IMG/VR virus record: IMGVR_UViG_2698536573_000001
Location: 1-11,202 of that record
From: a virus
Lineage: Monodnaviria > Loebvirae > Hofneiviricota > Faserviricetes > Tubulavirales > Inoviridae
Length of the DNA: 11,202 nt
Reading direction: 5' to 3' (one strand)
Position numbers and translations under genes: made by a program
The notes under the pieces: model-generated
The model's input: only the letters and a program-made list of their open reading frames with translations
What the model was told of the DNA's origin: nothing
Database searches by the model: none
In this document: in pieces, positions 1 to 11,202 of the stretch
Layout of the letters: every line of letters begins with the position of its first letter
How positions within the stretch are numbered: position 1 is the stretch's first letter

Positions 1-384
1 TTACCTAATTTCCTGAGTTTCGAGGTAATCTTTCAACACCGTAAAAGTGAAAGCAGATTTGCTTATGCAATGATCAGTTGCCAAAGACCACGCATGGAGT
101 ACCCCAGGAACCTGAGCTGGACACTTGGCAGATGCATAATGGAAGCAAATATATTTGATTAATTGGTTGCTGATTTTATCCTGACGAAAGTGGGCATAGC
201 AGCGGCTTCCTGAATAATCGAATACCCAACTGTCACTTGTTGAGCTGATATATTTGTCATCAAAATGATCTGCCGATTTAAGATAAATACTAACTGGTAT
301 ATTAACCTTTAAAATACTCTCAACAAATACAGGTGTGTAAATGTTGCTGTTCGACGCATTTAACTGTTTATTGATTCGACTCAT
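1..384 (-). CDS. hypothetical Cys/His-rich protein, co-oriented with and overlapping the 3' end of the recombinase gene
   Basis: ORF track frame 1..408. I place the start at the ATG at 382..384 (MSRINKQ...) because GGAG lies 6 nt upstream on the minus strand; the ATG at 406..408 has no Shine-Dalgarno. It overlaps the recombinase stop (368..370) by 17 nt, suggesting an operon. Several Cys/His residues in the C-terminal half; no family recognised. Confidence 0.4.
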   Translation of the reverse strand: MSRINKQLNASNSNIYTPVFVESILKVNIPVSIYLKSADHFDDKYISSTSDSWVFDYSGSRCYAHFRQDKISNQLIKYICFHYASAKCPAQVPGVLHAWSLATDHCISKSAFTFTVLKDYLETQEIR

Positions 385-1834
385 ATGCACTCCATTCATC
401 GCATACATGGGAAAAGGTTGATTTCAGGGCTTCGTTATCAATCACAATTCGCTGAAGATTGGCCGTATTAGCCTGCTGAGATAGAAATCTTTTAGCGTAA
501 AGATCAGGCATATGGCTATTGTGACTCCAACCGCCAAGTAGCCGTAATTCATCCTTGGCTTCATCCATCAATCCAACGATAGAAAAGTCTATGGCTGCCA
601 AGTGTGAGTTGGCCTTAATTTTTTGAAGTTTATCACGATAAATACGTTGAAGTGTTAAATAAGCCCAAGTATGCCGCGTTATATGAGGCGAGATGCTTTC
701 AATGGCATCATAATATTCATCTTTTTTATATTCAGGATACTGCACACTCATAATGTCATCAATACGGGTAAAGATATCATAGACTGCATGGTATGACAGT
801 GGCGGATGTAGTCTTTGGGTGGAAGTGAACAGAAAACTATGGGAGGCTTGAGGGCGGATTTTATGGATATATATATTTAGAAAATGAAAGTCCAGTTTAT
901 CTAATGCCAGCACCCGGTTTGCATAAACATTTTTTAATGAAGGCAATCTTTTTCGTTGATCCGAAACGTCGTCATCTACTGTGGTCACAATCAGGCTGAA
1001 CTGATCCCCTCGGAGATTTGGTTTGATCGAATGACACTCCAAAAGCAGTAATTCACTGACACGCAATCCGTAATTTAAAAGCAATCTGCAAATCAGAAAA
1101 TTACGTAGCTGGATTTCACCAGCGGGGAAGGGATTGAGTGGGTTTTTCTTTGAAATTGAACCGGGTGTAATGATTTGGTAAAAAGCCATGACCATCTCAG
1201 CAGTCAGACTTCGAAAGCGTTTATGGGTCGTGCCATTGTTCATCTGACGAGAATGGGTAAGAGTACGGAATTCTGCCTTATGTATCGATAAACGTCCCGT
1301 TAACTGCGTGGCAAGTCGTGTAAGCTCTTTAGGCGTGCCATCTATATATCTCGGCGAGATATACGTGTTAATCAAATATCTGATAAAACGAATAACCGAA
1401 TGTACATGCCTGATATTTGTACAACGTTGAGGCGTGGTCTGCGTAGTAGACCTTATGGTTAACGCTGGTACATATAAATGCGTATTTTCCAGATAATGAA
1501 AAAAGGCTGTAAGTTCATCAATGGCAATCAATGGATTGTGGTTCGAGGAATAGAAACTGAAGCAAAAAGTCACACCATGTTTCTGGTGCCAGAATTCATA
1601 GAAAAACTTGAGCGCTTGAAGTGAAGCGGATTGCGTGGCTGATGAACGCAAAGCAAGATGGTCGATAAGATATATTAACGGATATAAAAGCGGCTGGCGC
1701 GTGTGAGTATCCATCAGTGCCCATAAACGCTGCCGTTGGTTGATATTGAGTTGTGTAAGTATGAACACGCGGCACTTAACCTTATCAATGGTGTGGATAT
1801 GAACAAAGTAACCGACAAACATAACGTCCTGCAA
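368..1834 (-). CDS. tyrosine-type site-specific recombinase (phage-integrase family) with a long unassigned N-terminal extension
   Basis: 488-aa ORF. The C-terminal half carries the ordered tyrosine-recombinase signature: Arg in GLRVSELLLL, His-x-x-Arg in HITRHTWAY, then LGGWSH and the catalytic Tyr in MPDLYAKR. The first ~250 aa are unassigned. Track start is TTG at 1832..1834; the first ATG is 1820..1822; neither has a clear Shine-Dalgarno, so the start is uncertain. Confidence 0.75.
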   Translation of the reverse strand: MQDVMFVGYFVHIHTIDKVKCRVFILTQLNINQRQRLWALMDTHTRQPLLYPLIYLIDHLALRSSATQSASLQALKFFYEFWHQKHGVTFCFSFYSSNHNPLIAIDELTAFFHYLENTHLYVPALTIRSTTQTTPQRCTNIRHVHSVIRFIRYLINTYISPRYIDGTPKELTRLATQLTGRLSIHKAEFRTLTHSRQMNNGTTHKRFRSLTAEMVMAFYQIITPGSISKKNPLNPFPAGEIQLRNFLICRLLLNYGLRVSELLLLECHSIKPNLRGDQFSLIVTTVDDDVSDQRKRLPSLKNVYANRVLALDKLDFHFLNIYIHKIRPQASHSFLFTSTQRLHPPLSYHAVYDIFTRIDDIMSVQYPEYKKDEYYDAIESISPHITRHTWAYLTLQRIYRDKLQKIKANSHLAAIDFSIVGLMDEAKDELRLLGGWSHNSHMPDLYAKRFLSQQANTANLQRIVIDNEALKSTFSHVCDEWSAYESNQ

Positions 1835-1913
1835 GAAGAAGATAGAGGGGTAGGTAAGTGTATGATTAATCGTATCCTGTGGCCGGTTATGAACTAAATG
1901 ACCGACGGACTAA

Positions 1914-1941
1914 ATTTAACATAATATACATTATGCGCACC
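1914..1941 (-). other. dif: dif-type XerC/XerD recombination site: XerC arm 1931..1941, central region 1925..1930, XerD arm 1914..1924
   Basis: Plus strand reads ATTTAACATAATATACATTATGCGCACC. Its reverse complement is GGTGCGCATAATGTATATTATGTTAAAT, which matches the E. coli-type dif sequence as I recall it at 28 of 28 positions (GGTGCGCATAA / TGTATA / TTATGTTAAAT). Confidence 0.85.
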
Positions 1942-2081
1942 AATGGTAAGGATGGCAGAATCTGGCGGGAATCGTTGACACTGGCCGTCAACTGGCTACT
2001 ATCGACAGTGATTCAAAATCATCCGTTTCTCCAAACGAATCAGAATCAAATGTCTGTCAGCAGTAAGTGAACGGCCTGACC

Positions 2082-2330
2082 TCACCAATCAGGCCTGTTC
2101 ATCCAGTTAGTTGGTAAATCTGTACCTGATACACGAGAATCAAACACCACTTCTTCAGTGCCATCACCATGATGCCGGATAATCTGGTAACCGGATTGCG
2201 GGTTCTGGCTCTCAGCTTCATAAGCAGCCCGGAATGCTGGATCTTTGAGAAGCATCACTTTCAGCTCCTGATGTGTCATGAATTTTTCCATGATAAGCCC
2301 CGATGAATGCTGCCGCGCCGAATCAGCCAT
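2082..2330 (-). CDS. hypothetical small protein (cargo position between secretin and dif)
   Basis: 82-codon ORF co-oriented with the phage operon. No convincing Shine-Dalgarno at the first ATG (2328..2330); internal ATGs at 2289..2291 and 2277..2279 are alternative starts, so the real product may be ~65-69 aa. The segment ELKVMLLKDPAFRAAYEAE resembles N-termini of some antitoxin-like regulators, but no HTH follows. Coding status uncertain. Confidence 0.35.
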   Translation of the reverse strand: MADSARQHSSGLIMEKFMTHQELKVMLLKDPAFRAAYEAESQNPQSGYQIIRHHGDGTEEVVFDSRVSGTDLPTNWMNRPDW

Positions 2331-2452
2331 AACGCTGAAAATGGAAACTGTACGGCTTGGCCAACCCCGGACAGCAACAAAACAAGTTTTGTCACTGACC
2401 GGCGTTATCTTTCAAAACAGACAGTTAACGATTTTTTGTCTGGTGTTTATGC

Positions 2453-2479
2453 GTGAAATTTCGTGCGTACGAAATTCAC
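2453..2479. repeat. 27-bp imperfect palindrome at the 3' end of the basic-protein ORF
   Basis: Arms GTGAAATTTCG (2453..2463) and CGAAATTCAC (2470..2479) pair with one bulged base around the centre TGCGTA. No U-tract follows on either strand, so it is unlikely to be an intrinsic terminator; more likely a protein-binding or recombination-related site. Confidence 0.5.
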
Positions 2480-2724
2480 CACCAATAAACAAACGGACGA
2501 TGACTGACCGGAAAAGCAATGCCGTCAGCATCATGACCACGCATTACCTGATTGAGAAGCCTTCTGACTTCACGGCGCTCAGGCCTGGTCATCATCATAT
2601 TGCGATACCAGGACGGCGATTTATCAAACCATCTGGCACAACTGGCAAAATGTGAACCTACACGACGATAAGACTTAAGGCGGCCACCGGGAAGTCGGTC
2701 ACGCGCCTTATTTTTTACAGACAT
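2476..2724 (-). CDS. hypothetical small basic (Arg-rich) protein, possible DNA-binding accessory protein
   Basis: 82-aa ORF. ATG at 2722..2724 with GAGGA 7-8 nt upstream on the minus strand. Same orientation as the phage operon, 88 nt downstream of the secretin stop. Arg/Lys- and Trp-rich; no family recognised. Confidence 0.5.
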   Translation of the reverse strand: MSVKNKARDRLPGGRLKSYRRVGSHFASCARWFDKSPSWYRNMMMTRPERREVRRLLNQVMRGHDADGIAFPVSHRPFVYWW

Positions 2725-2812
2725 AATAAATCCTCTAAGTAACTGAATACCTAGAAGATGTCGTACTGTTCATACCCCATAAAAGTTAACGCCATAATAA
2801 AAATCCATACAA

Positions 2813-4057
2813 TCAGTTCAGGTTGTCCCGGAACAGTTCACCGCTCCTCGCGGCGCTGCGGGGCGTCGCCCTGCTCCGGTCAACCTTTCTGACCTGAAGC
2901 ATCACCATAATATCAGTCTTGTTGCTTTCACTGGTACGGGAACCGAAGAAGCTCCAGCCGGAACTGGCCTTACTGTCTTTCTGTTCAGCAAGGCCACCAA
3001 GTAAAATAATATCACCATCTGCAAGGCTGACTTCGGTTGTTACATCACGCTTGATAAGGGTTGGCGAGTTATTGACGCCGGTTTCAGTGGTCACAAAGTT
3101 GGAAAGCTGCTGCTGAATCTTGAGATCCATTGTCCGACTTTTGATTGATGGCGTTACGTTAAACAAAACACCGCTGGAACGATATTCAACGGATTGCGTG
3201 GTCGTATTGTTATTCACCGTAACACTGCCCAGTACTGGCACATCAGAGCCGACTGAAAAAGACGCTGAGGCATTATTTTTTACCCGTAGTCGTGGCGCAC
3301 TGACAACAGTAAAACGACTGTCGGTTTTAAGCAGATTGAAAATGGCATCAATGGAGCCGGTTCGAATATTGATAAAATTATCCAGTCCGGCAGCACCAAC
3401 TGAAATATTGAATTTATCAGACAGAATTTTAGCCGCTAAAAGAATGCCGGAGCCGTCAGACTGCGAGGTCTGAACCTCAAAAACATAACCAGAAACAACC
3501 ACTTCATCACTCATCGTATCCAGCGAAGTGACCAGTGTTTTCAGGATGGCGATATCCTCTTTCGTACCATAATAAACCAGAATATCACCGGTTCGATTAA
3601 TGTAGTTGCTTGCCCCTGATGAACCTTTTAGCGAATCGTCAGAAATCACGGCTCCACTGTTATTGAAGGAGCCTGAAACGTAGCCGCCAAGAATATCAGA
3701 CAGGTAGGCAACAGAACGGTACTGAGGCGTATAAGTCCATGTATAACGTGGCTTAACCGGCTCTTTCGGCGTATAGGGCGCGATAAAATCAACACCCTTT
3801 TTCGTCCATATTCGAATGTTCATATTGCCAAGATAACGGGTTACAAATTCCCGTTCATCAATATCAGGTGTTAACCTGAATGTAATCATTCGTTCATCAT
3901 TAACAAGCTGTGGATCTAGCATATACGGGACTTTAAGCACCTCACTATAAATAAGAGAAATAGCCTCCGGTAGCTTGACTTTATTTAATTCAAGCTCTGA
4001 CCCTGCGAAAGCACATGAAGAAAATAGTAGCGTTAATGCGAGTAAAATCTTTTTCAT
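2813..4057 (-). CDS. secretin, filamentous-phage pIV-like outer-membrane export channel
   Basis: 414 aa. N-terminal signal peptide MKKILLALTLLFSSCAFA. C-terminal secretin-domain hallmarks (SAPRLRVKNN..., PTLIKRDVTTEVSLADGDIILLGGL). ATG at 4055..4057 overlaps the Zot-like stop TAA (4057..4059) by 1 nt, indicating translational coupling. Confidence 0.9.
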   Translation of the reverse strand: MKKILLALTLLFSSCAFAGSELELNKVKLPEAISLIYSEVLKVPYMLDPQLVNDERMITFRLTPDIDEREFVTRYLGNMNIRIWTKKGVDFIAPYTPKEPVKPRYTWTYTPQYRSVAYLSDILGGYVSGSFNNSGAVISDDSLKGSSGASNYINRTGDILVYYGTKEDIAILKTLVTSLDTMSDEVVVSGYVFEVQTSQSDGSGILLAAKILSDKFNISVGAAGLDNFINIRTGSIDAIFNLLKTDSRFTVVSAPRLRVKNNASASFSVGSDVPVLGSVTVNNNTTTQSVEYRSSGVLFNVTPSIKSRTMDLKIQQQLSNFVTTETGVNNSPTLIKRDVTTEVSLADGDIILLGGLAEQKDSKASSGWSFFGSRTSESNKTDIMVMLQVRKVDRSRATPRSAARSGELFRDNLN

Positions 4058-5082
4058 TATTTTTTCCCCGTATAAAGCGTCACACGCTCACCATCAATAA
4101 TTCCGCTCATCAACATCCCTTTGTAATTAAAACTGGATGCAGGAACGGCACGCAAAACACCGGCACCGTTAACAAGAATCACAAACGCCCTGCCTTCACT
4201 GGTCATTCTCCCTGATATACGCCACTCGGTTGAAAGTGGCGGTTCAGCTGGTTCTGAGGGAGTATCTGGTGCTGGAGTAGCAGCGGAAGAACGAAACATG
4301 GCCGCATCACGTACATCTGTTGTAGCCAAATCTGGCGAGGGATCGCTTCGGCCAAACGTGCTGAAAAATGAGTAAATCAGCCAGCCTGACCCGATAAACA
4401 TCAATGGAAAAAGCACAAGAAAGAACCTGACTTTGCCAGAATTCCAGATGCTCTGGCGTTTATCTGTCTGCTTTTCATTACCGTTATTTCCTTCATAGCT
4501 TTTATAAAGTTCAAAAATATCAGGGTTATATTTATTGCGATAACTGGTGACGAGGTTGCTTTTATAGATTTTGTGGCCTGAATATACGTCAATGCAGTAA
4601 TGATTATTCAGGCCCAACGCTTTCAGCTTGCGCATCCGGTAAGTTGTTTCTATTTTGTCTTTCAGAAAGCGAGCAATATTAGAAAGTGACTGATTTACAA
4701 TAACCAAATCACAGCTAATACCCGTTTCAGGGTGCGTAAAATGACGATGTTCAGCAATAAATGATTTCTTCTCAGCCGTCATATCCTTATCGCTACCGAA
4801 GATTCGCCATGCTTCATCAATAACAATTAAATCACCAAACTGGCAAAAGCTCCCTTCCCCACCTTTAAAAGGAAAGAAATCTGCTTTAAGCACATCATCA
4901 TTATCCACAACAATAATTTCTCCCGTTGCATCAGGATAACGTTCGGTGATTTTATCTTTTTGTAAACCATAAATGTTCGTCACAACTCTCCGGCCGCTGG
5001 TAAATGCAGGAATAATGACATTGCAAACGGCTTCATAACTTTTTCCTGAGCCGGGTATGCCAATATATGCAGAAATAGCCAT
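4057..5082 (-). CDS. Zot-like assembly ATPase (filamentous-phage pI family)
   Basis: 341 aa. Walker A GIPGSGKS at residues 8-15, Walker B-like LIVIDEAW, and a single transmembrane segment (FFLVLFPLMFIGSGWLIYSFF) before a Pro/Ser-rich C-terminal region, as in pI/Zot. ATG at 5080..5082 lies 3 nt after the upstream gene's stop. Confidence 0.9.
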   Translation of the reverse strand: MAISAYIGIPGSGKSYEAVCNVIIPAFTSGRRVVTNIYGLQKDKITERYPDATGEIIVVDNDDVLKADFFPFKGGEGSFCQFGDLIVIDEAWRIFGSDKDMTAEKKSFIAEHRHFTHPETGISCDLVIVNQSLSNIARFLKDKIETTYRMRKLKALGLNNHYCIDVYSGHKIYKSNLVTSYRNKYNPDIFELYKSYEGNNGNEKQTDKRQSIWNSGKVRFFLVLFPLMFIGSGWLIYSFFSTFGRSDPSPDLATTDVRDAAMFRSSAATPAPDTPSEPAEPPLSTEWRISGRMTSEGRAFVILVNGAGVLRAVPASSFNYKGMLMSGIIDGERVTLYTGKK

Positions 5083-5085
5083 AAC

Positions 5086-5373
5086 TCACCCTATAACAGG
5101 AATACGTCGAATAATAAAACGAGTAGCCATTGCGGAGATAATCATACTAATCCCCTGTGGTAATTTACTCAGGTTAATGAAGTACCAGAATCCGTCTGAT
5201 AAATTGGCAAACAGCGATGAGAGATTGCTTGAATCTGGCAGTAACTCAACAAGGATTTCAACGAAGCCCTGGACTACAAAATACAGCGCAAAGAATACGA
5301 CGAATTTAATAATCAATGACCGGAATACAAAACCTAACAAAGTATTTAATGCACTAATCAGAATCCCAAACAT
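5086..5373 (-). CDS. minor coat protein, pVI-like
   Basis: 95-aa hydrophobic protein with multiple TM segments, located between the pIII-like and pI genes as in Ff phages. Strong RBS AAAGGAG 7 nt upstream of ATG 5371..5373. Assignment rests on position and composition. Confidence 0.6.
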   Translation of the reverse strand: MFGILISALNTLLGFVFRSLIIKFVVFFALYFVVQGFVEILVELLPDSSNLSSLFANLSDGFWYFINLSKLPQGISMIISAMATRFIIRRIPVIG

Positions 5374-5385
5374 AGTTGCACTCCT

Positions 5386-7098
5386 TTAGGCACTCAGAAT
5401 AATACGGAGCGCAACAAATCCCCATATAATCAGAAAAATGGTTTCTACGGCGCTTCTGTTCTGCTCAATTAACGGACAATGGGAGTCAATTCTGTACTGG
5501 TGATTAAACACGCTGAATTCAACAACGGGGCAGGATGCTGAACGAGAGCCGATGTTAAATTCGTTTGTAAAAGGCAACAAGTTAATAATTGGCGTTAAAA
5601 TATCTCTTGCCGTTGGCGTTTCTTCAAGCTCAGGCTCTTTTACACCGGGATCTTCTCCCAAATCTATATTGCCATTATTTCCAGTGTCAGACCCTGAGTT
5701 GTTATTAATGGTAATATCAATATTGACGTCAGCCCCTGCACTGTCAGATACAGGTGAAAGCATATCTAATAACGTTGGAGATAGCCTAAGTTCCGACATC
5801 GCAGAAGTTACTTCAGCCGGTGAAACCTCTTTAAACGGTAAGCCGTTATAATCGGCATTAACGGCAGCTTCAGACCACAGCTCGTTAATCATGTCGGCAA
5901 GAAGTGCTGGCGATACACTAACACTATCAAGATACTCCAGATAATCAATCATGGACTCAATATTTCCGGCCTCCAGTACTTCCGTCATGGCTTTATATTT
6001 GGTATTGGTCCAGATAGTAAGCTCACTCTTTTCATCAATATCTTTTGCGGTGTAATCCTCTTTTTCAGGAACGGCGCAAATCGTCGAATATCCACCATTT
6101 GACTGATTAGTCGTTTTACAAGGCGTGTTGTGATACTGATATTGCTTGCCTGCTGTTAAATAAGCAACGCTGTAATACATGGGAAGCCCTGCTACATTTT
6201 CATACATGGGAATACCTGCGGGAAATGAAGATGCGGCCGGGTTGCTATACAAGTGTGTAATCTCAGGTATTTCATAAAATGAGGAAGGATAAGTAAACTT
6301 ATAATTCTGTTCAGTAAAGGATACATCTCCATTACTGTTGACAACTTTATTCGTCACAGTGCGTTCAAAATTCGTTAGTGTTTCAGTATAAGTACGCGAG
6401 TTATAGTCATTAAGATAATTTCTGGCAATTTCAGTTGGATTATCACCATAGTAATAAATTAGCTCTTTCGAATCCTGATAATAATAAAGCGCATTATCTG
6501 GCGTGGAATATCCTGTTTCAACACCTACAACTGGAGAACCCGCATCCACATTATTACGACTAACATGAAGGATTACCGGACTTAATTCCTGTGGTTCAAA
6601 ATTAACGGTTATCGTCTTACTTTCACCACTTTGACCACTGTACGTTACTTCATATAAATTATCGGAAATCTTTTTACCGTTAGTCATTACCATTACCGAG
6701 CCGTCAGATGAACTCAAAGAAGACGGAACAAAAGATGATACAGCAGCAGCAATACCCGCCCACGTTGCAACACCGCTCATTTTGTATGATGAGGCAGCAG
6801 GCAAGTATTCGGCAGCATTAGCCGCAGCGCGGCCAACAAAAACACGGGTTGCTGTAAGCTGTGATACCGTATAAATCGCATCATTGGCAGCAAAGCGACG
6901 AACAAGCACCCGGCCAACGACTTTAGGAATAACAGCCCGCGCAGCCACTGCTGCAATTGCTGGTACAAATGAATATGAATATCGGGGAAAGGAAACCCAG
7001 AGAAAGGAAAAAATAAAGGAATAAACCGTCAGCCTCTTAGCCCAAGAATAACGACATAAGCTGAGACGATCCCCCATAAAAGGGAACCCAATTTCCAT
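5386..7098 (-). CDS. adsorption / minor coat protein, pIII-like
   Basis: 570 aa. Gly/Asn-rich linker (NNNSGSDTGNNGNIDLGEDPG), C-terminal membrane anchor (TIFLIIWGFVALRIILSA), position directly after the major coat gene. GGAG 8 nt upstream of ATG 7096..7098. An internal Met at 6778..6780 begins a signal-peptide-like stretch (MSGVATWAGIAAAVSSFVPSS), so the true N-terminus is uncertain. Confidence 0.65.
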   Translation of the reverse strand: MEIGFPFMGDRLSLCRYSWAKRLTVYSFIFSFLWVSFPRYSYSFVPAIAAVAARAVIPKVVGRVLVRRFAANDAIYTVSQLTATRVFVGRAAANAAEYLPAASSYKMSGVATWAGIAAAVSSFVPSSLSSSDGSVMVMTNGKKISDNLYEVTYSGQSGESKTITVNFEPQELSPVILHVSRNNVDAGSPVVGVETGYSTPDNALYYYQDSKELIYYYGDNPTEIARNYLNDYNSRTYTETLTNFERTVTNKVVNSNGDVSFTEQNYKFTYPSSFYEIPEITHLYSNPAASSFPAGIPMYENVAGLPMYYSVAYLTAGKQYQYHNTPCKTTNQSNGGYSTICAVPEKEDYTAKDIDEKSELTIWTNTKYKAMTEVLEAGNIESMIDYLEYLDSVSVSPALLADMINELWSEAAVNADYNGLPFKEVSPAEVTSAMSELRLSPTLLDMLSPVSDSAGADVNIDITINNNSGSDTGNNGNIDLGEDPGVKEPELEETPTARDILTPIINLLPFTNEFNIGSRSASCPVVEFSVFNHQYRIDSHCPLIEQNRSAVETIFLIIWGFVALRIILSA

Positions 7099-7162
7099 AA
7101 TTCAATCTCCATAATAACCTCAAGTAAAACGGGCGATATTGCATCGCCCATGAATAATGAAT

Positions 7163-7396
7163 TTATGCGGATTTAACGGTACGCAATACCCAGCGAACGC
7201 CAGCGACACCGGCATAAAGTGTTACCAGTGAAGCAGCAACGGCCATAATCGCAACCAGAACTGTACTGAAATCAATGCTGTTCGTCAGCGGCGATAAATC
7301 AACACCACTTGATGCCGCTCCTTCTGCAGCGAAAGTCGCGCCAGAAACAGCCATTAATGCAGGTACAGCCAGAAAACTAACGATTTTTTTAAACAT
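7163..7396 (-). CDS. major coat protein, pVIII-like
   Basis: 77 aa. Signal peptide MFKKIVSFLAVPALMAVSGATFA, then an acidic/amphipathic N-terminal part, a hydrophobic helix (VLVAIMAVAASLVTLYAGVAGV) and a basic C-terminus (RWVLRTVKSA). GGAG 9 nt upstream of ATG 7394..7396. Confidence 0.75.
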   Translation of the reverse strand: MFKKIVSFLAVPALMAVSGATFAAEGAASSGVDLSPLTNSIDFSTVLVAIMAVAASLVTLYAGVAGVRWVLRTVKSA

Positions 7397-7430
7397 AACT
7401 CTATCTCCATTACATTTTAAAGGTTCGCAT

Positions 7431-7682
7431 TCAAGCAGTACGAACCATCTTTATTACCTGTCCCACACCTACAGAAAAAAGCCAGAGCAGCAGGACAGAG
7501 CCAAAACCTAATGTCCAGTAATTTCCCATTGCAGAATAATCAATTTGATGAAATGGTTCAGAACGTACCATTATTGCCTGACATTCTTTTGCATTGTTCG
7601 CATTACATAAATAACCTTCAATACGGTAACCATTTTCAGGAATATGATTATCAAACTGAATATCGAAACCTGATGTATCCAT
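7431..7682 (-). CDS. small membrane protein with C-terminal TM helix and basic tail (minor-coat-like, pVII/pIX position)
   Basis: 83 aa. C-terminal hydrophobic helix (WTLGFGSVLLLWLFSVGVGQVI) followed by KMVRTA. The start ATG (7680..7682) lies 2 nt from the upstream gene's TGA stop (TGATTATG). Confidence 0.5.
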   Translation of the reverse strand: MDTSGFDIQFDNHIPENGYRIEGYLCNANNAKECQAIMVRSEPFHQIDYSAMGNYWTLGFGSVLLLWLFSVGVGQVIKMVRTA

Positions 7683-7684
7683 AA

Positions 7685-8002
7685 TCAGCCTTTTATTTCA
7701 GTAATGCCGCCATCTGATGAAATGTTATAAGTTACTCCTTCCCTCCCCTCCATTGACCAGACGCGAACATATACAGGTATCTGGACTAACTTACCGATAA
7801 AATTATTTGCCTGATTCATTACACCGGCATTAACAAGAGCCTGAGATACACGAATAATAATCTGGTCTTGCTTAGTGCCACCAAAACCATCAGGAATCTC
7901 TAAGCCAACACCAATTTCATTATAGTATCCCTGACCATTGACCTTATTACGCTGGCGAGCACCAAGCATTTTACCTTTTACAAAAAGACCATAATTAGAC
8001 AT
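7685..8002 (-). CDS. putative ssDNA-binding protein (gV / RstB position)
   Basis: 105-aa ORF immediately downstream of the replication initiator. Strong RBS AAAGGAGAG 4 nt before ATG 8000..8002. Functional call is by position only; I see no clear similarity to Ff gV. Confidence 0.4.
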   Translation of the reverse strand: MSNYGLFVKGKMLGARQRNKVNGQGYYNEIGVGLEIPDGFGGTKQDQIIIRVSQALVNAGVMNQANNFIGKLVQIPVYVRVWSMEGREGVTYNISSDGGITEIKG

Positions 8003-8013
8003 ATCACTCTCCT

Positions 8014-9066
8014 TTAATGCCAGTTACTGGCATGTGAAATACGGTTATAATCGAAAATTAAACCTTTCTCATAAACCCATGATGGAATTTTGGCTGGTTT
8101 GGCTTCAAGAGTACGAACCAACGGAACAACGTTATTAGAATCCGGTGACTCACAATAAAAGTTAATATCTATTCCGAAAGAAAGTAATTCTTTACGGTGT
8201 CGGTAGAATGTAGGTTTCGGTAACATCTCTTTCATGTTCGCGCCCTGCTTCCACAATAAATATGTAGACTGTATTTTTCTTGGGAGATTAATTATTTTTT
8301 CATCAGTTAATATGGTATTTTGATTCATTTCTATTCTCCCTACATAGTCAGAGAATAATTTATTGGGCGTCTCAATATTCCAGCTATTACCAAGCGTAAG
8401 ATTCAAATCAATTAATTCAGTTGTTCTTAATGTTAATTCAATGCGTAATTTATCTTTTGACCAGTCCAGTAAACCAGCTTTAACGAATTCGTCTGCCATC
8501 TGGTGCCCTTTTTTGCCAGATGTATGCTCATCATATTTTGAATAAAATTTCAGGCTCCAACGACGGGAGTTTTTCCCTAAGTAAACAGTGCCACCTTTAC
8601 CACAGGCGCGACCGTGGCGAGTTTTAGCTTTAAATTCTGCGGCATATAACCATGCGCGGACATTTTCTAATGTTGACAATGAATACATGTAATTGATATC
8701 GATGCGCGAGATCTTAAATTGCCCTTCCATGACCTGCCGATAGGATGGTAGATCATGAGGAATATGCAGTAATGCCAATATTCTGGCGTAAGCTGTTAAC
8801 ACCAACCCTTGCAAATCGTCGGAACCGATAACAGAGTGACCTTGCAAAAACTTTGATGGATTACCGTCAATGTAGAGATGTGTTGCCCGACCTTCACCAT
8901 CAGATCCAACAGACCTTACTTTCATTGTGGACTCATGCGAACCGCGAACTGTCAACCGTTTTACTGTTTCCCACTCCACTGCACCGTCAGCATCGACGCT
9001 GACGACACTACCAGCCGGTAACGGTCGGTGTGTGCAAGGCAGGATTCCGGTAAACCAGTCGATCAT
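8014..9066 (-). CDS. rolling-circle replication initiation protein, filamentous-phage gII family
   Basis: 350 aa. Starts MIDWFTGILPCTH. Shares motifs with Ff gene II protein as recalled from memory (not verified): LQGHSVIG vs LQGHNVFG, ISRID, and NNVVPLVR near the C-terminus. Confidence 0.85.
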   Translation of the reverse strand: MIDWFTGILPCTHRPLPAGSVVSVDADGAVEWETVKRLTVRGSHESTMKVRSVGSDGEGRATHLYIDGNPSKFLQGHSVIGSDDLQGLVLTAYARILALLHIPHDLPSYRQVMEGQFKISRIDINYMYSLSTLENVRAWLYAAEFKAKTRHGRACGKGGTVYLGKNSRRWSLKFYSKYDEHTSGKKGHQMADEFVKAGLLDWSKDKLRIELTLRTTELIDLNLTLGNSWNIETPNKLFSDYVGRIEMNQNTILTDEKIINLPRKIQSTYLLWKQGANMKEMLPKPTFYRHRKELLSFGIDINFYCESPDSNNVVPLVRTLEAKPAKIPSWVYEKGLIFDYNRISHASNWH

Positions 9067-9237
9067 AAGTAGTCACACCCATCAAAATATGTGTCAATAG
9101 TCATTTGTGAGCAGATTGAATGGTCACAATGTAATATGCTCAGATCTGACAGTCAATACATTTGCAATGTTTAAATTGTCAGAAATGAGCATCAAATCTA
9201 ACTATTGAAAAACCACTGTTAAGATGGAGCCAAGTAG
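9067..9237. promoter_or_regulatory. divergent control region between the replication gene and the repressor gene (candidate operators, promoters or origin)
   Basis: 171-bp intergenic region with no ORF. Repeats: TGAGCA at 9108..9113 and 9186..9191 with inverted copy TGCTCA at 9137..9142; 7-bp inverted repeat TCTGACA (9145..9151) / TGTCAGA (9177..9183); direct repeat GTCAATA at 9094..9100 and 9152..9158. Promoter hexamers not assigned with confidence. Confidence 0.5.
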
Positions 9238-9684
9238 ATGGGCAACAATGAGCATGAAGTTATGGCGGACAAACAGAGAGCAGAACGTATCAAAAAGGTA
9301 ATTCTGGAACACTCGACTTATGAAGAACTGGCCGAGAAGACTGGCATTAGCGTGAGTACGCTGGTCAGGATAGCGTCCGGCAAAACTGAACCTAAATTCA
9401 GTGACATCATTCAGATAGCTAAAATTACTGGTGCAGACTTAAACACCTTAGCTTATGGCTATGCTCTTGATGTTAAAGAAGAAGCTACCGAGCGGAAGCT
9501 AATCACTTCTGCGGATGGATATACTGATGAAGAAACCACTAACGCACATAATTTCATCGTGTGGAACATCAGGACACTGGAAAAACAAGATATTCTGGCA
9601 CTCGCAAGGCAGGTTTCTGCCTTAAGTTCATACACTTACAGTACTAAAATGTTTATGAAAAAAGCGGTGTCTGGAGAAGAGTAA
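9238..9684 (+). CDS. HTH transcriptional regulator (XRE / Cro-C1 type), phage repressor-like
   Basis: 148 aa. Predicted helix-turn-helix in the N-terminal third (STYEELAEKTGISVSTLVRIASGKTEP). GGAG 8 nt upstream of ATG 9238. Divergent from the replication gene, as for filamentous-phage repressors. No Ser-Lys peptidase (LexA-like) motif in the C-terminal part. Confidence 0.8.
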   Translation: MGNNEHEVMADKQRAERIKKVILEHSTYEELAEKTGISVSTLVRIASGKTEPKFSDIIQIAKITGADLNTLAYGYALDVKEEATERKLITSADGYTDEETTNAHNFIVWNIRTLEKQDILALARQVSALSSYTYSTKMFMKKAVSGEE

Positions 9685-9712
9685 AAGGATTAACAGTCTC
9701 AGGAATGAGACA

Positions 9713-9751
9713 AACGTGCAGTATTACCAACACTGCACGTTCTTTATTGTG
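9713..9751 (+). terminator. intrinsic terminator-like hairpin downstream of the repressor gene
   Basis: Perfect 10-bp stem AACGTGCAGT (9713..9722) / ACTGCACGTT (9732..9741) with a 9-nt loop, followed by CTTTATTGTG (interrupted T-run). Confidence 0.6.
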
Positions 9752-9783
9752 CGAGTTTTGAATAGCGAAAAAGGATCAAAAGG

Positions 9784-10206
9784 ATGAGTAGAAATAACGA
9801 AACAAGCGGCGTTGAACTGGTTGTCGTGGGCGTATTTGCTTTCTGTCTGGCAGTTGTTGCCTGGCTAATGAAAACTTTCGATGTTGAATGGCAAACAGCA
9901 CTGGAAACTGCGCCTGGCCTGATAGTCTGGTTGCTTGTTGTCGGTGCGGGGATCTTTTTCGGGATCAAAATGGAAACTGGTCTTGTTCGCTGGGGTGCTC
10001 CACTTGCGATCGCCCTTCTGATTCCGGTATTCAAACCAATTCTTAAGGAAGCAGCCGGAGTTCGTGAAATGGGCGGGTTAGTTTTCGATGATATGGTTTC
10101 GTGGTACGGAACTGGCTGGGGAATGTCGCTGATGTTCTTCGGGATTCTTATCGTCGGATACGGCCTACTTTATTGGTGGCACAGAAGAAAGTCATATTAC
10201 TGGTAA
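9784..10206 (+). CDS. small integral membrane protein (about four TM helices), function unknown
   Basis: 140 aa with four hydrophobic segments (about residues 11-29, 45-62, 70-85, 112-131) and a Trp/Tyr/Arg-rich C-terminus. ATG 9784 preceded by AAGGA. Co-oriented with the repressor. GC content resembles the phage core. Confidence 0.6.
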   Translation: MSRNNETSGVELVVVGVFAFCLAVVAWLMKTFDVEWQTALETAPGLIVWLLVVGAGIFFGIKMETGLVRWGAPLAIALLIPVFKPILKEAAGVREMGGLVFDDMVSWYGTGWGMSLMFFGILIVGYGLLYWWHRRKSYYW

Positions 10207-10317
10207 CTCCGCCGCGGGAAACCACGGTAAAGTTCGGGTGTCACTGAACCCCGAACCGCAAGCGGTTAAATAGCAATCAACTATAGAGAGTAAGTCAAAA
10301 CATATAAGGGTTAAATA

Positions 10318-10785
10318 ATGACAGTATCTCTTGGCGATGTGTTTGGTGGTTTGGCGTTTTTTCTCTCAATCTATGCAACAATTAAAACCGTAAAGTTCAA
10401 TGAAAGACAAAAAGCGTTAATAGAAGCGCAAGAAAGGTTAACGAATCTCCAACTTACTAAAGAAAAAAATGAGTTGGAAAGTTCAAAGAAAGCTGATATT
10501 AGTGCAAGCATGGTCTCTGTAGGAAATAGAGAATATAAACTAAGAGTTATTAATAAAGGGAAGGTTTCTGCGAAAAATGTAAGAATAGAATTTCCCGATA
10601 ATAATTCACCAGTATCAATGAGTGACGTTAAAAGCAAATTTCCGCTTGAGTATCTCGCGACAGATCAACCAGTCGATCTCATTGCGTCAGGAGAGTTAGG
10701 TCGAGCAAGGAAATTTACTGTAAGACTAATGTGGGATGACGATTTCAAGGATGATAATGAAATTGTTTTACATATAACATATTGA
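10318..10785 (+). CDS. hypothetical membrane-anchored protein (N-terminal TM helix, predicted coiled-coil, C-terminal beta-rich domain)
   Basis: 155 aa. N-terminal hydrophobic helix (LGDVFGGLAFFLSIYATI), then a charged helical stretch (ERQKALIEAQERLTNLQLTKEKNELESSKK). AAGGG 7 nt upstream of ATG 10318. AT-rich codon usage, distinct from the phage core. Confidence 0.55.
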   Translation: MTVSLGDVFGGLAFFLSIYATIKTVKFNERQKALIEAQERLTNLQLTKEKNELESSKKADISASMVSVGNREYKLRVINKGKVSAKNVRIEFPDNNSPVSMSDVKSKFPLEYLATDQPVDLIASGELGRARKFTVRLMWDDDFKDDNEIVLHITY

Positions 10786-10830
10786 TTTAAATACACTTTA
10801 TATCGAAGCAAAACAAGTAGAGGAGTAAGG

Positions 10831-11202
10831 ATGAAAAATCAACTTTATAGCCGTCAAGGAATATACGACATAATCAGAAGCCACTATTTAAGAAACTTTC
10901 CATATACGATTGAATTTGAAGCGCTTAATGCAATAAATGAACACATTAGCCTTATAATTGATAGCGCATCAATACAAAAAAATGAAAGTGGTGAGTACGT
11001 ATTTATCAATAATAATCCTAATATGGAAGTTGATGACCCATTTGAAAGCACAGAGAGAAATCTTGCTGCTTATCTATCAAAGTCTAGTGGTGTTGAAGCG
11101 TTATTCCAAGATGTGAACGCATTACAAAAATGGTTGCTCCAATATGGATTTATCCATGGTGGTATAGCGACTGAAAAAATGCTGGTTACGAATAAACTAT
11201 AA
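10831..11202 (+). CDS. hypothetical soluble acidic protein
   Basis: 123-aa ORF ending with TAA at the window edge. Strong RBS GGAG 5 nt upstream of ATG 10831. Same AT-rich composition as the preceding gene and 45 nt downstream of it, so probably co-transcribed. Confidence 0.55.
   Translation: MKNQLYSRQGIYDIIRSHYLRNFPYTIEFEALNAINEHISLIIDSASIQKNESGEYVFINNNPNMEVDDPFESTERNLAAYLSKSSGVEALFQDVNALQKWLLQYGFIHGGIATEKMLVTNKL

Follow-up and report, generated by a model that had tools for sequence, protein, structure and literature searches.

[quoted passage not shown] This view is based on the structure of all three prophage junctions, the empty site in a prophage-free relative, the fold of the phage attachment region, and the conserved architecture of that region among related loci. 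The RefSeq record carries no annotation for dif, for the prophage borders, or for the attP site, and the main use of the analysis lies in annotation; it may also help work on the function of variable phage cargo.

The dif site and its chromosomal setting

The E. coli dif 28-mer GGTGCGCATAATGTATATTATGTTAAAT is matched at window positions 1914 to 1941 on the minus strand, 28 of 28 positions with 0 mismatches. No second dif-like match with up to 3 mismatches was found in the window, and a match occurred in 0 of 200 dinucleotide-preserving shuffles. The site has the parts of the enterobacterial dif, namely, an 11-bp XerC arm, a 6-bp center, and an 11-bp XerD arm, and E. coli K-12 dif is listed with the identical 28-mer (PMC2731167). 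All filamentous-phage genes lie to the right of dif and the XerC arm is its rightmost part, and hence it is this arm that faces the prophage. A reading made earlier from the sequence alone had identified the 28-mer as the reverse complement of the enterobacterial dif, placed it about 140 bp past the last small open reading frame (ORF), and turned its XerC arm toward the phage. Our data bear this out in every part: the match is as given above, the ORF ends at 2082 and the XerC arm at 1941, and the plus-strand coordinates of the arms leave the XerC arm (1931 to 1941) next to the phage genes. The features of the region are as follows, with genomes introduced in the text below.

1 to 1834 (L001 16004-17768; L051 1079-11763), on the XerD-arm side of dif: two adjacent tyrosine-recombinase genes, annotated as site-specific integrase, one of them cut by IS1
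1914 to 1941, minus strand: dif, the XerCD chromosome dimer-resolution site (exact 28/28 match, single copy, same place in strain 99-3165)
1914 to 1924, 1925 to 1930, and 1931 to 1941, in plus-strand coordinates: XerD arm, 6-bp center, and XerC arm of dif
1942 to 11202, minus strand: copy 1 of a CUS-1/Ypf-phi-type inovirus prophage (unit of 9357 bp, cut by the window about 96 bp before its end)
2082 to 2279, minus strand: small dif-proximal ORF (phrog_6642, 1e-53), at the position of ctxAB in CTX-phi
2476 to 2724, minus strand: second small ORF downstream of the secretin gene (ORF call, annotation)
2813 to 4057, minus strand: pIV-like secretin (Pfam Secretin, 1.3e-24)
4057 to 5082, minus strand: pI/Zot-like assembly ATPase (Pfam Zot, 2.2e-26)
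5086 to 5373, minus strand: DUF2523 protein at the position of the minor coat protein pVI (Pfam DUF2523, 1e-20)
5386 to 6948, minus strand: large ORF at the position of pIII, the receptor-binding protein (phrog_3942, 3e-252; annotation)
7163 to 7396, minus strand: major coat protein candidate (phrog_2186 virion structural protein, 4e-29; weak match to Pfam Phage_Coat_B)
7685 to 8002, minus strand: single-stranded DNA-binding protein G5P (Pfam Putative_G5P, 1.2e-52)
8014 to 9066, minus strand: pII rolling-circle replication initiator (Pfam Phage_CRI, 1.2e-73; G2P_X_C, 3.6e-34)
9238 to 9684, plus strand: divergent helix-turn-helix (HTH) repressor at the position of RstR in CTX-phi (Pfam HTH_3, 1.6e-9), a position also held by YPO2273 (PMC4266046)
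10212 to 10259, no strand assigned: If1-like 48-bp element that bounds the variable cargo slot on the left (95.8% identity with part of the phage If1 major intergenic region)
10318 to 11202, plus strand: strain-variable cargo, ORFs of 155 and 123 amino acids (phrog_6723, phrog_22661), with the attP hairpin beyond it, outside the window
11205 to 11298 in window-equivalent numbering (L001 27205-27298), inverted pair: sites A and B (attP), read from the source genome outside the window

Since the replication and assembly genes lie on the window minus strand, we take this to be the packaged (+) strand, on the model of other filamentous phages. Among the listed major ORFs of the prophage, scans with Pfam, NCBIfam, and PHROG detected no integrase or recombinase, and the ORF at 2476 to 2724 matched no family in the Pfam and PHROG scans. 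At the dif-proximal end, two ORFs of unknown function beside attR have also been described for Ypf-phi (PMC4266046). The ORF at 5386 to 6948 is a candidate for puvA of CUS-1 by its position, which is named in the same review (PMC4266046). The If1-like element corresponds to positions 5058 to 5105 of the If1 record and is the sole DNA-level match of the whole window in the phage collection. Its predicted fold is no better than that of shuffled sequence (z = -1.3), and for this reason we give it no role; a minus-strand origin or a packaging element would be guesses.

Window positions 1 to 2100 are 100% identical to the chromosome of the enterotoxigenic E. coli (ETEC) O6:H16 strain M9682-C1 (NZ_CP024275.1), where the order is marRAB ... 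ydeA, a yneK fragment, IS1, a truncated integrase gene, an integrase gene, dif, two prophage copies, hipA, and hipB. The two prophage copies are identical and stand in tandem between dif and hipA with a period of 9357 bp. Many related ETEC genomes align to the window only as far as position 1944. One of the relatives, 99-3165, is prophage-free and reads integrase, dif, AATATAAACCAAGG..., hipA, the chromosomal stretch directly after dif being AATATAAACC; identity with this strain ends at 1944 and not at 1941 because the AAT that follows dif is common to phage and chromosome. Among E. coli, a 30-mer consisting of dif plus AA occurs at 4801 places in 4801 records (4800 of 5426 genomes), exactly once in every record that carries it. 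Because it is single in each record, the window dif is the sole dif of the M9682-C1 chromosome and lies at the ancestral dif locus. That locus adjoins hipBA in 99-3165, UTI89, MS8345, and WCHEC4533 alike, and we take it to be the replication terminus, as in E. coli K-12.

The surroundings of the locus have been rearranged in M9682-C1. A segment of about 47 kb (NZ_CP024275.1 1656771-1705229; L052, L003, and L001), which comprises dif, the prophages, hipBA, and the lsr operon, runs opposite to the order in UTI89. The edges of this segment are two inverted IS1 copies that split yneK, and the window lies inside it; 99-3165 has the junction of yneK fragment, IS1, and integrase that is found at one end of the segment. 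Since dif is located near one end, the inversion should largely preserve the polarity of the flanking sequence toward dif. In strain 90-9280, the integrase pair forms the dif-proximal end of an island that also encodes a ThiF/MoeB-family protein, an HNH endonuclease, and a restriction endonuclease. The integrase island is present in about 139 genomes, independently of the prophage.

Prophage junctions and the paired attachment sites

The window ends at 11202 with the stop codon of the last cargo ORF, and in the source genome the 96 bases that come after it (L001 27203-27298) hold two inverted dif-like sites around a GC-rich stem-loop. Site A reads GGTTCGCATAA-TGACG-TTATGCTAAAG and has a 5-bp spacer between its arms, while site B, on the other strand, reads GGTGCGCATAA-TGTACGACTCG-TTATGTTGAAA and has an 11-bp spacer, with a perfect XerC arm followed by TGT as in dif. 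At the junction between the copies in M9682-C1, site B leads into AATGGTAAGG..., just as dif does in the window, and this opens copy 2. Where copy 2 ends, the region of site A, loop, and site B gives way directly to AATATAAACCAAGG, which is chromosomal as in the empty site, and then to hipA. In the orientation of the window, the full layout is thus chromosome, dif, copy 1, site A-loop-site B, copy 2, site A-loop-site B, chromosome.

An intact dif is accordingly rebuilt at one prophage end only, and the hipA-side and inter-copy junctions have the 11-bp spacer. The host center TGTATA and the XerD arm stay with the left flank, and the phage 11-nucleotide center and XerD-like arm stay with the hairpin. 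From this layout, the crossover must fall within the 15 bases common to dif and site B, that is, the XerC arm GGTGCGCATAA plus TGTA. The XerD arm and at least the last two center bases (TA) of the window dif continue the chromosomal flank. The XerC arm (1931 to 1941) would be phage-derived after integration, which we infer rather than read directly because the XerC arms of host and phage are identical in E. coli.

When folded as single-stranded DNA, the 111-nucleotide region on the phage (+) strand gives a hairpin with a predicted free energy of -33.2 kcal/mol, compared with -12.5 +/- 2.6 for shuffled sequences (z = -7.98), and 0 of 200 shuffles did as well. In the predicted structure, which is forked, pairing between sites A and B creates a XerC arm, a center that is in part unpaired, with 11 nucleotides facing 5, and a XerD arm. 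On the window minus strand, site B reads 5'-GGTGCGCATAA^TGT..., which corresponds to the strand that XerC cleaves in dif.

The paired arrangement is not peculiar to this strain. Searching with pII, we found relatives among genome records that carry the labels Y. pestis, Klebsiella spallanzanii, Brenneria alni, Photorhabdus, and Phytobacter; two metagenome bins and 38 IMG/VR contigs yielded others. The pair of site B and site A is retained at about 20 related loci, Yersinia, Brenneria, Klebsiella, and Photorhabdus records among them, and in 9 of these loci the pair lies upstream of the cargo with an exact or near-exact dif beyond the secretin gene. Thirteen distinct hairpins align to one structure, in which 7 of 34 predicted pairs are kept through changes on both sides, and the hairpins of Klebsiella and of locus L008 have unrelated loops and still fold with z values of -6.6 and -8.3. 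In other hosts, the hairpin-side junctions begin with AGTG, AGTA, GATG, or GGTT and the downstream dif with GGTG or GGTT, a pattern among prophage-flanking sites that is compatible with the model and does not by itself show which XerC arm came from the host. The XerC arm of the Brenneria-type phage is GGTTCGCATAA, the GGTT arm, which is also given for dif in Pectobacterium atrosepticum, a bacterium related to the Brenneria host (PMC2731167), so that the phage site appears to track the dif of its host. Some relatives (L010 3811-3840 and 7258-15596; L022 666-5720) have an extra dif-like or hairpin site a few kilobases upstream of a CUS-like prophage, which suggests that different Xer-dependent elements form stacked arrays at a single dif.

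Integration mechanism and competing explanations

We propose that in the packaged single strand the inverted sites A and B would pair to form the forked hairpin, with its XerC arm, partly unpaired center, and XerD arm, and that XerC would carry out a single strand exchange between the folded DNA and dif where the XerC arm meets the center. Replication would then convert the intermediate into a double-stranded prophage. On the secretin-gene side, the product would be an intact dif composed of the phage XerC arm, the host center, and the host XerD arm (window 1914 to 1941), and on the hipA side it would be a junction that is not a dif, composed of the host XerC arm and the whole hairpin region. 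If the circular strand is cut at the position marked ^ above and inserted into the top strand of dif, the expected junctions are exactly those observed. The rebuilt dif would still serve in dimer resolution and could accept another integration, leaving the locus open to further arrivals, and this would explain the tandem pair. From such a pair, rolling-circle replication could regenerate a complete phage genome with its hairpin, as in CTX-phi. Like CTX-phi, for which the single-strand hairpin mechanism is established, the phage would use a single-stranded substrate, rely on XerC as its only catalyst, and leave resolution to replication, and the tandem pair would have the role just described; the attP sites of CUS-1 and Ypf-phi are described in the same paper as having features for direct single-strand integration (PMC3089051). 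Our search of the literature returned no experimental test of whether CUS-1 depends on XerC/XerD in E. coli. One published observation is not predicted by the simple integration model: superinfecting Ypf-phi favors the junction between copies (PMC4266046).

The structure of the prophage fits a single-stranded hairpin and a double-stranded site B alike, since both give identical junctions. In a double-stranded route of the VGJ-phi type, the replicative form would recombine with dif through duplex site B, XerC would exchange one pair of strands, and replication would resolve the product, the whole process being reversible. All three junction sequences would come out as in the hairpin model, and site B does provide a perfect XerC arm followed by TGT, matching dif. 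In duplex form, however, the arm spacing would be unusable, since dif has 6 bp between its arms whereas site B has 11 and site A has 5, and the single duplex attP with dif-like arm spacing that marks the VGJ-phi type is not what we find. Moreover, an inverted pair whose pairing is conserved through compensatory changes matters only if the strand folds, and reviews assign CUS-1 and Ypf-phi to the CTX type and not to the VGJ type (PMC4246890). Because the duplex spacers are wrong for XerCD and the pairing between the sites is conserved, we rank the double-stranded route below the hairpin and consider it improbable.

The location of two annotated site-specific integrase genes within 100 bp of dif could point to a different machinery, in which the two tyrosine recombinases of window positions 1 to 1834 inserted the prophage and its nearness to dif is coincidental. 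Yet these genes lie on the opposite side of dif from the phage, one of them is truncated by IS1, and the phage junctions fall exactly at the XerC arm. We rejected the neighboring integrases as the integration machinery, as they are present beside the empty dif of prophage-free 99-3165 and absent from the loci of UTI89 and MS8345, which nonetheless have the same phage at dif; the chance that they were responsible seems negligible. A similarly slight chance attaches to the idea that the window copy of dif is phage-borne and decorative and that chromosome dimers are resolved elsewhere. The probable phage origin of its XerC arm would suit that idea, whereas the presence of one dif 30-mer per record, the dif at the same locus in the prophage-free relative, and the 11-bp spacer of the hipA-side junction, which is not a dif, all speak against it. 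Integration of a folded single strand at the one chromosomal dif is therefore the explanation that we favor.

The cargo slot and comparison with known elements

The cargo beside the hairpin varies among prophages that are otherwise nearly identical, as seen in the window, UTI89, Y. pestis, and AB_24_S34. In the last of these, a CUS-1 variant (L057 5084-6013), the slot is occupied by a gene of the abortive-infection (Abi) family, and the slot may be a hotspot for defense or exclusion genes. In the window, the slot (10302 to 11202) has as its left flank the If1-like element (10217 to 10259), which is located where homology to UTI89 ends (about 10228), and as its right flank the site-A hairpin of attP.

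The same two flanks bound the passenger slot of transporter insertion sequences of the IS1202 family (ISNCY) that target dif. The site-A hairpin segment (window-equivalent 11194-11275; L001 27194-27275) recurs on chromosomes and large plasmids of E. coli, with about 94% identity and in 857 of 5426 genomes, 479 of its places being on plasmids, and all copies that we opened lie inside IS1202-family elements, beside dif or plasmid dif-like sites (L053 6337-9131; L054 2288-5120; L055 552-7170). This family is known to target dif-like sites, inserting at a distance of 5 bp from the XerC arm (PMC10132070; bioRxiv 10.1101/2022.12.17.520857). The parts of such an insertion follow in the order Xer site, AACAT, left inverted repeat, transposase, a stretch of 43 bp with 91% identity to window 10217-10259, one or more passengers, site A with stem-loop and TTTTCAACATA, right inverted repeat, and AACAT. 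The possibility that the plasmid hairpins are fossil phage integrations was rejected, as they sit inside IS1202-family elements with inverted repeats and the 5-bp duplication. Passengers include candidate genes for defense against phages, namely, those for a SIR2/ThsA-like protein (PADLOC PDC-S25, 2e-82) and a weakly PDC-S32-like protein (4e-9). Plasmid pVTB777v-1, which has an array of three IS1202-family elements separated by the 5-bp duplication AACAT, carries homologues of both window cargo ORFs at 81% nucleotide identity. With more doubt than conviction, we suggest that two unrelated kinds of dif-exploiting element swap a common gene cassette, probably through recombination in their shared flanks, in which case the window ORFs at 10318 to 11202 would also be defense or exclusion genes. 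We found no mention of phage in the IS1202 preprint (bioRxiv 10.1101/2022.12.17.520857). The sharing of flanks between the two slots is a by-product of this work that may be new, and it is the only item that may merit separate follow-up.

The identity of the prophage itself is clear from comparison with UTI89 and with Y. pestis, together with a review of Ypf-phi. UTI89, whose serotype we take to be O18:K1:H7, carries a prophage that is 99.4% identical to the window over positions 1945 to 10228 (8.3 kb) and has the same gene order, an identical dif junction, an attP hairpin with one base changed, and the same chromosomal site beside hipA. This corresponds to CUS-1 of E. coli O18:K1:H7, which goes back to Gonzalez et al. 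2002 in the form cited in two later papers (PMC4266046, PMC2731167). UTI89 differs in its cargo, a single ORF of 369 amino acids (L004 14370-15479) as opposed to ORFs of 155 and 123 here, and on the XerD side, where it has fimbrial and SDR genes and no integrases in place of the integrase island and IS1 inversion. The tandem pair of the ETEC O6:H16 strain likewise sets it apart from UTI89 CUS-1. MS8345 has the same cargo as the window and also a tandem pair, the same arrangement in a different chromosomal context.

The Y. pestis prophage Ypf-phi (CUS-2) is 99.5% identical over 7.8 kb (window 1927 to 9762) and shows the same inter-copy junction at its own locus, but it has other cargo ORFs beyond the repressor gene (window 9763 to 11202) and a host of another genus. 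Ypf-phi has been reported to be 99% identical to CUS-1 over 7.1 kb, to integrate at dif and restore an intact dif at its 3' end, to form tandems of two to four copies, and to have inverted XerC/XerD binding sites like those of CTX-phi (PMC4266046). Together with CUS-1, it is tabled among the CTX-type relatives, with a first exchange by XerC, completion by replication, and irreversible integration (PMC4246890). Given core identities of 99.4% and 99.5%, we regard the prophage as CUS-1/Ypf-phi with a different cargo module.

The sequence-only reading had named this kinship, and the identities confirm it. That reading had also proposed Xer-mediated (IMEX-type) entry at dif by a phage with no integrase of its own, a proposal now supported by the empty site in 99-3165 and by the lack of a recombinase in the scanned prophage ORFs. 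Two things lay beyond its reach: the paired attP, situated just past the window, which marks the subtype as that of CTX-phi, and the presence of the prophage as a tandem pair. It had further pointed to two places where it might fail: a functional dif elsewhere, of which there is none, each record having one dif 30-mer, and the state of prophage-free relatives, of which 99-3165 has a single dif at the equivalent junction between integrase and hipA. Since reviews already describe Ypf-phi and CUS-1 at dif and as CTX type, the dif call was a correct recognition of published biology and is already known. Our analysis adds nothing on how dif is exploited, and the differences lie in the host lineage (ETEC O6:H16) and in the cargo module at the hairpin end. 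In other words, an ETEC O6:H16 strain has at its terminus a tandem CUS-1-type prophage whose cargo is unlike that of the uropathogenic and plague versions.

Nucleotide similarity between CTX-phi and the window prophage is undetectable, yet the two are alike in many respects. Both are without an integrase gene, have two inverted dif-like sites that fold in the (+) single strand, cross over on the XerC side, rebuild dif at one end, form tandem arrays, and possess a divergent repressor gene and accessory genes downstream of the assembly genes, beside the rebuilt dif. They differ in the stem-loop between the sites (about 90 bp in CTX-phi versus about 35 nucleotides here) and in the cholera toxin cargo of CTX-phi, and the window prophage has its own secretin gene. 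In 90-9280 (L051 18082-22080), a related prophage is followed by at least 3 tandem units of 1831 bp consisting of pII, a regulator, and a G5P fragment, which resemble the RS1 satellites of CTX-phi. The VGJ-phi-type and TLC-type integrative mobile elements exploiting Xer (IMEXs) also integrate at dif by means of host XerCD, but they do so through a single duplex attP, in contrast to the paired inverted sites with 5- and 11-bp spacers found here, and TLC begins with a XerD exchange and not with the XerC-side crossover seen here. The comparison thus supports classification of the prophage as a CTX-type IMEX of the CUS-1/Ypf-phi lineage.

Follow-up and report, generated by a model that had tools for sequence, protein, structure and literature searches.

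The window analysed here, a stretch of 11,202 nucleotides from E. coli O6:H16 M9682-C1, an ETEC strain, very probably carries, next to dif, the first of two arrayed copies of a CUS-1/YpfΦ-type filamentous prophage, a CTX-type IMEX that would have been integrated and tandemised as proposed below. The anatomy of the array, its junctions, the attP fold and the relatedness of the phage are direct observations. Copy 1 occupies 1942..11202 of the window on the minus strand, the phage (+) strand being the window minus strand.

The two-copy array

In the extended M9682-C1 locus (L001) two prophage copies of 9,357 bp lie in tandem, head-to-tail, and are 100% identical (0 mismatches between copies). Copy 1 lies at L001 16942..26298, equivalent to window 1942..11298 (minus strand), and copy 2, which has the same 9,357-bp period, at L001 26299..35655. 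The original prediction had allowed that the right-hand end lies beyond 11202 and that the element may be a tandem IMEX array. Both proved correct. The first dif-like site begins at 11205, copy 1 runs 96 bp beyond the window to its end at 11298, and the second, identical copy follows directly. The genome annotation likewise shows two complete phage gene sets followed by hipA/hipB. Comparison with the prophage-free K-12, as had been suggested, placed the right host junction beside hipA; the true junction is 9,357 bp beyond the first attP. The empty site of K-12 reads dif|aatataaaccaagg and matches base-for-base what follows the far XerC arm, and this host right-flank sequence has no occurrence anywhere in the window. 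The bookkeeping of the locus is thereby settled: a 9,357-bp element is present twice, its cargo is phage-owned, and the host resumes only beside hipA. The array is ordinary biology that has already been described, with nothing new in kind, and a window that stops just before attP can give a textbook IMEX an open-ended look.

The inter-copy junction, an intact attP-to-left-end joint, is present in 63 of 5,426 complete E. coli genomes. Strains bearing it include NU14, and its close relative UTI89 is without it. These genomes bear on the very improbable explanation that the second copy arose in assembly, one prophage and an extrachromosomal replicative form having been made into a tandem. Replicative forms are frequently present alongside filamentous prophages, and short reads assemble 9 kb tandem repeats poorly. 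A 9,565-bp circular E. coli record, deposited as a plasmid from one strain, bears the same inter-copy junction and is consistent with a replicative form. The M9682-C1 record, however, is a finished chromosome, and the 63 genomes with the junction are independent. In addition, the rearranged arrays of TW10590 and ETEC-2264 have unique junctions that no replicative form could give, and YpfΦ tandem arrays of 2-4 copies have been demonstrated experimentally (PMC4266046).

The dif site at the left junction

The left junction of the array is the chromosomal dif at 1914..1941 (minus strand), regenerated by integration. It reads GGTGCGCATAATGTATATTATGTTAAAT, matches E. coli dif at 28/28 positions, is the sole match in the window at ≤3 mismatches, and occurs once in the whole 41-kb locus. 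Its XerD arm and central region come from the host, and its XerC arm from the phage. The identity between dif and attP covers 15 nt only, TACA plus TTATGCGCACC (that is, the XerC arm plus TGTA), and then stops. Since homology with dif is confined to the XerC side of the central region, only XerC strand exchange is predicted to be productive.

The window was searched with a two-arm scan, consisting of a XerC arm, a 5-12 nt spacer and a XerD arm with ≤6 mismatches in 22 arm positions. It detected dif alone, in agreement with the prediction that the window holds no partner dif-derived site, and none had been missed between 9685 and 10320. The same scan readily detects the attP sites just outside. 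The suggestion that the far site is too degenerate to recognise is rejected. As had been read by eye, there is no second copy of the XerC arm or of GCGCACC in the window, where each occurs once. Four further matches to TTATGCGCACC appear at 2 mismatches, which makes 5 found at ≤2 mismatches versus 2.7 expected, no excess over chance. GTTAAAT is mildly over-represented (8 found versus about 3 expected). The two heptamers that had been singled out as weak fragments are present, at 10265..10271 and 10310..10316 rather than at 10266..10272 and 10309..10315, and the two-arm scan finds no partner arms beside either.

The attP region and its fold

The attP of copy 1 is 94 bp long and starts 3 nt past the end of the window, and copy 2 terminates in the same sequence (L001 26205..26298 and 35562..35655). 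Read directly across the junctions, its order is GGTTCGCATAA-TGACG-TTATGCTAAAG, a GC hairpin, and TTTCAACATAA-CGAGTCGTACA-TTATGCGCACC. Two dif-like sites are found by the two-arm scan. Site A (L001 26205..26231, plus strand) has 1+2 mismatches and a 5-nt spacer, and site B (L001 26266..26298, minus strand) has 0+2 mismatches and an 11-nt spacer. The sites are inverted relative to each other at both attP copies and 39 nt apart. Scanning downstream of the window thus recovered the two inverted half-sites that a CTX-type folded attP should have. A hybrid far-end site had also been anticipated, and it is there: at the end of copy 2 the outermost XerC arm, TTATGCGCACC on the plus strand, directly abuts host DNA as in the K-12 empty site.

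As ssDNA the attP folds into a forked hairpin of -33.2 kcal/mol (z -8.35), and 0/200 shuffles fold as well. The XerC and XerD arms pair around an asymmetric internal loop, leaving the central region largely unpaired (11 nt opposite 5 nt). In the fold the XerC arm is perfect (GGTGCGCATAA) and the XerD arm close to consensus; the central region, TGTACGACTCG, compares with TGTATA in dif. Because the folds of the minus and plus strands are about equally stable, folding alone cannot name the integrating strand. The (+) strand (window minus) would be the integrating one, judged from gene orientation and the polarity of the perfect XerC arm.

The two sites invite comparison with VGJΦ, where a single double-stranded dif-like site, here B or A, would recombine reversibly with dif. 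In favour, the XerC arm of site B is perfect and its XerD arm good, and a functional dif is regenerated, as with VGJΦ. Such a route is nevertheless highly unlikely. The duplex central region is 11 nt in site B and 5 nt in site A, versus 6 nt in dif, spacings that are incompatible with a normal XerCD synapse. Further, the sites are inverted, complementary and strongly folding, which is the defining CTX-type arrangement, and reviews put CUS-1Φ and YpfΦ in the CTX class (PMC4246890).

The same dif/attP layout is found in UTI89, IAL7250 and ETEC-2264. Y. pestis has the phage arm TTATGCGCACC at the junction between copies and TTATGTGCACC at the terminal junction, so that the crossover can be placed where the XerC arm meets the central region. 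TTATGTGCACC is probably the native Y. pestis arm; the sole published Y. pestis dif found comes from a prophage-bearing strain, CO92.

Phage genes

The Inoviridae core is complete and co-oriented, as judged from PHROG matches, annotation and gene order. On the minus strand, the gII-type rolling-circle replication initiator (8014..9066; phrog_702, E 1e-119; annotated as II/X family) is followed by a gV-like single-stranded-DNA-binding protein (7685..8002; RefSeq "DNA-binding protein", position after gII), a small membrane protein of 83 aa (7431..7682; RefSeq "membrane protein") and a probable major coat protein of 77 aa (7163..7396), assigned from its size, inovirus gene order and annotation. 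Next are the pIII-like receptor-binding minor coat protein (5386..7098, 520 aa from the annotated start; phrog_3942, E 3e-252; gene order), named puvA in CUS-1, from where its role is taken (PMC4266046), and a pVI-like minor coat protein (DUF2523; 5086..5373; RefSeq annotation). Assembly and virion export are represented by a pI/Zot-like ATPase (4057..5082; phrog_197 Zot-like, E 8e-94) and a pIV-type secretin (2813..4057; phrog_1012 "protein IV of M13", E 8e-138). Two small conserved ORFs lie nearest dif on the same strand. One, of 82 aa (2476..2724; annotated WP_001399975.1), gives no family match in Pfam and PHROG searches, and the other, at the left end (2082..2330; annotated as 65 aa, 2082..2279, in RefSeq), matches phrog_6642 (E 1e-53). 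A divergent HTH repressor (9238..9684, plus strand; Pfam HTH_3, E 2e-9; phrog_3557) is analogous to RstR of CTXΦ (PMC4266046). No integrase or recombinase is found among the 15 ORFs of the 9,357-bp unit by annotation, Pfam or PHROG.

The ORFs at 9784..11202 are phage cargo, situated between the putative origin hairpin at 9714..9740 and attP. They had been suspected to lie inside integrated DNA, and that suspicion is confirmed: all three are repeated in both copies upstream of attP, and are therefore phage-borne. All are on the plus strand. The first (9784..10206, 140 aa; phrog_4174, E 3e-85) has several long hydrophobic stretches in its translation and is common to UTI89-type variants. The second (10318..10785, 155 aa; phrog_6723, E 3e-75) is AT-rich (GC 0.34) and has no significant match in Pfam, NCBIfam and PADLOC searches. 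The third (10831..11202, 123 aa; phrog_22661, E 4e-86) has its stop as the final codon of the window, 3 nt before attP. Homology to YpfΦ stops at 9762, and that shared with other E. coli variants continues as far as 10206/10228. Positions 9751 and 10206, where host sequence might have resumed, are accordingly rejected as element ends; these breaks make both of them module break points within the phage.

Relationship to known phages

YpfΦ (CUS-2) of Y. pestis NCTC5923 is 99.4-99.6% identical over window 1942..9762 (unit 1..7821) and attP, and the CUS-1Φ-type prophage of UTI89 is 99.4% identical over window 1913..10228. The CUS-1Φ/YpfΦ lineage is recognised by about 99% nucleotide identity over a ~7 kb core with variable end modules (PMC4266046), and the window phage, with a core of high identity and replaced cargo, belongs to it. 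All share integration at dif, a regenerated dif, inverted XerC/XerD sites, tandem copies and gene order. For YpfΦ itself the inverted sites, the regenerated dif and 2-4 tandem copies have been reported (PMC4266046), and CUS-1Φ, like YpfΦ, has been assigned to the CTX type (PMC4246890). The differences lie in cargo, site A and host. Between the origin hairpin and attP the window phage has ORFs of 140, 155 and 123 aa, UTI89 combines the 140-aa ORF with one of 369 aa, and the ORFs of YpfΦ are different. The XerC arm of site A is better here (GGTTCGCATAA) than in most relatives (GGTTCGCACAA). The host is an O6:H16 ETEC and not ExPEC, whereas CUS-1Φ is from E. coli O18:K1:H7. Fitness of ExPEC and of Y. 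pestis has been linked to the CUS-1/YpfΦ phage family.

The shared features with CTXΦ of Vibrio cholerae are of organisation. In both, inverted dif-like sites fold in (+) ssDNA with the central region unpaired, and dif homology is found only beside the XerC cleavage site. Both leave a regenerated dif at one end and inverted attP sites at the other, form tandem arrays, and carry a divergent repressor beside the replication gene and a cargo module beside attP. CTXΦ differs in having no nucleotide similarity and in carrying ctxAB as cargo. The window phage encodes its own pIV secretin, unlike CTXΦ, which relies on host EpsD. The attP(+) of CTXΦ is about 150 nt (PMC4246890), versus 94 nt here with 39 nt between sites.

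UPΦ901-type inoviruses of Enterobacterales also form tandem repeats at dif in E. coli (PMC7307601). Their gII and gV are >85% identical to YpfΦ, with variable accessory genes near the att site, and the remaining UPΦ genome is related to IKe/I2-2 (PMC7307601). Outside gII/gV, UPΦ is <20-30% identical to YpfΦ (PMC7307601). Assignment of the window phage to UPΦ was rejected.

Proposed integration and amplification

In the proposed mechanism, the phage, having no integrase, would rely on its (+) ssDNA genome, whose two inverted dif-like sites would fold into the forked hairpin. Host XerC would then swap one strand pair with the chromosomal dif. The 4 shared nt (TGTA) beside the XerC cleavage site would stabilise the exchange, and replication would fix the product. 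On the XerD-arm side a perfect dif would be regenerated (window 1914..1941), and on the other a duplex attP remnant would be left with the host XerC arm outermost. Because such a remnant would not be a usable Xer substrate, integration would be irreversible. The tandem would arise when the regenerated dif received a second integration, or by an equivalent event, so that every copy ends in the 94-bp attP. Tandem copies would let gII-driven rolling-circle synthesis yield full-length (+) circles with an intact attP, starting at the origin of the copy beside hipA, passing through the attP between the copies and stopping at the origin of the copy beside dif. XerC catalysis and dependence, the ssDNA substrate, irreversibility, the rolling-circle route and phage production are expected from the CTXΦ paradigm and the literature. 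The tandem array and the putative origin hairpin, whose loop contains rearrangement junctions, lend these expectations indirect support.

In the layout found here a new dif marks one end, and inverted attP sites mark the other end and separate the tandem copies. It agrees with the published array layout of "new dif + inverted attP2/attP1", in which rolling-circle production needs tandem copies (PMC3442271). If infectious ssDNA is regenerated only from tandem copies, as in the CTX paradigm, this ETEC strain is a potential phage producer.

The array may instead owe its second copy not to two Xer integrations but to homologous (Campbell-type) recombination of a replicative form or dimeric circle into a resident prophage, or to unequal sister-chromatid exchange. 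We consider this unlikely, though a serious contender. The 100% identity of the copies is an outcome of any of these routes, and a circular 9.6-kb replicative-form-like record is known in E. coli. Superinfecting YpfΦ is reported to enter preferentially where resident copies meet, and homologous recombination was the explanation offered (PMC4266046). On the other hand, evidence from CTXΦ favours successive integrations: the number of copies in its arrays depends on how efficiently it integrates (the Endo III effect; PMC3442271). With identical copies and the same final structure by every route, the sequence cannot separate successive integrations, homologous recombination and duplication. Insertion of YpfΦ between resident copies is, as an observation in its own right, not predicted by the classical model.

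Putative replication origin and defective derivatives

A conserved hairpin with a 9-bp stem is found at 9714..9740 (minus strand; fold z -5.0), and recurs unchanged in UTI89, ETEC-2264 and Y. pestis. It is similar to the M13 origin hairpin GAGTCCAC-GTTCTTTAATA-GTGGACTC, and two independent rearrangement junctions fall within its loop. The hairpin is a putative (+)-strand origin, which gII is predicted to nick on the minus strand at GTTGGT|AATACTGCAC (between 9726 and 9725). A further possible role is that of terminator of the repressor gene. We tentatively propose, at somewhat less than even confidence, that the hairpin is nicked by gII and that illegitimate gII termination at "...GT" pseudo-sites recurrently yields chromosome-fixed defective or satellite-like derivatives. 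No description of the origin or of such derivatives was found in the literature on CUS-1/YpfΦ. If the proposal is true, origin-to-origin replication across heterologous arrays would explain swappable cargo bounded exactly by origin and attP.

Two arrays would provide examples of such derivatives. ETEC-2264 has 1,831-bp gII-repressor mini-units in three repeats, reminiscent of RS1 of V. cholerae, and TW10590 has a 7,332-bp prophage copy without attP.

At the opposite flank, two overlapping tyrosine-recombinase genes (1..1834, minus strand; annotation, with Pfam and NCBIfam matches) belong to a separate island, which is outside the 9,357-bp repeat unit and lies directly against the XerD arm of dif. 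IS1 truncates the distal one of the two genes.

A single dif site within the window

The window contains one perfect copy of the E. coli dif site (GGTGCGCATAATGTATATTATGTTAAAT), at 1914..1941 on the minus strand. As the original prediction stated, neither the XerC arm TTATGCGCACC nor the core GCGCACC has a second copy, each being found once. Arm-like matches with two mismatches occur at chance level in single-arm searches of the window. A two-arm scan, requiring both arms with a spacer of 5-12 nt and allowing ≤6 mismatches in the 22 arm positions, found dif and no other site in the window, and the same scan does recover the true phage sites directly beyond the window edge. The GTTAAAT fragments that had been noticed are present at 10265..10271 and 10310..10316, neither with partner arms. 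Together these searches bear out the absence of a partner site from the window and rule out a degenerate one.

A tandem array of two prophages and its host junction

The window is 100% identical to the reverse strand of E. coli O6:H16 M9682-C1 (NZ_CP024275.1, 1693320..1704521). Locus L001 consists of the window with 15 kb of flank on either side (window position = L001 position − 15000). Here a complete filamentous-phage gene set is annotated twice in succession, followed by hipA and hipB. The repeat period is 9,357 bp, with copy 1 at L001 16942..26298, copy 2 at L001 26299..35655 and 0 mismatches between them. The element is present as a tandem array, one of the arrangements that had been envisaged.

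The attP sequence starts 3 nt beyond the last window base with GGTTCGCATAA-TGACG-TTATGCTAAAG, which is followed by a GC-rich stem-loop (GGCCGCTGCG…CGCAGCGGCC) and then by TTTCAACATAA-CGAGTCGTACA-TTATGCGCACC. In copy 1 attP is followed by the phage left end (aatggtaagg…). Copy 2 ends in the same 94 bp, but the XerC arm there precedes aatataaaccaaggaagaatcc…, the same sequence that dif directly precedes in prophage-free K-12. This host right flank is absent from the window and is present only at L001 35656. The integrated DNA therefore extends to L001 35655, ending 18,714 bp right of dif. Comparison with a prophage-free strain thus placed the junction as proposed; the right end lies beyond 11202, and it is the anticipated hybrid site with the XerC arm outermost. 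The identity between dif and attP is limited to the XerC arm and four central-region bases, 15 nt in total.

The distal cargo genes

The three distal ORFs, 9784..10206 with several long hydrophobic stretches and the AT-rich 10318..10785 and 10831..11202 (GC ~0.34 in both, versus ~0.43 for the phage), are present in both copies upstream of attP. They are therefore inside the element, as had been suspected of the membrane and AT-rich genes at 9784..11202. Each has a full-length match to a PHROG family whose function is not assigned, and no significant or informative match in Pfam or NCBIfam. The single PADLOC match, to 10318..10785 (E 3e-4, 36 residues), is not convincing, and Rfam gave no matches.

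Divergence from the window begins at 9762 in YpfΦ, at 10206 in IAL7250 and at 10228 in UTI89, so the candidate boundaries named in the original prediction are module seams and not ends of the element. Resumption of host DNA at ~9751 or 10206 is ruled out; both are break points between phage variants, with the host flank beginning only at L001 35656. The reading in which the far end lies beyond the window, the prophage is in tandem array and the distal genes belong to the element is supported.

Folding of attP and the integrating strand

The two-arm scan showed that the two dif-like sites of attP, A and B, are inverted to each other, which supplies the half-sites expected of a folded CTX-type attP. 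The XerC arm of site B, read on the minus strand, is perfect, its XerD arm has 2 mismatches and its central region is 11 nt long. In site A the arms carry 1 + 2 mismatches and flank a central region of 5 nt. Both spacings misfit a normal duplex Xer site. When single-stranded, attP forms a long stem, pairing the XerC arms with each other and the XerD arms likewise around an asymmetric internal loop, with a GC hairpin cap (−33.2 kcal/mol, z = −8.35; 0 of 200 shuffles as stable). The complementary strand has an approximately equally stable fold, as expected of any inverted repeat.

The window minus strand is assigned as the probable integrating (+) strand, because all the core phage genes are on it and because it presents GGTGCGCATAA|TGTA… in the polarity of the XerC-cleaved dif top strand. 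The CTX-type model predicts that only a strand with GGTGCGCATAA-TGTACGACTCG as top strand would integrate, via XerC catalysis.

Relatives and array junctions

The family to which the element belongs has been described before, and its anatomy here is that predicted by the CTX-type paradigm. YpfΦ and CUS-1 share ~99% identity over ~7.1 kb, integrate at dif and regenerate it, and occur as 2-4 copies in tandem; their XerC/XerD sites are inverted, and the ORFs at their ends are unrelated (PMC4266046). [quoted passage not shown] The array also matches the layout described in PMC3442271, a new dif with inverted attP2/attP1. UTI89, IAL7250 and ETEC-2264 share this layout, in which a perfect dif marks one boundary and the inverted pair, adjoining hipA, marks the other. 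The phage-specific core of site B is also found in Y. pestis, Phytobacter and Erwinia tracheiphila, and partially in Kosakonia.

The Y. pestis prophage is 99.4-99.6% identical to the unit over window 1942..9762 and over attP, and differs only in the module between 9762 and attP. Its inter-copy junction carries TTATGCGCACC whereas its terminal junction carries TTATGTGCACC. It follows that the terminal XerC arm did not come from the phage and that the crossover separates the XerC arm from the central region. We infer that TTATGTGCACC is the native Y. pestis XerC arm; the published CO92 dif is that of a lysogen and would be a regenerated site. If GGTGCACATAA is the native XerC arm of Y. pestis/Y. 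pseudotuberculosis, the terminal arm in arrays would be host-derived.

Of 5,426 complete E. coli genomes, 63 contain an intact junction of attP with the phage left end. This inter-copy junction is present in NU14 but absent from its close relative UTI89. A 9,565-bp circle, NZ_CP128883.1, shares this junction and the gene set and is most simply interpreted as a replicative form. Deposited as an untypable plasmid, it is the complete circular genome of a related phage with attP intact. The central region of its site B, TGTGCGACTCG, shares only TGT with dif, not TGTA, which might be linked to its extrachromosomal state.

A search of a phage database gave a sole match, 48 bp to If1, because CUS-1 and YpfΦ are absent from that collection. 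The match lies within gII (window 8271..8318) and is 96% identical to If1 5058..5105, part of the 1.2-kb "major intergenic region" of this non-integrating phage.

About 340 large conjugative plasmids, mostly IncF, carry a 70-bp copy of attP site A and the GC hairpin, 94% identical and without site B (for example, 2501..2570 of the IncF plasmid NZ_CP010141.1 versus L001 26205..26275). The copy is directly downstream of an STM4504/CBY_0614-family gene, near MacB-type efflux genes, and may be a scar or the captured cargo end of a related phage.

A putative replication origin

The repressor gene is closely followed by a conserved hairpin at 9714..9740 (fold z −5.0), of which UTI89, ETEC-2264 and Y. 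pestis have exact copies. Its sequence on the phage (+) strand is ACGTGCAGT-GTTGGTAAT-ACTGCACGT. The junctions of two independent rearrangements fall in its loop. ETEC-2264 (L005 16954..22450) contains three copies of a 1,831-bp unit made up of gII, the repressor and the 5' part of gV, with the junction …CAGTATT|ACCA…. In TW10590 (L012 18540..18680) fusion of window position 9727 to 2394 joins two copies at a period of 7,332 bp, and the joined copy is without the cargo, attP and first left-end ORF. A break at GTTGGT|AATACTGCAC on the phage (+) strand, separating positions 9725 and 9726, would fit both junctions. The origin hairpin of M13 is GAGTCCAC-GTTCTTTAATA-GTGGACTC, nicked after TTT.

From its conservation, the two loop junctions and the comparison with M13, the hairpin is proposed to be the gII nick site and putative origin. 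The ETEC-2264 and TW10590 junctions suggest a gII nick site here and RS1-like or defective derivatives. Rolling-circle synthesis would then start at the copy 2 origin, displace the (+) strand through the copy 2 core genes, the inter-copy attP and the copy 1 cargo, and end at the copy 1 origin, generating a circle of 9,357 nt in which attP is intact. If correct, the proposal would also account for an exchangeable cargo module bounded by the origin and attP.

The left flank of dif

A separate island adjoins the XerD arm of dif (window 1..1834; L004 10032..15763, and L005 1..10763 and L012 1..10238 in ETEC-2264 and TW10590). It carries two overlapping, divergent tyrosine-recombinase genes encoding 466 and 516 aa, followed in intact versions by 788-aa and 144-aa proteins with no assigned function. 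These integrases were considered as the phage's own machinery and rejected, since they are outside the repeat unit, in an island common to ETEC strains with different prophage arrangements. In some ETEC strains the island includes CBASS-like genes (nucleotidyltransferase, ThiF/E1-like, MPN/JAB, exonuclease) and restriction/HNH genes. No partner dif-like site at ≤5 mismatches was found on its far side in the compared loci.

The XerD-arm flank is fully different among K-12, UTI89 and ETEC strains, up to the outer XerD-arm base (window 1850..1913 versus L002 7940..8001 and L003 2910..2972), whereas the XerC-arm (hipA) flank is conserved. The XerD-arm flank of dif is thus a hot spot of variation. 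In the genome of the window the island is truncated by IS1, and a truncated yneK, IS1 and a truncated integrase gene are juxtaposed at L001 14015..15384. In this genome yneK/ydeA/mar are on the XerD-arm side of dif; on the K-12 map they are on the hipA side. This suggests an IS1-mediated inversion spanning dif and the prophage array.

Follow-up and report, generated by a model that had tools for sequence, protein, structure and literature searches.

The tap-repA genes of plasmid R1, mok-hok, and the ermC and cat leaders are systems of leader-peptide coupling or attenuation. In all of them, translation of the leader, or stalling within it, is needed to open the initiation site of the gene that follows.

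The filamentous prophages YpfΦ and CUS-1 are linked to third-pandemic Yersinia pestis and invasive E. coli K1. Their genes YPO2280a and YPO2281, described in the review of Derbise and Carniel (2014) as having “no predictable function”, take the place that ctxAB occupies in CTXφ, beside attR/dif (PMC4266046). In mouse and infant-rat models the prophage adds to virulence; the review, which lists both ORFs as candidates, regards what the ORFs at the end of the genome do as an open question (PMC4266046). Our literature searches with the locus tags, the protein accessions and inovirus leader peptides returned no functional data for either gene. Gonzalez et al., in 2002, is reportedly a further source on them. 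Here we describe the two genes in a prophage of this type, together with an unannotated leader ORF and an RNA hairpin upstream of the first one.

Results

The dif-proximal end of the prophage

The window, by which we mean the whole stretch of 11,202 nucleotides analysed, is a tandem CUS-1/YpfΦ filamentous prophage, CTXφ-type and Xer-integrated (IMEX). Inovirus core genes are present according to Pfam (Phage_CRI, G5P, Zot and Secretin), in agreement with the PGAP annotation; the core set tested comprised Rep, the ssDNA-binding protein, the coat proteins, the Zot-like pI and the secretin. The region considered here contains the following genes and sites:

2813..4057, minus strand: pIV-type secretin gene (PF00263, E=1e-24; phrog_1012, E=8e-138)
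2476..2724, minus strand: ORF A, 82 aa, pI 11.5, net charge about +12, 14 Arg and 4 Trp
2082..2291, minus strand: ORF B, 69 aa, pI 5.15, counted from Met14
1913..1940, minus strand: chromosomal dif, the attR of the prophage array; phage-sense strand GGTGCGCATAATGTATATTATGTTAAAT

A preliminary description of this DNA had placed two small ORFs between the secretin gene and dif, and both are found there. The dif site is 28 nt long and exact, with 0 mismatches relative to the E. coli dif, and the prophage abuts it; megablast alignments with other strains, UTI89 among them, start at 1912/1913, i.e. at dif. Identity over the region is 100% with E. coli O6:H16 M9682-C1, a strain that carries the prophage as a tandem repeat, and 99.9–100% with UTI89 and other ExPEC strains. 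The Y. pestis (NCTC5923) copies of ORF A and ORF B share 100% and 97% identity, respectively, with those of the window. Gene variation among the present phage, the CUS-1 of UTI89 and YpfΦ is found on the opposite, attL side. We infer from gene order that ORF A is the homologue of YPO2280a and ORF B that of YPO2281. Thirteen related loci likewise have a dif-like site downstream of ORF A, oriented in the same way. The attP consists of two inverted XerC/XerD-like sites and is predicted to form a forked hairpin in the single-stranded genome, in which GGTGCGCATAA pairs with TTATGCGAACC; the tandem junction (L001:21405-21505) folds at -31 kcal/mol (z = -7.5). The region is best read as the dif-proximal end of a CUS-1/YpfΦ prophage that carries one constant unit and one optional gene.

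ORF A is a conserved gene of a widespread family

The 82-residue basic ORF, already noted in the preliminary description, is a real gene under constraint. Its 82 codons are retained in more than 30 loci, and comparison with the window sequence gives dN/dS values of 0.12–0.26 at dS from 0.6 to >2, which shows purifying selection. The proposal that ORF A might be variable cargo does not agree with the comparison across related dif-linked inoviruses (about 30), where it is the best-conserved protein, at 59–70% identity, versus 26–49% for the secretin (pIV) and 28–37% for pIII. ORF A was the search query, and its presence in all related loci is partly by construction. It is not a core inovirus gene, as only one of 50,697 deposited phage genomes gave a match, in a record without annotation.

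The two genes were said to belong to no known family, and neither has a match in Pfam, NCBIfam, PADLOC or the PDB sequences. Against PHROGs, ORF A gave just a marginal match to a family of unknown function (phrog_12343, E=0.001), and its AF2 model, built from 18 homologues, was poor (pLDDT 50) and was left out of the fold search. A profile search retrieved 149 representatives at E<=1e-3 after clustering at 50% (alignment A3), and this comparison places ORF A in a widespread family of small basic mobile-element proteins that has no database annotation. Ten distant relatives likewise gave nothing significant in Pfam, NCBIfam, PADLOC and PDB-sequence searches. The family is characterized by the C-terminal signature P-x-W-W-x-N-x-x-M-T-R-P-x-R-R ... 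F-P-L-x-x-K-P-x-x-Y-Y-W-COOH. Outside inoviruses, its members are found in tailed phages, an ICE-like island and plasmids, with 50 plasmid records from Salmonella, Acetobacter, Komagataeibacter, Phaeobacter and others; the hosts include insect- or nematode-associated and environmental bacteria (Xenorhabdus, Brenneria, Pantoea, Zobellella, Acetobacter and Phaeobacter). The cassettes lie at the ends of late operons, after the lysis genes or between holin and terminase.

Some ORF A homologues are located within toxin–antitoxin-rich islands. One contig (L026) was considered as an att-adjacent copy and set aside, as the tRNAs upstream (Glu, Asp) may belong to a phage tRNA cluster.

Three more specific assignments of ORF A were rejected. 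A XafT-like Xer activation factor does not agree with an attP of the CTX type, which needs XerC only, nor with the occurrence of the family in elements that have their own integrases or none. For an RstC-like antirepressor, a conserved domain common to unrelated elements would be unfitting. The likeness to ribosomal protein S21 is confined to the N-terminus, and there is no Pfam match to support mimicry.

A leader micro-ORF ends in a hairpin that covers the ORF A Shine–Dalgarno sequence

Between the secretin gene and ORF A there are two further elements:

2751-2795, minus strand: leader micro-ORF, unannotated, 14 codons, MALTFMGYEQYDIF-stop, ending in …GYEQYDIF-stop
2730..2759, minus strand: Shine–Dalgarno-sequestering hairpin with a 12-pair stem

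The secretin stop codon is 17 nt ahead of the leader ATG, and the leader's own Shine–Dalgarno sequence in the window is weak. A leader of 11–14 codons with the C-terminus (G)YEQxDIF* is found in every inovirus locus examined, and the distance from its stop to the ATG of ORF A is fixed at 24–29 nt in all of them. The last codons of the leader and its stop (AUC UUC UAG GUA) form the 5′ arm of the hairpin, with the UAG inside the stem, and the 3′ arm carries the ORF A Shine–Dalgarno sequence AGAGGA (2731-2736), 6 nt ahead of the ATG. The motif of the good ribosome-binding site attributed earlier to ORF A is present, but a conserved hairpin pairs it with the end of the upstream micro-ORF.

An equivalent hairpin is predicted in every related locus, with minimum free energies of -12 to -22 kcal/mol and AGAGGA paired in all. 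In alignment A4, 92% of the hairpin cells are paired versus 40–54% in slid controls. Covariation is modest, with one pair altered on both sides and nine with wobble-compatible changes on one side, and the 94-nt region of the window taken alone is not significantly more stable than shuffled sequences (z = -1.4). Within the window, promoter prediction gave no sigma-70 promoter ahead of the cassette and none on the minus strand there; a putative antisense promoter lies at 1975-2002. A search of positions 1850-2950 against Rfam returned no family, its sole match being OrzO-P (21 bits, E=1.1), which was treated as chance. Literature searches retrieved no paper on the leader ORF, the hairpin or the wider ORF A family.

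The codons for Y, E, I and F of the leader vary among 14 distinct sequences at synonymous third positions only. The G, Y, E and Q codons are outside the hairpin, and Y and E are still invariant as amino acids; conservation of the D-I-F codons is partly confounded with the anti-Shine–Dalgarno pairing. This pattern is suggestive of selection on the peptide sequence, as for the arrest-peptide subclass of leaders.

Comparison with other elements indicates that the unit of leader, predicted hairpin and ORF A recurs outside inoviruses:

L027, tailed-phage-like contig, beside lysis genes: leader ...MSYDIF*
L125, temperate tailed phage: leader MLIRWYFQKDIF*
L020, ParA/PIN plasmid-like contig: leader ...AYQEMDIF*
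L048, GC-rich ICE-like island with integrase and ParA: leader MHYLDQDIF*
L292, Salmonella IncFIB plasmid: leader MYLLQEHF*, with the hairpin covering the main AUG

A scan with the leader DNA pattern gave 237 matches, in eight of which a short leader was accompanied by a hairpin and followed by an ORF; such scans are permissive, and these 8 of the 237 are the genuine matches. The downstream ORF was an ORF A-family gene in all eight. Distant family members have other leaders (…DAL*, …SRF*), mini-ORFs of 2–5 codons, or none, and peptide-specific stalling would therefore not be general to the whole family.

It is possible, if doubtful, that the peptide has no function, the micro-ORF being a structural coupling device or the hairpin alone a fourU-like RNA thermometer; its conservation would then be apparent, due to RNA pairing and relatedness. 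The codons ATC TTC TAG are indeed the anti-Shine–Dalgarno arm itself, and in the Xenorhabdus variants UUUUCU pairs with AGAGGA, which is the pairing of fourU thermometers. Coupling leaders already described, tap of plasmid R1 for one, work without a specific peptide, and the unrelated leaders and tiny mini-ORFs of distant family members fit such a device. Nevertheless, Y and E are kept as amino acids beyond the reach of the hairpin, and the ICE-like island (L048) retains D-I-F with its Asp and Ile codons unpaired, outside the hairpin. The aromatic…D-I-F pattern also persists across elements of Alpha- and Gammaproteobacteria that range from 40 to 62% GC. With respect to a thermometer of the fourU/ROSE type, a U-rich strand does pair with the Shine–Dalgarno sequence, but the stems have 12–16 bp and, at a predicted -12 to -22 kcal/mol (37 °C), seem more stable than those of a simple one would be.

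The spacer between ORF A and ORF B is unusually structured

The 191-nt spacer that follows ORF A (2292-2482) folds better than shuffled sequences, both as RNA (z = -3.05) and as DNA (z = -3.15), and comprises three hairpins:

2451..2482, minus strand: HP1, which overlaps the ORF A stop codon
2414..2442, minus strand: HP2, 6-bp stem and 13-nt loop, then UUUU, in the minimum free energy fold of 2292-2482
2362..2407, minus strand: HP3, 19-bp imperfect hairpin, then a conserved GGCCAAGCC motif

HP1 is the palindrome noticed in the preliminary description. It is real, at 2453-2479 (GTGAAATTTCGT / ACGAAATTCAC), with an 8-nt perfect core (2457-2464 / 2469-2476) and, as noted then, without a U-tract after it. 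At that time it was taken to look like a binding or recombination site. Related phages have an unrelated palindrome at the same position, TTTTAGC-C-GCTAAAA, which argues against one specific protein-binding sequence. HP2 looks like a weak terminator in the predicted fold; the terminator scan did not call it. HP3, the strongest structure of the spacer, is kept in the phages of E. coli, Yersinia, Salmonella, Pantoea and Brenneria, including the Pantoea locus L005, which is without ORF B. In alignment A5, 95% of its cells are paired versus 35–58% in slid controls, with little covariation.

The genomes of Ff phages carry the packaging signal and the minus-strand origin directly after gene IV. By analogy, the spacer would occupy the position of the Ff intergenic region, and we regard it as a tentative possibility that the spacer, palindrome included, is cis-acting phage DNA that serves as packaging signal and/or minus-strand origin rather than as a protein-binding or recombination site connected with the ORFs. 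Its unusual structure as single-stranded DNA is in line with this proposal, as are the conservation of the HP3 sequence across genera, even where ORF B is missing, and the presence of some strong hairpin directly 3′ of ORF A in every related phage. Nonetheless, HP1 is swapped for an unrelated palindrome in close relatives, and the G·U pairs of HP3 suit RNA as well as DNA. The 3′ hairpin may instead mark the end of the cassette transcript: in three homologues of plasmid or plasmid-like origin (L050, L051 and L292) the gene is closed by a canonical intrinsic terminator, versus hairpins without a U-tract after ORF A in the window.

ORF B is an optional gene

ORF B, previously described as an acidic-to-neutral protein of about 65–82 aa, is real. 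The mechanical ORF spans 2082..2330 on the minus strand (82 aa) and the PGAP call is 65 aa long; the start at Met14 (MEKFMTH...) matches the homologues, which begin M-K/T-K-F-T-T-H, and phrog_6642 (E=1e-53; function unknown). A 55-aa core is conserved in seven genera (Escherichia, Yersinia, Salmonella, Raoultella, Brenneria, Pectobacterium and Xenorhabdus). Neither ORF of the pair is a mere chance reading frame. The C-terminal tail differs among homologues, and this variable part and the stop codon overlap another hairpin:

2070..2099, minus strand: hairpin AACAGGCCTGA..TCAGGCCGTT

Prediction of the ORF B structure, which had been suggested as a way to place the protein, gave two helices and a β-hairpin (AF2, pLDDT 70), and a search of this model against the PDB found no similar fold at E<=0.001.

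About half of the inovirus loci with ORF A are missing ORF B, among them those of Pantoea (L005), Zobellella (L018) and several Xenorhabdus and Salmonella-type contigs. Moreover, two Xenorhabdus copies of ORF B (L008 and L009) are interrupted by an in-frame stop codon, and that of one E. coli-type contig (L034) has lost 31 codons, with ORF A intact in all three loci. ORF B is thus optional cargo that is decaying in some relatives.

For this reason an obligate toxin–antitoxin pair, as the basic/acidic combination had been thought to suggest, is not supported. A looser module of that kind, toxin first, in which the basic effector is neutralised or regulated by the acidic protein, would account for two small, adjacent, co-directional genes of opposite charge (pI 11.5 and 5.15); the tight translational repression predicted for ORF A would fit a harmful product, and toxin–antitoxin-rich islands do host some of its homologues. 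The neutraliser model is also kept alive by three non-inovirus loci (L027, L050 and L053), where a small acidic ORF (pI 5.0–5.2) closely follows the homologue, but these ORFs are related neither to each other nor to ORF B. We consider such a module improbable, given a partner that is so often absent or broken and a structured spacer between the two genes. In the Salmonella plasmid (L292) an intrinsic terminator lies directly 3′ of the ORF A homologue, and searches of Pfam, NCBIfam and PADLOC linked neither protein to a family of toxins or antitoxins.

The position of the pair, that of ctxAB, and the virulence role of the prophage in the mouse and infant-rat models (PMC4266046) would also be consistent with virulence cargo, i.e. 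host-interaction factors behind the modest fitness benefit of CUS-1/YpfΦ in animals. The GC content of the ORF A/ORF B region, 0.45–0.48, is slightly above that of the neighbouring phage genes, which points in the same direction. We nevertheless find this explanation very improbable: direct reading of the sequences shows no N-terminal hydrophobic signal sequence in ORF A or ORF B, and ORF B is dispensable. The presence of the ORF A family in tailed phages and in insect- or nematode-associated and environmental bacteria argues for a function inside the bacterium rather than one directed at an animal host.

Discussion

On balance, we lean towards a model of ORF A as an accessory cassette complete in itself, with the leader as a gate on its translation and ORF B as separate cargo. 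The constant unit consists of the 14-codon leader, the RNA hairpin and ORF A. In the free mRNA, the ORF A ribosome-binding site would be closed by pairing with the end of the leader and its stop codon. A ribosome that reaches the end of the leader, probably one re-initiating 17 nt past the secretin stop in the CUS-1/YpfΦ phage, would unzip the 5′ arm and free the Shine–Dalgarno sequence 17–22 nt past the stop. Since leader translation would open that sequence, ORF A would be made only in proportion to it. Because the C-terminal residues of the leader are conserved as amino acids, the nascent peptide probably lengthens the pause at the stop codon, and the gate could in this way respond to some cellular condition. 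ORF A itself would be a dose-sensitive nucleic-acid-binding accessory effector that acts outside filamentous-phage assembly and Xer integration. ORF B is separate, dispensable cargo between the leader–ORF A cassette and attP, and the spacer hairpins, including the palindrome, would most likely be the 3′ end of a long phage operon or single-strand DNA signals.

A bolder proposal has two parts, which we judge unlikely to hold together. The first is that the aromatic-x-x-D-I-F-stop leader represents a new class of ribosome-arrest (termination-pausing) peptides of inoviruses, tailed phages, integrative elements and plasmids in Alpha- and Gammaproteobacteria. The second is that this candidate arrest leader senses a cellular cue (the status of release factors or of translation, or a metabolite, for example) and induces the basic effector, which would then be the accessory function of YpfΦ/CUS-1. 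We know of no arrest peptide that resembles the aromatic…D-I-F-stop leader.

The gene pair and its analogy with ctxAB were already published; the selection acting on ORF A, its conservation, the unannotated family, and the leader with its hairpin are new. ORF A is thereby recast from lineage-specific cargo to a member of a broad family of mobile-element genes that, we propose, travels with its own translational gate. What is gained is a coding micro-ORF so far missing from the annotation of 117 complete E. coli genomes, together with a candidate for a new regulatory leader peptide and a protein family that is new for curation. Should ORF A turn out to be an ordinary small regulator under simple translational coupling, this would amount to a modest improvement of the annotation.

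With regard to the described systems, YPO2280a/YPO2281 of YpfΦ and their CUS-1 homologues are the very same genes at the same place beside attR/dif. The review that lists YPO2280a/YPO2281 makes no mention of a leader ORF, a Shine–Dalgarno hairpin or a wider family, all of which were found here (PMC4266046). Phage morons are units of the late regions that bring their own promoter and terminator. In line with them, ORF A-family cassettes lie at late-operon ends, three plasmid or plasmid-like copies have intrinsic terminators, and the distribution of ORF B is patchy. Unlike morons, no sigma-70 promoter is predicted upstream of the cassette in the window, and ORF A, the query of the search, is constant rather than patchy in the recovered inovirus clade.

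The genome layout is the same as that of CTXφ, and the single-strand attP is the CTX-type fork of inverted XerC/XerD sites. ORF A and ORF B differ from ctxAB in having neither a sequence or family relation to these genes nor a secretion signal; furthermore, ORF A is conserved across the clade and is no lineage-specific cargo.

The closest parallel in architecture is with tap-repA, mok-hok, ermC and cat, where a short ORF also ends in the 5′ arm of a hairpin whose 3′ arm hides a Shine–Dalgarno sequence or start codon. Unlike tap-repA, ermC and mok-hok, the ORF A leader has no known antisense RNA or inducer. Compared with leaders of the ermC/cat type, a pause, if any, would occur at the stop codon of the ORF A leader. 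The regulated gene is here that of the basic protein ORF A, in place of the Rep, methylase or Hok-type toxin genes controlled there.

The CUS-1/YpfΦ prophage and its attachment site

A complete inovirus gene set lies on the minus strand of the window, in the order Rep (Phage_CRI/G2P), a G5P-type ssDNA-binding protein, small coat proteins, a pIII-like protein, pVI, a Zot-like pI and the pIV secretin, and a divergent HTH repressor adjoins Rep. E. coli O6:H16 strain M9682-C1, whose prophage is a head-to-tail tandem with a unit of 9,357 bp, matches positions 1800–2900 at 100% identity, and from 1912/1913 onward the window is 99.9–100% identical to UTI89, NU14, F11 and other ExPEC strains. The element is the CUS-1/YpfΦ phage. 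The junction of the tandem copies, found ~70–170 nt past the right end of the window (21405–21505 of the locus L001), contains two XerC/XerD-like sites in inverted orientation on either side of a GC-rich apical stem, and a forked hairpin is computed for it as ssDNA (−31 kcal/mol, z = −7.5). The phage attP is of the CTXφ type. The features of the two sides are:

1913–1940: E. coli dif, exact 28-nt match
9784–11202 (+): attL-side genes (140-aa membrane protein, 155-aa ORF, ORF of at least 123 aa)

The attL-side genes are those that differ among the window phage, CUS-1 of UTI89 and YpfΦ, in agreement with the YpfΦ review; the 155-aa ORF has a weak PADLOC match to the candidate defence protein PDC-S57 (E = 3e-4). 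Left of dif (1–1834, −), two genes resemble tyrosine recombinases. One, a 488-aa ORF, matches Phage_integrase weakly and, in its C-terminal 127 residues, phrog_18324 (E = 2e-89); the other, of 135 aa, has been annotated as truncated integrase. Both are followed by IS1 in the source genome. Since the flank left of dif is different in UTI89, what adjoins dif in the source strain is another element or the product of a rearrangement.

Genes between the secretin gene and dif

The region downstream of the secretin gene contains:

2751–2795 (−): leader micro-ORF, 14 codons, MALTFMGYEQYDIF-stop, starting 17 nt past the secretin stop
2730–2759: hairpin of 12–16 bp, its 5′ arm formed by the last leader codons and stop (AUC UUC UAG GUA)
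2476–2724 (−): ORF A, 82-aa basic protein (14 Arg, 4 Trp, pI 11.5)
2082–2291 (−): ORF B, 69-aa acidic protein (pI 5.15)

The preliminary description reported an Arg/Trp-rich basic ORF and a second ORF ending at 2082, both of which are present, and overlooked the leader. The start of ORF B is inconsistently annotated (2279–2330, −): the mechanical call gives 82 aa and PGAP 65 aa (MTHQEL…), whereas homologues and phrog_6642 place it at Met14 (MEKFMTH…), giving 69 aa from an ATG at 2289–2291 with GGGG 7 nt upstream. On sequence grounds, both are genuine genes. The 82-codon length of ORF A is kept in more than 30 loci, with a dN/dS of 0.12–0.26 (dS near-saturated), and a core of 55 residues is conserved in ORF B across seven or more genera. 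As had been stated, neither can be placed in a known family, with no match in Pfam, NCBIfam, PADLOC or PDB sequences.

The two are already known, uncharacterised ORFs: YPO2280a and YPO2281 adjoin attR in YpfΦ and occupy the place of ctxAB in CTXφ; no function could be predicted for them, and CUS-1 has conserved copies (PMC4266046). Compared with the window, Y. pestis has an identical ORF A (100%) and an ORF B of 97% identity. The central point of the preliminary description, a cargo position equivalent to that of the CTXφ toxin genes, therefore repeats the literature, in which no later functional data on these two genes were found. A virulence role like that of ctxAB is disfavoured by the lack of a signal sequence in both proteins and by the occurrence of the family across environmental and insect-associated bacteria.

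The best sigma-70-like site of the region (TTGACA-16 nt-TACTAT, 10/12 matches; 1975–2002 area, +) is antisense into ORF B (region 1975–2100). Just downstream of it, a weak match to the Rfam OrzO-P antitoxin sRNA (2004–2100, 21 bits, E = 1.1) is probably due to chance.

A leader and a hairpin at the ORF A ribosome-binding site

An equivalent leader of 11–14 codons, ending in (G)YEQ[L/Y/Q/K]DIF-stop, is found upstream of ORF A in every inovirus locus, at a fixed distance of 24–29 nt between its stop and the ORF A ATG. The ribosome-binding site of ORF A is base-paired with the leader end, the 3′ arm of the hairpin holding the Shine-Dalgarno AGAGGA (2731–2736), with an MFE of −12 to −22 kcal/mol in all loci. 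In a 14-sequence alignment, pairing is kept in 92% of cells, against 40–54% when the partners are slid. One pair is changed on both sides and nine show one-sided, wobble-compatible changes; as this covariation is modest, it is mainly the conserved pairing that supports the hairpin. The Y, E, I and F codons of the leader change at third positions only, leaving the amino acids invariant (14 distinct sequences), the stem does not extend over the G, Y, E and Q codons, and a GC-rich ICE-like locus keeps D-I-F though its D and I codons are unpaired. These observations point to selection on the leader at the peptide level; a purely structural leader, or an RNA thermometer, is possible but less likely.

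A ribosome at the leader stop would cover the 5′ arm and free the Shine-Dalgarno, 17–22 nt downstream of the stop, so that translation of ORF A would be coupled to that of the leader. In the window phage, the weak Shine-Dalgarno of the leader and its proximity to the secretin stop make re-initiation from the secretin gene its probable source of ribosomes. Because the peptide is conserved, it probably slows termination and keeps the gate from closing, and may be responsive to a signal.

In the Xenorhabdus loci L008 and L010–L014, a strong Shine-Dalgarno precedes the leader and a conserved TATAAT (…TTGGCTATAATCTGG…) lies ~25–45 nt upstream of it, which hints at an independent cassette promoter there, missed by a simple promoter scan because no −35 element matches. 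A GC-rich motif, CCCCGCAGCGSYGCGAGGAG, is found within the last secretin codons (2841–2864, −); Xenorhabdus phages (L008, 6813–6836) have kept it at the DNA level, but there it follows the secretin stop and, on the opposite strand, looks like a terminator hairpin.

ORF A is constant in the recovered loci and the slot behind it is variable

Scanning one genome per species gave 17 loci with ORF A, from Yersinia, Pantoea, Brenneria, Xenorhabdus, an Enterobacteriaceae MAG and Zobellella, to which a viral contig scan added 20. Xenorhabdus phages, in which no Rep or G5P homologues are detectable, share with the window 65–70% identity in ORF A, 46–49% in the secretin, 41–49% in pI and 28–37% in pIII. 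In three loci the secretin is just 26% identical and ORF A still 59–65%, and the Zobellella locus has no recognisable homologue apart from ORF A. Except for internal tandem copies and contig ends, all loci have a dif-like site of the same orientation downstream of ORF A, at a distance from the ORF A stop of 31 nt (Zobellella), 125 nt (Pantoea) or up to ~2.4 kb. The slot that varies is therefore the one from ORF A to attP, with ORF B among its occupants. E. coli, Yersinia and Salmonella-type phages carry ORF B, as do two of the Brenneria phages and part of those from Xenorhabdus; an in-frame stop interrupts it in L008 and L009, 31 of its codons are deleted in L034, and the other loci lack it. 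Variable cargo is thus an apt description of the patchy ORF B and, in these loci, not of ORF A, which is better conserved than the secretin, pI and pIII. Of 5,426 complete E. coli genomes, 117 carry the cassette (median two copies), and the leader is annotated in none of them.

The 191-nt spacer between ORF A and ORF B folds better than its shuffles (z = −3.05 as RNA, −3.15 as DNA) and contains three hairpins:

2451–2482: HP1, containing the palindrome of the preliminary description
2418–2442: HP2, followed by UUUU
2362–2407: HP3, 19 bp

The imperfect palindrome (2453–2479) overlaps the ORF A stop codon and, as had been noted, no U-tract follows it. It had been taken for a binding or recombination site; close relatives have a different palindrome, TTTTAGC-C-GCTAAAA, in place of HP1 (Brenneria alni has both), and this is better explained by a positional structure (3′-end or single-strand) than by a site for specific binding. 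In the phages of E. coli, Salmonella, Pantoea and Brenneria, also where ORF B is lacking, HP3 and a downstream GGCCAAGCC motif are conserved, with 95% pairing and little covariation. The packaging signal and minus-strand origin of Ff phages are at the corresponding position, and the spacer hairpins are candidates for transcript ends, a packaging signal or a minus-strand origin.

The basic/acidic pair had also been read as a possible toxin-antitoxin-like module. As an obligate pair this is disfavoured, since ORF B is absent or decaying in many loci with ORF A and the long structured spacer parts the two, with the caveat that three non-inovirus homologues of ORF A are likewise followed closely by small acidic ORFs (L053, 9261–9446; L050, 1921–2151; L027, 502–723; 59–76 aa, pI ~5.0–5.2), which mirror the charge pattern of ORF A/ORF B with unrelated sequences. 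The observation of the preliminary description is confirmed and its interpretation partly supported.

A mobile cassette beyond inoviruses

A profile search of 1.84 billion representative proteins gave 149 clusters of the ORF A family (E ≤ 1e-3), with the C-terminal signature P-x-W-W-x-N-x-x-M-T-R-P-x-R-R … G-x-D-x-D … F-P-L-x-x-K-P-x-x-Y-Y-W, always at the protein end. The family has no Pfam or NCBIfam model and isolated marginal matches only in PHROGs. Among 50,697 deposited phage genomes, ORF A matches one, an unannotated 3.6-kb record, and so is not a core inovirus gene.

Contexts and leader peptides of ORF A-family genes (L-numbers, recovered loci or contigs)
L022, L025: tailed phages, between holin and terminase
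L027: contig, beside lysis genes; …MSYDIF-stop
L125: temperate tailed phage, after lysis genes and before an XRE/ImmA module; MLIRWYFQKDIF-stop
L020: plasmid-looking contig with ParA, PIN and Gp49; …AYQEMDIF-stop
L048: island with integrase, ParA and HTH_17 genes, 62% GC; MHYLDQDIF-stop
L050: Rep3 plasmid-like contig; …HYRKALDAL-stop
L051: MFYYALSRF-stop
L053: island rich in toxin-antitoxin and Fic genes
L292: MYLLQEHF-stop; stem covers the main AUG
50 plasmid records: Salmonella IncFIB, Acetobacter, Komagataeibacter, Phaeobacter, others

The leader and hairpin layout is common to members with an N-terminal MS-x-K-N…DR motif; more distant members have just mini-ORFs of 2–5 codons in a hairpin, or nothing obvious. 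A scan of viral contigs for the pattern GAYATYTTCTAR…GAGG gave 237 matches, of which only eight had a short leader together with a hairpin and an ORF downstream; in all eight the next gene belongs to the ORF A family, so the leader is specific to it. A textbook intrinsic terminator ends three plasmid or plasmid-like copies (L050, L051 and L292).

At a charge of +12, ORF A combines an Arg-rich helix start (TRPERRE) with conserved Trp/Tyr and an obligatory aromatic C-terminus. From these features, the predicted tight gating and the spread across kinds of mobile element, we infer that it would be a dose-sensitive accessory effector and a candidate nucleic-acid binder, rather than an assembly, packaging or Xer factor. 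New here are the leader-hairpin-ORF A cassette and its protein family, which make the question openly posed for YpfΦ/CUS-1 approachable by experiment; as read from its sequence, the cassette would be a variant of leader-gated translation attached to a new family. Gating by leader translation also operates in tap-repA, mok-hok and the ermC/cat leaders; the cassette differs from these in that both its peptide and its regulated gene are unrelated.

Follow-up and report, generated by a model that had tools for sequence, protein, structure and literature searches.

The DNA analyzed here, referred to throughout as the window, is the full 11,202-nucleotide stretch of IMG/VR virus record IMGVR_UViG_2698536573_000001. 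At its right-hand end lie two co-oriented genes, designated A and B, which are separated by 45 nt (Table 1). Both are preceded by Shine–Dalgarno sequences (AAGGG at 10307-10311 for gene A, with the ATG 6 nt further on, and AGGAG a few nucleotides ahead of the ATG for gene B), and the limits given for the two open reading frames in an earlier, sequence-only reading of this DNA were exact.

Table 1. Positions of the features discussed in the text, numbered from the first letter of the window.
Feature	Position	Strand	Remarks
dif site of E. coli, exact	1914..1941	-	Other prophage end; 28/28 match, none expected by chance
HTH_3 repressor gene (RstR-like)	9238..9684	+	Pfam HTH_3, E = 1.6e-9; phrog_3557, transcriptional regulator
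Gene for 140-aa multi-pass membrane protein	9784..10206	+	Left flank of cargo slot; phrog_4174; kept in all CUS-1-like variants examined
48-nt element	10212..10259		Matches a stretch of the If1 (Escherichia phage) major intergenic region at 95.8% identity (megablast)
Leader preceding the Zn start codon in intact cassettes	10260..10301	+	~80% identity with the leader of the plasmid cassette
Remnant of the zinc-ribbon (Zn) ORF	10302..10318	+	Last four codons and stop, ATA AGG GTT AAA TAA; 1-nt overlap with the ATG of gene A
Gene A	10318..10785	+	ORF, 155 aa; homologues annotated DUF8453 by NCBI; phrog_6723
Gene B	10831..11202	+	ORF, 123 aa; phrog_22661; last letters of the window are the B stop codon

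The window as a whole is a dif-integrated filamentous (inovirus) prophage of the CUS-1/YpfPhi type, and A and B are its cargo. Specifically, several E. coli chromosomes match it at 100% identity, and their RefSeq annotation of this region lists a secretin, Zot, DUF2523, coat proteins, an ssDNA-binding protein, a replication protein of family II/X, the HTH repressor and the 140-aa membrane protein. The top full-length match for the left end of the window is ETEC O6:H16 strain M9682-C1. The phage attP begins 3 bp past the B stop codon, just beyond the window, and consists of two inverted dif-like arms flanking a GC-rich hairpin. With respect to expression, the repressor gene shares its strand with A and B, and the replication and morphogenesis genes are on the opposite one. 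A consensus promoter of their own was not found for A and B, and this result, along with their position on the repressor strand, suggests that both genes are probably expressed in the lysogen by read-through of the repressor transcript. The 48-nt element ahead of the cargo contains inverted repeats, its plus-strand fold is not significant (z = -1.6), and it is probably a phage cis-acting element that marks the left edge of the cargo slot.

The GC content of the A-B module is 34.2%, compared with 42.5% for the phage core (2082-10206) and 40-48% for single phage genes. The module is thus AT-richer than the phage, as had been claimed, but the contrast is considerably smaller than the 30% versus 50-55% originally estimated. 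This low GC content, in combination with a position near dif/hipBA, is what could speak for ordinary AT-rich terminus-region host DNA, a possibility that the sequence-only reading had left standing. Host DNA is excluded by the arrangement in strain MS8345, in which two tandem prophage copies each contain A and B, and by the attP directly downstream of B; moreover, A and B are absent from most E. coli, with any copy present in 95 of 5,426 genomes. That the two ORFs are non-coding artefacts is similarly at odds with their dN/dS values relative to ~80%-identical plasmid copies (0.09 for A and 0.15 for B), which identify both as genuine coding genes that have been constrained over the long term. 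Taken together, a reading as host DNA or as ORF artefacts retains practically no probability.

Turning to the encoded proteins, the AlphaFold2 model of protein A (pLDDT 74.8) consists of a single long helix (residues 5-56) followed by a beta-sandwich of 7-8 strands. The helix comprises a hydrophobic N-terminus and a charged stalk of ~30 residues, which agrees with the N-terminal helix, charged stretch and beta-rich C-terminus sketched previously. The hydrophobic segment is only moderate (Kyte-Doolittle maximum of 1.62 over 17 residues), and given this marginal character membrane insertion is predicted but not certain. Residues K23, K26, R30 and K32 directly follow the hydrophobic segment on its C-terminal side, from which an N-out/C-in topology is predicted with the sandwich facing the cytoplasm. 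The C-terminal domain is accordingly modeled as a predicted Ig-like/CARDB-like beta-sandwich on the cytoplasmic side, and fold searches with the model returned generic Ig-like sandwiches alone. Within the protein A family the conserved columns are N79/G81/A85, P109 and W139/D141, with N79, P109 and W139 being invariant, and the alignment columns contain no conserved residues of a catalytic type. Protein B is acidic (pI 5.08) and of a soluble type that lacks any hydrophobic segment, as had been proposed, and its AlphaFold2 model is unusable (pLDDT 46). Neither protein has a signal peptide.

Sequence comparisons with characterized families were largely uninformative for both proteins. Scans of A and B against Pfam and NCBIfam gave nothing reaching threshold, in line with the initial impression that neither belongs to a recognizable family, and PHROGs returned strong matches solely to families with no assigned function. 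Sequence and profile searches of the PDB with A, B and the zinc-ribbon protein described below yielded sub-threshold arrestin and DARPin matches and generic zinc-ribbon matches. We also considered a holin assignment for A and rejected it; phrog_1350 was matched only at E = 0.16, no endolysin gene is nearby, and inoviruses do not lyse their host.

The position occupied by A and B is hypervariable in gene content among near-identical phages. The same repressor and 140-aa genes are found in ~96 E. coli genomes, and the content from the 140-aa gene to attP varies among them. Including a Salmonella phage, four cargo types were seen between conserved flanks, and the attP region is conserved across all types. 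Phages of the type found in UTI89 and NU14, the canonical CUS-1 hosts, carry one 369-aa gene that has no family match (10 genomes). Phages of the IAL7252 type carry a 91-aa zinc-ribbon gene of the ECs_2282 family (hereafter Zn) followed by a 159-aa relative of A (A′, 37% identical to A) and no B (28 genomes). The A+B type seen in the window, which lacks Zn, occurs in 15 E. coli genomes of varied serotypes and hosts, as well as in Salmonella and one IMG/VR contig. A related Salmonella inovirus contains the full cassette, with a Zn protein of 88 aa, an A protein 70% identical to that of the window and a B protein of 122 aa. A and B thus lie within the prophage boundaries, in the unit that is repeated with the prophage, at a position where content varies, which bears out the earlier suggestion of accessory cargo beside a prophage regulatory region; this cargo was horizontally acquired. 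In searches of other phages, none of 50,697 phage records matched A, B or the Zn protein by tblastn, and a scan of IMG/VR found one contig only, belonging to the same phage; the A/Zn family is nearly absent from sequenced phages and viral contigs.

Variable ends of this kind have precedents. End ORFs with no assigned function that differ between CUS-1 (orf1, orf1a) and YpfPhi (YPO2271, YPO2272) have been described (PMC4266046), and these would correspond to our locus in phage group and in genome end, beyond the repressor. A and B are unrelated cargo, however, and an identification with CUS-1 orf1/orf1a was rejected because the canonical CUS-1 hosts have the 369-aa gene in the slot. In dif-integrating Vibrio inoviruses, accessory hotspots (pHVRs) are enriched for defence genes (PMC11630473; PMC12715192). 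The locus described here resembles them in being a defined slot by the lysogeny/attP end of a small filamentous prophage that depends on XerCD, in the variation of its content between near-identical phages, in gene exchange with plasmids and chromosomes, and in a frequent link to defence. The differences are that the Vibrio phages are of the CTX type, whereas those in E. coli and Salmonella are of the CUS-1/YpfPhi type, and that Zn, DUF8453 and B have no match in PADLOC v2. The idea of an accessory hotspot, so far one of Vibrio CTX-type phages, is thereby extended to the CUS-1/YpfPhi group, whose hosts include extraintestinal, avian and enterotoxigenic E. coli, Salmonella and Yersinia pestis.

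Another cargo between the core and attP of a dif-integrating inovirus is ctxAB of CTXphi, which is also of odd composition, and its attP-proximal position is the same as that of A and B. This parallel raises the question of whether A and B are lysogenic-conversion or virulence cargo acting on an animal host or on cell-surface properties. The hosts of the Zn-less allele include ETEC, APEC and ExPEC strains, and modest effects of CUS-1 and YpfPhi on fitness have been described from infection models (PMC4266046). We nonetheless regard a virulence function as highly improbable, since relatives of the Zn+A pair are common in environmental, non-pathogenic Proteobacteria, with some in Actinomycetota MAGs, and since A and B, unlike the secreted AB5 toxin with which they share no similarity, lack signal peptides, the globular domain of A being predicted to be cytoplasmic.

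Protein A is a clear member, by sequence, of the DUF8453-type family. Its profile matched 1,065 representative clusters at E<=1e-3, of which 367 remained at the stricter E<=1e-10, with E values down to 1e-73, and nearly all matches are 150-160 aa long with the same layout. We assembled a set of 75 loci containing 76 A-family genes from E. coli chromosomes and plasmids, from assemblies with close homologues, and from 45 species-representative genomes, the last of these being Proteobacteria and a few Actinomycetota MAGs. In 68 of the 76, a Zn gene encoding ~90 aa ends between -34 and +5 nt from the A start, mostly with a 1- or 4-nt overlap. The eight A-family genes that lack Zn are seven copies from this phage lineage and one that is cut by a contig end, such that Zn lies upstream of A in all 68 informative loci outside the lineage. 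The gene 3′ of A is variable across loci or on the opposite strand.

The Zn protein contains CPxCG...CxxCG motifs, a charged helix and a conserved tail (...AFKGxKNIRIK). Its family comprises 717 clusters, the best 120 of which are all stand-alone proteins of 91-112 aa, and its matches are to generic CPxCG ribbons only. A literature search for papers on ECs_2282, DUF8453 or the WP accessions found none; the pair goes by name in NCBI/Pfam annotation alone.

The distribution of B is much narrower. All of its homologues are at least 57% identical and enterobacterial; in a profile search of 73 loci B was found exclusively 3′ of enterobacterial A genes, and no remote homologues were detected by profile search downstream of non-enterobacterial A genes. 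A 405-aa gene 3′ of A in Alcaligenaceae was evaluated as a B analogue and discarded, as it shows no similarity and the downstream gene is elsewhere variable or on the opposite strand. Wherever an A-family gene has a B, the B lies behind it (31 of 31, a count in which the loci include near-duplicates), but the majority of A-family genes have none. Judged by this distribution, B is a lineage-restricted add-on confined to Enterobacteriaceae.

In terms of sequence conservation, the evolutionary core of the cassette is therefore Zn (ECs_2282 family) plus A, translationally coupled through overlapping stop and start codons. Because Zn is nearly universal ahead of A and B is restricted to Enterobacteriaceae, the functional unit suggested is Zn+A rather than A+B. 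Compared with this pair, the window contains an A-type protein of the same length and architecture, lacks the upstream Zn gene and has the extra gene B. The previous proposal that a membrane protein and its soluble partner, A and B, form the functional pair is not upheld, as the conserved partner of A is the one deleted here, and annotations should be corrected such that A+B is not taken as a functional unit.

The origin of the Zn-less arrangement could be traced in detail when positions 10200-10340 were globally aligned to the intact pCys-1 plasmid cassette. The window shows one gap of ~254 nt in which the Zn ORF is absent from its ATG to about codon 85, and both sides of the gap (~10213-10301, and 10302 onward) are ~80% identical to the pCys-1 cassette. 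The junction falls at 10301/10302, with an ambiguous "AT" microhomology, and the ORF remnant to its right holds the Shine–Dalgarno sequence of gene A. By this alignment, the Zn ORF was lost through one clean ~254-bp deletion that spared both the leader and the ribosome-binding site of A; A and B are the two genes left of a three-gene cassette in the order Zn, A, B. The Zn-less copy in Salmonella has the identical junction, which argues for a single event that later spread between genera. Zn-less alleles are only a few substitutions apart; the deletion therefore looks recent, and the intactness of the ORFs is uninformative.

Full cassettes of closely related sequence are found on plasmids. Modules consisting of an ISNCY transposase, Zn, A and B, ~81% identical, occur in 80 E. 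coli genomes and also in Klebsiella, Raoultella and Enterobacter, and 73 of the 105 matching places in E. coli, with all types counted, are on plasmids. Behind B, these plasmid modules retain part of the phage attP (first dif-like arm and hairpin), and ahead of Zn they have a homologue of the phage intergenic element. Such features suggest that the plasmid Zn-A-B modules are not the source of the phage cargo; they appear instead to be fragments of inovirus ends captured by insertion sequences.

Additional clues to function come from the neighborhoods of the Zn+A pair. It lies directly behind genes for Type I restriction endonucleases, in three separate contexts, and elsewhere adjoins genes for Type III and Type IIG enzymes, an Avs2 NLR-like gene and a type IV mREase/PDC-S02-like gene. 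In an integrase/AlpA island it adjoins an AAA and S8 peptidase pair that is presumably IetAS-like. On ColV-type plasmids the pair is beside a nucleotidyltransferase and an S-4TM effector (CBASS-like) and a GajB-like helicase, and in several marine Gammaproteobacteria it occupies a variable region just upstream of SXT-like ICE genes of the TraI_2 family and for TraD/TraG-type coupling proteins. Among dereplicated neighbor proteins, restriction-modification, AAA, integrase and conjugation families predominate. This amounts, as far as gene context can indicate, to a classic defence-island signature, and the same signature is shared by addiction modules. A defence role is thus plausible from the neighborhoods of the relatives, which would also fit a toxin-antitoxin or addiction module. 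The neighborhood comparison suggested at the outset did place a pair beside defence systems, but the pair in question is Zn+A and not A+B.

Direct comparison with defence families was less revealing. PADLOC-DB v2.0 holds no model for Zn, A or B. In PADLOC searches A gave only a weak PDC-S57 match (E = 3e-4) covering residues 16-51, which fall in the helix, the Zn protein gave weak partial matches to PDC-S64 (E = 4e-7) and HEC-08, and B and A′ gave none. No homology to a characterized protein that would tie Zn, A or B to defence was found, and no toxin-antitoxin family of Pfam or NCBIfam passed its cut-off for the cassette proteins. The defence or conflict role proposed by the sequence-only reading is plausible in light of the relatives' surroundings.

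With respect to selection, the differences within the Zn-less lineage are S4N, S106R and D140N in A and E28Q and N51S in B, amounting to five nonsynonymous and no synonymous changes. Of the four changes that the same comparison gives for the neighboring genes for the repressor and the 140-aa protein, three are synonymous and one is nonsynonymous (Fisher p ~0.05 by hand calculation). These counts, which involve five codons only, hint at relaxed or diversifying selection on A and B since the loss of Zn. Diversifying selection on an A-B pair that is still functional is an equal alternative to relaxed selection.

This last point bears on whether A and B might be an autonomous pair, in which a membrane-anchored A and a soluble B bring about exclusion or abortive infection and the loss of Zn has made the activity constitutive or has redirected it, as in superinfection exclusion of other inoviruses. 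The all-nonsynonymous changes could then reflect diversifying selection, and the position on the repressor strand makes expression from the lysogen plausible. The constant association of B with A in Enterobacteriaceae and the purifying selection on B also fit such a pair, as does the fact that both ORFs are intact in every Zn-less copy seen in E. coli and Salmonella; the recent look of the deletion, however, deprives that intactness of weight. In addition, outside this lineage A was never found without Zn, most A genes have no B, and B offers neither precedent nor homology. Overall, we consider an autonomous A-B pair unlikely.

Our preferred reading, to which we assign a probability of roughly 60%, is that A+B is the remnant of a Zn-A-B conflict or defence cassette that resides in an inovirus accessory slot and was probably disabled by the loss of Zn. 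In the intact state, Zn+A would be a conflict module, most likely of an anti-phage or abortive-infection type. We speculate that the cytoplasmic Zn protein might serve as a sensor or regulator that docks on the cytoplasmic beta-sandwich of A, and that A might be a membrane-acting effector, anchored by its single N-terminal helix and possibly oligomerizing via its stalk, that perturbs the membrane. Without its Zn partner, the A-B arrangement of the window is probably not a functioning unit of two genes but a system that has been disabled or altered.

Membrane effectors of abortive infection include Cam1 of type III CRISPR systems, the TM effectors of CBASS and Pycsar, and RexB. The general design is similar, in that a short N-terminal membrane helix is combined with a cytoplasmic domain that binds a ligand or partner, as would be expected for a membrane effector that a partner triggers. 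A nonetheless has no sequence or specific fold relation to them, its sandwich is a plain Ig-like one, and the cassette lacks a signaling enzyme.

The persistence of the Zn-less allele in many strains indicates that A is not lethal without Zn, and hence that Zn is not a simple antitoxin of A. In the reverse assignment, the cassette would be an addiction or toxin-immunity module with Zn as the toxin and A, with or without B, as its antidote; the window would then contain a harmless orphan antidote, perhaps with an anti-addiction role against Zn-bearing relatives. Loss of the first gene was tolerated and spread, and the stop/start overlap would guarantee production of A whenever Zn is made. The cassette is found on plasmids, ICEs and prophages, all of which gain from stabilization. 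The Zn protein has a weak similarity to an MqsA-type zinc-ribbon in NCBIfam (E = 6e-4, below cut-off), yet this 90-aa protein displays no toxin fold or catalytic motif, and a membrane-anchored Ig-like antidote would be unusual. Furthermore, no E. coli genome contains both a Zn-less phage copy and a full cassette, a combination for which only ~0.2 genomes were expected. For these reasons we view an addiction module as quite unlikely.

The zinc-ribbon protein and its predicted membrane-anchored Ig-like partner represent a compact, widespread and unstudied two-gene module, whose neighborhoods reasonably mark it as a candidate new system of conflict or defence. A bolder proposal is that Zn+DUF8453 is an undescribed, widespread, membrane-acting anti-phage system and that the Zn-less A-B, far from being junk, acts as an "effector-only/immunity-only" decoy which blunts or titrates intact Zn-A(-B) systems of plasmids and rival elements in counter-defence. 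This is very doubtful in our estimation; were it true, the phage would have domesticated half a defence system for counter-defence.

Whatever the role of the intact pair, the natural deletion of Zn serves as a free genetic experiment in which A is tolerated without its partner, and the matched alleles Zn-A-B, Zn-A′ and A-B provide a natural deletion series. The tolerated loss of Zn rules out that Zn is the sole antitoxin of A, but not that Zn is a toxin.

Just past the right end of the window, where cargo gene B terminates, lies the phage attP, which consists of a GC-rich hairpin with a dif-like arm on either side, the two arms (TTGGTTCGCATAATGACGTTATGCTAAA and AACATAACGAGTCGTACATTATGCGCACC) being inverted. 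In this layout it is similar to the folded attP of CTXphi. ColV-type plasmids and Raoultella likewise have the first arm and the hairpin downstream of gene B. At the other side of the cargo genes, the interval preceding gene A contains a short element with internal inverted repeats that matches a segment of what is annotated in Escherichia phage If1 as the 'major intergenic region', and this match was the prophage's only similarity to any record in the phage collection searched. The element may be a packaging or origin element. The plasmid cassettes, in which an ISNCY-family transposase gene precedes Zn (the zinc-ribbon partner gene of A), A and B, bring along an approximately 80% copy of it.

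Features at the prophage ends and at related loci
Feature	Location	Strand	Setting	Size or identity
If1-like element	window 10212-10259		between the 140-aa gene and A	48 nt, 95.8% identity
Phage attP	L001 (E. coli MS8345) 15504-15600 and 24860-24955		just past the window's right end	
82-aa ORF	window 2082-2330	-	beside dif, opposite phage end	82 aa
Two site-specific integrase-like ORFs	window 1-1834	-	directly outside the prophage, dif's far side	488 aa; 135 aa
Repeated ISNCY-family transposase + DUF6904 units	L011 1-5500		Raoultella chromosome	
Gene call at repressor position	L066 4196-4378		Salmonella Zn-less prophage	60 aa

With respect to the transposase, the ISNCY-Zn-A-B unit on the Raoultella chromosome is adjoined by repeated units, each made up of an ISNCY-family transposase gene and, behind it, a DUF6904 gene, and small passenger genes may be recurrent companions of such transposases.

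At the opposite phage end, the 82-aa ORF, which had no match when scanned against Pfam, is accompanied beside dif by a neighboring small ORF. We infer that these are homologues of YPO2280a/YPO2281, which are without assigned function according to a review of YpfPhi (PMC4266046). Beyond dif, the first of the two integrase-like ORFs shows a weak match to Phage_integrase, and the second continues past the window edge. This pair, together with its arrangement relative to dif, is shared by approximately 139 E. coli genomes, and could represent another dif-adjacent element. On the chromosomes of other E. coli strains, a SIR2-family gene adjoins an approximately 40-nt attP-type sequence, which suggests that other dif-integrating elements carry recognized defense-type cargo at the equivalent position.

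E. coli MS8345 carries the prophage twice in tandem (chromosome 1591545-1611333). An IS3-family element interrupts one copy near its secretin end, and the pIII-like gene of the other is frameshifted. In the Salmonella prophage that likewise lacks Zn, the repressor may be truncated, the gene call at this position being far shorter than the 148 aa encoded in the window.
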